Below, one piece after another: positions 1 to 64,000 of a stretch of DNA of 64,000 bases; the stretch's first letter is position 1, and the number at the start of each line of letters is the position of its first letter. Position numbers and translations under genes: made by a program. Under the pieces are notes generated by a model. That model was not told the origin of the DNA, did no database searches, and saw only the letters and a program-made list of their open reading frames with translations. The DNA comes from Promethearchaeota archaeon. Its GTDB lineage: Archaea; Asgardarchaeota; Heimdallarchaeia; Hodarchaeales; Hodarchaeaceae. The stretch lies in NCBI GenBank assembly GCA_048938105.1, contig JBHLMN010000011.1, forward strand, positions 96,001-160,000. Direction: 5' to 3'.

Positions 1-278
<278 letters not shown>

Positions 279-318
279 ATTTTTCCTGTGAATGTATTGA
301 AGAGAAAAGATACAGACA

Positions 319-354
319 CCCCTCTTTTTTTCTTCCTTTCTCTCTATTTATTTT
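319..354 (+). terminator. Pyrimidine/oligo-T tract, probable archaeal terminator between convergent genes
   Basis: ccctctttttttcttcctttctctctatttattt lies downstream of the gdhA stop. Confidence 0.4.
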
Positions 355-2271
355 CTAAGATGAGATCAATTCTCTGGGAAAACGGAGCTCAAAGACATTT
401 CCTTGGGGGTTAGCTGACCGAATTTTCAACAAGCCCCCATAATATTGCATGATGACTGAAGCAAGAGCAATCCCAATATTATGACCAATAATTTCCCATT
501 CATCCGTGATTGTCCCAGAGAGTTTTAAAATTATTTCTTGTGGTAATGGTTCTGAACACCAATCGCTAATATAAACACAGTAAAATGATGGGAAATAAGA
601 TCCTGTAATATTGATATTCTTTTCAATACTTATGATTTCATCATAAGAACTCAAGATAAACGTTAATATTTCATTAATTACATCTTTGAAACGTGTATCG
701 ATAAATGCTCTTGCATCAAGAGTCTTCTTGTTAATATTGATAAACTTGGAAGCTGCTGGTAATTCTAAAACAACTTCATTAATCATATTGAGAAGTTTAA
801 CGCTATCTTTTGGTTGATTAAAAGGAGTTTGAAGAACTTCAAAGATTTTATTCACTGTATCAATAGTTTTAGATGAGTTAGAAGCGATGGTAATGATTTG
901 ATTTATTATATTGTTATCCAGTTCGAGGTTGGACTCGTACATTAATGATAGTAATTCTATATTATTGATAATCTTTTGCATGTCATTATTTATGAAATGA
1001 GACATCATTGCATGATATCGTTCCTCTTCCAGTTTTAGTTGCCTTAGTGCCTCTTCAGCCTGTTTCCGTTCAGTGATATTACGTGCAATACCCAACATAC
1101 CTACAAGTTTCCCATCTTCGCTAACCTGAACTGAAGCTTTTATTTCTACTGTTATATAATTACCTGACTTAGTTAAAAGTCGCATTTCAGCTGGAGACAA
1201 CCGATCACCTTTCAAGACACGTCTAAATCCATCTATTATAATGGGAAGATCACCTTCATGCACTAAAGGTGAGAATGGTTTTCCAATCCACTCATTTTGA
1301 GCAAAACCTGTAATTGATTCCACTATAGGATTAATAGAAGTAAGAATGCCATCAGGAGAGATTGTAAAAATAATGTCACGAGCATTCTCTACATAACTCC
1401 GATACCGCTCCTCTGACTCACGTAATTTTTGTTCAATGGCCTTACGTTGAGTAATATCTGTAAAAACGGATAAAACTCCTTCAAATTCTTCTTTAGGAGA
1501 AAAAATAGGGGTCGCTGTTATGATCACTGGAATATGGCTACCATCTTTCGCTAATAAGCTTGCCTCATAGGTTGTTCTGTATCCCTTAGGACGCTTAGCT
1601 GTTTCATTATATATCTGGTCAATATATTCGCTCGGGACGATGCTTGACCAATGTTTTCCTATTAATTCCTCTTTCGTATAACCTAGTAGTTTGCCAGTCT
1701 TTGGATTTATAAAGGATATGAACCCTTTTGCATCTTCTAATAGAACTCCCTCTTCTAGCTTTTCAACAAGCATTTGATATTTCTCTTTGGACTCTCTTAA
1801 CTCCTCTTCGGCTTTTTTGTGCTTACTAATATCACGTATGATCGCGAGGTCAGCTTGTTTGCCCTGATATGGGATAATACCAGCATTTATTTCAACTTCT
1901 ATCACTCTATCATTTTTCAATAAAAAAGTGGTTTCGTATATCGGTGAGATACTCTGCCCAGCCATACGTTGTTCGTATCGATTCACAACTTCAGAACGAA
2001 AATCTGGATGAATATAATCCATGAATGGAGTATCAAGCAGTTCATCAGCAGTATAACCTGTAATTTTAACTAACCCTGGATTAACATACTTTATTAATGA
2101 ATCTTGAATTAAAGCAATACCATCGTTCGCTCGTTCGACTAAATTTCGATACTTTTCCTCTGATTCTCTCAATTCATGTTCAATTTGGTTAATACTTTTG
2201 ATTTTTCTCTGAATTGCATCTTTCACATCCCTAGGAATATCCTGCCTATTAAACAATTCCTCAAATTCCAT
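355..2271 (-). CDS. PAS-domain sensor (3 PAS/PAC) with degenerate HisKA/HATPase-like C-terminus
   Basis: Three 'EEKY..LVE...DG/DII...RDI' PAS units; H-box-like MSHFINNDMQ; C-terminal GHNIGIALASVIMQYYGG...GNVFELRFP. Confidence 0.88.
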   Translation of the reverse strand: MEFEELFNRQDIPRDVKDAIQRKIKSINQIEHELRESEEKYRNLVERANDGIALIQDSLIKYVNPGLVKITGYTADELLDTPFMDYIHPDFRSEVVNRYEQRMAGQSISPIYETTFLLKNDRVIEVEINAGIIPYQGKQADLAIIRDISKHKKAEEELRESKEKYQMLVEKLEEGVLLEDAKGFISFINPKTGKLLGYTKEELIGKHWSSIVPSEYIDQIYNETAKRPKGYRTTYEASLLAKDGSHIPVIITATPIFSPKEEFEGVLSVFTDITQRKAIEQKLRESEERYRSYVENARDIIFTISPDGILTSINPIVESITGFAQNEWIGKPFSPLVHEGDLPIIIDGFRRVLKGDRLSPAEMRLLTKSGNYITVEIKASVQVSEDGKLVGMLGIARNITERKQAEEALRQLKLEEERYHAMMSHFINNDMQKIINNIELLSLMYESNLELDNNIINQIITIASNSSKTIDTVNKIFEVLQTPFNQPKDSVKLLNMINEVVLELPAASKFININKKTLDARAFIDTRFKDVINEILTFILSSYDEIISIEKNINITGSYFPSFYCVYISDWCSEPLPQEIILKLSGTITDEWEIIGHNIGIALASVIMQYYGGLLKIRSANPQGNVFELRFPRELISS

Positions 2272-2503
2272 TAAAATCCACTGTCAATGATAATTTTTCT
2301 TATTAGCTCAGATAAACCTGATTCAATTCAGAGATTTAAATTTACTCAAATGATTCTACTAATTTTTTACAGATTAATAAAAATACAAGCTAGAATTCGT
2401 TCTTTTCCATTAACTCTAGAATTTCTAAAGGTTATTTTAAATGAAAATATTTCTGATTTTGAAATGAAAAAATTCTTGTTTATTGTTACTGATATTATCG
2501 AAT

Positions 2504-5500
2504 CTATTCCTTGTTAATATTACTTGAACCTTCGATTAATTTAAGCGGAAAGAGAAGATTGAACTCATTTCCCTTAGGATCTTGGGCATGGATTTCAAGT
2601 GATCCACCATAATATTGCATGATGACGGAAGCTAGAGCAATCCCAATATTATGGCCAATAATTTCCCATTCATCAGTAATTGTCCCTGAGAGTTTTGAAA
2701 CTATTTCTTGTGGTAAGGGTTCAGAACAACAATCGCTAATGAGAACACAGAAGGAGGTAGAGAGAAAGTACCCCTCAATATTGATACTTGTACTGATATT
2801 TACAGAATCATGATAGAAACTCAAAATAAAGAATAATATCTCATTAAAAACGTCTTTAAGATGATTATCAGTAAATATTGATACACCAAGGCTGCTTTTG
2901 CTAATATTGACAAGTTTGGAAAAATTTGATAATGCAGAGACAACTTCATTGATAATATTGAATAAAGGTTGACTTTCACTAGGCCGAATAAATGGAGACT
3001 GAAGAATTTCATAAATATTGTTAACTGTATCAATGGTTTTTGATGAACCAGAAGCAATGGTAATAACATTATTTACGATTTGTGGATCAAGCTCTAATTT
3101 GGATTCATACATTAAAGAAAGTAATTCTACGTTATTGATGATCTTCTGCATGTCATTATTTATGAAATGAGACATCATTGCATGGTATCGCTCTTCTTCC
3201 AATTTTACTTGGCGTAATGCCTGTTCTGCTTGTTTACGTTCAGTAATATCACGCACGATCCCTTGAATGACCTTTTTACCTCTGATCTCAAAAAGACTTG
3301 ATGACACCTCAGCTGGAAACACCTCACCACCTTTTTTAATGAAGTCGATCTCAAAATTCACAAATCCCTCTTTTGAGATTGTTTTAAAAGCCCAATCCGA
3401 TGTTTCGATTGATTCAGCAGGATGCAGGCTAGGAATTGAAATCAAAATTAATTCCGATTTCGTATATCCGAAAAGTTCCAATGTTTTCTCATTGATATCT
3501 ATTATATTACCATCTAAGTCATGTAAAAATATTGCATCATTAGAATAATGGAAAAGGTTACTATATTTCTCCTCACTTTGTTGTAACTCCTCCTCTACTC
3601 GCTTACGTTCTGTGATATCAGTAGATAATACAAGAACTCCTTGGTACTCTCCAGTACTTGAAAAAATTGGTGCTGCTGAAACTATAACTGGTATAATTGT
3701 TCCATCTTTTGCTAGGATGTTGCTTTCATAAGTACTACTGATTCCTTTGGAACGTTTTGCAGTCTCCATATAGGATTGATCCAGGTCATCCTCAGGAACT
3801 ATAAAACTCCAATGCTTACCTATTAGTTCGTCTTCAGTATAACCTAATGTTTCCAATGTTTTAGGATTAGCAAAAGTAATAAATCCATCAGGGTCTTCTA
3901 CCGTGAGTCCCTCTTCTAGCTTTTCGACAAGATTTTGATATTTCTCTCTTTCATCACTCAAAGCTTTCTCTATCTCTGCACGTTCTGTAACATCACGAAC
4001 TATACCCCGAAACCCAATAATTTCACCTTCAAAATTATGCATTGGAGAAATAGACGCTTCACTGACTCCCCTTGTACCATCTTTTCTAATAAATCCAAAA
4101 TCAAAGATTCTAGCAGTTTCTCCTGTTCGATAGACTGTATTAAAGGTTTTAAATACCATTCTGGCTGTCTGTTTATCCATATACTGCTGGTAATTCATAC
4201 CTAACAATTCAACATTTGAAAAACCTAAAATTTTGCAAAGTGAATCATTGAAAAAAGTGAAATTCCCTGAGATATCCACCTCATAATATCCTTCTTCGAC
4301 TGTCTCTAAGATTGTACGATATTTTTCGGCAGTTTCCTGCAATTGCTTCTCAACAAATTTACGTTCAGTAATATCTGTAAACACAGTAAGGACCCCATCG
4401 AATTCTCCACTGGGAGAGAGAACAGGAGTCGCTGTGACAATTACGGGGACATGACGCCCATCTTTTGTTAGATTACAAACTTCATAAGTACTACTGACTC
4501 CTTTGGGGCGCTTTGCAGTCTCAACTTTCACTTGGTCAATATATTCTTTTGGTACAATGTAACTCCAATGTTTTCCTATTAGTTCCTCTTCAGTATAGCC
4601 CAATAATTCGGCTATTCTAGGATTTACAAAGGTAAATACCCCTCGGCGATCTTCTAAGGCCACTCCTTCCTGTAATTTCTCCACAAGCATTTGATATTTA
4701 TTTTTAGACTCCTTTAATGCCCTTTCAGTCTGTTTACGCTCAGTAATGTCGATTAATGTGACTAAAGCCGCTGTTTTACCCAAGAAAGTAATTGTTTTCG
4801 AAAAATTATCGACCCATTTTAACTGCCCACTTTTTGTTATTAATTTATAAGAATAATTGGTTACAATTTCTTTTTCTCCTAACTGTTTCTTTCGTCCCTG
4901 TTCCGTCACAAAAGGTCTATCATCAGGATGAACCACTTTTGCTGATTCACCTGGTTTCCAATTAAGTATTTCATCTATTGAATATTCAAAAATATCTGCT
5001 AATGCCTGATTTGCGTATTTTATTACATCATCTTGGAGAATACATACTCCCATCATGGTTCGTTCAGACATTACCCTAAACTTATGTTCGCTCTCTTTTA
5101 ATGCTTCTTCTGTTTTCTTCCGCTCAGTTATATCTCTCACTATACTAATGAAAGCAAAAGGATTCCCATCTACATCAGTTATTAACGCTGCACTCAATTC
5201 TGCAGGATAGATAGTTCCATCAAGTTTCATTAACCTATATTCGTAGTTAGAAATAATTCCTCCCTGTAATGCCTTTTGAAAATTATCAATTACACGGTTT
5301 CGATCCTTTAGTGCAATTAACTCCATTATGTTTTTCCCAATTAATTCTTCAGCGATACTAGCACTACTCAATTTAACAGCTTGTTGATTAACTGCAATAA
5401 TATTGAAATTTAGATCAGTCAAAGTGATAGCATCAGGAGAAAGCTCAATTAACCTCCTATAACGGGCTTCACTCTCCCGTAGTGCTTGTTCCACCTCTTG

Positions 5501-7087
5501 ACGTTCGGTTATATCTCTTACAATCCCTCGAAATCCGGTGGGGGCACCTTCAGGATCGGTTACTAAAGAAACTGACGCCTCACAGATCCTTCTAGATCCA
5601 TCCTTTCTAATACTCTCATAAGCGAAAATTTTTGTGGATTCACCTGTTTGATATACCTTATTAAAGTTTTTATATACCATTTTGGCAGTTTCTTCATCTG
5701 TATACTCTCGGTTATTCATCCCCATTAATTCTTCCCTAGAATACCCATAAATTTTACACATAGCATCATTGAAGAAAGTTAAATTTCCAGAAAGATCCAC
5801 CTCATAATAGCCATCTTCTATGTTCTCTAGAATTGTCCGATACTTTTCTTCACTTTCTCGTAACGCATATTCTATCTGTTTACGCTCAGATATATCACGA
5901 ATAATACCCCGAAATCCAACACGTTCATCCTTGGAATCATATATTAAAGAAACTGATGCCTCAATGTATCCTCTGCTCCCATCTTTTCTGATAAACTCCC
6001 AATTAAACTCTTTTGACGGTTTACCTGTTCGATAAACTTCATTGAAAGCTTTGAATACCTTTGAGGCGGTTTTATCATCACAATATTGCTTGTAACTCAT
6101 TCCCATAATTTCTTGTTGGGAATAACCAAAAATAGTACAAAGCGAATCATTGAAGAAAGTAAAACGCCCCGTAAGATCCACCTCATAATATCCCTCTTCG
6201 ATGTTTTCAAGAATTGTACGGTGCTTTTCTTCACTTTCTCGTAATGCTTGTTCAACTTGTTTGCGTTCAGTAATATCACGTATGATCGCGAGGTCAGCTT
6301 GTTTACCTTGGTAAGAGATAACTCCAGCGTTAACTTCAACTTCCAATATCTTATCATCTTTCAGTAATAATTTTGTTTCATAAATTGGTGGAACACTTTG
6401 ACCAGCCATACGTCGCTCGTAGCGATTAATAACATCAGAAAGAACATCGGGGTGAATATAGTTCATAATTGGAGTGTCAATTAGTTCCTGCTTTGTAAAA
6501 CCAGTTAATTTAGCTAAACTTGGATTAATATACTTTATTAAGGAGTCCTGAACTATCGCAATACCATCATTCGCTCGTTCAACTAAGTTTCGATATTTCT
6601 CTTCTGACTCCTGTAAAGCATTCATTGTTTGTTTGTAAGCAGTGATATCTCTGATAATAGTAACAACACGGATAACTTTTCCCTCATCAATAATTGGGAT
6701 CTTTCGTGTTTCAGTAATAAATTCTTCATCACCGATTGTAGTACCTTCCTCAGTGACGAGATATTCGCCAGTATTAAAAACGTGCTTATATTCACTAATG
6801 ACCTTTTCTGATAAGAAAGGGAAAACGTCAGTAATTCTCTGACCTATTACATCTCCTGGTAGGCCCAATTCTTCATTCCATTGCTCGAAAACTGTGTTAA
6901 AAAGCAAAAAACGCAAGTCAGGATTAACAACATGTATTGCATCCCCCATCGAATCAAGCGTTTGACGTAATTGCTGTCCTATTTCATATTCTTCTTGAAT
7001 ATGCTTTTGTTTGACTAAATAGCTCTGGATAGCTTCTTTCACATCTGTAGGAACATCTGGCCTATCAAGAATTGTTTTTAATTGCAT
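2504..7087 (-). CDS. Giant PAS-domain sensor (10 PAS/PAC) with degenerate HisKA/HATPase-like C-terminus
   Basis: Ten PAS units, each ending in (R/T/I)D(I/V)(T/S)xxK-like motifs (typically DITERK); C-terminus paralogous to 355..2271. Confidence 0.9.
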   Translation of the reverse strand: MQLKTILDRPDVPTDVKEAIQSYLVKQKHIQEEYEIGQQLRQTLDSMGDAIHVVNPDLRFLLFNTVFEQWNEELGLPGDVIGQRITDVFPFLSEKVISEYKHVFNTGEYLVTEEGTTIGDEEFITETRKIPIIDEGKVIRVVTIIRDITAYKQTMNALQESEEKYRNLVERANDGIAIVQDSLIKYINPSLAKLTGFTKQELIDTPIMNYIHPDVLSDVINRYERRMAGQSVPPIYETKLLLKDDKILEVEVNAGVISYQGKQADLAIIRDITERKQVEQALRESEEKHRTILENIEEGYYEVDLTGRFTFFNDSLCTIFGYSQQEIMGMSYKQYCDDKTASKVFKAFNEVYRTGKPSKEFNWEFIRKDGSRGYIEASVSLIYDSKDERVGFRGIIRDISERKQIEYALRESEEKYRTILENIEDGYYEVDLSGNLTFFNDAMCKIYGYSREELMGMNNREYTDEETAKMVYKNFNKVYQTGESTKIFAYESIRKDGSRRICEASVSLVTDPEGAPTGFRGIVRDITERQEVEQALRESEARYRRLIELSPDAITLTDLNFNIIAVNQQAVKLSSASIAEELIGKNIMELIALKDRNRVIDNFQKALQGGIISNYEYRLMKLDGTIYPAELSAALITDVDGNPFAFISIVRDITERKKTEEALKESEHKFRVMSERTMMGVCILQDDVIKYANQALADIFEYSIDEILNWKPGESAKVVHPDDRPFVTEQGRKKQLGEKEIVTNYSYKLITKSGQLKWVDNFSKTITFLGKTAALVTLIDITERKQTERALKESKNKYQMLVEKLQEGVALEDRRGVFTFVNPRIAELLGYTEEELIGKHWSYIVPKEYIDQVKVETAKRPKGVSSTYEVCNLTKDGRHVPVIVTATPVLSPSGEFDGVLTVFTDITERKFVEKQLQETAEKYRTILETVEEGYYEVDISGNFTFFNDSLCKILGFSNVELLGMNYQQYMDKQTARMVFKTFNTVYRTGETARIFDFGFIRKDGTRGVSEASISPMHNFEGEIIGFRGIVRDVTERAEIEKALSDEREKYQNLVEKLEEGLTVEDPDGFITFANPKTLETLGYTEDELIGKHWSFIVPEDDLDQSYMETAKRSKGISSTYESNILAKDGTIIPVIVSAAPIFSSTGEYQGVLVLSTDITERKRVEEELQQSEEKYSNLFHYSNDAIFLHDLDGNIIDINEKTLELFGYTKSELILISIPSLHPAESIETSDWAFKTISKEGFVNFEIDFIKKGGEVFPAEVSSSLFEIRGKKVIQGIVRDITERKQAEQALRQVKLEEERYHAMMSHFINNDMQKIINNVELLSLMYESKLELDPQIVNNVITIASGSSKTIDTVNNIYEILQSPFIRPSESQPLFNIINEVVSALSNFSKLVNISKSSLGVSIFTDNHLKDVFNEILFFILSFYHDSVNISTSINIEGYFLSTSFCVLISDCCSEPLPQEIVSKLSGTITDEWEIIGHNIGIALASVIMQYYGGSLEIHAQDPKGNEFNLLFPLKLIEGSSNINKE

Positions 7088-7353
7088 TTCTACTCACTGA
7101 AAGTTGAGCTTTTCTCTATTTAGTATTTATTATAACATGATTATTATATGGTTTTTCTATTAGAATTTTCTTTATCTTCGACCAAAATTAGTAAATTTAA
7201 GTCTAATATTTCCCTAATCTTCAATCATTACTTTGATATTTCAAAACAAAACATTCTAACAACAGATAATTACCATATTATACCATAAAATTGAAATATT
7301 AAAGTAAAAAGTACATATTTAATGTGAGACAATTCGTAGAGTTATGATGGAAG

Positions 7354-8571
7354 ATGACAAAAATCCTCGTGCTGGGAGGAGCTGGAGTAGTTGGTAAAAT
7401 AGCGGTTAAGACACTCATCACATTTCCTGATTTCTCTAAAGTGATTATTGGTGATATTGATATTAAAAAAGCTCATGAAATTACTAAGGATATTAACTCA
7501 GATAAAATTGAGTTTCGAGAAATCAATGTAAACAATTTAGAAAGTCTTAACAATATGATTAAGTCCGTCGATGCCGTGTTAAATTGTATTGGTCCATTCT
7601 ATAAATATGGTTCATTAATTTTGAAGTCAGCAATAGAGATGGGAAGAAACTATGTAGACATTAATGATGATGTTGACGCGACACAAAAAGTACTTTTGAT
7701 GGATAATGAAGCGCAAAGAGCAAATATTACAGCATTAATTGGAATGGGAAGCTCCCCTGGCATCACCAATTTACTGGCTAAATTTGCTGCTGAGCAATTA
7801 CTTGATGAAGTGGATTCAATTGACCTCTATCATGCTCATGGGGGGGAACCGTTTGAAGGTCCAGGGGTAATTTACCATCGTATTCATTCTATGAGTATTG
7901 AAATACCAATATTTATTGAGGGTAAATTTATCACCTTAAATTTCTTTGACGATGTTGGAAAATCCCTAGAAGAAGAGGTAAATTTCCAAAAACTTGGAAA
8001 ATATCGAGTTCATCCATATCCACATCCAGAAACTATCACGCTACCAAAGTATATTAAAGGTGTTAAACGAGTTACAAATAAAGGAACAGTATTACCCCCT
8101 AAATACTTCTATCTAATCACAGACTTGGTAAAACTTGGTTTAACCGATGATAATCCTATAAACGTAAAAGGACATAGGATTTCTCCACTAGAATTTACTA
8201 TTTCTTATATTATCAACCAAAGAGAAAGAATACTGAAGGAAACAAATTTTGGATCCCAACGGGGATGTGTGAAGATTGTTGTAAAGGGGAAAAAATATGG
8301 GAAAAATCACCAGTATATATTTTCTTTAGCGTCTGAAAACCAAGCAATGGGCGAAGGTACGGGAATTCCTGCTGCGATTGGTGTTATTCTTATGAATAGA
8401 GGATTGATAACAATTAAGGGGGTTGTACCACCAGAAGCATGTATTAATCCTTTAGATTTTCTCGCGATTATGCAAGAGCATCTCAAGCTTGAAACAGTAA
8501 CAGGAGAGGGATCCCCCTTAACAATAGAATCAATTGATGAAGAAGGAAAAGTTGAAACATTAACACTTTAA
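7354..8571 (+). CDS. Saccharopine dehydrogenase-like NAD(P)-dependent oxidoreductase
   Basis: KILVLGGAGVVG Rossmann motif, NCIGPFY, YVDIND, GMGSSPGITN, HPETITLP, GVVPPE. Confidence 0.88.
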   Translation: MTKILVLGGAGVVGKIAVKTLITFPDFSKVIIGDIDIKKAHEITKDINSDKIEFREINVNNLESLNNMIKSVDAVLNCIGPFYKYGSLILKSAIEMGRNYVDINDDVDATQKVLLMDNEAQRANITALIGMGSSPGITNLLAKFAAEQLLDEVDSIDLYHAHGGEPFEGPGVIYHRIHSMSIEIPIFIEGKFITLNFFDDVGKSLEEEVNFQKLGKYRVHPYPHPETITLPKYIKGVKRVTNKGTVLPPKYFYLITDLVKLGLTDDNPINVKGHRISPLEFTISYIINQRERILKETNFGSQRGCVKIVVKGKKYGKNHQYIFSLASENQAMGEGTGIPAAIGVILMNRGLITIKGVVPPEACINPLDFLAIMQEHLKLETVTGEGSPLTIESIDEEGKVETLTL

Positions 8572-8586
8572 TCAAATAAAATGTGA

Positions 8587-10170
8587 TTGGTGATGTCAAT
8601 ACAAACACAAGAAAAAAAATATGTATTAGCCATTGACCATGGGACATCAGGAGTCAAGACCGCGCTTTGTTCTGTGTATGGAGAAGTTTTAGATTTTATC
8701 TTTGAAAAAACACCTCTATATTTAATAGGAGAAGGGGGAGCAGAGCAAAATCCTAATGAATGGTGGGAAGCTATCTTAAAGACTTCAAGACGTCTAATCG
8801 ATAAGTCTCTTGTTCCTATTGATGATATTGTGGCTATTTCCTGTTCAAGTCAATGGTCTGGTACAGTCGCTGTAGACGCTGATGGAAACCATTTGATGAA
8901 TGCAATTATCTGGATGGATTCGCGAGGAGCACCATATCTCAGGAAAACGCTAGATGGTTTCCCAAAAATTTCAGGTTATCCATTGAAAGATATTATTCGA
9001 TTTATCCGTAAGACAGGAGGAGCTCCAGGTTTGTCAGGAAAAGATCCAATTTCACACATACTATATTTGAAATATGAACATCCTGACATCTATGAAAAAA
9101 CCTTCAAATTCCTTGACTGTATTGATTTCTTGAATTTAAAATTCACAGGAAAGTTCGCTGCCTCTACTGATTCAATTACTCTTCATTGGGTGACCAATAC
9201 TCGTGATATCAATAATATACGTTATGATAAAACTCTAATAAAGCGTCTTAAAATTGAGAAAGAAAAACTTCCTGACTTAAAAGGGCCTACCGATATTTTA
9301 GGAAATGTTACACCAAAAGTTGCAGATGAAATAGGTATTAATCGAGATGTAAAAGTATCAATGGGAGCTCCCGATCTATTATCTGCAATAATAGGCTCTG
9401 GGGCCGTTAAAGACTACCAAGGGCATGTTTATCTTGGAACCAGCTCCTGGATAATTTGTCACGTCCCCTTCAAAAAAACAGATATTTCTCACAATATGGC
9501 TTCTATTCCTGCTGCTATTCCAAAGAAGTATTTTGTTGTGAATGAGCAGGAAAGTGCTGGTGCCTGTTTAAATTTCTTACGTGATAACATTTTCTTTATT
9601 GATGAAGAGAAATACTTTGAAAATGCTGAAGTTTACAGAATCTTTGATGAAATTGTCGAGAATGTTCCAGTGGGAAGTGGTAAAGTTATTTTCACTCCTT
9701 GGTTATATGGTGAACGAACGCCTATTGAAGATCATACTGTTCGTGGTGGCTTCTTTAACCTCTCTTTAAACACCAAGAAAGAACATATGATAAGAGCAGT
9801 GTTTGAAGGAGTGGCTTTTAATAGTCGTTGGGTATTGAAATATGTTGAAGCTTTTATAAAACGAAAAATGGATCCACTGAATATAATTGGAGGGGGTGCT
9901 CAATCTAATGTGTGGTGCCAGATCTATGCTGATGTATTGAATAGAAGGATTCGACAAGTAAAAGATCCTATTCAGGCAAATGCTAGAGGAGCAGCTTTTA
10001 TTGCTTCTGTTGCCTTAGGATACATCACTTTCGATGACATTCCAAATCTCATTCAGTATTCAAGAACATTTCATCCAGATCCACAGAATGTTAAAACTTA
10101 TAATTGGCTCTTTAACGAATTCTTAACTATTTATAAGAATAACAGAAAAATGTACAAACGACTGAATTGA
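8587..10170 (+). CDS. FGGY-family carbohydrate kinase (xylulokinase-like)
   Basis: LAIDHGTSGVK, IIWMDSR, YLGTSSW, PWLYGERTP, RAVFEGVA, GGGAQS. Confidence 0.92.
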   Translation: MVMSIQTQEKKYVLAIDHGTSGVKTALCSVYGEVLDFIFEKTPLYLIGEGGAEQNPNEWWEAILKTSRRLIDKSLVPIDDIVAISCSSQWSGTVAVDADGNHLMNAIIWMDSRGAPYLRKTLDGFPKISGYPLKDIIRFIRKTGGAPGLSGKDPISHILYLKYEHPDIYEKTFKFLDCIDFLNLKFTGKFAASTDSITLHWVTNTRDINNIRYDKTLIKRLKIEKEKLPDLKGPTDILGNVTPKVADEIGINRDVKVSMGAPDLLSAIIGSGAVKDYQGHVYLGTSSWIICHVPFKKTDISHNMASIPAAIPKKYFVVNEQESAGACLNFLRDNIFFIDEEKYFENAEVYRIFDEIVENVPVGSGKVIFTPWLYGERTPIEDHTVRGGFFNLSLNTKKEHMIRAVFEGVAFNSRWVLKYVEAFIKRKMDPLNIIGGGAQSNVWCQIYADVLNRRIRQVKDPIQANARGAAFIASVALGYITFDDIPNLIQYSRTFHPDPQNVKTYNWLFNEFLTIYKNNRKMYKRLN

Positions 10171-10181
10171 TCATATCTTAC

Positions 10182-10889
10182 CTAATTAGGATTGACAATG
10201 GCTAGTAGGGATTGAATCGCTTCATTTACCATTAATACAGCAAAAGCAAATAAAATGATAGCTGTCCCTCTTTGTACCCATACGAAGAGTTTTGGATTTG
10301 GTAAACGCCCAATGACGGCAAGTAAAGTCGTAAAAAACAGTTGCCAAAGTAATACCCCTGATAGAAACATGAGAACAATTCCTAAACGAAAAGCGGGGTC
10401 AGGAACGTTAAAATCGCTAAATAAAATCAATGTCCCCATTGACACCCACCAAAAGTAAGACCACGGAGAAGTGACGACAATTGAGAACCCAGTTAAATAT
10501 TGTCTAGCTAATCGAGAATAACTTGGATATAATGATTCATTTTGAGTATTTGGACGATTTTCAAGAGGAATTGGTTTAGAAAAAAGAGCTGAAGCTCCCA
10601 AAAATCCTAAAATTAGTATATTAACCGAAAAAAGCAAGAATGTAATAACTGGATTTGAAAAGATATCAGTTAATATTTCTCCACCTAAGGTTAATGCTGA
10701 AAAAGCAACAACGAAATCCCCAGTCATAGCACCAACTCCTGTTAATATAGCTAAAGCCCAAGCAAATTTTTCACTAACAGTTTTATTTAGTGCCTGTTTG
10801 ATTACCTCGGCATTTATTGGGCCAAGAGGAGCGGCTAATGTGAATCCCAAAAACCCAACGAAAACCCATAGTTCTAAAACACCAGCCAA
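10182..10889 (-). CDS. LysE/RhtB family exporter
   Basis: GFTLAAPLGPINAEVI, G...GD, GFSIVVTSPWSYFWW; about 6 TM segments. Confidence 0.85.
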   Translation of the reverse strand: MAGVLELWVFVGFLGFTLAAPLGPINAEVIKQALNKTVSEKFAWALAILTGVGAMTGDFVVAFSALTLGGEILTDIFSNPVITFLLFSVNILILGFLGASALFSKPIPLENRPNTQNESLYPSYSRLARQYLTGFSIVVTSPWSYFWWVSMGTLILFSDFNVPDPAFRLGIVLMFLSGVLLWQLFFTTLLAVIGRLPNPKLFVWVQRGTAIILFAFAVLMVNEAIQSLLAIVNPN

Positions 10890-11087
10890 TTCAAAATTTA
10901 CTCCAAATTTAATTTTAGAAAGATGAAAAAGCCTTTATTCTTTCATCTTCTTCGATTAATGCCTTAGTTTCTTTTGGATTAACGTATTTTTTGATTGATG
11001 TTTACCAGAGAAAATTTGAATTCAATATAAATTATGCTTTCTTGTTATTTGTACTATATCAAGTAGCGAATAGTGGATGGTAAATAA

Positions 11088-12464
11088 ATGGTCGATGGCC
11101 CGAAAATTGTCATTATTGGTGCAGGAAGCGCAAGTTTCGGTTTAGAAAACCTTGGAGGAATTATGCGGCATGAGGACTTACAAGGATCTACTTTGGTTCT
11201 TGTAGACACAAATAGTAATAATTTAAATTTGATAACAACCTTAGCTCGCCGTATGAATCGAGAATGGAACTCTAAGATGACGATTGAATCAACAACTGAT
11301 CGTACTGAAGCTTTAGCGGATGCAGATTTTGTAATCCTTTCTGTCGCTGTAGATCGGGAGGAAACTTGGAAGAAAGATCATGAGATCGGTAAAAAATACG
11401 GCATTTGGCATTATGCCGAAAATGGTGGGCCAGGTAGCTTTAGTCACACAGCACGAGGTATTGCTTTCATAATACCCATCCTCCATGACATCCACGATTT
11501 AGCTCCAGATTCGTGGTTAATTAACTTCACAAATCCCGTACCACGCATTCATTATGCTGCCAATTATAATGAAATTAAATGTGTAAGTTATTGCCACCAA
11601 ATTTGGCATGGTTACAGCATATTAGGTCGGATACTAGCTGCTGATCTTAAGATAACAGATTATCTTGACTGGACTTTTGAATGGACCGATGAAAGTTTTG
11701 CTAAAAGTGCACTATTCTTAGTTAATGCCGCAGCAGAATATGATATTCATGCAGCTGGACTTAATCACTTTACATGGATGATGGATGTCAAACGTCAGGA
11801 AACAGGAGAAGATCTCTATCCATTAATCAGAAAAGAAATCTCTAATCTCCCACCAGACTTTGAACCACTTACTCAGCATATGTTTAATATTTTCGGACTT
11901 CTACCAGTGCCTGGTGACTGTCATTTAGCTGAATACCTCCCATATACAGTTACCAAAGAGAACTGGATACGATATGGTATCCAACTGTATGATTTTGAAT
12001 GGAGTCTGAAGCGGAGAAATAAAATGTGGGAAGAAATAACTGGAATGGCAACAGGAAAGCGGTCTCTTGATACCTTTGTTCAGAATCCTTTTGATCGAGG
12101 AGAATATGTCATGGCAGGAATTTTTTCAAATTCAAACTCATATGAGGCTGCTTTGAATATTACCAATAATGGAGCTATAAGCAATCTGCCAGATGATGCA
12201 GTAGTAGAAGTTCCTGTGATACTTAATAGAATGGGAGCTTTAGGAATGCGAATGGGGGCGCTTCCTGAAGGAATAGCAGCTCTTTGTCAGCGTGAGATTT
12301 CCCAAGCAAAATTAATCACTAAAGCCTCGATTGAGGGTGACCGAGAAGTTGCCCTACAAGCCTTTGCGATAGATCCAATGATTAATGACCTTTCACTAGC
12401 AGAAACACTTCTCGATGAATACCTTCAGGTTCACAAGAAGTATTTACCTCAATTCTTTACTTAA
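11088..12464 (+). CDS. Glycoside hydrolase family 4 (NAD-dependent alpha-galactosidase/glucosidase)
   Basis: KIVIIGAGSASF, ENGGPGS, INFTNP, YCH, AGLNHFTW, HLAEYLP, NNGAISNLPDDAVVEVP. Confidence 0.93.
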   Translation: MVDGPKIVIIGAGSASFGLENLGGIMRHEDLQGSTLVLVDTNSNNLNLITTLARRMNREWNSKMTIESTTDRTEALADADFVILSVAVDREETWKKDHEIGKKYGIWHYAENGGPGSFSHTARGIAFIIPILHDIHDLAPDSWLINFTNPVPRIHYAANYNEIKCVSYCHQIWHGYSILGRILAADLKITDYLDWTFEWTDESFAKSALFLVNAAAEYDIHAAGLNHFTWMMDVKRQETGEDLYPLIRKEISNLPPDFEPLTQHMFNIFGLLPVPGDCHLAEYLPYTVTKENWIRYGIQLYDFEWSLKRRNKMWEEITGMATGKRSLDTFVQNPFDRGEYVMAGIFSNSNSYEAALNITNNGAISNLPDDAVVEVPVILNRMGALGMRMGALPEGIAALCQREISQAKLITKASIEGDREVALQAFAIDPMINDLSLAETLLDEYLQVHKKYLPQFFT

Positions 12465-12508
12465 ACCATGAGTATCAAGTACTATTAAAGACAATTTGAG
12501 GGCAATCA

Positions 12509-13159
12509 ATGAACAAACCAATAAAATTGTTAATTACCGATCTTGATGACACCTTAATCCGCTCAAATATCAATTATTCAAAGATTCGACTTCAAATTGC
12601 TGACCTTTTTCCTGTGCCACTCTCTACTGAAATGATAATGAAAACACCGATTCTTGGATTGTTGAAAAAATTAAAACGAGATTTTCCCGAAAAATTCATT
12701 GAAGGTTATCAAAGAATTGATGAAGCTGAAAAAAGAGCAACTAAAACTGCTACTGTAATACAAGGAGCTGAAAAAATACCTTTAATAATAAAGAAACATA
12801 ATTTATATTCTGCAATTTATACAAATAACTCTAAAAGTACAATAGAACTCTATCTAACCAACCCAAGATTTTATTTCCTCAAGGAGTTTCAAATATTAAC
12901 CAGAGAAGACTTTAATAACCCAAAACCAGATCCTGAAGGCCTTATATCGATAATTGACAGCTTTAATGACAAACTGATTACAAAAGAAAACACTGCTTAC
13001 ATAGGTGATTCATATATTGATGCAATTGCTGCCCATCGAGCCAATATCAAGTTCATTTGGTTTCATTCTCGAGATATAGATCAAAATCTTTTTCCTGATA
13101 CTCCATATCAAACTTTAACTGATTGGGTGGATTTTGAGTCCATTCTTTTAGGACAGTGA
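12509..13159 (+). CDS. HAD-superfamily hydrolase (phosphoglycolate phosphatase-like)
   Basis: DLDDTL, TNN, KPDPEG and YIGDSYID motifs. Confidence 0.88.
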   Translation: MNKPIKLLITDLDDTLIRSNINYSKIRLQIADLFPVPLSTEMIMKTPILGLLKKLKRDFPEKFIEGYQRIDEAEKRATKTATVIQGAEKIPLIIKKHNLYSAIYTNNSKSTIELYLTNPRFYFLKEFQILTREDFNNPKPDPEGLISIIDSFNDKLITKENTAYIGDSYIDAIAAHRANIKFIWFHSRDIDQNLFPDTPYQTLTDWVDFESILLGQ

Positions 13160-14532
13160 AAAATATGATAACTCCATCATCGAATTCAGAGAAGTTCAAT
13201 CCATTAAGAAATCTTATTGCCTTGTGTTTAGCCTCTTTTGTCGTGGTAACAGGATTTGGAGTTATATTGCCATTTTTCCCTTTATATGCCAAAGAGATAC
13301 TGTTTAAATATGATTTTCTGGGTCTACCAATTGGGATAGCTTTTCAAATTGGCATTATGACTTCTGCTTTCATGTTTACACGATTCTTATTAGCTCCTTC
13401 ATTTGGGGATTTATCTGATGTTTCTGGTCGGAAACCGATAATTCTAGTTGGAATGATTATTTACACTTTCCTCCTATTTGGATTTGGACTTGCTTTTGAC
13501 TTTTTATCGTTGTTTATACTTAGAGCATTACAAGGGATAGCATCTGCGGCTGTATGGCCAGTTGGGGAAGCGTTAATTGTAGATACATCAACAAAGAGGA
13601 CGACTGGAAAGAATTTAGGTTATTACATTATGTCAATGCAAGCAGGGATGGCAGCAGGGCCATTTATTGGTTTTATCTTTTATGCTGGATTGAATGGAAT
13701 AGTGGGGTTCCCTCCAATTTTATCTTATCGATTAACATTCTTTTGCCAAGGAGTATTGGGCGTCTTAGCAACTGTGATTGTAGCACTATTAGTAAAAGAT
13801 CCCAGTCAATCAAATTCTGAGAACTTAACAGTTATAGGTAGTTTTACAATTGCAATAAAACAAATGGGAAGAAAATTAATTCAAAGTCCAAAATATCTTG
13901 TGACAACATTCTCTACTGCTGAAAAATATAGAAATAACAGCCTTTATACGATCTATCTCGTCGCAATAATTAATGGCTTTGGGAATGCAATGATCTTTCC
14001 AATTATTGCACTATTTCTTGATGATTATTATTTCTTGGATCCTGAATTCATCGCTTTAATCATTGGAATAGTTGGTATCCTAGCACTTTCTGGTAATCCC
14101 TTGGGTGGGACATTAAGTGATAAGCTTACTCGAAAACATGTTGTGTGGATATCAGGTTGTCTAAGAGGAGGACTTTATCTTGTATTAGGGATCCAATGGG
14201 GATTGTTAGCAGTTGTTATTGCCTTTGCAATCCAACGTTTTCTATGGGCAATCTATCAACCAGCATTTAGAGCAATGCAGAGTGACTTAATTCCAGAAGC
14301 AGTTAGAGGAAAAGAATTCGGAATCGTGCAAGCACTCTTTAATTTTGGATCTGTACTAGGACCAATTATTGGAGGCATACTTTACGATTATTTTTTGGAT
14401 GTTACATTCACTTTAAACGGTTTTGTGTACCTAGGGGCTGGGGTTACATTTATACTTGCAGGAATTCTAGGAATAATAGGAAGTATAACCCTTCTACTAT
14501 TCGTAAACTCCTTAGATTATCAAGAAACATGA
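13156..14532 (+). CDS. MFS transporter (DHA1/TetA-like)
   Basis: GDLSDVSGRKP motif A, RALQG, about 12 TM segments; GTGA overlap with the HAD gene. Confidence 0.9.
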   Translation: MKNMITPSSNSEKFNPLRNLIALCLASFVVVTGFGVILPFFPLYAKEILFKYDFLGLPIGIAFQIGIMTSAFMFTRFLLAPSFGDLSDVSGRKPIILVGMIIYTFLLFGFGLAFDFLSLFILRALQGIASAAVWPVGEALIVDTSTKRTTGKNLGYYIMSMQAGMAAGPFIGFIFYAGLNGIVGFPPILSYRLTFFCQGVLGVLATVIVALLVKDPSQSNSENLTVIGSFTIAIKQMGRKLIQSPKYLVTTFSTAEKYRNNSLYTIYLVAIINGFGNAMIFPIIALFLDDYYFLDPEFIALIIGIVGILALSGNPLGGTLSDKLTRKHVVWISGCLRGGLYLVLGIQWGLLAVVIAFAIQRFLWAIYQPAFRAMQSDLIPEAVRGKEFGIVQALFNFGSVLGPIIGGILYDYFLDVTFTLNGFVYLGAGVTFILAGILGIIGSITLLLFVNSLDYQET

Positions 14533-14594
14533 TTAAGCCTCCAAAAATTCCCTCCAAATAATGATTTAAGCAATTAATTAACCAAAAAAATGTT

Positions 14595-17483
14595 GTGAAA
14601 GCCTTGTCTAATTCATTTAGAAAAATCTTCGATCTTTCTAATAACTCTTATCACTTCATCAAAAACAACTATAAAGCCCTTTTAGTAACATTAATGGGAT
14701 TAGTTATTTCTATAACAATCATTTCAACAAGCTCCATGCTCGTTGAATCATATCGATTTGAATTCGTCCAAGAACTACTCTTTTCGGATTGGAACGAAGT
14801 TGAGGGGGATATTCAAATCGAACTTTACCCAAATCCTTCTTCTGGGGAGATTAGTTGGATCAAGGACTATGCATACTATGAGCAATTAATTGCCAATTCT
14901 TTTGGCGATCTGGGTTATCAAAATTATTTTGAAAAACAGTTCTGGTTTACTGAGATTGATTTAGGTATATTACCTAGTGAGGAAAATTCTGAAATTAATT
15001 ATTATCTAACTCATTTAAAAGCAATGAAAGAGCAAATATACACCAAAATCGAGCCCTATTTAAATCCTGGAGGGCGATTACCAGTAAATCCATCTGAAGT
15101 AATCTTAATTTCCAATGAAAGTGTTTTTAATTATGAATTGGGTCATCAAATAACACTAGTTTCCCGTATCGGGGGTTTCGGGGCTGATCCTACTAATGTA
15201 ACGATTGTAGGAATGATTGAATACCCCAAGATCGAATCATTTGTTCAAGAGTATCTTTCCAAGGATGAAGATCCTTTTTCGTTTACTTATACAAAAGAGC
15301 GGGGAGAATCTGTCTCAAATTGTTTCATTCTAGCCTATCCTCAACACTTGATAAGTATAATGGAACAATTAAAAGGAAATAGAGATTTTCTAAGCATAAC
15401 AAAGATCTTTGGTAAAATATATCTTGATCATTGGAATATTGACATTTTTAACTGTAATTATGAAATTAACCGATTAAATGCTATACTGCATGAACTTATC
15501 GATAATACTTTCGCAGAGGAATTAAATTATGCTGATATCTTGGAGAATTCTAACATCTATATGCTTATTTCCACTCTTGAACCACTTATAGAAAGGATGC
15601 AGTTATTACAAATCCTCCTACTGTTAATTGATCTTCCTGTTATCGCCATTGCGCTATATTTGGTAAGCTATTCATTTAGTTTGATCAAACGTCAGAAGAG
15701 AGAAACCATTGGCATTATTAAAACCAGGGGTGGATCTTGGCAACAAATCCTCTTGTTTCTCTTAGGAGAAGCAATTGTTACAATTGGATTAGCCAGTGTT
15801 GGAGGAATGGTCATTGGATATATTCTTACTTCTTTCCTCTTAAGATCAGCAGACTTTCTTGATTTTACTGGAGCTGAAATAGTAGTAATAGTTTCACCAA
15901 CACTGATTCTAATTCTAATCATCTTTGCTTTATTTATCACATTCTCCTCAAATTTTTCTACAATCATATATTATACTCGTATGACTATACTAGAATCGAT
16001 AAACCCAATAGAAAAACGACCACCCATCTGGAAACGCTATTATTTGGATATAATCTCTACTATCTTAGGTTTACTTGGTTATCTAATTATTTCATCATTA
16101 AGTAGTGTTATAACAGCTGCAGAACTTAGTGATCTGATATTCTTAGTGTTTCTGTTTTTAGGTGTTCCAACACCGTTCTTATTATTCTTTGGATCTATTC
16201 TTTTGATTACTAGGATTTTCCCTATCATAATCAATCAGTTAGCACTAATCTTATGGAAAATAAGAGGTAGACTCTTATCCTTTTCTTTAAGAAATGTTGT
16301 CCGTCATAAACAGTCAGCCACGCATGTGGTCATCCTAATCACTTTAGCCATCTCGTACACAATAATAGCTGCATCACTGGCATTCTCTATTGATGAGACG
16401 AAAAGAGTTCAATACCTTTACGATACTGGAGCTGATATGAGTATCAATATCAATTATCTAAACGAAACTGTTATTGATTTTTTACAAAACAATGTATCAG
16501 GCATCGTTAGCATCTCTCAAACAATCACCGGATATACCCCTAGCGCTCATGGACTTCATCAATATTCAATGTTCTTTGTAGATCCAGAAACTTATGCGGA
16601 AACAGCTTTTTTTAAAGAAGGTTTATTCGGGTTAAGTTCCTCACTACCCACATTAATGAAAAAGCTTGCAGATAATAAATCAATTCTGCTTTTCAAGGGA
16701 AACTTGGATGATCTCCCGAATGTGAAATTGAATGATCAGTTTTGCTTCCATCTTTATAATAAAACGTTGTTCGCGAAGGGGGAAGAGGCTCTGTTAAACT
16801 ATACAGTTATTGGTTCATTTAAATACTGGCCACAACAACAATATGATATTCAAGGGGCTCCTGCTGACAGCATTTTCGCGGTGGGAAGCCTTGGTATGTT
16901 TTTCTCTTTAAATAGATATGAATATCTCGCAGTTTCCGACGCAAGATATTTGATTGATCTTGAACCTAATTGTGACGTTAAAAAGGTTAAAGATATTGTC
17001 TTTGGTTATGTGGTCCAATCAATAGACACAGGCCTTCTTGATTATCAAGAATATCTAGGAAGCATTGATAGACGTTTCGAACTCTCCGTTCTCAATTCAG
17101 CACTTCTCGTTTGCATCGCTGTTTCAATTGCTGGTGTCTTCATGTTTGCTCTCTTCACATATATAGAACGCAGTAAAGAAATCGGTGTGGAACGAGCATT
17201 GGGCATGACTAAAATGCAAACAGGAATCTCATTCATTATTGAAGCGTTATCAATCCTCTTCTTTGGGATAGTAATTGGCTTAGTTACAGGATTAGCCAAC
17301 ACATCATTTTTTCTTATCGTAACCCAACTTGGGAGTATTAGAACTCCTATAGCTGTTGTATATCCTTTAGATTTTATATTCAGATTTCTAGCCCTTATTA
17401 TCGTGATAGCTTTAGTAGGTAATCTCATTTTAACCTACCAAACTACTAGAAAAGACATCAGTCGAGTATTAAAGGTGGAATAA
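14595..17483 (+). CDS. FtsX/MacB-like ABC transporter permease
   Basis: Two FtsX halves (QKRETIGIIKTRGG and ERSKEIGVERALG) with large extracytoplasmic domains. Confidence 0.9.
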   Translation: MKALSNSFRKIFDLSNNSYHFIKNNYKALLVTLMGLVISITIISTSSMLVESYRFEFVQELLFSDWNEVEGDIQIELYPNPSSGEISWIKDYAYYEQLIANSFGDLGYQNYFEKQFWFTEIDLGILPSEENSEINYYLTHLKAMKEQIYTKIEPYLNPGGRLPVNPSEVILISNESVFNYELGHQITLVSRIGGFGADPTNVTIVGMIEYPKIESFVQEYLSKDEDPFSFTYTKERGESVSNCFILAYPQHLISIMEQLKGNRDFLSITKIFGKIYLDHWNIDIFNCNYEINRLNAILHELIDNTFAEELNYADILENSNIYMLISTLEPLIERMQLLQILLLLIDLPVIAIALYLVSYSFSLIKRQKRETIGIIKTRGGSWQQILLFLLGEAIVTIGLASVGGMVIGYILTSFLLRSADFLDFTGAEIVVIVSPTLILILIIFALFITFSSNFSTIIYYTRMTILESINPIEKRPPIWKRYYLDIISTILGLLGYLIISSLSSVITAAELSDLIFLVFLFLGVPTPFLLFFGSILLITRIFPIIINQLALILWKIRGRLLSFSLRNVVRHKQSATHVVILITLAISYTIIAASLAFSIDETKRVQYLYDTGADMSININYLNETVIDFLQNNVSGIVSISQTITGYTPSAHGLHQYSMFFVDPETYAETAFFKEGLFGLSSSLPTLMKKLADNKSILLFKGNLDDLPNVKLNDQFCFHLYNKTLFAKGEEALLNYTVIGSFKYWPQQQYDIQGAPADSIFAVGSLGMFFSLNRYEYLAVSDARYLIDLEPNCDVKKVKDIVFGYVVQSIDTGLLDYQEYLGSIDRRFELSVLNSALLVCIAVSIAGVFMFALFTYIERSKEIGVERALGMTKMQTGISFIIEALSILFFGIVIGLVTGLANTSFFLIVTQLGSIRTPIAVVYPLDFIFRFLALIIVIALVGNLILTYQTTRKDISRVLKVE

Positions 17484-18355
17484 TGTTTCTGGAATGTCAT
17501 GACGTTTTCAAACTTTACACGAATCCAGTCACAAAAATCCAAGTTCCTGCTTTGCGAGGTGTAGAGCTTTCTTGCGAGGAGGGGGAATTAATCGCGATCA
17601 TTGGACCAAGTGGAGCTGGAAAGAGCACTCTCATCAATTTAATTGGTGGAATTGATAAACCATCCTCAGGTTCAATAACCGTTGATGGTAAAGTTGTTAA
17701 TAAAATGAAAAAAAAGGAGCTGAATCAATATCGACGTCAAGAAGTTGGTTTTCTTCATCAATTTCCAAATAGAAATTTAATGTGGAACATTACTGCTTTT
17801 CAGAATGTTATTTTTCCAATGAAACTTACAAGTCGATGGGGACTTCAGAAACAAAAAAAGAGAGCTCTTGAATTGTTATCGAGAGTCGGACTAGAAAATA
17901 GAGCTCATCATAAACCTCATCAGTTATCTGGAGGAGAAGCCCAACGTGCGGGAATAGCTGTTGCCTTAGCCAATGATCCAAAAATTATTCTTGCAGATGA
18001 ACCTACAGGTGATCTTGATAGCGTGAGTACCTTTAAAATTATTGATTATTTTCAAGAAGTAAACAAAAACCTGGGGAAAACATTTGTTGTAGTGACGCAC
18101 GATCATCGATTCTCCAACATGACTAAAAGAGCTGTGAATATTCTTGACGGCCAAATTGTTGGTATGCATCGAAGAGCTGATTTCGAAAAAACAGCTTCAG
18201 AACGCGAAGAAGTTTTCTATTTAGACGAACGTGGAAATCTTCACATTCCTGAGCATCTGCGGAAAAAAGCAGGGGTGAAAAAACATGTGAAGCTCGAACT
18301 AATTGATGGTCGTATAACCATCATTCCAGTCAAAGGTGATCATCATAATGAGTGA
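17483..18355 (+). CDS. ABC transporter ATPase (LolD/MacB-like) with C-terminal AbrB-like domain
   Basis: [28 protein letters not shown]; C-terminus [20 protein letters not shown]...ITIIP. Confidence 0.92.
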
Positions 18356-19052
18356 GCTGTCCTCAAGAGAAATTATCATAGAAATGGAAGGAATAAATCA
18401 GCGTTACAAGCTTCGAACGAACACAATAGATGCTCTTAGCGATATAAATATTAAAATTCACCTAAAAGAGTTTACAATGGTCATGGGACCAAGCGGAAGC
18501 GGCAAGAGTACCTTATTAAATACAATTGCAGGATTAGAAGCACCATAAGCAGGAACAGTCAAGATCTTGGGAGAGGATTTAAAGACACAAACTGATCACC
18601 AATTATGTGAAATTAGACGTCACAAATTAGGATTTATATTCCAATTTTTTAATCTACATCCAATTCTGAACGCGCAAGAAAACGTAGAACTTCCTATGTT
18701 AATCGCAAATGTCAAACGCTCTCTTCGTGAGAAAAGGGCCAAAGAATTACTTTCATTAGTCGGTTTGGAACATCGATTGCATCATCATCCACCTAAACTA
18801 TCGGGAGGTGAAAAACAACGTGTAGGTATTGCTCGTGCTTTAGCGAATGACCCCATGATTATATTAGCAGATGAACCTACTGGAGACATGGACTCAGTCA
18901 TAGGCCACGAGATAATGGCACTAATCTCTGAACTGAATCAACATCACAATAAGACAATAATATGTGTTACTCATGATGAAGAACTACTCAAACCAGGAAT
19001 GAGACTTATTCGTATGGATGACGGACGTATAATATCTGACACTTTCCTATGA
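18348..19052 (+). pseudogene. ABC transporter ATPase interrupted by an in-frame TAA at 18546-18548
   Basis: ORFs 18336..18548 and 18567..19052 are in the same frame. Read-through gives [31 protein letters not shown]...LSGGEKQR...ILADEPTG...VTHD, a complete ATPase of about 234 aa. Confidence 0.85.
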
Positions 19053-19115
19053 TAGGTCGACGGAAAGTTTGTTTTTGTTGAAATTTAAGGTAAATCATTC
19101 TTAGATCAAACTGAA

Positions 19116-19583
19116 TTATTCTATTATCTTCTCTACCAGAATAGCTTCTAAAATACAACCATGTCTTTCAATTTGGGTTTTGATAAGTGATCTAAAGCCA
19201 TTTTTTAAGTAAAATTTGATCGAATGAATGATAGAATTGACAACAAGAGAAGAATACCCTTTATAATAAGCCTCTTTCTCAATGAAATTCAAGATCGCAG
19301 AACTTACTCCTTTTTTTTGATATTCTGATTGAACATACATATGCCTGATTTCATTATCTTTCAATGTCCCCATGCCAACAATTTCATCATCAACTAATGC
19401 AACAACAATAATTCGATCCTTGGTGATTTTCTGGACATATTCTGCTGTTCGACTATTAGCAATCTGTGTCCTCACTTCGATAGGAAGATTAGTAGCGTGA
19501 TTACGAAAATGGTCCTGCATAAGAGAGCTACATTGTTGTGCATCTCCTGAATCATAATAGCGTAAGACTAGATTAGAAACCAT
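19116..19583 (-). CDS. GNAT family N-acetyltransferase
   Basis: IVGMG, MYVQSEYQKKGVSSAIL (acetyl-CoA motif A), FYLKNGF. Confidence 0.88.
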   Translation of the reverse strand: MVSNLVLRYYDSGDAQQCSSLMQDHFRNHATNLPIEVRTQIANSRTAEYVQKITKDRIIVVALVDDEIVGMGTLKDNEIRHMYVQSEYQKKGVSSAILNFIEKEAYYKGYSSLVVNSIIHSIKFYLKNGFRSLIKTQIERHGCILEAILVEKIIE

Positions 19584-19623
19584 GAAGATACGGCCCTAAT
19601 AGTTCTTTAAAACTTCAACAAAT

Positions 19624-20010
19624 TCATAACCCAAAAAATGTCTCAAGAATGGTAGGTTTTTCAGATCTTAAAATTGTCCATTTCTTTTCGCGATTTCGCG
19701 ATATTAATCCGACATCTTCCAATATGGTTAGGTGATGAGAAACTGTTGCTTGAGCAAGACCAGTAATAAATTCGAGTTCGCATGGACAAGAAGCACCTCT
19801 ATCTATTGCAACTAGGATCTCAAGTCTAGTGGGATGGCTTAATGCTTTCACTAGTTTTCTTCCAATTTTGAATTCTTCTTCTTTCTTAAGGGAAGCAACT
19901 ATCTCTTTAATCTGTTTTAACCTATCGATTCTGTCTGAAACTGACTCCCATTCAACCAATTTCAACTCGCGAAGTTCAGTGAGTTTCCTTTTGAGTTCTG
20001 AATCTCCCAT
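19624..20010 (-). CDS. arsR: ArsR/SmtB family transcriptional repressor
   Basis: KALSHPTRLEIL, SCPCEL, QATVSHHLTILEDVGLI; divergent from the arsenic efflux operon. Confidence 0.85.
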   Translation of the reverse strand: MGDSELKRKLTELRELKLVEWESVSDRIDRLKQIKEIVASLKKEEEFKIGRKLVKALSHPTRLEILVAIDRGASCPCELEFITGLAQATVSHHLTILEDVGLISRNREKKWTILRSEKPTILETFFGL

Positions 20011-20094
20011 TATAAAATCTCCGAGTATTTATGCAATAATCTCATGTATTCTCTTTTGTTTCAAGTTTTTTTCATTACAGACTTAATGTAACGA

Positions 20095-20121
20095 TATATT
20101 TAAAAATTTCGATATATCGAA
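20095..20121 (+). promoter_or_regulatory. TATA box followed by a perfect 14-bp palindrome TTCGATATATCGAA (putative ArsR operator)
   Basis: Palindrome at 20108-20121 directly downstream of TATATTTAAAAA, between divergent arsR and the permease gene. Confidence 0.6.
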
Positions 20122-20158
20122 CTATAGTAGACACTTCATTTTAAATGAAGCCAGAAAG

Positions 20159-21532
20159 ATGACAAATCTCTATGATATTTTTTTAGGGGCTTTAGAGAGT
20201 GCTGTTTTTACTCTCTTAGATTATCTTTCTCTTCATGTGTTATTATGTCTTGTTCCTGCATTTCTCATTGCAGGAGCTATGTCTTATTTTATACCTAAAG
20301 ATATGATCATACGTTACATGGGAAATGATGCTGACCCCAAGGTTGCATATCCAATGGCAACCGCTGCTGGATTCCTTCTTGCTGTGTGTAGCTGTACCGT
20401 TTTACCCCTGTTTGTGAGTATTTGGAAAAGAGGAGCTGGTTTAGGCCCTGCTATTACTTTTTTATTTGTAGCACCAGCTATTAATATTTTGGCTTTAACT
20501 TATACTGGTACACTTATCGGTCTTGACATTGCACTAGCTAGGGGGATTCTAGCGATTATTTTTGCCATATTAATAGGTGTGATCATGGCAAGAGCATTTG
20601 GAAATGAAACAGAACATTATACTAATTCATATAATACTGAAAAACAACTTGTTCAACATCAATTAGACAATTATTCCGAAGAGACATCAATGAATAAATT
20701 ATCTTTCCTTTTATTAGGGCTTTTTGGATTATGTTCAATATCACTGGCAATATTGGATAGCTATATGATTGAAAGTCTGAATGAATTATTTTTTTCTAAT
20801 ATTCCCTTAATTGAGAGTTTACTGCAAACTCCTGTTATAATTCAAACAATCATATTTCTCTCTGGACTATGTATTCTAATATTGATGACGTACCGTCAAA
20901 TCCTAAATGATAAATTACTTCTATTTCTATGGCTTTTATATATTTTAATGACAGGAACCTCTCAAATTCAATATTTTGAAGGAGAATATAGAATTTTCGG
21001 AGTTATATTAAATTCTAGTATTATTAACATGTTAGCTAAGGTCGTTCTTACTGTTTTCATTACCATCGGTATGGTAATATTCATTTTTAAGAGAATTGAG
21101 TCTGAGGACATCAGATTCTGGTTTAATGAGACTTGGTTCTTTGTTAAATCAATATTTCCTTTAATAATTATTGGTGTGACAGTAGCGGGTTTCTTGAAGT
21201 TTTTTATCCCGAATGATCTAGTCGTAGCACTAGTTGGCCAAAATACTGTCCTTGCAAATCTCATTGCAGTCTTATTCGGTGTATTTATGTACTTTCCAAC
21301 GTTAATGGAAGTTCCTATTGCAAAAATTTTCCTAGATCTTGGAATGGCTAAAGGACCATTGTTAGCTTACTTATTAGCAGATCCAGAATTATCTATTCAA
21401 AGTATATTAGTTACTCGAAAATTTTTAGGGGATAAAAGAAACACAGTATTTGTGGGACTTGTTACATTGTTTACACTCATGGCTGGATTAGTCTTTGGTT
21501 CTTTCCTTGGCCAAGGAATAAGTTTATGGTAA
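20159..21532 (+). CDS. ArsP/DUF318 family permease
   Basis: HVLLCLVPAFLIAG, LAVCSCTVLPLF, GAGLGPAITFL, FMYFPTLMEVPI, GPLLAYLLADPELS. Confidence 0.88.
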   Translation: MTNLYDIFLGALESAVFTLLDYLSLHVLLCLVPAFLIAGAMSYFIPKDMIIRYMGNDADPKVAYPMATAAGFLLAVCSCTVLPLFVSIWKRGAGLGPAITFLFVAPAINILALTYTGTLIGLDIALARGILAIIFAILIGVIMARAFGNETEHYTNSYNTEKQLVQHQLDNYSEETSMNKLSFLLLGLFGLCSISLAILDSYMIESLNELFFSNIPLIESLLQTPVIIQTIIFLSGLCILILMTYRQILNDKLLLFLWLLYILMTGTSQIQYFEGEYRIFGVILNSSIINMLAKVVLTVFITIGMVIFIFKRIESEDIRFWFNETWFFVKSIFPLIIIGVTVAGFLKFFIPNDLVVALVGQNTVLANLIAVLFGVFMYFPTLMEVPIAKIFLDLGMAKGPLLAYLLADPELSIQSILVTRKFLGDKRNTVFVGLVTLFTLMAGLVFGSFLGQGISLW

Positions 21533-21567
21533 CTTTAATTAGAGATAGAATAAATTAGGTGTAACAA

Positions 21568-22623
21568 TTGAACGAAACAAAGAGTTTAACAAAAGAAATG
21601 TCTTTTTTAGATAAATTTTTACCAATGTTTATTCTAGGTGCAATGGCAATTGGTTTGTTCATGAATCAATTAGTACCAAATATTCGAGATTTTTTTAGCA
21701 TTGTACAAGTAGAGACAGTTAGTTTACCTATTGCAATCGGATTACTTTGGATGATGTATCCAGTTCTAGCAAAAGTTCAATATGAAAAAATACCAGAGGC
21801 AATGAAAGACTATAAACTTTTTGGAACGTCAATATTTCAGAATTGGGCTCTGGGACCTATTTTTATGTTCGGAGTCGCTTGGATATTTTTATCAGACCTT
21901 CCAGGGTATCGCCAGGGTATCATTTTAGTAGGACTTGCTAGATGTATCGCCATGGTGCTTATTTGGAATATGCTTGCTGGCGGAGATTCTGAAAAGTGTG
22001 CCATTTTGGTCGCTCTCAATAGTGTCTTCCAGATTTTCTTTTATTCTATCTATGCCTGGATTTTTATTGGAATAACCAATTTAGACATTTTAGACATTGC
22101 TAGAAGCGTTTTCATCTTTTTGGGAATCCCACTCATTGCAGGATTTCTTACTAGAGAGGTTTTAAGACATAAAAAGGGTAATCAGTGGTATGATACTGTA
22201 TTTATTCCAAAGTTAAGCCCAACAGCAATCGTTGGACTGCTTTTTACGGTAATCGCAATGTTCTCAATGCAGGGGGAGAAGATCTTATCAAAACCATTTG
22301 ATATCTTGAGAATTGCAATACCTCTCTTAGTTTATTTCTTTGGGATGTTCTTAATTAGTTTTCTTTTTTCCAAATTTATGAAATTTAGATATTCAGAAAC
22401 AGTGACTTTATCATTCACTGCTGCTTCAAACAATTTCGAATTAGCTATCGCAGTGGCCATAGCAACATTTGGAATTGATTCCGACCAAGCATTGGCTACT
22501 GTAGTAGGACCTCTCGTTGAGGTACCAGTTCTATTACTATTGGTTTATCTCGCGCTTTGGTTAAAGAAATTCTTATTTGAAAATGAAACGAAAATTGGTA
22601 AAATGGAGATAGGAAGTCAATAA
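21568..22623 (+). CDS. acr3: Acr3 family arsenite efflux transporter
   Basis: SFLDKFLP, GLLWMMYPVLAKV, GLARCIAMV, AASNNFELAIAVAI, VVGPLVEVPV. Confidence 0.95.
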   Translation: MNETKSLTKEMSFLDKFLPMFILGAMAIGLFMNQLVPNIRDFFSIVQVETVSLPIAIGLLWMMYPVLAKVQYEKIPEAMKDYKLFGTSIFQNWALGPIFMFGVAWIFLSDLPGYRQGIILVGLARCIAMVLIWNMLAGGDSEKCAILVALNSVFQIFFYSIYAWIFIGITNLDILDIARSVFIFLGIPLIAGFLTREVLRHKKGNQWYDTVFIPKLSPTAIVGLLFTVIAMFSMQGEKILSKPFDILRIAIPLLVYFFGMFLISFLFSKFMKFRYSETVTLSFTAASNNFELAIAVAIATFGIDSDQALATVVGPLVEVPVLLLLVYLALWLKKFLFENETKIGKMEIGSQ

Positions 22624-22626
22624 ATA

Positions 22627-22872
22627 ATGTCAAAATTAATTGAAGTTTTTGGCCCGGGATGTGCCAAGTGTAAAGCCTTGAAAAAAAATGCAGAAGAAGC
22701 TCTAAAAATATTGGGTTGGGTTGATACAGAACTTCGGTATATCACAAATATTAAAGAATATGTTGAGAGAGGAATTTTGGCTACACCTGCATTAGCTATC
22801 AATGGAAATGTAGTACTCTCTGGTAAATATCTTCCTACCGATAAATTAGTAGAAATTCTTCAAGAATATTAA
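22627..22872 (+). CDS. Small thioredoxin-fold redox-active disulfide protein (MTH895-like)
   Basis: IEVFGPGCAKC, ILATPALAING; typical of ars operons. Confidence 0.9.
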   Translation: MSKLIEVFGPGCAKCKALKKNAEEALKILGWVDTELRYITNIKEYVERGILATPALAINGNVVLSGKYLPTDKLVEILQEY

Positions 22873-22892
22873 AAAATAAGAGGATTCGCAAT

Positions 22893-23144
22893 ATGAATAA
22901 TGTACTCAAACCAAAAATTGAAGTTATATCTCCTACGGGAGAATGTAGTTGCTCTTTTTCTACTTGGATAAATAAAGTTTGGGATATACTAAATAAATAT
23001 CAAGATAAAATTGAGATTGTAAGCTTAATGTCAGATTCCCCCCGTGTGAAAGAACTTGGGGTTGGAAACAGATCTGTTGTTGTGAACGGGGAGGTTACTA
23101 CTGTATTTGAACTCAAACGAAAGCTGAATGAGCTATTACATTAA
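22893..23144 (+). CDS. Small thioredoxin-fold-like protein with CxC motif
   Basis: KIEVISPTGECSCSF...ELGVGNRSVVVNGE; GAGG upstream of ATG; last gene of the ars operon. Confidence 0.65.
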   Translation: MNNVLKPKIEVISPTGECSCSFSTWINKVWDILNKYQDKIEIVSLMSDSPRVKELGVGNRSVVVNGEVTTVFELKRKLNELLH

Positions 23145-23461
23145 AAACAAATTAACAATGAAAAAGATAAAACTCACCTGAAAACACAATCAACTTTATT
23201 TTTGACCTTATTTATACAATTTTAGGAAAATTATGGAATAATACTAACTTTTTTTTTAAAATCGTTTACAGAGGGGAATATTGAATATATGAGAAAAGTA
23301 CATGACGATTTCCTACTTTTTTTTTGAATTGATACAAATCTTTCATAACAAAATAATCAGCTTTAAAAATTCTAAATTTTGAATCCAAGATAAGCTCATA
23401 AAAGCTATAAAATAGTTTTAAATATTTTAATAGCAACAGATAGTAAACAAAAAGATACGAG

Positions 23462-23713
23462 TTGAATGAAAAAGTGAGGAAATTTGCTTTTGGAGAACTA
23501 GCATACGCGATTGTCGTAGCAGCTGCATATGGGCTTATTATAGGTATATACATAACTACATACATTGACTTCTTTATTAGACTACCACTATATATTATCT
23601 TCTGGGTGCTATTCATATGTTTGCATCTTGCTGGAATATATCTATTAGTTAAACTTGAAAATCATCAAAAAAAAACTAATGAAGCAGCACCACGAAAGAC
23701 TGAACCTGAATAG
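23462..23713 (+). CDS. Small hypothetical membrane protein (2 TM)
   Basis: Two hydrophobic helices and a charged tail; TTG start. Confidence 0.55.
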   Translation: MNEKVRKFAFGELAYAIVVAAAYGLIIGIYITTYIDFFIRLPLYIIFWVLFICLHLAGIYLLVKLENHQKKTNEAAPRKTEPE

Positions 23714-23745
23714 ATTAACTGGAGCTCACACAAATAAGGTTGACT

Positions 23746-25998
23746 TTAAACTTTTGAAAGATCATCTTCAGACATTTTGGATACTAATTCCCAGATTTTT
23801 TCTAATTCTGATAGACATTCAGAAATATTGATTTTAAATTTATTAAGAAGTTGGGGTAATAAATCCCTAAGAATTTCTCTCATATGTACTAAAATCACAT
23901 TATTTTCTTTTTGTTTCTCTCTAAAATCTTTTAATCGCAATTTTACGCCGCGTTGTTCCTGTTCTAACCTATAAACATCTGGGAATCTCTCTTTTAAAAG
24001 ATTCAACATAGTATCTTGGATTTCTAGATGGAATTCTTCAAAAAAGTCTTTCAAGATCTCATTAAAATAAAGAATTCTTTGAGCGTTTAATCTAGTTTGC
24101 CTCTCTTTTTCCAACTCTTCTTGATGTTCTTTTTCTGCTATCCTCATTGCTTCAATTCGTGCTTGCTCCTTCTTTATCGCTAAGTCAATACGATCAGTTA
24201 CTGATTCATCTGTCAGTGTAACCCCAAATGACTCTTCTACTTTTCCTGATAACCGTAAGCTACCTAGTTCATTGAAATCTTCAGCTCCATGGAGAATAAA
24301 TTGTTCCAGCTTAGTTGCTCGTGCATCAATCATTGTTTTCACCCTTAGCTCAGTTAATAATTGATTGATTTTGCTAAAAACCTGTCTTTGTTTTAAAGAC
24401 TTAACCTGAAATTCCAATGACGCCTCATTTTGACAAATAAGACCTACAATTCGGGTTTCATCTGTGGAAAAAAAGACTGAAATATTTCTTCCTTCATGTT
24501 TTTGATGTTTATATAAAAATTCTACAGGATAAAAGCTAATTTCAAAATCTTGATTAGTTTGAAGCAATATTAAACGTAAAACATTCAAACAATGATCAGT
24601 GATGAGCTTAATATGATCTAATAACTGCTTTGTTTGATCTCTTGTAACCATGAATGATTTAATTCCCAAAGTATCCATTCTTTTAGAGCTAATCTCTTTT
24701 GGTGTATCTATTATCATTTCAACAATGTTTGCTTGGTTTATGTCTTGCTTAAGAAAGCCAATAGGAATCAGACCTTGCTCTCGAAGTTCATCTTTTATTT
24801 CAAGAAAATTATATTCTTCCTGTAAGTTGTGTATATACATCTCCATCCAAGCCGACAATAACATATCCATATGTTCGGTTTTAGTGTCAATCTGATCTTT
24901 CAAACGACTTGAAATCCCTCTAATATCGATACAACGCTGTTTAGAATATGAAATAATTGATTGTAAATTCACATTTTGTTCTGAGAGTAATAGATAATTC
25001 CAATTTCCTAGAGAATTTGAAAATCCATTGTTTGGAGAATTTTCTTCAAAATTATGAATATAGAAAAATCTCTCTTCTGGCCTCTGGCCTGGTACTCTTA
25101 TCTGGACATGAAACTTAGCAAAAAGCAATTGTTGAGGATTGCTAGTTCCACTTAACGTTTGTATCATATGTATAGAATTATTTAATTCTTGCTCTAATAC
25201 TTCGTTTTGAACAATTTTTTCATCATATGAAATGGGGGAGAATAGTTCTTTTGAGTCAATATCATAAAAAATAGAACAAGCAAATTCATTTGACCTTCGA
25301 CCAATATCACCAAAAGATTCTAATTCTTTTACGCCATCTTCAAATTTCTTTGCAAAGTAATCTTCTACAAACGGCTGAATAACAAAAAATCCAGCGTCAA
25401 AATAGAATTGAGGATCCATCTTGGTAATAGCGAATTTTTTAGTAATATCTGAGTAAAATTCTGAGGCGAATCCCTTATTTAAGGCACCAGCTAACTCAGC
25501 CATTGCCCATCGTAGATCCAAATTGGGTATTGCTTGTTTTAGAAAAGAAAATAAAGGTACTGCATAAATATCTACAAGATTGGTAGTAATGACTTTTTGA
25601 TTAACTAGTAAACGGGCATGCGTTACTAAATCTTTCTCTATCTTGACCGCCCAATCATAAAGAAGAGAATATATATGAACTAAAGATTCAAAATCCAGTG
25701 TCAAATGCTTTCTGGCAATAATAAGATTTTTAAGTACAACATGAACCCGTTCATCTTCCTCACCTCTATCTCTTGCTTCTTTATCTCTTTTTAATGTGTC
25801 CATCACGTAATTGGCTAGATAAAATGCTGAAACTGCCGTATCGACGTCTGTATTGTATGTATTTACTAAATCCTGTAACAATTCATCGTACATGACTTTA
25901 TATGTCCCAAAAATCTCTAGAACATTTCTTCTTCTTGCAAGTATTTCCTTAAGCTCATCAATCAAAGACATTCCGTAGTCTACAGCCACCAAGATCAC
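23746..25998 (-). CDS. Hypothetical protein, 750 aa, with C-terminal coiled coil
   Basis: Long ORF with no recognisable motif; charged helical stretch KKEQARIEAMRIAEKEHQEELEKERQ. Confidence 0.8.
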   Translation of the reverse strand: MILVAVDYGMSLIDELKEILARRRNVLEIFGTYKVMYDELLQDLVNTYNTDVDTAVSAFYLANYVMDTLKRDKEARDRGEEDERVHVVLKNLIIARKHLTLDFESLVHIYSLLYDWAVKIEKDLVTHARLLVNQKVITTNLVDIYAVPLFSFLKQAIPNLDLRWAMAELAGALNKGFASEFYSDITKKFAITKMDPQFYFDAGFFVIQPFVEDYFAKKFEDGVKELESFGDIGRRSNEFACSIFYDIDSKELFSPISYDEKIVQNEVLEQELNNSIHMIQTLSGTSNPQQLLFAKFHVQIRVPGQRPEERFFYIHNFEENSPNNGFSNSLGNWNYLLLSEQNVNLQSIISYSKQRCIDIRGISSRLKDQIDTKTEHMDMLLSAWMEMYIHNLQEEYNFLEIKDELREQGLIPIGFLKQDINQANIVEMIIDTPKEISSKRMDTLGIKSFMVTRDQTKQLLDHIKLITDHCLNVLRLILLQTNQDFEISFYPVEFLYKHQKHEGRNISVFFSTDETRIVGLICQNEASLEFQVKSLKQRQVFSKINQLLTELRVKTMIDARATKLEQFILHGAEDFNELGSLRLSGKVEESFGVTLTDESVTDRIDLAIKKEQARIEAMRIAEKEHQEELEKERQTRLNAQRILYFNEILKDFFEEFHLEIQDTMLNLLKERFPDVYRLEQEQRGVKLRLKDFREKQKENNVILVHMREILRDLLPQLLNKFKINISECLSELEKIWELVSKMSEDDLSKV

Positions 25999-26124
25999 CT
26001 TAGTAAATTATCTGTATTAATCAGAAGATGCTAGTTAATATGTATTTGCTAAAATGATAAAGCATTTTACATCCCCCTCCTCCCTGTTTACGATAGTAGA
26101 GGTTACATATAATTTAGAGTCCTA

Positions 26125-28236
26125 TTATTTTAGAAGCCTAAGAGAATTTAATATTGTTAAAATTGTCACCCCTACATCACCAAACACTGCAGCCCACATA
26201 GTAGCAAGGCCCATTACTCCCAGTAAAATAAATAGTGCTTTGATTCCTAGTGCCATCACAATATTTTGTTTTGCTAATCTATTGGTTCTTCTAGAAATAT
26301 CGATTGCATCACTTAATTTTGAAGGATTATCTTCCATAATAACTAAGTCTGCTGCTTCAATAGTCGCATCTGAACCGATTCCCCCCATGGCAACACCAAT
26401 ATCAGCTCTTGCAATAACTGGTGCATCGTTTATCCCATCTCCAACAAAAACTACTGCTCCTGCTCCAGAGTTCTTATGAATAAAACTTTCTAATACTTCT
26501 AATTTATTTAAAGGCATCAAATTGGCATAAATTTCTCTTCGATCAATACCTAGCTCTCCTCCAACTCTCTCTGCTACACTTTTAGTGTCACCAGTTAATA
26601 AACCAATAGTTAATACGTTTTGCGACTTTAATTTCTCAATTGCTGTAAAAGAAGTATCTTTAATCTTATCATCAATGATAATATGGCCAATATATTCCCC
26701 ATTTTTTATTACATATACCACAGTTTCATCTCTAATACATTCTGAATGAGGACAATTCACTTTATGTGCTAATTTATCATTCCCTACAACAATTGAATCA
26801 TTCGATGTAGTCTTCATAATGACTCCTAAAGCAGCTAATTCCTCATACTCCTCAATTTGGGTTAAATCGACTTGCTTTCCATATGCTTCACGAATTGAAA
26901 CGGCAATAGGGTGTGTAGAATGTGCTTCAGCGAGGGCGGCATAGTTAAGGACATCATGAGGACTATAATCTGGAGTTGGGACAATTGTAACTACTTGAAA
27001 CTTACCTACGGTTAGTGTTCCTGTTTTATCCCACAGAACGGTCGATACATTATTTAATGAATCAATAATATTAGCCCCTTTAAGTAAGATTCCTTCTCGT
27101 GAGCTCTTGCCAATTCCAGAGAAAAAAACTAAGGGGATAGAGACTACTAAAGCACATGGGCAAGAAATGACTAAAATAACAAATGCCCTGTAGACCCAGA
27201 CATTAAAAACTTGGCCAAAGAAAATAGGGGGAATAACTGCTACTACTAGGGCTACTAAAAGAATTAGTGGGGTATAATAACGAGCAAATCGTGTGATAAA
27301 AAGCTCAGTTTTTGATTTATTTTTCGCTGCATTTTCAACAGCATTTAAGATTCTTGAAACGGTGCTATCAAAATAGGGGGATGTGACTTGAATGTGAATA
27401 CTATTACTTGTTATGGAACCAGATAAAACCTCATCACCGTCTTTCACGGTCACAGGACGAGATTCCCCAGTTAGAGTTGACATATCTAGATTTGTTTGCC
27501 CTTTAACGATTTTTCCGTCTAATGGTATTCGTTCTCCAGGTCTTACAAGAATAATATCACCTGGAGAAATTTCAGCAATGGGTACTGTAGTAATTTTGTC
27601 TGTTTTAACAAGATGAGCCTGATCTGGTCGGATATCCAGTAGAGAGCTAATTGATTTACGTGAATGATTGATAGCTTTTGTCTGAAGATATTCCCCGATT
27701 GTATAAAAAACCATTACTGCTACAGCTTCAGGAAGTTCTTGTATTAGAATGGCTCCAATCGTTGCCACAGCCATCAAAAAATATTCGTTTGTAAAATCAT
27801 GATTTTTCAACTGAAGAATAGCATTCCTGAGTACTTTCCATCCTGCGATAAAATATGCAGAGAATAATGACAAATTCCCTATAAAAATTAGAATTTCTGT
27901 CATTGAGGGATTGGTTAAAATAATTCCTAATACAAGAAGAATCAAGGAAATAACGATCTGAACAATAAATATCCAATCTTTTGTTTGTGATTTCTGGTCT
28001 AGACCTCTAATCAAGGGCATGGCAATAGCCCCTGGTTCAATTTTAGAAATAATTGCGTTTATCTTATCAACGTGAGAATCACATCCTTTTTCTCCACAAT
28101 TAACTGTAAGTACCCTTGTGGCGAAATTTAAGTGCACACTAGAAAAATCTTGATCTCTTAGAGTATTTTCAATCTTTAGTGCACAATTAGCGCAGCTTAG
28201 CCCTTTGATAGAGAATTCATGAATATTCTGACCCAC
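26125..28236 (-). CDS. cadA: Heavy-metal (Cd/Zn/Pb) P1B-type ATPase
   Basis: HMA motif GLSCANCA, LTGES, ISCPCALV, DKTGTLT, GDGINDAP; GGAGG before the GTG start. Confidence 0.93.
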   Translation of the reverse strand: MGQNIHEFSIKGLSCANCALKIENTLRDQDFSSVHLNFATRVLTVNCGEKGCDSHVDKINAIISKIEPGAIAMPLIRGLDQKSQTKDWIFIVQIVISLILLVLGIILTNPSMTEILIFIGNLSLFSAYFIAGWKVLRNAILQLKNHDFTNEYFLMAVATIGAILIQELPEAVAVMVFYTIGEYLQTKAINHSRKSISSLLDIRPDQAHLVKTDKITTVPIAEISPGDIILVRPGERIPLDGKIVKGQTNLDMSTLTGESRPVTVKDGDEVLSGSITSNSIHIQVTSPYFDSTVSRILNAVENAAKNKSKTELFITRFARYYTPLILLVALVVAVIPPIFFGQVFNVWVYRAFVILVISCPCALVVSIPLVFFSGIGKSSREGILLKGANIIDSLNNVSTVLWDKTGTLTVGKFQVVTIVPTPDYSPHDVLNYAALAEAHSTHPIAVSIREAYGKQVDLTQIEEYEELAALGVIMKTTSNDSIVVGNDKLAHKVNCPHSECIRDETVVYVIKNGEYIGHIIIDDKIKDTSFTAIEKLKSQNVLTIGLLTGDTKSVAERVGGELGIDRREIYANLMPLNKLEVLESFIHKNSGAGAVVFVGDGINDAPVIARADIGVAMGGIGSDATIEAADLVIMEDNPSKLSDAIDISRRTNRLAKQNIVMALGIKALFILLGVMGLATMWAAVFGDVGVTILTILNSLRLLK

Positions 28237-28249
28237 TTTTGTAATCCTC

Positions 28250-28612
28250 CTAAGTTGTAGGATGGTCTCGAAGGTGTTCTAATGCATTGGCTATAATCGG
28301 TTCTAAGTGCTCAATTTCGAGCGAATAATAATTTTCTTTTCCATCCCGGCGGTATTTGACAAAATTTCCCTCTCGGAGTTCCTTCAATTGATGAGAGACA
28401 GCTGAAGGGGACAAATCTAAGATCTCACATAGATCACACACACAGAGTTCAGTCTCAAATAAGGCTAGAAGAATTTTAATCCTTGTTTCTCCAGATATTA
28501 ATTTAAAAAATCTTGTCAATTGACCTAAGTTTGATTCATCGATCCTTTTACGGGCAATTTTTATCTGTTGTGGATGTATTTCGATCTTTTTACAAGGTTC
28601 TGCCATTACCAA
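28250..28612 (-). CDS. cadC: CadC/SmtB-type metal-sensing repressor
   Basis: N-terminal Cys/His (PCKKIEIH), TRIKIL, ELCVCDL, SAVSHQLKEL, C-terminal LEH; directly upstream of the P1B ATPase. Confidence 0.85.
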   Translation of the reverse strand: MVMAEPCKKIEIHPQQIKIARKRIDESNLGQLTRFFKLISGETRIKILLALFETELCVCDLCEILDLSPSAVSHQLKELREGNFVKYRRDGKENYYSLEIEHLEPIIANALEHLRDHPTT

Positions 28613-28644
28613 TCGAACTCTATACGAAATAATTCATTTAAGAA

Positions 28645-28693
28645 ATTGTTAACAATAGTTTATAAAACATTTGAACAAATCCTCAAATGTTTT
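28645..28693. promoter_or_regulatory. cadCA promoter/operator with inverted repeat AAAACATTTGA-N8-TCAAATGTTTT
   Basis: 11-8-11 inverted repeat at 28664-28693 overlapping TTTATAAA (28659-28666); second palindrome ATTGTTAACAAT at 28645-28656. Confidence 0.7.
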
Positions 28694-28781
28694 GATGTCT
28701 TTAAAAACATTGAAACACTAAATCCAAGTGGAAAAGGAAAAACTAATAACAAACCTTGAAGAAAAAAAGGAGTAAATAAAT

Positions 28782-28913
28782 ATGATTCTCATCCAAACCT
28801 ATCAAGAGCTCTATTATGCGTTGAAAGTACTTCAAATGCTAAAAGAAAGCGATGAACCGTTGTATGAAAAACTTCATGAACTAATTGATAACCAGATTGA
28901 AAAACTAATTTGA
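28782..28913 (+). CDS. Small hypothetical protein (43 aa), not in the ORF track
   Basis: MILIQTYQELYYALKVLQMLKESDEPLYEKLHELIDNQIEKLI*, preceded by AAGGAG; divergent from cadC. Confidence 0.45.
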   Translation: MILIQTYQELYYALKVLQMLKESDEPLYEKLHELIDNQIEKLI

Positions 28914-29600
28914 TCTATCTGTAACAAATCTCTGATTACAATTATAAATACAATCTGTTTACGTTTTACTCTCTAGGTTCTTTTGCATCATGATAATTAA
29001 TTCTATAAACATCATATTGAGGTTGCTGTACTATTTTCTCCTTCAGATATTTAACCTAAAAGTTTGATAATTTAATGAGAAAAAACTAGGTACACTTTTA
29101 GGCCATTAATTTATTTCAAAACATTTTTATATGCATCATTGTGCAATGACACATGGACGCAAATGCACAATAATAGAAAAAATGATCTAATAAAGGTAAA
29201 TTGCGCTCAATCCCATCTCATAAAACTGAATACTTTGAAGGTACATTCAGATATATTAAAACACTCGGAGCTCCACATAATGAAGTGGAAGAAGACAGAA
29301 AGTAAATTAAAATCTTTCAAACAAAGATCAGAAGCTTGTTGCTTTACAAGACAATTATCTACACTTCTTTAAAAGAAACGTGTATTTAGAAGAAGCACCA
29401 CTGGAATCTATGTGCTTTATCTCCCATCTCATGGTGTCTCCTCCACTAATCTATATTAATGTTAACGAATATTAAGACAAGGGAGGAATCAGATATATCT
29501 CTTGGACTGTAAAAGAATTTAAGTAATAACGACTCTAGGTTAAATGCTCCCCTAGTAACATTAAAGAGTAGAATTTCTCCATAAAAAGGAATGTTAAATT

Positions 29601-30197
29601 TTGCGAATCATTCGAGATCCGAAAACGGTTCAAGTTGTTGTGGAAAAATCACGATATGAAATTTGGAAACTCTTAAAGGAAGAGGGACAATTAACTGCTG
29701 ATGTAATCGCAGAAAAAGTCGACAAGAATGTTAGCACAATTTATCGCCATTTAAAAAAATTGGTTGATGTTGGTTTCGTCAATGAGCACGAGGTCCAAAA
29801 AGGAAATCAAAAATATGTTGTTAAAGAATATACTGCTGAAATGCAAGATGCTTTCTTTGTCTTAAGTAAAGAAGCTGAAAAATTAATCGCATCCCATCCG
29901 GGGGAAATCTCCTATCTCAAAGAGAAAACTCCTCTTATCCTAGAGAACTTCAAGCTCATTGGTTTAGATCCGGGATTGGAAATGAAAAAGGCTGCAGACT
30001 CAATTGGAACCTTATCAATTCGTCTTAGCGAATTTATTGGTGATTTACTAGAGGAAGAAAATCAAGACCCCAAAAAAATTCCATATACTCAAGAATTTGA
30101 AATAATGCGTCGTTATGTTGCCACGTTTCTTACCCAAATTGACCCTGAATTCAACCATCAGGTTGAAACACTTAGAAAACTATTAATGAAAAAATGA
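29601..30197 (+). CDS. Winged-helix (ArsR-like) transcriptional regulator
   Basis: SRYEIWKLL...LTADVIAEKVDKNVSTIYRHLKKLVDVGFV. Confidence 0.85.
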   Translation: MRIIRDPKTVQVVVEKSRYEIWKLLKEEGQLTADVIAEKVDKNVSTIYRHLKKLVDVGFVNEHEVQKGNQKYVVKEYTAEMQDAFFVLSKEAEKLIASHPGEISYLKEKTPLILENFKLIGLDPGLEMKKAADSIGTLSIRLSEFIGDLLEEENQDPKKIPYTQEFEIMRRYVATFLTQIDPEFNHQVETLRKLLMKK

Positions 30198-30274
30198 AAT
30201 TAAAAAGAGTAATTTTCTTCAACTGATGCTCAAACGTCTTTACTTCTATAATTGTTGGCATTTCTTGAAGCCAT

Positions 30275-30769
30275 TCAATCGATATCATAGATAAAGGGGG
30301 GTTTAATTCCCAACATACGAAGATAAACGCATAATTGACCCCGATGGTGGATAATCTCTTCCAAAATTGTTGCTAATGATTCAAAACCACCTATCTGGAC
30401 ACCTCCCCAACAGGTGTAAGTTATTTTTTTGTCCAAATCTGCTTCTGTCAGTTTTGGGAAATTTTCTCTTATATAGGCTTTGACTTTTTCCCCGTATTCG
30501 ATGATTTCAGATGCTGATTTGATATTTTTAGAATTAAATGGAATAATAGAGTAATCATCATCAGAGAACTCTCCTTTTAATGTGCCAGCCATATAAATCA
30601 ATGAAACCATATAAATATGAATCCCAAGTTCTGCTGCACTCATCGCGTCATCAATAGGTTTCCAGTCAAGTTTATTATCGGGAATAAGATTAATAGCTTT
30701 ATCTAGGGTTTTCATTGCATGGTTCAATGTGTAATCTAGCTGTCCTTTAACTGAATCTATTCTAGACAT
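30275..30769 (-). CDS. DinB/DUF664 family protein
   Basis: LDWKP...MSAAELGIHI...EIIHHRGQLCVYLRMLG. Confidence 0.9.
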   Translation of the reverse strand: MSRIDSVKGQLDYTLNHAMKTLDKAINLIPDNKLDWKPIDDAMSAAELGIHIYMVSLIYMAGTLKGEFSDDDYSIIPFNSKNIKSASEIIEYGEKVKAYIRENFPKLTEADLDKKITYTCWGGVQIGGFESLATILEEIIHHRGQLCVYLRMLGIKPPFIYDID

Positions 30770-30855
30770 TTGATTTCATACCTCCATTAACTTAATTCAT
30801 ATGTGTCTCTTGCATTCTATAGACTACATATATTTTATGGTATATTGTAATTCAA

Positions 30856-31710
30856 TTAAGAGAAGAAATCATTACCTTCAAGGAAATCTTGAATACTGGA
30901 TATAACCAATTCAGGGTCATCATACATTATCCAATGACCAGAATTCTCGCTTCTCACTATTTTTAAATCACTTATGTACTTAGATAACCCTTCTAACAAT
31001 CCTGATAAAAGAGCAATATCTTTCATTCCCCAAATTACCAGAGTTGGTACATTAATAACACCACTCCAATCATCAAAACTTAAGTTGGCCCGATAGTAAT
31101 TCACACCGCTAACAATTGCATCTGGTTGAGACCAAGCTTGTATATATTTTTGTCTATCAAATTCATCCTTTACAGAACTAAAAACAGCCCTTTTCAACCA
31201 CATCAAATTATCTTCAAAGAGGAATTTTTCACCATCAGGTTTCATAAACTCAAAAATATAATTACTGGCTTTCTGCTGCTTTTTATCAGTTCTAAGATGT
31301 TTTTGGAAAATTTTAGGATGAGGAGCATTAAGTATAATCAATTTCTTTAACTCATTAGAAAATTTTTCAGCAAAAACATATGATATTACTCCTCCCCAAT
31401 CGTGACCAGCAAGAGTAAATTTTCCAAGATTTAATTCATCAGTCAATTTTTTTATATCTTCAGCTAGAATGTCCACATTATAATTGTTAACTCCCTTAGG
31501 TTTATCTGATAGATTATATCCCCTCATATCAGGTATTATCAGTTTATTCTTATCCTTCAATCCTAGTATTATATTCTTCCAGCCATACCAAAAGTCTGGA
31601 AAACCATGTAATAACACCAAGGGTTCTCCTGAACCTATCAAAATTGTATGAAGTTTGATTCCATTAACCTCTACAAACTGTTCTTCCAGATTGTTGAAAA
31701 TTTCTTTCAT
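30856..31710 (-). CDS. Alpha/beta hydrolase (epoxide hydrolase-like)
   Basis: LLHGFPDFWYGW, PDMRGYNLS, GHDWGG nucleophile Asp, NYYRA, SGHW. Confidence 0.92.
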   Translation of the reverse strand: MKEIFNNLEEQFVEVNGIKLHTILIGSGEPLVLLHGFPDFWYGWKNIILGLKDKNKLIIPDMRGYNLSDKPKGVNNYNVDILAEDIKKLTDELNLGKFTLAGHDWGGVISYVFAEKFSNELKKLIILNAPHPKIFQKHLRTDKKQQKASNYIFEFMKPDGEKFLFEDNLMWLKRAVFSSVKDEFDRQKYIQAWSQPDAIVSGVNYYRANLSFDDWSGVINVPTLVIWGMKDIALLSGLLEGLSKYISDLKIVRSENSGHWIMYDDPELVISSIQDFLEGNDFFS

Positions 31711-31845
31711 TCAATTACCAACTCTTTGTATATTAACAAGTCATTTTGATTTTTAAAACGGTATCTATTCTTAAATAAGGAGGATTTACAACTATAGGTT
31801 TTTATTATCTTTGATAAAAGGCAAGGTACCCTACAAGGAGCTCTT

Positions 31846-32313
31846 ATGATGGTTGAAATAGATCATGGATTCACCACAGAGATGAAATACGCTGTAGCTG
31901 GAACATTTACTGGGGGACTCTCTAGTAAAATCTATCCTTTGCTTAAAAATGAATGGTATAATGTAAAGAAGGTCTACCCTGTATGTCCTTATAAGACCGA
32001 GTTAAATGGTGATCCTGTTTTCAAATCTCTTAAAGACCTTCCAGAACCAGTTGATGTAGTTATTGTTGTTCATAAGAAAGAAATAACAATTGAAATTGTG
32101 AAGGAAGCATCTACACTAGACCCGAAACCAGCGATCTGGTTTATGCCAAGAACTGATTCAAAGGAAAGCATTGCGATTTGTGAAGAAAATGATATGAAAT
32201 ATGGAATGTCCTGTCTCATGGGCCACAGAGCCATTCCTGGATTCAAACGCTTTATCAATGGTCACTGGTGGCATTCTAAAGTTGGTGGAATGAATCGAAT
32301 TCCTAAACAATAA
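31846..32313 (+). CDS. CoA-binding protein (CoA_binding_2-like)
   Basis: VYPVCP...FKSLKDLPEPVDVVIV...AIWFMP...SCLM. Confidence 0.8.
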   Translation: MMVEIDHGFTTEMKYAVAGTFTGGLSSKIYPLLKNEWYNVKKVYPVCPYKTELNGDPVFKSLKDLPEPVDVVIVVHKKEITIEIVKEASTLDPKPAIWFMPRTDSKESIAICEENDMKYGMSCLMGHRAIPGFKRFINGHWWHSKVGGMNRIPKQ

Positions 32314-32337
32314 GCTCTTCTATAGGAGGAATTCCCT

Positions 32338-32772
32338 TTGAGGATCCTTATTGTTTATTATTCCCAATCAGGAAATACAAAGAAAGTTGTAGACTTAGTT
32401 AAAGAACGTTTAAAAGCTCTTAATCATGATGTAACAGTGAGAAATGCTCTAACTGCAAGGCCAGAACAAGTTTTAGAAAGTGACTTGGTTCTTATTGGCA
32501 CTCCTGTCCACGGTTACATTTTATTTGGTCAGAGGCCTACAAAAGAAGTCTCAGAATTTCTAGAGCAATTACCTCAAGATCTCAAAGAAAAACCAGCTAT
32601 AGGATTTGCTACATATCTATTTTTCCCTTCTAGAGCATTAAATCCTATTAAAAGAGCAATTGAGGCTCGAAATGGAAAAATAATAGGACTAATCGCGCAA
32701 AGAAGGACAAAGAAGAGCATTTTAATGAAAGAAATTGTTGGTTGTATTCAACAACAAGAAGTTAAGGAATAA
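32338..32772 (+). CDS. Flavodoxin family protein
   Basis: IVYYSQSGNTKKV, LIGTPVHG, GFATY; GGAGG before the TTG start. Confidence 0.85.
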   Translation: MRILIVYYSQSGNTKKVVDLVKERLKALNHDVTVRNALTARPEQVLESDLVLIGTPVHGYILFGQRPTKEVSEFLEQLPQDLKEKPAIGFATYLFFPSRALNPIKRAIEARNGKIIGLIAQRRTKKSILMKEIVGCIQQQEVKE

Positions 32773-32774
32773 CA

Positions 32775-33815
32775 TTGAAATCTTGGGATCCAAAAGTACT
32801 GAAGGAATTTGACAAGGAGTCAGACCTCTGTTTGATTACAGGGGCATGTGGTTTTGTTGGATCACATCTAGTTGATATACTAGTTTCTCAGAATATTCCA
32901 GTCCGTGCTACTGATCTTCCAAACGCAACACGGGAATATTTACCTCCTTCTGAAAAAGCAGAGTTCATACCAGTGGATCTCACGCAACCTCAAGAAATTA
33001 AAGGGTTGTTAAAAGGAGTTACTAAAATATTTCACCCTGCAGGAATCTTTCGTTTTAGTGCTCCTACAAAATTGTTGTATAAAGTCAATGTTGAAGGTAC
33101 AACGAATCTTCTGTCGGCAGCTCTCTCTGAAAACATTTCTCATTTTGTGAATTGGAGTACAGCAATGGTCTATGGGACTTTAGAATATACACCTGCAGAT
33201 GAGAACCATCCAATTAAACCTGAAGATCCTTATTCTGAATCTAAATGGATTCAAGAACAAATAGCACAATCTTATTTCGAGGAAAATGGATTACCAGTGA
33301 GTATTTTAAGGCCAACAGCGATTTATGGACCTAGATCTTTATATGGAACATCAAATGCGATAATAGCTCTAGTCAATGGAGAAATATTTGGTATACCTGG
33401 GAATGGAAAGACAATCCAACATCATGTTCATGTAAATGATGTTGTTAGAGCTGCCCTTTTCTTGTCATGTAAGAAGAATACAGTGGGAGAGGTTTTCAAT
33501 GTAGCGGATGATGTCCCAATCTCAATTGAAGATTCATTTCGAATAATAACTGAACTAATAGAGAAGAAACCTCCCAAACTCCACTTCCCAAAATGGTTAG
33601 TTTACCTTTATGGCTATTTTGACCGATTTTGGAATAAACTACTAAGAAAAACTAGCTTATTTGAAAAAACTTCGTTAAGGTTACTCTTTTCAGACCATAT
33701 TTTTGATAATTCTAAGTTGAAGAACCTTGGATTCCAATATGAAATCCCGAGTTTTAAAGAAGGTATTGAAACAACACTTCTTTGGTATAAGCAGCATAAA
33801 TATATCCAATTTTAA
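32775..33815 (+). CDS. NAD-dependent epimerase/dehydratase (extended SDR, 3-beta-HSD-like)
   Basis: LITGACGFVG, VNVEGT, YSESK (YxxxK), LRPTAIYGP, HVNDV. Confidence 0.9.
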   Translation: MKSWDPKVLKEFDKESDLCLITGACGFVGSHLVDILVSQNIPVRATDLPNATREYLPPSEKAEFIPVDLTQPQEIKGLLKGVTKIFHPAGIFRFSAPTKLLYKVNVEGTTNLLSAALSENISHFVNWSTAMVYGTLEYTPADENHPIKPEDPYSESKWIQEQIAQSYFEENGLPVSILRPTAIYGPRSLYGTSNAIIALVNGEIFGIPGNGKTIQHHVHVNDVVRAALFLSCKKNTVGEVFNVADDVPISIEDSFRIITELIEKKPPKLHFPKWLVYLYGYFDRFWNKLLRKTSLFEKTSLRLLFSDHIFDNSKLKNLGFQYEIPSFKEGIETTLLWYKQHKYIQF

Positions 33816-34132
33816 TTTTCTTTTATCATTGTTTCTCTCAATCCTAATAATTCTCCTATAACTATAAAGAGAGGTTCAAGTCCGAATAGAACTGATGCTA
33901 ATAGAGGTTCAAAATCATCTATTGATAATCCAAGAAAGTTAAAAGGAATTATCATGTATTCTTTGCTTCCAGGGATAACATTAAACCAAAGCATCATGCC
34001 ACCAACTTGAAATACGAACAGAATAATAAGTCCGAGAGACCAATTTATTTTCTGGGTGATTTGATGCCTCCTTGTTAAATTTCCTAGTACTATTCCGCAA
34101 ATGAAAAGAAAAGGAAGATCAAAAGCAAACAT
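33812..34132 (-). CDS. Hypothetical membrane protein (3 TM)
   Basis: Hydrophobic 106-aa ORF, convergent with the SDR gene. Confidence 0.6.
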   Translation of the reverse strand: MFAFDLPFLFICGIVLGNLTRRHQITQKINWSLGLIILFVFQVGGMMLWFNVIPGSKEYMIIPFNFLGLSIDDFEPLLASVLFGLEPLFIVIGELLGLRETMIKEN

Positions 34133-34259
34133 AATTGACTCATCTGACCAATGTCTAGAGAGATTATACTATGAACATATTAACCTTACTAAAAAGTGTT
34201 TTTATAATCAAGAACTAAGGCCTTTTTACTGAAAAATAGCTAATGATAGGGAATATCAT

Positions 34260-34901
34260 ATGGAAGCTTGGAATAATGCCTGGAAAACAGAGAAAGGAAG
34301 GGCACATTGGATAGAACCTGATCCATTCATTGTTACCCTGCTACCTAGATTTAAAAAGGAAGGGATTAGAAGGATTCTTGATCTTGGTTTTGGCATAGGC
34401 CGTCACGCTATATATTTTGCGAAGAAAGAATTTGATGTGTATGGAATAGATCCAAGTAGTTCTGGTCTTAAATTCGCAATGAAGTGGGCTGAACAGGAGA
34501 AAATAACTCTAAAATTAATAATAGGTGATATGAACCATATACCATTTATTAATGATTTTTTTGATCTAATTATTGCATGGAATGTTATATATCATGGTAC
34601 TGCTAAAATTATTCATGAAACCCTTAATGAGATAATAAGATGCCTAAAAATCGATGGCTATCTACTTTGTACATTAATATCAACTAAACACAATAAATAT
34701 AGGCTTGGAGAAGAAATTGAGAGAAATACATTTGTGATAGGAGAAGAAGCAGAGAAATCTCATCCTCATCACTATTTTAACAAACAAGAGATAAAGCGAT
34801 ATTTAAGGGGGTTTACTCATATAATATGTGATGACAAAGAGCAGTTTTATCCTGAATTATATCATTGGTACATTTTAACAAGGCTTGGGTCGAAATTTTA
34901 A
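34260..34901 (+). CDS. Class I SAM-dependent methyltransferase (TehB-like)
   Basis: ILDLGFGIGRH, GIDPS, GDM, FDLIIAWNVIYH. Confidence 0.9.
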   Translation: MEAWNNAWKTEKGRAHWIEPDPFIVTLLPRFKKEGIRRILDLGFGIGRHAIYFAKKEFDVYGIDPSSSGLKFAMKWAEQEKITLKLIIGDMNHIPFINDFFDLIIAWNVIYHGTAKIIHETLNEIIRCLKIDGYLLCTLISTKHNKYRLGEEIERNTFVIGEEAEKSHPHHYFNKQEIKRYLRGFTHIICDDKEQFYPELYHWYILTRLGSKF

Positions 34902-35044
34902 GGGTAAATACTACCAGGAATTTACAAATAATATAGCTGCAACGATCCAATTGTTAATTGATCATGCAACATTAAGGACAGAAAATATTGCCAAAGCAAA
35001 AACAGAAATAAGTTGCTACTATTAGATGTTCAATAGGGATCAAA

Positions 35045-35947
35045 ATGTTAACAGGAATCCATTTTCTCCTTACAATGAGTTGTAATTTTGAATGTGATCA
35101 TTGTTTTTTATATTGTAGCCCAAATTTCGAGGGTACTTTTACCCTGAACCAATTGAGAACTGTCCACGATGAATTGAAAAAAATTGGGACAATAGAAATG
35201 GTTTATTATGAAGGTGGTGAACCATTCCTTTTTTACCCCCTCATGTTAGAAGGAATCAAAATGTCTCGTGAGATGGGATTCAAAACTGGGGTAGTAACTA
35301 ATTCTTATTGGGCAACATCTGAGGAAGATGCTGCACTATGGTTGAAACCTCTCTTAGACCTAGGAATCTCGGATGTTAGTGTAAGTAATGATGTCTTTCA
35401 TCACGGAGAAGTTAAAATAAATCCTGCTACAAGAGCCTTAGCGGCTATGAAGCAATTAGACATAGCAGGGGGCGATATATGCATCCAAGAACCTACATTA
35501 GATATTGCTAAGACTCAAGAGAAAGGAGAACCAGTAATTGGTGGGGGAGCGATGTTTAGAGGAAGAGCAGTTGATAAATTAATTACTGATGAATTACCTA
35601 GAAAAAACTGGGAAGAATTTACAGAATGTCCTCATGAGGAATTAGAAACTCCAGCTAGAGTTCATCCCGATCCTTTTGGTAATGTCCATATCTGTCAAGG
35701 ACTTAGTATGGGGAATATGTGGAAAACTCCCCTCTCAGAGCTAGTGAAGAATTATGATGCCAGCTCACATCCTATATGTGGACCATTAGTCAAAGGAGGG
35801 CCAGCGGAGCTAGCAAGAGAATACCAAGTTGAACATGAAGATACTTATGTAGACGCGTGTCACTTCTGTTACTTGCTTCGTAAGTCACTACTTGACAAAT
35901 TCCCTGAATATTTGACTCCTAAGCAAGTGTATGGATTAAACCAGTGA
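35045..35947 (+). CDS. Radical SAM protein
   Basis: CNFECDHC, EGGEPFL, VTNSYWA; C-terminal Cys residues (ECPH, HICQG, CHFC). Confidence 0.9.
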   Translation: MLTGIHFLLTMSCNFECDHCFLYCSPNFEGTFTLNQLRTVHDELKKIGTIEMVYYEGGEPFLFYPLMLEGIKMSREMGFKTGVVTNSYWATSEEDAALWLKPLLDLGISDVSVSNDVFHHGEVKINPATRALAAMKQLDIAGGDICIQEPTLDIAKTQEKGEPVIGGGAMFRGRAVDKLITDELPRKNWEEFTECPHEELETPARVHPDPFGNVHICQGLSMGNMWKTPLSELVKNYDASSHPICGPLVKGGPAELAREYQVEHEDTYVDACHFCYLLRKSLLDKFPEYLTPKQVYGLNQ

Positions 35948-36063
35948 TTCTGTAAAAACATTCCAAAAAAAACTCAAAATCCCCTATATTATCTTAATAT
36001 ATTAGTAAAGTTCAAAAGAGTTCACATCATTCTTCGGGTGAACTGAAAAAATGAATACACATA

Positions 36064-37140
36064 TTGCTATTTGAAGGAATATTATTGCTTAAAGATTTCG
36101 AGGGGTACTTTTTAAATAAAGAAATGAAAACCTACTTCGAGAACTTTAAGTTATATACCTTACAAATGGAAATTAATCAAAAATGTCAACAGAATTGCAT
36201 CTATTGCTATGCTCGTGAGTCACGTGGAGAGGAAATGAACCCAGATTTCATTAAAAGTATTCTCGATGATGCTGCAGACATGGAAGTAAGAAAAATTGAG
36301 TGGTTGGGAGGTGATTGTCTCCTTCATTCCTCATGGGAGGAATTAATGGCATATAGTAAATATGAATATGGACTTATTAACAATATCTGGACCAGTGGAA
36401 ATCAACTCAAAAAATTGTCCGTAGCAGAAAAAACAGTCGAATTATCAAGTGATGGAGGCTTTATTTCCGTCCATCTAGATTCAATCAACCCAGAAATATA
36501 TAGTAAACTCACCAATGGGAACATTCAATATCTAGAGGATACAATGAAAGGAATTGAAAATCTTATAAACTTAGGAAAACCTCCTTCAGAGATATTAAAT
36601 TGCTTAGCATTAACAGGACTCCAAGTAGGAGAAGATTTTAAAAACACAGTACATTACTTCCACGAAAAATTCGGAATACCAGTTACGTTCATAAGCTATA
36701 AACCCACTAGCAAAGATTCCCGTTTATTAATCACGCCTCAACAAATAAGGGAAGCAGAGAGAGAAAAAACTGATATTTGTTTTGGTTCTGATGTACCAAT
36801 CATTCCTCAATGTGTCTCTAAATTTTATTGTGGAACAACAGCATCAATAATACCAGAGGTGGATGACCCAACTACAGGAAATCTAACAGTCTGTTCACGA
36901 ATTCGACAGTCGTTTGGAAAACTCAAATTTGGCCAGTCTTTCAAAGACCAGTTTAATAAAATCAAAGACATACTATTGACGAGAAAACTCAAGGACGTCA
37001 TCAACCTTCCGAAGGATTGTCAACAATGTAAATACAATAATATTTGTTGGGGGTGTCGTAGTAATGCCTGGTATTACGCAGGGGATGTATTTGTTGGAGA
37101 TCCTAGATGCTGGAGACGACTTAAGGATGTTCAGATCTAA
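36064..37140 (+). CDS. Radical SAM/SPASM domain protein (probable start ATG 36124)
   Basis: CQQNCIYC; SPASM Cys pattern CVSKFYCG...VCS...CQQCKYNNICWGCR...DPRCW. Confidence 0.9.
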   Translation: MLFEGILLLKDFEGYFLNKEMKTYFENFKLYTLQMEINQKCQQNCIYCYARESRGEEMNPDFIKSILDDAADMEVRKIEWLGGDCLLHSSWEELMAYSKYEYGLINNIWTSGNQLKKLSVAEKTVELSSDGGFISVHLDSINPEIYSKLTNGNIQYLEDTMKGIENLINLGKPPSEILNCLALTGLQVGEDFKNTVHYFHEKFGIPVTFISYKPTSKDSRLLITPQQIREAEREKTDICFGSDVPIIPQCVSKFYCGTTASIIPEVDDPTTGNLTVCSRIRQSFGKLKFGQSFKDQFNKIKDILLTRKLKDVINLPKDCQQCKYNNICWGCRSNAWYYAGDVFVGDPRCWRRLKDVQI

Positions 37141-38020
37141 TTTTTCTTCAAAAATTCATGAAGAACCTGAAATAAAACCTAACTTTGAAAATTCAGCAGT
37201 ATATAGAATTCATAAAAAAATCAGGAGGAATAGACGAGAATATAAGATCTTTGGAAGAAAAGAACAAGAATTAATGAGTGCAAATGGAGGGTGGAGGACT
37301 TTTGTAAAAGGGTTGATTTTTCTTGGGAATTCCTTACGAATTTTCCTGATAGTTTTGGCAATCATTATCATTGAAACCATTAATCCATATGGAAATTTGA
37401 TTCCCATCAACATTAAAATATATGAATTAAATCCCTTTTTGAATGAAAAATTTATTTTTATTGTGATCCCTACTATTATAATACCTGCTGTGTTGATTCT
37501 TACTGGCGTAATACTATTATTAGATGTATCTATTTTTACAATTCAAGACCATAATAGATTATCAATTGGTGAAATCAGAGGAAATATTCCTTTGTTTGGT
37601 CGAACAAATTGGAAAGTTTTTGGTTTTTCGAAAAAAAATCAGGCTTTTGTGAGACTCCCTGGCTTTAAAATCCTTGAGAAATCAACTTTATTTCATATAG
37701 GCAAAATAGAAACTCCAATTGGATTGTACAAAGCTACTGTGCCATTGAAAATATTACCAACAGATGAATTCAAGGGATATTATGTACCAACTAAGTGTGA
37801 TATCACTGATTCAAATAATAATCTTTGTTTTACAGTTACCTGGGTTAAATATAAACCATTTTTAAGGCAAGTTATAGAATATAGAATTGATTCTCCTATC
37901 CCTATGAGCCCGTTTCTTACTTTTACCATATCAGTATGCCTTATTGAGAAATTCTTAAGTAACTATGAGAATTATGATTTTTCTCAAAGTAATACTTATG
38001 GACTAGATTCATTTCAATAA
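37127..38020 (+). CDS. Membrane protein, LURP-one/scramblase (Tubby-C)-like with two inserted TM helices
   Basis: Repeated beta-strand units (YKIFGRKEQELMSA; FTIQDHNRLSIGEIRG; CDITDSNNNLCFTV) and terminal YRIDSPIPMSPFLTFTISVCLIE helix; ATG 37127 overlaps the SPASM gene. Confidence 0.55.
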   Translation: MFRSNFSSKIHEEPEIKPNFENSAVYRIHKKIRRNRREYKIFGRKEQELMSANGGWRTFVKGLIFLGNSLRIFLIVLAIIIIETINPYGNLIPINIKIYELNPFLNEKFIFIVIPTIIIPAVLILTGVILLLDVSIFTIQDHNRLSIGEIRGNIPLFGRTNWKVFGFSKKNQAFVRLPGFKILEKSTLFHIGKIETPIGLYKATVPLKILPTDEFKGYYVPTKCDITDSNNNLCFTVTWVKYKPFLRQVIEYRIDSPIPMSPFLTFTISVCLIEKFLSNYENYDFSQSNTYGLDSFQ

Positions 38021-38151
38021 AGTCTAACATTATATAGAGTTTCGAGGAGATTCAGGGAAATTTAGTCAGCTGCGAAAAAATTGAAGAATCCTAAAAACAT
38101 TGAAAAAAATTTGATAATCAAGTCATAAATAATACTTGCAGAACAGCAAGA

Positions 38152-41100
38152 TTGGAGCTATTAATCTTGTCCCATCAGCTCTTAAGGGAATCAAGAACCA
38201 GTCATACTACTCCAATTCCGCGTTATATAGGCATTAATATTGGCTCATTAACGATAAAAAGGGTTATTATTGAGCCATATAATATTTCAGTAGATATAAC
38301 ATCTCACAATGGTCTTCCACTTGAAATCTTAAATGACTATTCTAAAGAGATTGGATTTTTTGGCATATCTGGTAAGATCGGTCATATTTCAGAACCAGCA
38401 GCTATTGAAAGAGCACTAAAAGAATTACAAATATCGTGTGACGCTATAATTTCTCTAGGGGCGGAAGTATTCGTGTTATATCTGGTAAATAAAAAAAATG
38501 AGATTTTCAACGTTATCTCACACAATAAATGCGCGGCGGGAAGTGGAGAGTTTTTGTCTCAACAACTTACAAGAATGAAACTATCACTTGAAGATGGGAT
38601 TCCATTAGGATATAAAGGAAAAACTATTCCATTAGCTTCACGCTGTTCTGTACACTGTAAGACAGATATTACTCACAAACTAAATCGTAACGAGGCTACA
38701 AAAGCCGATATTATCTATTCTGTCATTAATAGTATGGTGTGTAAAGTCATTGCTTTAATAGAAAAAAGCCAGTACCAAGTATCTCGAATCCTATTAATAG
38801 GGGGTGGAGTAAAAAATAAGCTATTGATAAAACTTATTCAACAGCAGCTCTTAAGAAAAACATTGATTACTGTACCCGAGAGCATATATTTTGAAGCTTA
38901 TGGAACTGCACTGCTAGTTCAAGACGATCCTAAATTTAAGTCTCCTCATGTGTCAGTAACGCGAACATTTGAAAATTTACCTCCTCTATCTCAATTTCAA
39001 GATTTAATAACTATTAAACAGGCATCAAAAAATCCAAATGCTCCTGGCCCATATATCCTCGGCATTGATGGTGGCTCAACAACAACTAAAGCAGTTATTC
39101 TATCTAAAACTACCAATGAAATCGTTGCTTCTCATTATATGAGAACTGATGGTGATCCTATTCAAGCTACCAGGGATTGTCTAGCAACGATAATCCAAAA
39201 TCATTCTGACTTTCCCATTATAGCTATTGGTACAACAGGCTCCGCTCGCAAGATCATTGGCGCTTTTACTAGAAGTACTTGTGTTATCAATGAAATTTCA
39301 GCGCATGCGCGAGGTGCAGTAGAATTTAATCCCACAGTGGACACGATTTTTGAAATCGGCGGCCAAGATTCAAAGTATATATTTCTTAATCAATCTGTAC
39401 CAATATCTTATGCTATGAATGAAGCATGTTCAGCTGGTACTGGAAGCTTTATTGAAGAAGCAGCTAAAGGGGATCTTAATCTAGATGTTCATAAGATAGC
39501 CAATGTTGCATTTTCTGCACAAGCTCCGGTAAAGTTTAAAGATAATTGTGCGGCGTTTATAAATACTGATATTAGAACAGCTTTACAAGAGGGATATAGC
39601 CAGGCAGATATTGTTGCTGGAGTTATTTACTCCATTGTTAACAATTACTTAATTAAAGTAAAGGGAAAACGTCGTGTTGGCAAGATTATTTTCTTCCAAG
39701 GGGGGGTTGCATTAAACTTAGCCATTTCAAATGCATTTGCTTATGCAACACAACGCCCGATTATTGTACCACCATTCCCAGAACTAATGGGAGCGTATGG
39801 TATCGCATTATTAACAAAAGAGCGACTAGAAAAAGGAAATATTACTAAAGTAAATGTCAACCTCTCTACTTTTATACAAAGATCTTTTCACAAAGTAGGA
39901 AATTTTACTTGTCAATCGTGTACAAACCAATGTATTATTGATAGATTAGAAGTTGATGGAAAAAAATATCCTTTTGGTGGGCGATGTAGCCGATGGGAGC
40001 GAGAATGGCAACAAAAAAGAGCTAGTAGAGAGATTACAGACTATACTCAGCAAAGAAATGACTTCTTATTGAAACAAGAAACAACCACTCTTCCGTCAAA
40101 TGTTCGAGGAACAGTAGGAATTCCAAGAGCGTTAATGAACCATTCACTTTTTCCATTGTTTAACACTTTCTTTAGAGAATTAGGATTTGAAGTAGTACTT
40201 TCTGACACATCACTAAAGGGATCAGAAATAACTGATTCTGCTTTTTGTTACCCCATTGAGATAGCTCACGGAGCCGTCTTTGATCTCATCAATAATAAAA
40301 ATATAGATTTGATTTTTATTCCACATATACAAAAAATGCCTACTTACAAAAAAAACCATGATCATACGCATCTTTGTTATTTTAACCAAGGATTTCCCTA
40401 TATTGCTCAACAAAAATTTGAAGACTCAGCTGTTGAGTTTCTTACTCCAACCTTAAATTTTAGTGGAGGATATACCTCTACTACAGGTTTAATTTCCCTA
40501 TATAATGAGTTAAATGTCACTAAATCAGAAGCTCAAAGTGCATATACTAAAGCTGTTATTCGACAACAAAAAATTGAAAGTGAATTACAAAAAATGGGTA
40601 TGCAAGCTCTACAGAAGGTTATTAACGATTCAAATGACTTGGGAGTCATCCTTGTAGGACGTAGTTACAATGCATTCCCTCCTGAAACATCAATGAATAT
40701 TTCAAAAAAACTGACCAGCCAAGGAATTACAGTTATCCCATTCGATTGTTTAGAACGATATGATAATGAGGAAAATTTCTGGTATTTCAGTAATTTAATC
40801 ATGAATGCTGCTACACTCTCAATCAGATTTCCAAATATTTTTTTACTTTACATTTCGAATTTCAGTTGTGGAATAGATGCTTTCACTCAATTCTTTTTAC
40901 ATAAGGAATTAGGTGAAAAACCATATCTACTACTAGAAATTGATTCTCACACAGCAGACGCAGGTATATTCACACGAGTTGAAGCTTTTATTGAAATTAT
41001 CCGTAATTATTCAAAACAACACGTATCAGTAAAGAAAACACAATTTAATCCCAGCAAAGTTGTTTTCAGAAGCAGCAAAGCATATGTATCAACAAATAAT

Positions 41101-42339
41101 GGCGAATTACTTCCTATAACTGACCCTCGTGTTAAAATTTATTTTCCAGCCATAAGCAAATATCATACCCAAGCAATTGCTATGGTACTCCGTTGGAAAG
41201 GAATCCATGGATATGAAGCTGAGACACCAAATGATGAAATCTTAAGCTTAGGGAAAAAAAATGTGACTGGGAAAGAATGTGTTCCTTTACCAATCACCAT
41301 TGGCCAAATGCTATCAGCACATAAACAAAGAAAGTCTAATGAAGTGGTAGGATTCTACATGCTTGAGGCAGGGGCACCATGCGTGATTATTGCCTATAAA
41401 CGATTTTTCAACCAAGTTATCACTGAAAATAACCTTAAAAATCTCTTTATATTTGACCCACAAGCATCAGATAATTATTATGGCTTTGGGAATTCATTAT
41501 TAATGTCTATACCATTAGGATTAGTGCTAGCTGATTTGGTTAACGAGATAAAATCAGCATTATTGGTTGTAAGCCCAGAAAGTTTACCACTTTTTGAAGA
41601 GCATTGGGACGAGTTGATAACAAACTCAACAACCAAAAGAGAGTTCAACAAACAACTCAAAAGATTTATTCAACGATTATCAGAATATCCTTGTTCTAAA
41701 AGACCTAGTCAATGTCCAAGAGTTTTAATGACTGGAGATTTCTTTTTTCGGTTTGATGAGTTCTTAAAACAATCGATCGATGAGATTTATGCACGAAATG
41801 GTATTGTCATAAAAAATGTTGATGTAACTGAACTTGCACTGTTTGCACTTCATGATAATTTGCGAAGAATGGCACAAGACTGGAATAAAAATCCTGAAGG
41901 ACTAAAAACTGTGATATTCGCACTTGTGAATTATAAAGATAAAGGTAAAAAATACCTCTCCTTCTTGACTGGTTTTAAAATCCTCCAACGAACTGAAAAC
42001 AAACTCCGCAAAGAATTTGAAAAGACTGGTTTATTGTTTGCAGAGAAAAATCATGTTTACAATATTTTAAACTTTGGAAAGGATTATATTACTCCAAATA
42101 TTGTTGGTGAAGCCATTATTACCATTGGTAAGTCCATTGAAGCAAGTATCCAAAAATATGCTGGTGTAATTGTCATTGGCCCATTTAATTGTATGGCATT
42201 TCGTGTTTCTGAAGGGATTTTAAAACCTATGACAAAAAAATTAGGAATCCCGTTTTTGTTCTATGAAGCTGACTGTTCTCCAATTCCAAGCACATTATTA
42301 CGTCAGATTCAAGTACATATTCACCAAGCCACGCGTTAA
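38152..42339 (+). CDS. Acyl-CoA dehydratase activase-related protein (two BcrAD/BadFG ASKHA ATPase domains plus DUF2229-like region)
   Basis: GINIGS, KCAAGSG, RCSVHC; LGIDGGSTTTK, EIGGQDSK, NEACSAGTGSF, CQSCTNQC, GIPRAL, FSCGID, LEIDSH, GPFNC. Confidence 0.9.
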   Translation: MELLILSHQLLRESRTSHTTPIPRYIGINIGSLTIKRVIIEPYNISVDITSHNGLPLEILNDYSKEIGFFGISGKIGHISEPAAIERALKELQISCDAIISLGAEVFVLYLVNKKNEIFNVISHNKCAAGSGEFLSQQLTRMKLSLEDGIPLGYKGKTIPLASRCSVHCKTDITHKLNRNEATKADIIYSVINSMVCKVIALIEKSQYQVSRILLIGGGVKNKLLIKLIQQQLLRKTLITVPESIYFEAYGTALLVQDDPKFKSPHVSVTRTFENLPPLSQFQDLITIKQASKNPNAPGPYILGIDGGSTTTKAVILSKTTNEIVASHYMRTDGDPIQATRDCLATIIQNHSDFPIIAIGTTGSARKIIGAFTRSTCVINEISAHARGAVEFNPTVDTIFEIGGQDSKYIFLNQSVPISYAMNEACSAGTGSFIEEAAKGDLNLDVHKIANVAFSAQAPVKFKDNCAAFINTDIRTALQEGYSQADIVAGVIYSIVNNYLIKVKGKRRVGKIIFFQGGVALNLAISNAFAYATQRPIIVPPFPELMGAYGIALLTKERLEKGNITKVNVNLSTFIQRSFHKVGNFTCQSCTNQCIIDRLEVDGKKYPFGGRCSRWEREWQQKRASREITDYTQQRNDFLLKQETTTLPSNVRGTVGIPRALMNHSLFPLFNTFFRELGFEVVLSDTSLKGSEITDSAFCYPIEIAHGAVFDLINNKNIDLIFIPHIQKMPTYKKNHDHTHLCYFNQGFPYIAQQKFEDSAVEFLTPTLNFSGGYTSTTGLISLYNELNVTKSEAQSAYTKAVIRQQKIESELQKMGMQALQKVINDSNDLGVILVGRSYNAFPPETSMNISKKLTSQGITVIPFDCLERYDNEENFWYFSNLIMNAATLSIRFPNIFLLYISNFSCGIDAFTQFFLHKELGEKPYLLLEIDSHTADAGIFTRVEAFIEIIRNYSKQHVSVKKTQFNPSKVVFRSSKAYVSTNNGELLPITDPRVKIYFPAISKYHTQAIAMVLRWKGIHGYEAETPNDEILSLGKKNVTGKECVPLPITIGQMLSAHKQRKSNEVVGFYMLEAGAPCVIIAYKRFFNQVITENNLKNLFIFDPQASDNYYGFGNSLLMSIPLGLVLADLVNEIKSALLVVSPESLPLFEEHWDELITNSTTKREFNKQLKRFIQRLSEYPCSKRPSQCPRVLMTGDFFFRFDEFLKQSIDEIYARNGIVIKNVDVTELALFALHDNLRRMAQDWNKNPEGLKTVIFALVNYKDKGKKYLSFLTGFKILQRTENKLRKEFEKTGLLFAEKNHVYNILNFGKDYITPNIVGEAIITIGKSIEASIQKYAGVIVIGPFNCMAFRVSEGILKPMTKKLGIPFLFYEADCSPIPSTLLRQIQVHIHQATR

Positions 42340-42504
42340 AGGTTATAAATCAAAAAAGGATAAATTCCAAAGAAATCAATAATTTAGTCATCATTATCAA
42401 ATATTCATTCAATATAGTTCAATAACATATTATTTATCGTAATAAATTCAAAATAGAGCCAAATAAATTTGTACGACTTAAATGAATAAGGAGATAGAAA
42501 GATT

Positions 42505-43062
42505 ATGCAAGACAAAATTATCACTATTTTGAATAAAACAGCTACAGGCAGTAAGAAAGAACGAATTCTCCTGACACCTATTGGAGGAGGAGCCTTTATC
42601 ATCTTTAGTTTATCTTTAATTTTAATTTCTCTTGTGATAGACGAAGTATTGTGTTTTCCTAGACTCCTTCTCAAGCCAAACAATCTACTGATATCAATAC
42701 CTATTATCACACTAGGATTATTTTTAATAGTATGGTCATCCTTGCTTTTCGCTAAAGCGAAAGGAACACCTGTACCTCTTTCTCCTCCTAAAAAGCTAGT
42801 AAATACTGGACCCTATACTTATATTAGAAATCCAATTGTGGTGGGTTATATCTTGATATTTTGGGGGATTGGATTTTTATTAGAATCAATTTCTCTTATA
42901 ATTTTCATCACTCCAATATTCTTTCTACTTCTTATTCTAGAGATAAAACTGATCGAAGAACCAGAATTAGAGAAACGTCTGGGAAAAGAATACTTGGATT
43001 ATAAGAAAAGAGTCCCCATGTTCATTCCAAGGTTGAAAAGGAAAATCAAGAAATTATCGTGA
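42505..43062 (+). CDS. Isoprenylcysteine carboxyl methyltransferase / PEMT family membrane protein
   Basis: GTPVPLSPPKKLVNTGPYTYIRNP, EEPELEKRLGKEYLDYKKRVPMFIP. Confidence 0.9.
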   Translation: MQDKIITILNKTATGSKKERILLTPIGGGAFIIFSLSLILISLVIDEVLCFPRLLLKPNNLLISIPIITLGLFLIVWSSLLFAKAKGTPVPLSPPKKLVNTGPYTYIRNPIVVGYILIFWGIGFLLESISLIIFITPIFFLLLILEIKLIEEPELEKRLGKEYLDYKKRVPMFIPRLKRKIKKLS

Positions 43063-43462
43063 GGAATAATAATCATGGAGTCAATATTAATACTAAAACA
43101 AATGTTGAAACTATAACCACGATGATTATTGCTACAGTTAGTAATAGGTGCTTCAAAGTAGTTTAGCCAGATTTTATAGTTTGTCTTACGATAGAAATAA
43201 GGACAGTGCCCTCTTTCGATATAATCTCTAGGTAAATGAATAATCAAGAAAATTAATCTAACTTGAAATGAAAATCAAAAAAATAAAATCAGGATAAAAT
43301 TATAAAATATGATAATTAGGATTCGTATCTTAGACCTAAAAACCAGGAATACGAAGGAACTGGTTTTTGCAGGTAAAATAATGAAAACAATGTTGTCTTA
43401 TATTACATTTGTAGATAATAAAGATCTGGGAACAATTTACCTTCTTAAGGAAAGAAATCTAA

Positions 43463-44356
43463 ATGGAAAGACGAGGGATTGTATTTTGTCTGGTGATGGG
43501 AGTATTTCTAACCTATTTTTTGCCAACTAATGCAGGAGTAGCAGAAATACAGGACAGACTCCTTCTAGCTAGCACATTCTACGAGCTAGGATATGAAACA
43601 ACAAAGACATATCATCGAGGTGGATCATTGACATTAAATGTGAACTGCTCTGGATCTACTTTTGGTTTATATTCGGCAAAAATTAATCTACATTTTACGG
43701 GGGAAGATAGCTATTATTACTATCGGATAAATGGGGGAACTGAACAATCTGGGGGAGCAAAACCAGGATGTGAATTCTTTACTGGATGGCAAGAAAGGTC
43801 TCTTGAACCTGGTTTCTTCCGAGAGGGAAATAACAGCCTCCAAATTCTTGTTTATAACTGTCCGATAAGTGATCAAACATCAAGTCTAAATAAATATCTA
43901 ATCATCCTGCCAGATTCGTATATCGAGATTTATGATGCCTCAGCAACAGAAAGTAATTCACTGTCTGAATCTTTAACCACTACCATAACAGTCGTATCTT
44001 CGGAAACTTCTGTCTTGTCTTCTTCCATAGATGGGTTTATAGGGGGATTAATAGTAGGTGCAGTCTTGACTGGAGGCATTTTAGCTGGGTGGTATTTTTT
44101 ATACTCTAAAAGAAATGGAATGAAAGCTCCTGCCAAACGATTCGTCTCACGAATCCCAATAAACCATATCTGTAGTATCTGTAAGCAAAATATTATGACA
44201 GATCAGCTGATCGAGTGTCCTAATTGCCAAAACGCATTTCATGAAACCCACTTCGCCGAAGCCATTAAAACGACGGGCCAATGTCCGATCTGTAAGAGTA
44301 ATATCATTACCATGGATAGTGGGTACACTACATGGTCACAGGAAAATGATAAATAA
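43463..44356 (+). CDS. Single-pass membrane protein: signal peptide, beta-rich ectodomain, Ser/Thr stalk, TM, cytoplasmic RING-like zinc finger
   Basis: MERRGIVFCLVMGVFL...TNA signal; SESLTTTITVVSSETSVLSSS stalk; Gly-rich TM followed by KRNGMK; C-x2-C-x11-C-x2-C-x4-H-x2-H-x10-C-x2-C at 44171-44293. Confidence 0.8.
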   Translation: MERRGIVFCLVMGVFLTYFLPTNAGVAEIQDRLLLASTFYELGYETTKTYHRGGSLTLNVNCSGSTFGLYSAKINLHFTGEDSYYYYRINGGTEQSGGAKPGCEFFTGWQERSLEPGFFREGNNSLQILVYNCPISDQTSSLNKYLIILPDSYIEIYDASATESNSLSESLTTTITVVSSETSVLSSSIDGFIGGLIVGAVLTGGILAGWYFLYSKRNGMKAPAKRFVSRIPINHICSICKQNIMTDQLIECPNCQNAFHETHFAEAIKTTGQCPICKSNIITMDSGYTTWSQENDK

Positions 44357-44399
44357 CAAAAAAAGGCTAAATCATTAAGAAATGTGCCCAATCTAGCGT

Positions 44400-45437
44400 A
44401 TGGATTCCCCAATCAATGAACTGGTTCTTCTAATGGAATATAAAGACCTTGAGAACTGTAAATTGTGTGCCTGGGAATGTGGAGTCGATCGCTTAGCAGG
44501 GGAACAGGGAGTCTGTATGATGGGGCTTCCAGAAGTAGCCAGCTGCCAACTTCACCCTGCTCCACCACAATCATACACTGTGTTCATGTGTGGATGTCCC
44601 TTCAAGTGCCTCAATTGTCAGAACTGGCAAATCGCTCACTATCCAGTCATCCAAAGCCCGATGAAGGGAATGGTTAATCCTGAACATATTGCTCGAATTG
44701 GGGTTCAAGCAATAAATTCTAGTGCTGGCCAACTTATTGGTGCAGACCGATTCTTTTTCAGTGGCGGTTCTCCGACTGTTGCTCTCCCTTGGATTGAAGA
44801 TGTTGTTCGATATGTTAAAACTATTGATCCTAAAATGAAAATTAATTTTGATACGAATGGTTTCCCCTCTAGGAGGAGTTTTCAACGGATTCTCTCCTTT
44901 TCGGACTCATTAACATTTGACATTAAAGCCTACAATGATGAAGTTCATCGAGCTTTAACTGGCGCGCCAGTGGAGCCTGTGTTAGCTAATGCGGAGGAAA
45001 TGGCCAGACATAGAGATCAGTTATGGGAGTTTAGAGTCTTAGTTATACCAAGAATCGTTGATCTCCCAGAAATTCAAGCTATAATGGAATTCATTGTCAG
45101 TTTAGATGAAACATTACCAACGTCTCTTCTCACATTCCGTCCCAATTATTGTTTAGATATCCATCTGGGAGCATCAAGGAAATTAATGGAAGAAGCCGTG
45201 AATCTTGCTCGAAAGATAGGGTTAGAAAACGTTCATTGGGCAGGTTTTTTGAATATTCCTGGTGAAAATCCTTCTGTTCCCCCACACTTTGTAGCTAAAT
45301 TTACCCATCAACATGCAGCTGTTGCAGCCTTTTATGCACAACGAGCTGGGTGTGTAAGAATCCAACGGAATTGTGGAAAGTGTGACTCTAATCTTTCTTG
45401 TGATTTGAAGGGCTATATCCCTCATCAAAGTACTTAA
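44400..45437 (+). CDS. Radical SAM protein (PFL-activase/PflX-like)
   Basis: N-terminal CKLCAWECGVDR, GCPFKCLNCQNW, FSGGSPT, FDTNG, FDIKA; extra C-terminal Cys cluster. Confidence 0.88.
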   Translation: MDSPINELVLLMEYKDLENCKLCAWECGVDRLAGEQGVCMMGLPEVASCQLHPAPPQSYTVFMCGCPFKCLNCQNWQIAHYPVIQSPMKGMVNPEHIARIGVQAINSSAGQLIGADRFFFSGGSPTVALPWIEDVVRYVKTIDPKMKINFDTNGFPSRRSFQRILSFSDSLTFDIKAYNDEVHRALTGAPVEPVLANAEEMARHRDQLWEFRVLVIPRIVDLPEIQAIMEFIVSLDETLPTSLLTFRPNYCLDIHLGASRKLMEEAVNLARKIGLENVHWAGFLNIPGENPSVPPHFVAKFTHQHAAVAAFYAQRAGCVRIQRNCGKCDSNLSCDLKGYIPHQST

Positions 45438-45461
45438 ACCATCATTGACCAGGCTAGTTAC

Positions 45462-46355
45462 TTAAAAGAATTCTTTTAATTTAACGACAATTTCTTTTAT
45501 AGGATCTAATTTATTTAATGTGTAAAAATGGAGGCCTGGTGCACCTCCCTCAAGAAGTTCAACACATTGGTTGATAGCAATCTCAATTCCTTTTCTCTCA
45601 GTTGTCTTTAGGTCGTCCTCTAACGGCCCAAAGATGTCATGGAAACGCTGAGGGATGGTAGCTCCACAAAAGGCGCAAAAATTCTTTAAATTCTTGAAGT
45701 TGAAAACTGGAAGGATACCTGGAATAACTCTATTATTGATACTTATTTTGTGAAGACGATCCACATAATCAAAGTAGTCTTTGTTTTCATAGAACAGCTG
45801 TGTGATAATAAACTCACCCCCATGTTCTATCTTATTCTTTAGATATTTAATATCAATCTCCTTGCTTAGAGCTTCAGGATGGCCTTCTGGAAATCCTGCA
45901 ACTCCACAAGAAAAATAATTGCCATAGAATTCTGATACAAGATCACAAAGCTGATAAGCGTACTCTAAACCATTGGGTGTAGGTTTCCACGTCTTAACAC
46001 CCTTGGGTGGGTCACCCCGTAGTGCAAGAATATTGACTATCCCATTAGCTTTCATTGTATCCAGTATATCAATCAGATCTTGTTTGGAATGTCCAACACA
46101 TGTTATGTGGTGAATGGTAGGTATGTTAAAACGAGTTTGAAGTTCAGTGGTGATCTCCATTGTTTTATCCCGTGTACTACCTCCCGCGCCATAGGTGACT
46201 GATATAAAATCGGCTCCAAGTTTTACAAGTTCACCTACTACATGAAAAAAGGAATCTAATTCAAATTGTTTTTTGGGAGGAAAGAACTCAAATGAAAGAG
46301 TTATTTCTTTTTGTTTGAAAATATCAATTATCTTCTGTATTCGCATAAGTTTCAA
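45462..46355 (-). CDS. metF: 5,10-methylenetetrahydrofolate reductase
   Basis: LSFEFFPPK, SVTYGAGG, HITC, ILALRGDPP, AGFPEGHP, ITQLFY, GLHFYTLN. Confidence 0.95.
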   Translation of the reverse strand: MKLMRIQKIIDIFKQKEITLSFEFFPPKKQFELDSFFHVVGELVKLGADFISVTYGAGGSTRDKTMEITTELQTRFNIPTIHHITCVGHSKQDLIDILDTMKANGIVNILALRGDPPKGVKTWKPTPNGLEYAYQLCDLVSEFYGNYFSCGVAGFPEGHPEALSKEIDIKYLKNKIEHGGEFIITQLFYENKDYFDYVDRLHKISINNRVIPGILPVFNFKNLKNFCAFCGATIPQRFHDIFGPLEDDLKTTERKGIEIAINQCVELLEGGAPGLHFYTLNKLDPIKEIVVKLKEFF

Positions 46356-46462
46356 CTATGATACCAAGAATAATTCCCAAAAAAAAACACTGCAACTTAA
46401 AACTTGTTGCTAGTTTTAATAATTAAAATCTAGTTAAGCTTAATATCAGGTAATAGGCAATT

Positions 46463-47620
46463 TTGGATGTTAGGATAACAATGGAAGATGTATTGAGCGA
46501 TTTCCCAACCATTGAGGAAGTTAATTATCTGAGTACTGCCAGTATAGGGTTAGTTCCGAATCCTGTGATCGAAAAAACTAATGATTTCTTTGTAGAGATG
46601 GCTCGAGGGGGAACTTTAGCTTTAGATGAGGAAACAGAGGTTAATATTTATGATAATCTAAGAACTGAAGGAGCTAAGCTTTTTGGTTGTGAACCAAGAG
46701 ATGTTGCTGTCTTCAACAGCGTTTCTGAATCTCTTAATACTATAGCTTGGAGTTTAGAATTGAAAGAAGGAAAGATTATCTCAACAAACATTGAATTTCC
46801 AAGTGTCACTTATCCTGGGATAAGGCTAGCAGAACAAAGAAACATTCAGGTGGAGTTAATACCAGCGGTTAATTGGGTAATTTTGACTGATGATTTATTA
46901 AAAGCAATTGATGATAGTACTAAAGTTGTTTTTCTGTCTCATGTTGAATTTATCACGGGTCAACAATTCGATTTAAAGGAGATTTCAAATCAGGCCCATG
47001 AATATGGCGCACTAGTAGTTGTAGATGGAATTCAAGCAGCTGGCTATGTTCCGCTTAATATGAAAGAATTAAATATCGATGTGTATATCACTGGGAGCTA
47101 CAAATGGTTATTAGCTCCATTTGGAACAGCAATTACCTACATCTCAAAGAACTTATGTGAAACATTGAGACCAGCTTTTGTTGGCTGGCGGACGTCTGAG
47201 AATATGTGGGATTTCAACCCAATGGAATTAAAATATGCAACTACTGCTAGGAAGTTTGAATACAGCACAAGCGCGTATGGGGTTAAGATTGGACTTGCAG
47301 AATCAATCAATTATTTACTTCAGATCGGTATCAAGAGTATCCAAACTCATAACATGAAATTAATTGATATTCTATTGCAAGAACTCAGCTTAATTGAAGG
47401 GATAAAAATTATTTCACCAGAGTGTCGTGGGTCAATCGTAACTTTCACAATTGAGGGAAAAGAGAGTAAGGAAATTAACGAGAAATTACGTTCATTAAAG
47501 AGACCTATCGAGCTGACAATAAGACAGAATATGATTCGAGTATCACCACACATTTATAATACTGAAGAAGACATTATAGATTTTGTAACAAACCTAAAAC
47601 AGATAATTAGAGACCTATGA
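46463..47620 (+). CDS. Class V PLP-dependent enzyme (SufS/kynureninase/EgtE-like)
   Basis: YLSTAS, EFPSV, LSHVEFITG, VDGIQAAG, GSYKWLLAP, IRVSPHIYN. Confidence 0.88.
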   Translation: MDVRITMEDVLSDFPTIEEVNYLSTASIGLVPNPVIEKTNDFFVEMARGGTLALDEETEVNIYDNLRTEGAKLFGCEPRDVAVFNSVSESLNTIAWSLELKEGKIISTNIEFPSVTYPGIRLAEQRNIQVELIPAVNWVILTDDLLKAIDDSTKVVFLSHVEFITGQQFDLKEISNQAHEYGALVVVDGIQAAGYVPLNMKELNIDVYITGSYKWLLAPFGTAITYISKNLCETLRPAFVGWRTSENMWDFNPMELKYATTARKFEYSTSAYGVKIGLAESINYLLQIGIKSIQTHNMKLIDILLQELSLIEGIKIISPECRGSIVTFTIEGKESKEINEKLRSLKRPIELTIRQNMIRVSPHIYNTEEDIIDFVTNLKQIIRDL

Positions 47621-47676
47621 AAAATATGTCTCTTTACAGATTCTATAACGATAAACGAATGGTTTCTTGCTGAAAT

Positions 47677-48126
47677 CTAAAGAATGAATTCTTTAGGTAA
47701 AAGTTCTTTGAGTTTAACAATCTTCTGCAACTCTTTATGAAAATACTCAAGGGTTGATTCCTTGAGAGCCTCTTCAAGAGTAACCCACTTGTATTCGGAA
47801 TGTTCCCAACTTAATTTCACTTCTCCTTCAAGATATTTCACCCAATAATAGATAAAGACCATGGGAACCTCTTGGCCACCTCTATAGAAACATGAAGTAG
47901 CGATTGGCATAACAACTTGAGCTTCAATTCCTACTTCTTCTTCTATCTCACGTAAAACTCCATTCTCGGGATTCTCATCCCTCTCTAGTCTTCCTGTGAC
48001 TGGTTCCCAAGTGTTTGGTGCAAAATCCTTATTGGAAGACCTTTTGAGAATTAAGAAGTGATTATTTTTCTCTATTATTGCAGCTAATCCAACATAGAAT
48101 GTTTTCATGATATCCACTTTCTTCAC
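47677..48126 (-). CDS. NUDIX hydrolase
   Basis: GRLERDENPENGVLREIEEEVG Nudix box; LSWEHSEYKW. Confidence 0.9.
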   Translation of the reverse strand: MKKVDIMKTFYVGLAAIIEKNNHFLILKRSSNKDFAPNTWEPVTGRLERDENPENGVLREIEEEVGIEAQVVMPIATSCFYRGGQEVPMVFIYYWVKYLEGEVKLSWEHSEYKWVTLEEALKESTLEYFHKELQKIVKLKELLPKEFIL

Positions 48127-48243
48127 TCTACATTGACTTAAGTTAAGAATAATGTTTTTATGCTTTTATGAGAAGATGTCCAAGTTGAAAAATCACCTTC
48201 TATCATTAATTTGAAAGGTACCTGACTAGGAGATATATCAAAA

Positions 48244-49656
48244 ATGGATCTTGTTGATTTTCGTAATAATGCACACCGAATAGTAGACTGGATGGTAAAT
48301 TATCTAGAAACAGTAGAGAAATATCCTGTGAAATCCCAAGTAAAACCTGGAGAGATAATCAATAAACTACCGTTAGAAGCACCAACTACCGGTGAAGACT
48401 TCGAGAAAATTTTCACTGATTTTGAAGAATTAATAATACCTGGAATAACTCATTGGCAGAGTCCTAATTTCTTTGCTTATTTTCCCGCTAATAGTTCTCA
48501 TGCCTCAATTTTAGCAGAAATGCTGATGACAACTCTGGGCGCTCAATGCATGAGCTGGGAAACATCTCCAGCAGCAACTGAATTAGAAGAACGAGTTATG
48601 GAATGGTTACGGGATATGATCAGTTTACCCAAGGATTTCAGTGGAGTGATCCAGGACACCGCTTCAACATCAACAACCTGCTCTCTGTTAACAGCTCGAG
48701 AACAGCTCACTAATTATGAAATTAACTCAACAGGGATGAATGATAAGGGTATCTTAACAGCATACTGTTCTACTGAAACCCATTCAAGTATTGAAAAAGC
48801 AGTTAAAATAATTGGAATAGGTAAGGAGAACTTAAGGAAAATACCTGTGGATGAAAACTATGCTCTGCAATCAGAAGCCTTGAAAGAAGCTATCGAATCA
48901 GATATTAGTAATGATCTGAAACCAATGGCTGTCATCGCCACAATTGGGACAACGGGTTCTACAGCAATTGATCCCTTAAAAAAAATAGGGGAAATCTGTT
49001 CAAAACATAAGATCTGGTTACATGTTGACGCAGCATTGGCTGGAACTGCACTACTCTTACCAGAATACCAATGGATGATTGAGGGAATCGAATATGCAGA
49101 TACTTTTGTGTTCAATCCGCATAAATGGATGTTTACTAATTTTGACTGTTCTGCATATTTTATTAAAGATCCAAGGGCCTTAGTTCAAACTTTTGAGATC
49201 TTACCGGAGTATCTCAAAACTAAAGCAGAGGGAGTGAAGAATTTTCGAGACTGGGGATTGCAATTAGGCCGACGGTTTCGAGCTCTTAAACTGTGGTTTG
49301 TGATTAGACACTTTGGAATAGAAGGATTACAACAAAAAGTTAGATTTCATATCAATCTTGCGAAATCTTTAAGCCAAAAAATTGAACAATCACCGAATTT
49401 TGAATTATTAGCTCCAGTTCCTCTGAATACAATCTGTTTTAGATATAATCCACCTACTATCGATGTTGAAGAGGAATTAAATCGATTGAATGAAGAATTA
49501 ATGCATCGATTGAATAATACAGGAAAACTCTATATGACTCATACAAAATTAAATGGAAAATACACCCTCAGACTCGTCACAGGGCAAACATACACCCAAG
49601 AAAAGCATGTAAACCAAGCATGGGCGTTAATACAAAAAGAAATACAGAAACTGTAG
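48244..49656 (+). CDS. Aromatic-L-amino-acid decarboxylase (group II PLP decarboxylase)
   Basis: PGITHWQSPNFFAYFP, SPAATELE, GVIQDTAS, WLHVDAA, FNPHKWMFTNFDCS, LGRRFRALKLW. Confidence 0.92.
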   Translation: MDLVDFRNNAHRIVDWMVNYLETVEKYPVKSQVKPGEIINKLPLEAPTTGEDFEKIFTDFEELIIPGITHWQSPNFFAYFPANSSHASILAEMLMTTLGAQCMSWETSPAATELEERVMEWLRDMISLPKDFSGVIQDTASTSTTCSLLTAREQLTNYEINSTGMNDKGILTAYCSTETHSSIEKAVKIIGIGKENLRKIPVDENYALQSEALKEAIESDISNDLKPMAVIATIGTTGSTAIDPLKKIGEICSKHKIWLHVDAALAGTALLLPEYQWMIEGIEYADTFVFNPHKWMFTNFDCSAYFIKDPRALVQTFEILPEYLKTKAEGVKNFRDWGLQLGRRFRALKLWFVIRHFGIEGLQQKVRFHINLAKSLSQKIEQSPNFELLAPVPLNTICFRYNPPTIDVEEELNRLNEELMHRLNNTGKLYMTHTKLNGKYTLRLVTGQTYTQEKHVNQAWALIQKEIQKL

Positions 49657-49661
49657 CTTCA

Positions 49662-50714
49662 TTATGAGAATTTTACCCGTAATTGCGTTGCAAGAGCTTC
49701 AGGGGATTTAACAAGAATCTCTGTTCCTAAAAGTTTCTGTAAAAAGTAATCATCAGTACGATAATTCTCATATACATTCGATCGAGAGATAATTCGAACA
49801 CTAATCCAGAACCATTCTTCTTCCTTGTCTAGTGAGCCTGAAAAGATGGTAAAATTAAAAGTGGAACAGCCGTTTTCTTCATAGAAAGAAAGAATATTTG
49901 AGATTCCTTCACCGAGAGACAAGGTATCCATATGAGACAATTGGAGAAAATTATTTTTGCCTAAGACAATTCCTTGGACTTCATTACTTCCTAATGGCGA
50001 GAAAGAAGTGATCCATTCAATATCTCCAGTTCTTCCAATGTATCGTTCAGCAGAGGTTTTTTCTAACTCAATCAGATCTTCCCAGTAATTCGAGTGGTTT
50101 TTCTTGTAATACTGATGAGATCCTTTAAGCATTCTATTCAAGAATGTATAAGGAACATCTCCACCTAAAACTTGAATGTGTGGGTGAATAGCGCTAGCAC
50201 CAGCGGGAAATAAATAGTTACAATTTATTGTCATATAACTAGGAGACTGTTTAACGGAAAATACACGTCGAATGAATTCCACACAGGCCTGAATCCCATC
50301 AACAAGTATTTTGGGAGTAAAATCACTTAAATTTAAATAGTGAGCGTGAGTGAGAGCACATACCGCATGATATTCAGAAAGGGGAAAAAGATTAGGAAAA
50401 AGAGTAGCTTCACCAACAGATATCCTTCCCTCGGGGAGAAGCTCTGATGAATACTTAGGAGTGACCTTTTTTACTTTTTGAGGACACATAAAACAATTAG
50501 CTTGACTTTCTTGGGCTATTTCTTGAATCAAACTCTGATCTGTTTCACCAAAAAACATCTTCACCTTATCTTCCAGCACTTTTCCAACAATACTTAGAGT
50601 TCCAGTCAATGGATCTTGACGATGTTCAATTAGGTGAATATCCTCTTGAAAACCTTTTAGGGGATTGAGAAATTTAGACTCTTTTCTAATGTATTTAAAA
50701 TGAATTTTTGTCAA
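49662..50714 (-). CDS. galT: Galactose-1-phosphate uridylyltransferase (GalT/HIT family)
   Basis: EHRQDPLTG, CFMCP, FPNLFP, NYLFPAGASAIHPHIQ. Confidence 0.8.
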   Translation of the reverse strand: MTKIHFKYIRKESKFLNPLKGFQEDIHLIEHRQDPLTGTLSIVGKVLEDKVKMFFGETDQSLIQEIAQESQANCFMCPQKVKKVTPKYSSELLPEGRISVGEATLFPNLFPLSEYHAVCALTHAHYLNLSDFTPKILVDGIQACVEFIRRVFSVKQSPSYMTINCNYLFPAGASAIHPHIQVLGGDVPYTFLNRMLKGSHQYYKKNHSNYWEDLIELEKTSAERYIGRTGDIEWITSFSPLGSNEVQGIVLGKNNFLQLSHMDTLSLGEGISNILSFYEENGCSTFNFTIFSGSLDKEEEWFWISVRIISRSNVYENYRTDDYFLQKLLGTEILVKSPEALATQLRVKFS

Positions 50715-50820
50715 TTCTATCTATTTCCTGTGTTATTTTTAATAATCCTCAGATTATTCTGAAAATATAAAGTGGAATTTTTAAGCTATTAGAAATAATC
50801 TTCTTTGAGAAAAATATTTA

Positions 50821-50972
50821 TCACAATCTAGTTCAATTCTAGCAGTAAAAGAAAATACACAAAGTGATCCTTCAAGGATGAAACGCCAGGGTTTGAAACT
50901 ATCTTAGTAATTCTAGGACTATTCAGTCTAATAGCCATAATAAGGCGATGGCAAAGAAAGAACATACTATAA
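50821..50972 (+). pseudogene. Orphan 3' remnant of a surface-protein gene (Ser-rich linker plus PGF-CTERM-like sorting signal)
   Basis: 50880-50972 reads ETPGFETILVILGLFSLIAIIRRWQRKNIL*. An adjacent frame upstream reads SQSSSILAVKENTQSDPS. There is an in-frame TGA at 50865 and no start codon. Confidence 0.7.
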
Positions 50973-50997
50973 TTATACCAGAGAGTATATCAAGTCT

Positions 50998-51026
50998 GGG
51001 TTCTGTAAATTTACAAAATGGAACCC
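50998..51026. terminator. Inverted repeat between convergent 3' ends
   Basis: GGGTTC-TGTAAATTTACA-AAATG-GAACCC abuts the stop codon of 51027..55667. Confidence 0.4.
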
Positions 51027-54000
51027 TTATATCCTCTTTTTTCTTTTTAGAATCTTCATAGAGCTTAATATAGTAATTACAAATAGAACTAGGATATATT
51101 CGAAACCTGAAGCACTTACCTTTATTGGTTCCGATACAGATTCTTCACCCACAATTATCACGAGAACTTCATCGCTTGCAACGTTTCCAGACGTATCCAT
51201 GACTTCTAATTCTATATTATGGGCACCGATTGCCCAACCTACTATGTACAGCGTGATTTCGTCTTCAGTCCAACTTTCTTCACGAATGACTGTACCATTC
51301 CGTTTAATAGTGAGACTTGCAGGATGAAGGTCAAATACATCCCAAGTAATGTATGCACCTTCGTCTCCACTAACGAATCTACAATCAGCAACTCGAGTAA
51401 TGGTTGGAGCAGTTGTATCAACAACTAATACGTAACTTGTACAACTATAAGAGAGCCCCTGTTGATCCTGTACAATGAGAATATACGTATGATTCCCCAT
51501 TATAAGCCCATCTACAGAAACAATTAAGGTGGTTGTTTCAAGCGGCCCTGAATCTTCTAATTCTCCATCGAGGTACAATGAATAGCTATGAGGGTTCGCT
51601 TCAAGAATTTCATAGACAAGCGAATTTCCAGTAGTTCCTTCAGAAAAAATAAGGTGGGGTGGAGCCTGTATATAGGGAGCAGCATAATCAGTCACCGTTA
51701 CTATGATTGTATCTCTACCTATATTCCCAGATTCGTCATAAGCTAACAGAGTATAATTATATTCTTCTGGAGAATAATCAGTTATTCTCATGAAGACCAC
51801 TGGTAGTTTATCCTTTAAGCTACCTTCGTCAACTTTTTCATCATTACAATAAACTTCAAAGCGATCCAGATGATGTTCAATTATTAACCATTCAAACCAA
51901 TCTGGAGCTGAAAATGGATCAAATTGATATGATTTTAAGGGCCAGACATAAGGTGCTATAACATCATTTACTGTGACTTCAACTGATGAGTAGTCTGTAT
52001 TACCACTAGTATCATTAACTTCGATTTTGAAAGTGAACTTTCCTGCTGTAAGGCTTGATTTGGGAATTGTAATATTATTGGAAGCTGATCCCCATCTATC
52101 TTCGATCACTAATTGACCATCACGATATATTCGATAATAACCTGGATTCAAATCCTCAACTTGCCAGAATGGCAAAACAGTGTCCGATAAATTATGTTCA
52201 AAGACTGTAAAATCACTAGGTTCACTAAGAAATGTAGGAGCATCAATATCACGGAATTGATATGTCCAAGGATATGTGTTACTATTATTGGCTAAATCAA
52301 AGATAGTCAACTCAATCTCATTATCCCCAATAAGTAAGGGAAGTTCATCAGAATAGAAAATCAATGGTTGATCAGATTGCCATGTTCCCTCAACTTCAAG
52401 AACTGAATTGATCCATAATTTATAATGGCTGGGGTATGAATCTGTTACAATAATAGAAAGATTTTCATTACGAGATTGATATCCTAAAGAACTTGGAAGT
52501 GGACTTGTAAATGTTGGAATTAGATTATCATTTGATGTAATTGTAACAAGAATCGTAGAAGAAGCAGAGTTATTATTAAAATCTTGTATAAATAATGTAA
52601 AATTATAAACACCAGTCGTCAATGATCCAGGTTCTATTGGACATTCTATATGCCATAGTGGTTCTTCCCCAGCCCTTTGATACACTTTGTAATCATCTGA
52701 TAGAAGAAGAGGATTCCCATTTAAGAAAATTGTAGCATTCCATAAAAATTCTTCTGTACAATCCCAATGAAGATGTTGGGTGAATTTAAAGTTCTCTGGA
52801 AACTCTAGATCCAAGCTAGGCCCGATAATAGGTGATATATAATCAGTGGCGGTTATATTTACCCACAATTCAGTTGAAGCAATATTATCATTGGTATCAT
52901 TAAACACTAATGTTATATTATGTAATCCTTCCATTAATTGATTTGAACCTGTTACAGGAACTTGAATTAAGTCGTCACTTGTCCAATTATAACTCGTGAA
53001 TGGAGAATTGTCAATAAAGATCTCTAGTTTATGAGGCCACTCATCATGAGCTATAACAGCTAATCCATGTGTTAAAGAGGAAGTTGGGTAGGTAACTAGT
53101 TTAGAAGGATCACGTGGGAAGAGATGGGTGATACCAGGTGGTACATAATCTGGGGCATATACTGCAATAGATACATCACTCCCATGGAATATAGCAGTTT
53201 CTCCACTTCTTGTTGAGATTAAAAGAATACGAAAGTCATATGTTCCTTCTGGAACATCATCAGGGTTGGATATTCTTAATGTAACAATAACCTTATCTAT
53301 GTCCATTGGCGCGATAGTCGTTGTGTTTTTGGGAATTATGAGATAATCATTCCAACCATCTGAAGCTATTATAAATGAATCAGGTACATTACCAAGATTT
53401 TTTACTTCTAGAGTGAAGTTTATTTCCCAATCTGCAAACATCACGGTATTATTCGGCCAAATAGCCGATTCAGCGTTATATGCTTCTGAGAAGTTAAGGT
53501 AAACTGTCTTTGTACGAGAAATTGTTGGAGATCGTACATTAGAAGCCTTGATTTCAAGTTCATAGAGGCCTGGAGATGGATAGATATCCTCTAAACTAAA
53601 TGAAAAACCAATTTCTCCATTATAATAATAACCCGATCCACTACCATAAGGATCCACAGAATGAACGTCTTTCCATGTGTAATTAGAGTCTCCAAGATTT
53701 AAAATAGCATTAGTTTTAATAGTATCATTCATATTACCGTTGTTTCTACCATAATACCCTATTAAAACATCTTCACCAGCTTGCACTTGAATGATTTCTG
53801 AAGTTCCTTGTTCAAGGTCAAAACTAAAGTCGACAAGCTTAGGAACAGTTAAGGAAGCAGTTTTTGTGACAGTTGCATCAGTTAATTGAAAATGCTCCTT
53901 AGCTAAACTAGTAGCGGAGATAGTAAAATCAACATCACCAGGGGGTACAGAAATCTGCTCTGGAGGGGAAACAACAAGATGGGCTGATGTCGGATAAGAA

Positions 54001-55667
54001 CCAATGTTATAGTAGGGGTCAGTCCGACCAACAAAGTCATAAGTGTAACCTGGAGGTAATTCAGAAACATCTAATTTAATTATATCTGATTTACCATAAT
54101 CATTCCACATGGAAATATCATACATCTGATCATAAGGACGTATATTTGAAAGAACATCGAAACTTGAACGACTGGTCTCGCTAACCTGCATAGAAAAATC
54201 ATAGACATCTGATGACTCATAAGATACACCTGGAATCGAAAAAGAATCGTTGGAGCCTATTTGAATTGGAGCGTCTGGGTTATAATAAGTAAATCCTGGA
54301 AGATCAAATTCCCAGGAGGGTAACCATTCGCTAAATGGTATTCTTATGTAGGGCTTTGATCCAGTAACAGGATTAGGTATTTTAAGATCGTCGAAATGAA
54401 ACCATAAATTAGGAACAGACCGTATTCGGTGGACATTTAAGACGAAATCATCAATATCAAGTGATAGAAGTTGATTTGTAGAAGTGTTTACCCTGAAATC
54501 GATACTTCGGGTTTCATTTGCTTCAGTCCAAATGATAGGTTTTTCTGGACCACCGTCGACTGTCAAACTAGCCGTGATAATTGATTTATCTAACGTTATA
54601 TAGCCGAAACCAATCCCAAATGAACAAATTTCATCAAGAATGAGCGTGTAAATTCCCCCTTTGTCTCGGATAAGATATGAGATATCGATACTCCCGGGAA
54701 TATCAATTCTAGCTTCTCCTTCTCCAATTGGAGTAGTATAGTCATTAAATTCATGATAGTCATAAAAAATAGCGTTTACAGAGGCTAACACGAACCATTC
54801 CCATTTTGGAGGTTGAGGAATTGATTCCTCAACCCAAACATACCCAGTAACCCATTTCCACCAATCTTTTATCTTGAACGACTTCTTGACCAGTTGTGTA
54901 AGAGGTGGTTGTGGGAATAAAAATGTGGCTAAAAACCAGAGATTTAGATTTTCAATGTCAACTTTTACTTCAAATTCATGGAAGGTGGGATCGTCATAAG
55001 GGATGAGGGTGCAGTTTAGTGTATGAGTTGTGCCTTGAATGACTTCTTTCGGATATTGCACCTTTAATATCACCGGAAAACAGAAGTTAAATTTTACGAG
55101 AAACTTACCTGTTACCATAAATTTTAATTTTGGGTGTTCTGTACGAATATGCTTCGTTATAGATTTATCTAGATCTATTTTCCATCTATACCCAATTATT
55201 ATCTCCTCTTCTGCTGACAACATCTCAGGTTCAAACCCATCTTCAAGTTTAGAACGAATTGGAATGGTGATGTCTTGAAAACCAGAAGAGTTAGACCCCA
55301 TAATTGTTATTTCAGGTTTTCCCATTGTAGAGTGGTCTATTGAGTAACCATTGGTGTCTTCTTCATCATTAAAATCTAAGGTGTAATCATCAAGAAGTAT
55401 ATTTTCGACCATTTCTTGATAATTTAATCCTTCCATGGAATTTGAAAGAAACGAAACGTCTTGAGGATCCCAAGTTTCCATTATAAGATCGGTAATCTCG
55501 TTTTCCGTTTGAGTTTCATCTGTAAAGTCATCCAAAATGGATTCTATCTCTTTTGCTGTAATTATAGGATTTGTCTGTTTTTTCGCCCCTACTCCTCCTA
55601 ATTGAATGAGTAATAGGACTAGTAAGAAAATACCCCATGGTATTTTATTTAACTTGAATTTAATCAC
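51027..55667 (-). CDS. Giant cell-surface protein, 1546 aa: signal peptide, unknown beta-rich N-domain, NEW3/COG1470-like and Ig-like repeats, SGFE C-terminal anchor
   Basis: Signal peptide; N.GN..D motifs (RNNGNMND, KNLGNVPD); about 7 'D..AP.....W...D..P..Y.....G...D.SGN' repeats; SASGFEYILVLFVITILSSMKILKRKKRI. Confidence 0.85.
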   Translation of the reverse strand: MIKFKLNKIPWGIFLLVLLLIQLGGVGAKKQTNPIITAKEIESILDDFTDETQTENEITDLIMETWDPQDVSFLSNSMEGLNYQEMVENILLDDYTLDFNDEEDTNGYSIDHSTMGKPEITIMGSNSSGFQDITIPIRSKLEDGFEPEMLSAEEEIIIGYRWKIDLDKSITKHIRTEHPKLKFMVTGKFLVKFNFCFPVILKVQYPKEVIQGTTHTLNCTLIPYDDPTFHEFEVKVDIENLNLWFLATFLFPQPPLTQLVKKSFKIKDWWKWVTGYVWVEESIPQPPKWEWFVLASVNAIFYDYHEFNDYTTPIGEGEARIDIPGSIDISYLIRDKGGIYTLILDEICSFGIGFGYITLDKSIITASLTVDGGPEKPIIWTEANETRSIDFRVNTSTNQLLSLDIDDFVLNVHRIRSVPNLWFHFDDLKIPNPVTGSKPYIRIPFSEWLPSWEFDLPGFTYYNPDAPIQIGSNDSFSIPGVSYESSDVYDFSMQVSETSRSSFDVLSNIRPYDQMYDISMWNDYGKSDIIKLDVSELPPGYTYDFVGRTDPYYNIGSYPTSAHLVVSPPEQISVPPGDVDFTISATSLAKEHFQLTDATVTKTASLTVPKLVDFSFDLEQGTSEIIQVQAGEDVLIGYYGRNNGNMNDTIKTNAILNLGDSNYTWKDVHSVDPYGSGSGYYYNGEIGFSFSLEDIYPSPGLYELEIKASNVRSPTISRTKTVYLNFSEAYNAESAIWPNNTVMFADWEINFTLEVKNLGNVPDSFIIASDGWNDYLIIPKNTTTIAPMDIDKVIVTLRISNPDDVPEGTYDFRILLISTRSGETAIFHGSDVSIAVYAPDYVPPGITHLFPRDPSKLVTYPTSSLTHGLAVIAHDEWPHKLEIFIDNSPFTSYNWTSDDLIQVPVTGSNQLMEGLHNITLVFNDTNDNIASTELWVNITATDYISPIIGPSLDLEFPENFKFTQHLHWDCTEEFLWNATIFLNGNPLLLSDDYKVYQRAGEEPLWHIECPIEPGSLTTGVYNFTLFIQDFNNNSASSTILVTITSNDNLIPTFTSPLPSSLGYQSRNENLSIIVTDSYPSHYKLWINSVLEVEGTWQSDQPLIFYSDELPLLIGDNEIELTIFDLANNSNTYPWTYQFRDIDAPTFLSEPSDFTVFEHNLSDTVLPFWQVEDLNPGYYRIYRDGQLVIEDRWGSASNNITIPKSSLTAGKFTFKIEVNDTSGNTDYSSVEVTVNDVIAPYVWPLKSYQFDPFSAPDWFEWLIIEHHLDRFEVYCNDEKVDEGSLKDKLPVVFMRITDYSPEEYNYTLLAYDESGNIGRDTIIVTVTDYAAPYIQAPPHLIFSEGTTGNSLVYEILEANPHSYSLYLDGELEDSGPLETTTLIVSVDGLIMGNHTYILIVQDQQGLSYSCTSYVLVVDTTAPTITRVADCRFVSGDEGAYITWDVFDLHPASLTIKRNGTVIREESWTEDEITLYIVGWAIGAHNIELEVMDTSGNVASDEVLVIIVGEESVSEPIKVSASGFEYILVLFVITILSSMKILKRKKRI

Positions 55668-58600
55668 TTATAAAACCTCCTTTTTTCTCTAGCTCTACGT
55701 CTTGTTGCTACAATCAATAATAAAAGAGGAATAATAAAAAGGAATTCAAATCCTGGAGCAGATTGAGCTTTAGTTATGGTAGCAGTAACATCATCGAATG
55801 CGAAGTTCCCCGATACGTCGTAAACAACGCACCGAAAATGATATGTCCCCTCGCTATATTCAGATAGGTCTAGCGTAATATCTTCGCCAGACCAGCTACC
55901 ACTTTTTATGACTCCGCCATCTGGGAGTAAGAGAATTTCAAATCGTGAAGGATTATCATCAGAAACAACCCAGGTAATATTTATTTCGTGACCTACAGGA
56001 AAATCGTAATCAGGAAGTAACAAAATCGTCGGTGGCGAGTTATCTCCTGTAACCGTCACATGAACGGTTTGGGAAGTAGATTGGTCGTAAATATCCCAAG
56101 CTTTGATTACTATCACATAAGAACCAATATCCAAACCATCTAATGAATAAATAACTTGTCTATTTGGAATAACCCATATAACTTCCATGATAATTACCCC
56201 ATCTTGAGATATTGAGAAAGCTTTAGGATGTTCATCAAAAATATAGAATATTAGGGAGTTACCAATTGTGCCATGAGAAAATTCAACATCTGGTTGTTGA
56301 GAAATCAGAGGTGCTTCAATGTCAATCTCACTCCCTTTTACCACTCTTACAAGAACTTTACTTGAGGCATTGTTTCCTGCTTGATCCCAAACCGTTAAAG
56401 TAAATTCCCAAGTTCCTAGGGGGAGAGAAGTAAAATAATATTGAACAAGACCACTCTTAGTATAATCTTGAACAAGAACTAATGTACCATTTCGATGGAT
56501 CATGAAAAATTGAGGATTTTCATCATATACTTCCCAAATGATGATGCCATAGATATTTTCGGCAATCCTTAAGTCTGCAGGATGGCTTATTGTTGGTGAG
56601 GTAATATCAGGCAATAGAGGGAAAACTGTCACAGTTGTACTAGCAGAGAAATTATTCAGTTCAAGATCCCACAATGTGAGAGTAACTACCCAGATGCCAA
56701 TATCTAAGCCATCTACTGATGTTGTAATATTTTCCCCACGCCAAGGGCTATAAAGAAGTTCAGTACCATTGATGACTGTTCTAAATGCATAGGGATGATC
56801 ATCAGAGCAGTACCATGTTAAATTGTGGCCCGTTGACCCTTCTTCATATTCAATAGGATTGGGAGGAATAATTGTTGGTTGAGTACTATCTGGAACCTTA
56901 TGAAACACTGTAATAAATACAATACTAGAGTTATAATTTCCAGCTTCATCATATATGGTGCAGTTATATTTATATGTGCCTGCAGTCAAATTATCGAGTG
57001 ATATTTCAATATCATTACCAATCCAAGCTTGATCATAAATTTTGGTCTCATTCTCCCAGACTGTTGACCACCAAGGAGACCGATCGTCGGATCCAGACCA
57101 GACAATTGAATAACCGATATTACCCTCTTCAAAGCTAATATTATCAGGAGAAGAAATCCAGGGTGGAGTCTCATCAGGAGTAAGAGGAAGTACAGTGACC
57201 CATACTTCGTCGGATGTTCTCCTTCCGAAAATATTCTGAACAACACAAGTAAAGTTGTGTTTACCTTCTTGTAATCCATCTAGAGGCACAATAATTGAAT
57301 CATCATAGTCGATGTCTTGTTGATAAATTGAATTATTTCGATAAACTGTATAGTTTGAAGGATAATCATCAACTATTGTCCAAAGAATAGTCCTACCGGT
57401 CGAACCAAAGAATATAGGAAAATCACTTGGGCCTGTGATAATAGGGTAAACATTAAGAATTGTAAAAGAGTTATCAGATGTATCCAAACTATTTAATGTC
57501 CCATCACTTGCATTAACAAGGATCTGATAAGTATCTCCATTTGGTACTGTCCGTGTATCCCAATCATAACTCGTTTCGGTCAACCCCTTCACAAATTCGA
57601 CCCAATCAGATCCATCCCAGTAAGAAAGATTATAGGTCAAAGGATCTCCATCAGCGTCACTAGCAGTCCAGGTTACGGTCTCAATTCCCATCAACATTTC
57701 ACCACCATTGGGATAGAGGACTGTTACAACAGGAGGATCAGGATTATTAATTGTAAAGGAGGCATCGGAGGTATCACTACCAATCAATGCTCCATCACTT
57801 GCATTAACTAGGATCTGATAGAAATTCCCATCTAGAACCATCAATGTGTCCCAGTCATAACTTGTGCTGGTCAATCCCGTTATTAATTCAATCCAATTTG
57901 ATCCATCCCAGTAGGAGATATTAAAATGCAAGGAATCCCCATCAGCATCGCTTGCGGTCCAAGTAATAGTCTCAAATCCCATCAAAGTTTCACCACCATT
58001 GGGGTAGATGACTGTAACGATAGGAGCATGGGGATTATCAATGGTAAACACTGCATCAGACTCGTCTTGCTCACTCAGTCTCCCATCATTCACTATGACA
58101 CGAATTTTATAGTTAGCACCATCTGGCACCGTCATAGTATCCCAGTCATAACTTGTGCTGGTCAATCCCATTATTAATTCGATCCAATTTGATCCATTCC
58201 AGTAAAAGAGATCAGATGTTAAGGAATCCCCATCGGGGTCACTCGCGGTCCAGGAAATGGTAATGGTTCCACTTAGCATTTCGCCACCATTGGGATAGGT
58301 GAGACTTACTGTTGGGAGTTGTTCTGCTGTCAACCACTCAATAATGTTCGACGCTAGAATCTCATTATCACTATCATATAAATTGATGGTTCCATCACCA
58401 TCTGTGTCACTATTACTCCACAAATAACCTGCTCCAGGATATACAACTAGTCTTCCTGTACCTGCGATCCCTGAATCAAAAGCACTTATCACGGAAACTC
58501 CTGATGCTGTAGAATCATTCCCCCAAAATTTAGCAGTCCCATCAGTATCACACTTTATGAGGGGGATTTCCTCTGAGGGAGTAGATTCAAAGAAGCTGGG

Positions 58601-59182
58601 GGCATACATTTCTACCCGAGACACCCCCTGCGTTATCGCATGAGAAAGGATGTTCGTATCATTAAAGATCACATAATTTTGGTTCCCACCAGCATAATCA
58701 TTAGTATCATAAATCCAGTCATCCCATCCTAACGGAAGAGTTCCATATCCGAATAGATCCCATAATAAGTCATTGGTAAAAGCACCATACTCAGCAGGTC
58801 CGCTTATTATTAGCAAACTACCTCCAGACTGAAGCCACGCTTTAATTGCACTGTGTTCGGCGGAAGTATAATTAAAGATTTGTGTTGGAGCTGTAATAAC
58901 CAGGACATCAGCTTCGTTCAATACTGAAGCGTTAATGACATCACCCGAACCAAGTGTATCAACAATGTACCCATCGTTTTGCAGCATGGCAGCAAACTGA
59001 GAGTAGCTAGAGGAAATAGGCAAGTATGGATTATGAGCTTCATCGAAGAGAATCAACCCCTTGGCTCCTGGCGGGAGTACTGTACTGTTAGCTTGAGAGA
59101 ACGTAAGTGAAGTAATTAAAAAAATTATAAAAACTAAATATTGCTTAATAATTGGTATTTTACTCATTCTTTCATACCTCAA
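55664..59182 (-). CDS. Giant cell-surface protein, 1172 aa: GldG/IFT52 (GIFT, DUF4350-like) domain, 3 PNGGE repeats, about 6 Ig-like repeats, PGFE C-terminal anchor
   Basis: ILFDEAHN...DVLVITAP...AWLQSGGSLLI...GRLVV...DNEILASNIIEWL; SAPGFEFLFIIPLLLLIVATRRRAREKRR; GTGA overlap with the downstream gene. Confidence 0.88.
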   Translation of the reverse strand: MRYERMSKIPIIKQYLVFIIFLITSLTFSQANSTVLPPGAKGLILFDEAHNPYLPISSSYSQFAAMLQNDGYIVDTLGSGDVINASVLNEADVLVITAPTQIFNYTSAEHSAIKAWLQSGGSLLIISGPAEYGAFTNDLLWDLFGYGTLPLGWDDWIYDTNDYAGGNQNYVIFNDTNILSHAITQGVSRVEMYAPSFFESTPSEEIPLIKCDTDGTAKFWGNDSTASGVSVISAFDSGIAGTGRLVVYPGAGYLWSNSDTDGDGTINLYDSDNEILASNIIEWLTAEQLPTVSLTYPNGGEMLSGTITISWTASDPDGDSLTSDLFYWNGSNWIELIMGLTSTSYDWDTMTVPDGANYKIRVIVNDGRLSEQDESDAVFTIDNPHAPIVTVIYPNGGETLMGFETITWTASDADGDSLHFNISYWDGSNWIELITGLTSTSYDWDTLMVLDGNFYQILVNASDGALIGSDTSDASFTINNPDPPVVTVLYPNGGEMLMGIETVTWTASDADGDPLTYNLSYWDGSDWVEFVKGLTETSYDWDTRTVPNGDTYQILVNASDGTLNSLDTSDNSFTILNVYPIITGPSDFPIFFGSTGRTILWTIVDDYPSNYTVYRNNSIYQQDIDYDDSIIVPLDGLQEGKHNFTCVVQNIFGRRTSDEVWVTVLPLTPDETPPWISSPDNISFEEGNIGYSIVWSGSDDRSPWWSTVWENETKIYDQAWIGNDIEISLDNLTAGTYKYNCTIYDEAGNYNSSIVFITVFHKVPDSTQPTIIPPNPIEYEEGSTGHNLTWYCSDDHPYAFRTVINGTELLYSPWRGENITTSVDGLDIGIWVVTLTLWDLELNNFSASTTVTVFPLLPDITSPTISHPADLRIAENIYGIIIWEVYDENPQFFMIHRNGTLVLVQDYTKSGLVQYYFTSLPLGTWEFTLTVWDQAGNNASSKVLVRVVKGSEIDIEAPLISQQPDVEFSHGTIGNSLIFYIFDEHPKAFSISQDGVIIMEVIWVIPNRQVIYSLDGLDIGSYVIVIKAWDIYDQSTSQTVHVTVTGDNSPPTILLLPDYDFPVGHEINITWVVSDDNPSRFEILLLPDGGVIKSGSWSGEDITLDLSEYSEGTYHFRCVVYDVSGNFAFDDVTATITKAQSAPGFEFLFIIPLLLLIVATRRRAREKRRFYK
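57445..58316 (-). repeat. Three tandem 291-bp (97-aa) intragenic repeats
   Basis: CCACCATTGGG at 57702, 57993 and 58284 (exact 291-bp period); 29-bp identity CCCAGTCATAACTTGTGCTGGTCAATCCC at 57850 and 58141. Confidence 0.92.
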
Positions 59183-59793
59183 GAGACGAATTCCAAAAAA
59201 TACTTATTTTTCCCGATTTTAAAAAACAATGAACTGAGAATATTTTGCTCCCAGATTAATCTTCTATAATACTTAAATTTTGATAGAAATCCTTTAATAT
59301 CTCTATTCAATACTAATACCAGCAAAAATTCTTTTCACTAAGTCAAAATCACGGAGAAAATCAAAAATTAACAAAATTGACACCGAACAAGTGATATAGT
59401 TCTTAATCCCCGTCATGTACCTCCTTATTTGGCATCGAAACAAAGAACCCTCAACCATATTATAGAGAGATAATTTATTTTATTACTTAATGAAACGCGT
59501 ACCTTTTGTACTTTGATTATTAAATATTTTTCCAAATGACTCAGGAAAAAGTCACTCGAATGATAGAGATAATGTGATGGTAAAGAAGGATATACATTAA
59601 ATACCCTATAGAATTACCATATTGGTACGATAATCATGGATATTAATGAAATAATTCGAAAATATAATATAACAAGTTAGTTTGAAAAAAGAGGGGGAAT
59701 TATTGAAGAATCTCTCATTTTGGGAGATTATAAGCGATTTTGATAACTATATTTTCAGATTATTAACTCCATTTAGAAAGGTTGATGTAAATA

Positions 59794-60186
59794 ATGATCA
59801 ATGTTGAATTATCAATTTTTCAAATCATAAGTATAGGAATCTTTGGATTCATTTTCGGGTTATTTGAAATGATGACAAATGGGTTGTATCTGTTAACAAA
59901 GAATTATGAGCTACCAAAAAAACAACACGGAAAAGAATTACCTGCGGACGCGAGTACCTCAGAAATAAAACATAAAGTCATACAAATGATGATTCTTGGA
60001 ATATTTCTTGTCATAATAGCTATCATCGCTACTGTAATATCTCCTCAGCTATTTGTGGTGGGAGCAACAGCAATATTGGTAAGTGGATTAATCGATTATG
60101 GGAAATATAGAAAAAAAGACATGTTCATTGTATGGATTGGTCTAGCGAGTATTTGTGGTCTTTTCTCACTGATTCATACCGTTTAA
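59794..60186 (+). CDS. Hypothetical membrane protein (4 TM)
   Basis: Hydrophobic ORF with a KKQHGKELP loop. Confidence 0.75.
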   Translation: MINVELSIFQIISIGIFGFIFGLFEMMTNGLYLLTKNYELPKKQHGKELPADASTSEIKHKVIQMMILGIFLVIIAIIATVISPQLFVVGATAILVSGLIDYGKYRKKDMFIVWIGLASICGLFSLIHTV

Positions 60187-60253
60187 ACTTCAAAGATGGC
60201 TTGGATAATATAGTGGGATTCGAAATCATGAAAAGCATTAGATTGCCTGACAT

Positions 60254-60508
60254 TTATCGTAAGGTATAATAACAACGACGTAAGTCCATCATGTCAGGAA
60301 TTTGACCGATTAACCCCGCATCCTTCAAATCACGAAGAGCATAGCGAACAGTCCGTGTAGAATATTTAGTTTGTTCTGTAATATCTTTAAACCGCATTTG
60401 TTTACCCGCTAATATTATGTTATACACCTTTTTAGATGAAGGAGGCATGTTTACAAACAATTTATTATTCATCGCCAATACATTAGCCATCGTAACGAAA
60501 CCAACCAA
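60254..60508 (-). CDS. Small archaeal winged-helix regulator (MarR-like 'PPS.K.VY...RTVRYAL' family)
   Basis: MPPSSKKVY...STRTVRYALRDLKDAGLI...DLRRCYY. Confidence 0.85.
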   Translation of the reverse strand: MVGFVTMANVLAMNNKLFVNMPPSSKKVYNIILAGKQMRFKDITEQTKYSTRTVRYALRDLKDAGLIGQIPDMMDLRRCYYTLR

Positions 60509-60526
60509 TTCTTATGTGTTAGAAAA

Positions 60527-60572
60527 ATGATCTCAGATGCTGAGAATATGATCTCACTGGTATATATATAAT
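60527..60572. promoter_or_regulatory. Repeat-containing divergent promoter (ATGATCTCA x2, TCTCAG-N3-CTGAGA, TATA run)
   Basis: Direct repeats at 60527 and 60548; inverted repeat 60531-60545; TATATATATA at 60561-60570. Confidence 0.5.
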
Positions 60573-60659
60573 TAACGATACATGAAAAGATGGTCGCATA
60601 CATAGAAACTGTTATATCATTCTTTTTGTATTGATTATGAATGGAGAGCCCTAATTCTC

Positions 60660-61367
60660 ATGACGAAATCTGACACTAGTTCCCATCAAAACAAGTACCA
60701 AGATATTATTAATTACAAACCTGAAGTTCTAAAAATCATTAGTGATGAAGAAACCCTCAAACTCCTTTCAGACATCAATTACGAGAATGTGATGAGAATT
60801 TTAAGGAAAAAACCTATGACTGTTCAAGAGATCACAAAGGCTTTCAATATTATAGCTAAAACTTGTAGTAAGACTGAAAAGAAATCTGATAAATCAATTT
60901 ACCGTTATTTAAAGGTTCTTGAAGAGAAGAGGATGGTTGTTACCGCTGGTCAACGTGTGGTTATGGGTAAGACTGCTACTGAGAAGTTATACATGCCGAC
61001 TGCTCGTATCTTTCAACGAAAAGACATTGATTGGCAATCAGAAAGAGGTAAACAATGGGCAAACCGATTTGCTATTCTCATGCGTTATATGATCGAAGAT
61101 GATGGTCATGAACTATCTCTAAGTTGTATTCAGGAATTCTTTGAGAAGCTGACTAAAGGTAAAATAGAGGCTCTTGAAAGATTAGTTGAATCTGCTTCTG
61201 ACGAAACATTACAGCATATCAATGAAGGTGAATGGGAGGAGTTAGTTGAATTTGTTGATTGGGTATACATCTTTGGGTCATTGATGAGTCAACCTGAATT
61301 ATTGAATCAGTTAAATGACTGTTTTACAAAATCCACACAAGGAGATTCACACAACAGAACCATATGA
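60660..61367 (+). CDS. Winged-helix (ArsR-like) regulator, tandem paralogue 1
   Basis: PMTVQEIT...KSDKSIYRYLKVLEE...TATEKLYMPTARIF. Confidence 0.82.
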   Translation: MTKSDTSSHQNKYQDIINYKPEVLKIISDEETLKLLSDINYENVMRILRKKPMTVQEITKAFNIIAKTCSKTEKKSDKSIYRYLKVLEEKRMVVTAGQRVVMGKTATEKLYMPTARIFQRKDIDWQSERGKQWANRFAILMRYMIEDDGHELSLSCIQEFFEKLTKGKIEALERLVESASDETLQHINEGEWEELVEFVDWVYIFGSLMSQPELLNQLNDCFTKSTQGDSHNRTI

Positions 61368-61386
61368 AATACTAAAGTTGATTCTC

Positions 61387-62076
61387 ATGACGAAATCTGG
61401 CCAACCGCAACAAAACAAGAAGTATCAAGATATTATCGATTATAAACCAGCAATTCTAAAGGTTCTAAGCGATGAAAAGACATTGAAGATGCTTGAGAAT
61501 CCCAATTACGAATTAATTATCCCAATTCTAAGGAAAGGAGCAATGACCGTTCAGGAAATTACAAATGCTTTCAACAATATAGCAGAAAAGTCTGATACTC
61601 TTGAAGTGAAGTCAGATAAATCAATTTATCGCTATTTAAAAGCTCTTGAGAAGCTAGGAATCGTAGCTACAGCCGGTCAGCGTGTAATCTTGGGAAAAAC
61701 CGCTAGTGAAAAATTATACATGCGTACAGCCCGTGTATTCGAATTGAGGTTCAAATATATTGATTGGATGGGAGAAGAAGGAAATGAATGGGCTGAACGG
61801 TTCGGTACATTAGTTGGCCTTATGCTAAACATCAAACAGACCCCCTCTCTAAAATGTATCCAGGAATTTTTTGCTAAGTGGAATAGCGCAAGATCCACTG
61901 CAACTGAGAAACTGGCTTCAATCGTTCCCGATGATGAAATGGAAATTATAACAACATGTGACTTACGGGAATTGTCAGAAATTTTTGCCCGAGTATACAT
62001 CTTCAGTACACTAATGAATGATCCAAAGTTGTTGCAAGAACTTCGTATGTGTTTCAAAAATAGAAAGAAAGACTAA
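61387..62076 (+). CDS. Winged-helix (ArsR-like) regulator, tandem paralogue 2
   Basis: Start set at ATG 61387 by identity with the paralogue 1 start (MTKS); AMTVQEIT...KSDKSIYRYLKALEK...TASEKLYMRTARVF. Confidence 0.82.
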   Translation: MTKSGQPQQNKKYQDIIDYKPAILKVLSDEKTLKMLENPNYELIIPILRKGAMTVQEITNAFNNIAEKSDTLEVKSDKSIYRYLKALEKLGIVATAGQRVILGKTASEKLYMRTARVFELRFKYIDWMGEEGNEWAERFGTLVGLMLNIKQTPSLKCIQEFFAKWNSARSTATEKLASIVPDDEMEIITTCDLRELSEIFARVYIFSTLMNDPKLLQELRMCFKNRKKD

Positions 62077-62119
62077 AAGAATAGTCATCTTTGAAGGGAG
62101 GTGAGGTTGTTACTCAATC

Positions 62120-62776
62120 ATGAAGGGTAAATCAGATACTAATGCTTGGAAAGAGTATTCTTTCCGCTTTTATATTCAACGACTTCAATATTTTGAAATT
62201 AAAATTTTAGGATTCAAACTATTAGTATTCCTATTAATACTTGGTAATCTATGGGGAGCTTTCATTGGTTTTATATACTATTTTGAAGTAATTGGGCTTA
62301 CTCAATATTCCCCCATCCTATGGATATTAATACCTGACTGTCCTATGGCCGCATTATTGTTATTGGGAGTATATATTCAATTTGATAATCAACGTTTTTC
62401 TAATTTTAATTTTTTTGTATTCATCCAAGGTATTCGTGCAGCCATCATTACTTATCTGATTATATTAAACTTTGGGTCACTAGATATTGAAGTTGTGGTA
62501 ATCGGCCACTTTTTGTTACTTATTCAAGCAGTGGCTATATTACCTTTATTGTTAAATCTAAAATATACTAAAGGAACACTTGTTACTATTGGAATTACAT
62601 TATTCAACGATATATCTGATTTTTTCGGAATAATAGGAATAACTGAGCCTACTTTAGCCCAGCTACCTACTATTCAACCATTATTCTCTCCCTTTGTAAC
62701 CATAGTTTTCGGGTTAGACATCTTTCTCATTCTTGTTGGTTTGGTTTTTGCTAGATTCATGAGTCAAGAGAATTAG
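62120..62776 (+). CDS. DUF1405 family membrane protein
   Basis: NLWGAFIGFIYY, WILIPDCP, FNDISDF; multiple TM segments. Confidence 0.7.
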   Translation: MKGKSDTNAWKEYSFRFYIQRLQYFEIKILGFKLLVFLLILGNLWGAFIGFIYYFEVIGLTQYSPILWILIPDCPMAALLLLGVYIQFDNQRFSNFNFFVFIQGIRAAIITYLIILNFGSLDIEVVVIGHFLLLIQAVAILPLLLNLKYTKGTLVTIGITLFNDISDFFGIIGITEPTLAQLPTIQPLFSPFVTIVFGLDIFLILVGLVFARFMSQEN

Positions 62777-62860
62777 AAAATCTCTAATTGCTATGATACT
62801 ACAATTTTAAGGCGATAATTATTTAGATTAACAGCTTTTGTATTTTTTCTTGAATATTTT

Positions 62861-63841
62861 ATGGCAGCGCAACAAAATATTGTCCAAGAGCTTTTAGATA
62901 AGCTTTTTCAGGCAATTGTCACCTTTCTCAGGGAAATAGCGAATCCTATCAGCTTTATTGACAAGTATTTCATCTCAGAGGAAGGTTATAATATCTACAA
63001 CACTATTGTGTATACTACGATTGGAATACTTGCTATATTCCTAATTGGAAAAATAATTTTCCGTATAAATCAAAAGGGTTTTGAACGATGGGGAGAAGAT
63101 CATTTTATACCAGTTCAAATGGATTTAGAGTTTTTTGTTTCTATTTTACCGTATATCTTCATCGGTTCCACATTACGCGCTCTGCAAGATATTGCAGATC
63201 AAGATAAGATTATCTCTCCCTATGAGATTTTTGGGCTCCGTCTTTTTGTTACACCATACGTTTACGTCATCACTATCCTATTAACCTTAACTATTGGACT
63301 TATATCAATTTTTATCTCGCAAGAATATCTGCAAAATCTACAGCGATTTTCAAATTGGAGGTTCACCTTTCTATCGATTGGAATAATAATTGAAATCGTT
63401 TTATTCTTCCCAATTATTTTCCTGTTAACAGATCCTTATTACATCGGTGGTGGCTTAATTATTTTAGTCTTATCAGGCATTTTCGGGGTATTATTCTATC
63501 TTGTATCAACTCAGCTTTCGCAACGTTATATTCCTGAAGCTGTAGTAAGACGAGAGGAGATATTAACGATGATAACACAAATGTTTGATGCTTTTAATAC
63601 CGTCATTGCTATAGAATTCTTTAATTATCAGGAGAAACATTATTTACCTTCTATTCTATTTAATACCCCGTTTGGAGCTTGGCCTTTCTTATTGTTAAAA
63701 TTTACTTTGATTTTATTATTTATTTATGCAGTTAGAGGGCTTGACAAAGAAGATACGCAAAACTGGTTACTATGGGTTGTGTTCTTACTTGGTCTAGCTA
63801 CTGGAACACGGGACTTTCTTCGGCTAGTAACCAATACCTGA
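62861..63841 (+). CDS. DUF63 family archaeal membrane protein
   Basis: GYNIYNTIVY, LPYIFIGSTLRALQD, FVTP, QMFDAFNT, YQEKH, LGLATGTRDFLR. Confidence 0.88.
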   Translation: MAAQQNIVQELLDKLFQAIVTFLREIANPISFIDKYFISEEGYNIYNTIVYTTIGILAIFLIGKIIFRINQKGFERWGEDHFIPVQMDLEFFVSILPYIFIGSTLRALQDIADQDKIISPYEIFGLRLFVTPYVYVITILLTLTIGLISIFISQEYLQNLQRFSNWRFTFLSIGIIIEIVLFFPIIFLLTDPYYIGGGLIILVLSGIFGVLFYLVSTQLSQRYIPEAVVRREEILTMITQMFDAFNTVIAIEFFNYQEKHYLPSILFNTPFGAWPFLLLKFTLILLFIYAVRGLDKEDTQNWLLWVVFLLGLATGTRDFLRLVTNT

Positions 63842-63869
63842 ACTACAGAAATCAAGGAAAGAACATTAA

Positions 63870-64000
63870 TCAGTCTGTTGTTTCGAGTTGTGATTCTATC
63901 TCCTTAGGTAATCCTCTAAAATAAGTGAGTAATAGATATACTTGTCCTCGATGATATTGTTCATGATCATAAAACGCCTCTAGCAATTCATAGACTTTCA
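63870..64000 (-). CDS. DinB family protein, C-terminal part (truncated by window)
   Basis: Minus strand reads KVYELLEAFYDHEQYHRGQVYLLLTYFRGLPKEIESQLETTD*. Confidence 0.8.
   Translation of the reverse strand, partial: KVYELLEAFYDHEQYHRGQVYLLLTYFRGLPKEIESQLETTD

Follow-up and report, generated by a model that had tools for sequence, protein, structure and literature searches.

A candidate receptor-like, membrane-anchored RING ubiquitin ligase encoded in an Asgard archaeal genome

Asgard archaea possess a working E1/E2/RING cascade along with ubiquitin-binding components of the ESCRT machinery (PMC5654768; bioRxiv 10.1101/2023.07.25.550441; PMC9192718). The closest described archaeal ligases are the srfp E3s encoded in the Ub/E1/E2 operons, such as that of Caldiarchaeum subterraneum (PMC5654768) and, as a further ligase of this type, the Helarchaeia RING E3 (bioRxiv 10.1101/2023.07.25.550441); the srfps are small, soluble proteins that are encoded beside the ubiquitin, E1 and E2 genes and contain the helix Trp. 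Another arrangement, in which a signal peptide is followed by an ectodomain, one transmembrane helix and a cytosolic RING-H2 finger, is found in the PA-TM-RING proteins (RNF13, GRAIL/RNF128 and plant RMR1) as well as in RNF43 and ZNRF3. The membrane targets of ubiquitin tagging in Asgard archaea and the ligase responsible are not addressed in the searchable papers, and in the literature searched we found no description of transmembrane RING proteins in these archaea, which does not prove that no such description exists. Here we describe an Asgard archaeal gene that encodes a type I single-pass protein, a candidate receptor-like, membrane-anchored RING ubiquitin ligase, a reading to which we assign a probability of about one half.

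The gene is an open reading frame on the forward strand of a 64,000-nt stretch of DNA (hereafter, the window) and encodes a protein of 297 aa. Gene callers choose Met12 as the start (286 aa), and the alignment of homologues favours Met1. The names of the homologues mark the genome as one of the Hodarchaeota type; isolates of Hodarchaeales are reported in bioRxiv 10.1101/2025.02.26.640444. The reading frame is not a chance one because homologues exist and the conservation follows the domains. The initial annotation described a receptor-like, single-pass protein at this position, and all the parts that it named were found in the frame, in the following order: a signal peptide, a beta-rich ectodomain (a beta-sandwich of about 135 aa) with three cysteines (C62, C103 and C133), a Ser/Thr-rich stalk, one GxxxG-rich transmembrane helix, a basic stop-transfer stretch, and an eight-ligand zinc finger with exactly the spacing that had been reported (Table 1).

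Table 1. Features of the gene and of the predicted protein, with coordinates in the window
Feature	Coordinates	Strand	Evidence
Signal peptide, residues 1-24	43463..43534	+	Hydropathy; AF2 helix 3-18; homologue N-termini align from Met1
Ectodomain, residues 25-158, predicted beta-jelly-roll of the CBM6/35/36 and BcsB CBD type	43535..43936	+	AF2 pLDDT ~90; fold searches
Ser/Thr-rich stalk, residues 159-190, predicted disordered	43937..44032	+	Composition; pLDDT <50 for 164-188; 17-35% identity between orthologues
Transmembrane helix, residues 191-214	44033..44104	+	Hydropathy; AF2 helix 190-217; GxxxG motifs
Basic juxtamembrane linker (stop-transfer), residues 215-236	44105..44170	+	Charge count; pLDDT <50 for 220-232
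RING-type cross-brace zinc finger, residues 237-277, C4H2C2	44171..44293	+	Profile, Pfam, AF2, fold searches
C-terminal tail, residues 278-297	44294..44356	+	Alignment of 16 fingers; low pLDDT
Stop codon	44354-44356	+	

Two segments (residues 4-24 and 184-214) stand out as hydrophobic in the hydropathy profile. The N-terminus reads as a predicted signal peptide, with a basic n-region (MERRG) followed by a hydrophobic core and a cleavage-type motif, TNA-G, and the structural model agrees with the hydropathy. Ser and Thr account for 17 of the 32 residues of the stalk. The membrane helix, GFIGGLIVGAVLTGGILAGWYFLY, contains GxxxG motifs at positions 191, 195 and 205, and its Gly pattern is kept in the aligned relatives P0003, P0004 and P0005. 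The 15 residues that precede the helix include no K/R and two D/E, compared to six K/R and no D/E in the 21 residues that follow it (215-235). By this charge distribution, that is, by the positive-inside rule, the finger is cytoplasmic and the ectodomain is outside the cell; there was no sign of the finger being located outside, the arrangement that would have told against the initial annotation.

The finger, C237-x2-C240-x11-C252-x2-C255-x4-H260-x2-H263-x10-C274-x2-C277, has the ligand order C4H2C2, unlike the canonical C3H2C3 (C3-x-H4-x2-H5-x2-C6): in the alignment, the column of the canonical His4 is occupied by Asn257, and the place of this His as a ligand is taken by Cys252, located three residues upstream. 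This variant is common to the other RING fingers of the genome, and an extra Cys before ligand 3, noted as 'C3B', is present in the active Caldiarchaeum RING E3 (srfp; PMC5654768). All eight ligands are invariant across 16 related fingers, and the assignment of ligands to sites that we propose from the alignment to RNF24 combines C237, C240, H260 and H263 in site 1, and C252, C255, C274 and C277 in site 2.

A profile of 16 type-A fingers (this finger and 15 relatives, including the RING of the Ub/E1/E2 cluster of the genome, a 111-aa frame at C11:117581-117724) matched, in a search of the PDB, the RING domains of RNF4 (1.2e-9), RNF24 (1.9e-9), and ARK2C/RNF165 and Arkadia (~1e-8), followed by HRD1, gp78, RNF13 and ZNRF3; the RMR1 (AT5G66160) RING is also among the sequence matches of the finger. 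One profile match, to P0081 (2004 aa), was rejected as spurious, the protein being an RTX-repeat one. The Pfam zf-RING_2 model (PF13639) gives 25.2 bits for the tail alone and 21.8 bits for the whole protein, below the cut-off of 27.3; two relatives score above it (P0084, 38.7 bits, and P0065, 30.5 bits), and the Ub-cluster RING (C11:117581), at 21.9 bits, scores below the 25.3 bits of this finger. The scores of the prokaryotic models are under their cut-offs as well, with 18.8 bits against 29.1 for the finger on Prok-RING_1 and 17-20 bits against 22.4 for the type B/C relatives on Prok-RING_2. Judged by these sequence matches, the finger is of the RING type and homologous to the RING-H2 E3s.

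The AF2 model of the finger (pLDDT ~90) has a beta-beta-alpha core, with a beta-hairpin and a helix (261-271) between ligands 6 and 7. The Foldseek search with this model placed RING/U-box domains or RING-bearing complexes above a single PHD finger, many of them at rmsd 0.9-2.5 A over 45-52 residues. In a search independent of Foldseek, all 50 matches listed carry the annotation of a RING/U-box domain or of a complex that contains a RING, including the Prp19 U-box (Z 6.6, rmsd 1.2 A, 48 residues) and RNF4 (Z 5.0, 1.8 A, 49 residues). Both fold searches, a check that the initial annotation had suggested, thus point almost exclusively to RING/U-box structures.

On the surface that contacts E2 in RING fingers, Ile239, Pro275 and Ile276 are kept, followed by Lys278, which comes directly after the last Cys. 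The column of the Trp of RING-H2 fingers contains Ala267, as the initial annotation had pointed out, and the whole subfamily reads HFAE[A/T/V] at this site. This substitution is not disqualifying, as the same column of the alignment is occupied by Ser in RNF4, which is active as an E3; one review, in the part available, records that the Trp-to-Ala mutant of Arkadia keeps its structure. The structure prediction that had been suggested for the RING-E2 pair was carried out with ESMFold2 for the finger and the operon E2 and yielded a score of 0.44 (0.41, 0.44 and 0.47 in individual runs), compared to 0.00 for the best control, with at least 87% of the contacts in agreement between runs and a partner pLDDT of at least 75. 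In the calibration, the passing mark was reached by 58 of the 80 solved complexes and by 2 of the 110 mismatched pairs, and it was reached with a score of 0.60 or below, such as this one, by only 7 of the 80 solved complexes and by both mismatches that passed; furthermore, because RING-E2 complexes have already been solved, the pass may reflect likeness to these rather than binding. The prediction thus stands above its control and lends weak support to the docking of the finger onto the operon E2.

The genome encodes the components with which such a ligase would work: a search for ubiquitin, E1 and E2, a check that the initial annotation had named, detected all of them. There are four E2s of the UQ_con family (C11:114329-114781, C63:202116, C38:98662 and C11:125308) and five E1-like genes of the ThiF type, including the E1 at C11:120447, together with ubiquitin (C11:120119); the matches are located on contigs C11, C63, C38, C39, C52 and C32. 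The ESCRT-III gene adjoins the Ub cluster. The earlier observation that the window contains no ubiquitin-system genes extends to the entire contig to which it belongs (C61), where none of the UQ_con, ThiF or ubiquitin matches of the genome are located. The neighbours of the gene in the window are metabolic (PEMT, radical SAM and MTHFR genes), the neighbours of its homologues are unrelated, and no conserved neighbourhood ties the gene to ubiquitin genes. A PEMT/ICMT gene is also found 3 kb from P0008, which we take as residual synteny.

With the ectodomain as the query, matches were found in 2 of 19 further genomes from the genus and in none of 280 sampled genomes from elsewhere in the phylum; hence, among the sampled genomes, the family is confined to a single archaeal genus. 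Within its own genome, the search for ectodomain paralogues returned only the gene itself. Between orthologues, the identity is 76-83% in the finger, 59-80% in the ectodomain and 17-36% in the stalk and juxtamembrane linkers, and both ends of the protein are under selection. Of the parts of the protein, the ectodomain is shared most widely within the family: some of its relatives have a divergent C4C3/4 finger as the tail, in many cases without the sixth ligand, P0012 has a PLD nuclease-like domain in this position, and P0018 and P0020 have no tail. The type-A finger, for its part, is found behind membrane helices on other ectodomains, for example, in P0025 (1497 aa), and four of the eight RING_2-like proteins of the genome contain hydrophobic segments.

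This variety of tails, with orthologous ectodomains linked to divergent fingers or to a PLD domain, bears on an explanation that we consider unlikely but worthy of serious weight, namely that the finger is a non-catalytic docking module by which a surface receptor or adhesin tethers the cytoskeleton, the ribosome or a signalling protein, without binding E2. The presence of Ala in place of Trp throughout the subfamily, the zf-RING_2 score under the cut-off, the lack of a ubiquitin gene nearby and a conserved Y-T-T-W motif in the tail (286-289), which could serve as a docking motif, are all compatible with such a role. There is also a precedent in aS34, a ribosomal protein of Saccharolobus solfataricus with a RING-like two-zinc fold (PMC11698992), because of which a RING-like fold alone is no proof of E3 function. 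Against the docking role, the finger is clearly homologous to active RING-H2 E3s and to the Ub-cluster RING, and it retains Ile239, Pro275 and Lys278. RNF4, moreover, is active although it has Ser at the position of the Trp, and hhalign relates the divergent fingers, too, to RING fingers (probability 92%, E 6.5e-7).

The ectodomain is new by sequence: residues 25-170 match no Pfam family, the CBM families included, at E<=10, and searches of NCBIfam and PADLOC gave no matches. The AF2 model (pLDDT ~90) is a beta-jelly-roll that matches BcsB in VIA (6yg8_A; Z 12.1, rmsd 3.6 A over 129 aa), with Z 10.2 for CBM35 (3zm8) and 9.3 for CBM36 (7ay3) in the same comparison. The Foldseek search against the PDB gave E 1.7e-4, the Atlas search gave TM values of 0.57-0.68 (0.68 for BcsB), and a search with language-model features produced scores of at most 0.86, which are to be read as leads only. 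In the model, the ectodomain is thus a jelly roll resembling carbohydrate-binding modules, a fold that suggests carbohydrate binding. Among the relatives, both C103 and C133 are present in 6 and both are missing in 11, and the two residues probably form a disulfide. The PA domain of RNF43, ZNRF3 and GRAIL, to which the initial annotation had likened the protein, is excluded by this fold and by the lack of a Pfam family; accordingly, the likeness holds for the order of the parts and fails for the type of ectodomain.

The same fold, with its matches to CBM6/35/36 and to the carbohydrate-binding domain of BcsB, together with the wide sharing of the ectodomain and the tail-less P0018 and P0020, would fit a protein that is mainly a glycan-binding component of the envelope, involved in adhesion or in the capture or handling of polysaccharides, with a tail that has no signalling role. 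Ser/Thr stalks are typical of archaeal surface proteins and so agree with this possibility too. We consider it improbable, given that the finger is conserved like the ectodomain and that all eight zinc ligands are invariant, which would be surprising in a tail without function.

That the finger is a PHD-type or another treble-clef reader domain is highly improbable: the spacing, with the sixth ligand in parentheses, C-x2-C-x11-C-x2-C-x4-H-x2-(H)-x10-C-x2-C, resembles the consensus for PHD fingers (ligands C4HC3), Pfam PHD (PF00628) gives 21.2 bits where its cut-off requires 24, and the WSTF PHD is matched by the profile at 5e-4, but this sole PHD in the profile search is outscored by RING E3s by five orders of magnitude, the sixth ligand of the finger is His, the two fold-search lists contain only one PHD (Foldseek rank 50, 34 columns), and a helix located, as in the model, between ligands 6 and 7 is characteristic of RING fingers.

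Under the favoured reading, that of a receptor-like RING ligase, the chain of events that we infer runs from the binding of a ligand through dimerisation, association with E2 and activity as a ligase to the fate of the targets. The signal peptide would send the N-terminal domain outside, where the CBM-like beta-sandwich on its Ser/Thr stalk would bind a cell-surface glycan or glycoprotein, and two copies of the protein may associate through the GxxxG membrane helix. The cytoplasmic RING, which is of the C-x2-C...CPxC-x4-H-x2-H...CPxC type as in the Ub/E1/E2 cluster, would recruit an E2 charged with ubiquitin to the membrane, where this E2 would then tag the receptor itself or adjacent membrane proteins, and the tagged proteins would go to turnover through the proteasome/Cdc48 or ESCRT. 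A more elaborate version, which we offer tentatively and regard as doubtful, is an independently built archaeal receptor ligase in which the glycan-binding module controls the RING via the dimerising helix, ubiquitin marks the targets for ESCRT or the proteasome, and the Y-T-T-W tail supplies the missing Trp, giving a switchable E2 surface.

As a membrane-anchored RING that has a sensor domain outside the cell, the protein is a small, concrete and expressible candidate for the tagging of membrane proteins. Should it prove active, signalling from the surface to ubiquitin, a hallmark of eukaryotic cell biology, would exist in prokaryotes, and a simple system would be available for its study; should it prove inactive, RING folds would serve in archaea as plain docking modules, as aS34 may.

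Compared to known systems, the finger is of the same type as those of the archaeal srfp E3s (PMC5654768): all eight ligands align with those of the srfp of this genome (C11:117581-117724), and the Caldiarchaeum srfp, like this finger, has a Cys in the CPxC knuckle in place of the canonical fourth-ligand His. The ubiquitin machinery of the host is shared as well. The protein differs from the srfps in its length of 297 aa, its location in the membrane, the possession of an ectodomain, the position of the gene away from the ubiquitin genes, Ala267 and the Y-T-T-W tail. The ectodomain model shares with CBM6, CBM35, CBM36 and the CBD of BcsB (6yg8, 3zm8, 7ay3 and 2w46) the same jelly roll of ~100-130 residues (Z 9-12), but here the module has no Pfam CBM match and, instead of accompanying an enzyme, is attached to a membrane anchor and a RING. 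Prokaryotic RING-like fingers of the Prok-RING_1 and Prok-RING_2 families, some bacterial members of which are membrane proteins, are matched weakly, the finger being nearer to the eukaryote-type zf-RING_2. Finally, the order of parts is the same as in the PA-TM-RING proteins and RNF43/ZNRF3, whereas a CBM-like jelly roll takes the place of the PA domain and the finger is C4H2C2; given these differences and the confinement of the family to one genus, the shared layout most likely reflects independent assembly rather than shared descent.

The open reading frame of the initial annotation is present on the forward strand with exactly matching coordinates (Table), and the elements that the annotation had placed around its predicted membrane anchor were all recovered. 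Hydropathy delineates two hydrophobic segments, at approximately residues 4-24 and 184-214. The first, with the basic MERRG, the hydrophobic core and TNA|G, looks like a Sec signal peptide; the gene callers place the start at Met12 (286 aa), but alignment of the homologous proteins at their N-terminal ends favors Met1 as the probable start. The second carries GxxxG motifs at 191, 195 and 205, corresponds to a helix at 190-217 in the AF2 model, and lies between a stalk in which 17 of the 32 residues (159-190) are Ser or Thr and a basic stop-transfer sequence (six Lys/Arg and no acidic residues in the 21 positions after the helix, compared with none and two, respectively, in the 15 before it). 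Because of this charge bias across the helix, the C-terminus is, by the positive-inside rule, predicted to be cytoplasmic, consistent with hydropathy and the modeled helix. The most likely function of the protein appears to be that of a receptor-like membrane RING E3, with a probability of about 0.5.

Features of the studied gene, its neighbors and related fingers (C, contigs of the same genome; P, homologous proteins; L, loci; A3, alignment of 16 type A fingers)
Feature	Location	Strand	Remarks
CoA-enzyme activase-type fusion	window 38152-42339	+	1395 aa; two BcrAD/BadFG ATPase regions, DUF2229, 2-hydroxyglutaryl-CoA dehydratase D-like part
PEMT/ICMT-type membrane methyltransferase	window 42505-43062	+	immediately upstream of the studied gene
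Studied protein	window 43463-44356	+	297 residues
Y-T-T-W tail motif	window 44318-44329	+	residues 286-289; conserved Trp-ending motif, with variants in A3, 8-15 residues past the finger
Radical SAM (glycyl-radical activase-like) gene	window 44400-45437		inside GC-raised stretch 44001-46000
PEMT/ICMT-type methyltransferase, another genome	L025 11954-12442		3 kb from homologue P0008
zf-RING_2 protein, same locus	L025 10688-11089		133 aa; near P0008
Same-type fingers, own genome	L016 C43:15024; L017 C52:275842; L018 C9:152222; L021 C14:284547		
Same-type finger, L019	C31:93096		C-terminus of superfamily-1 helicase-like protein
Same-type finger, L023	C39:265999		soluble 306-aa protein; finger closest to the studied one (HFAETLK)
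Type B finger			CQLCGxKH...C..CGR..C...F..M..VGR..CPMC
Type C finger			CQLDNEQH...C..CSR..C..CY...VG...CP(F/Y)C
Tail-less ectodomain family members			P0018, P0020

The C-terminal zinc finger (type A) has the eight ligands and the spacing originally proposed, C237-x2-C240-x11-C252-x2-C255-x4-H260-x2-H263-x10-C274-x2-C277, and all eight are invariant across the 16 fingers of alignment A3. Its zf-RING_2 score, 25.2-25.3 bits in the single-sequence Pfam search and the own-genome search, is just under the cut-off of 27.3, which says little here because the 111-aa RING frame in the ubiquitin cluster of the same genome itself scores only 21.9 bits; close relatives with a Trp in the E2-contacting column exceed the threshold (P0084, 38.7 bits; P0065, 30.5 bits). 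The own-genome search yielded 8 fingers, with the studied one ranking fifth, that share the pattern C-x2-C-x11-14-CPxC-x4-H-x2-H-x10-CPxC; hydrophobic segments are present in 4 of the 8 proteins, that is, in three besides the studied one. Alignment to RNF24 reveals one departure from C3H2C3: Asn257 occupies the column of the canonical fourth-ligand His, and Cys252 of the CPNC knuckle is predicted to supply the ligand in its place. The same deviation ('C3B') was noted by Hennell James et al. in the Caldiarchaeum RING, which has been shown to be an active E3 (PMC5654768). Site 1 would comprise C237, C240, H260 and H263, and site 2 would comprise C252, C255, C274 and C277.

The main alternative, that the finger is a non-catalytic docking module, seems possible but unlikely. 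It is favored by Ala267, correctly recognized at the outset, in the column of the usual E2-contacting Trp, where the entire subfamily has A/T/V/S (HFAE[A/T/V]xK); Trp is found in seven relatives, including the RING of the ubiquitin cluster. In RNF4 the column holds Ser, showing that RING activity in general does not depend on this Trp, and the studied finger retains the E2-contact residues Ile239, Pro275 and Ile276, with Lys278 directly after the last Cys. A Trp-ending tail (Y-T-T-W, Y-I-T-W, V-S-W or Y-T-S-W) follows 6 of the 9 Trp-less fingers and none of the 7 Trp-bearing ones, a lead only given the small sample of related sequences; this tail may compensate for the missing RING Trp or serve docking. 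The proposed modeling of the RING-E2 complex was performed with the E2 of the ubiquitin cluster (151 aa, conserved in 58 of the 60 genomes of the class), using alignment A3 and an alignment of this E2 (A4). The score was 0.44 (runs 0.41, 0.44 and 0.47) compared with 0.00 for the best control, with at least 87% of the contacts shared between runs and a partner pLDDT of at least 75. Of 80 solved complexes, 58 attained the docking mark, as did 2 of 110 mismatches; among those that attained it at scores of 0.60 or below were only 7 of the 80 complexes but both passing mismatches. The model weakly supports docking. Since RING-E2 complexes have already been solved, the result may show likeness rather than binding. 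A docking finger is also favored by the existence of aS34, a ribosomal protein of Saccharolobus solfataricus with a two-zinc RING-like fold (PMC11698992). This protein (PDB 9fhl chain a) is the best single-sequence PDB match of the finger (E 1.1e-4), a hint that RING-like fingers in archaea are older than the ubiquitin system or independent of it.

The swapping of tails within the ectodomain family points in the same direction. An exhaustive profile search places the ectodomain in approximately 18 representative clusters, and the cytoplasmic part is a finger of type A, B or C, a PLD nuclease-like domain, or is missing. Types B and C are RING-related by comparison with type A (hhalign probability 92%, E 6.5e-7) and weakly match the cellulose-synthase RING, TRIM32 and RING2 in the PDB. 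In the 491-aa P0012, a PLD-like nuclease domain (PLDc_2, 1.8e-19; PADLOC DrmC-like, 1.3e-14) replaces the zinc finger behind the membrane helix, apparently coupling the same putative outside sensor to a different inside effector. Type A fingers also terminate other membrane proteins, such as P0025 (1497 aa), with Ig-like and glycosidase-associated domains followed by a membrane helix. A family of fingers of approximately 43 residues (P0008-P0091, alignment A5) forms at least 60 representative clusters, many behind membrane helices, with the patterns CQLCGxKHxAGTPRMQC..CGR..C and CQLDNEQHPATDSAYQC..CSR..C..CY, both ending in CP(M/F/Y)C-x-G-x-L; no Pfam family scores above the cut-off for these fingers, though they are RING-related by the same profile comparison (probability 92%).

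The ectodomain is single-copy in its genome. Elsewhere in the genus, 2 of 19 genomes gave a match, and elsewhere in the phylum none of 280 sampled genomes did; those homologues that carry a name are from Candidatus Hodarchaeota MAGs. The proximity of a PEMT/ICMT-type gene both to the studied gene and to P0008 in another genome may represent residual synteny. The GC content of window positions 44001-46000, spanning the radical SAM gene, is 0.40, compared with 0.32-0.37 in the flanking windows.

That the protein is a surface glycan-binding protein with an incidental tail appears doubtful. The beta-rich ectodomain with three cysteines (C62, C103, C133) described initially is a beta-sandwich in the AF2 model (pLDDT ~90). 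No Pfam family was found for it; in structure it comes closest to the first carbohydrate-binding domain of BcsB (6yg8_A, Z 12.1; 129 residues aligned at rmsd 3.6 A), followed by CBM35, CBM36 and CBM6 modules (Z 9-10), in agreement with Foldseek (polysaccharide lyase family 4 domain III, BcsB, CBM35/61; E 1.7e-4 and weaker) and with an Atlas structure search (BcsB, TM 0.68; CBM_35, 0.57-0.62). Another protein reached by the family profile, the surface protein P0024, combines CARDB, PKD, 'CBM-like' and CBM60 domains. Judging from its fold, the ectodomain may bind carbohydrates. Six relatives have both C103 and C133, eleven have neither, and none has just one of the two; because the two are kept or lost together, a C103-C133 disulfide and an outside location fit, though the six may be one clade. 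Among orthologues, identity is 76-83% in the finger, 59-80% in the ectodomain and 17-36% in the linkers.

The fold of the finger, for which RING, PHD and Prok-RING had been named as candidates, favors a RING. The A3 profile matches RING E3s of solved structure: RNF4 (1.2e-9), RNF24 (1.9e-9), ARK2C/RNF165 and Arkadia (~1e-8), as well as EL5, HRD1, gp78, RLIM, RNF38, RNF13 and ZNRF3. In the PDB, Foldseek aligns many entries with the AF2 model (pLDDT ~90; hairpin 249-251/258-260, helix 261-271 between ligands 6 and 7) over 45-52 residues at rmsd 0.9-2.5 A, the small size of the domain keeping the E-values at only 0.01-0.1. In a fold search independent of Foldseek, all 50 matches listed (Z 4.3-6.6) are annotated as RING/U-box domains or RING-bearing complexes. 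The Prok-RING_1 score is 18.8 bits (cut-off 29.1). A PHD-type reader is highly improbable: despite a PHD score of 21.2 bits (cut-off 24), the A3 profile matches only one PHD, at 5e-4, and the sole PHD among the Foldseek matches listed ranks 50th, below RING/U-box domains or RING-bearing complexes.

A membrane RING E3 would operate in a genome (5.85 Mb, 65 contigs) that, as the initial annotation suggested checking, encodes ubiquitin (C11:120119 and C63:204714), with four UQ_con and five ThiF matches above the Pfam cut-offs, and three Snf7/ESCRT-III genes. The gene order in C11, namely, E2 (114374), the RING frame (117581, minus strand), ubiquitin (120119), E1 (120447), an E2-like gene (125308) and two ESCRT-III genes (131589-132730), is that of an Asgard-type ubiquitin cluster. 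The genome-wide search gave no UQ_con, ThiF, ubiquitin or Snf7/ESCRT-III matches on contig C61, of which the window spans positions 96001-160000, extending to the entire contig the absence already observed in the window.

Literature searches brought up no description of Asgard transmembrane RING proteins. By type, the finger groups with the srfp RINGs of archaea. The likeness to eukaryotic receptor-type ligases (RNF43/ZNRF3, GRAIL) that had been proposed holds for the ectodomain-TM-RING layout, but not for the ectodomain: that of the PA-TM-RING and RNF43/ZNRF3 ligases is a PA domain, whereas that of the studied protein is not, so the latter is an analogous assembly rather than a member of either group.
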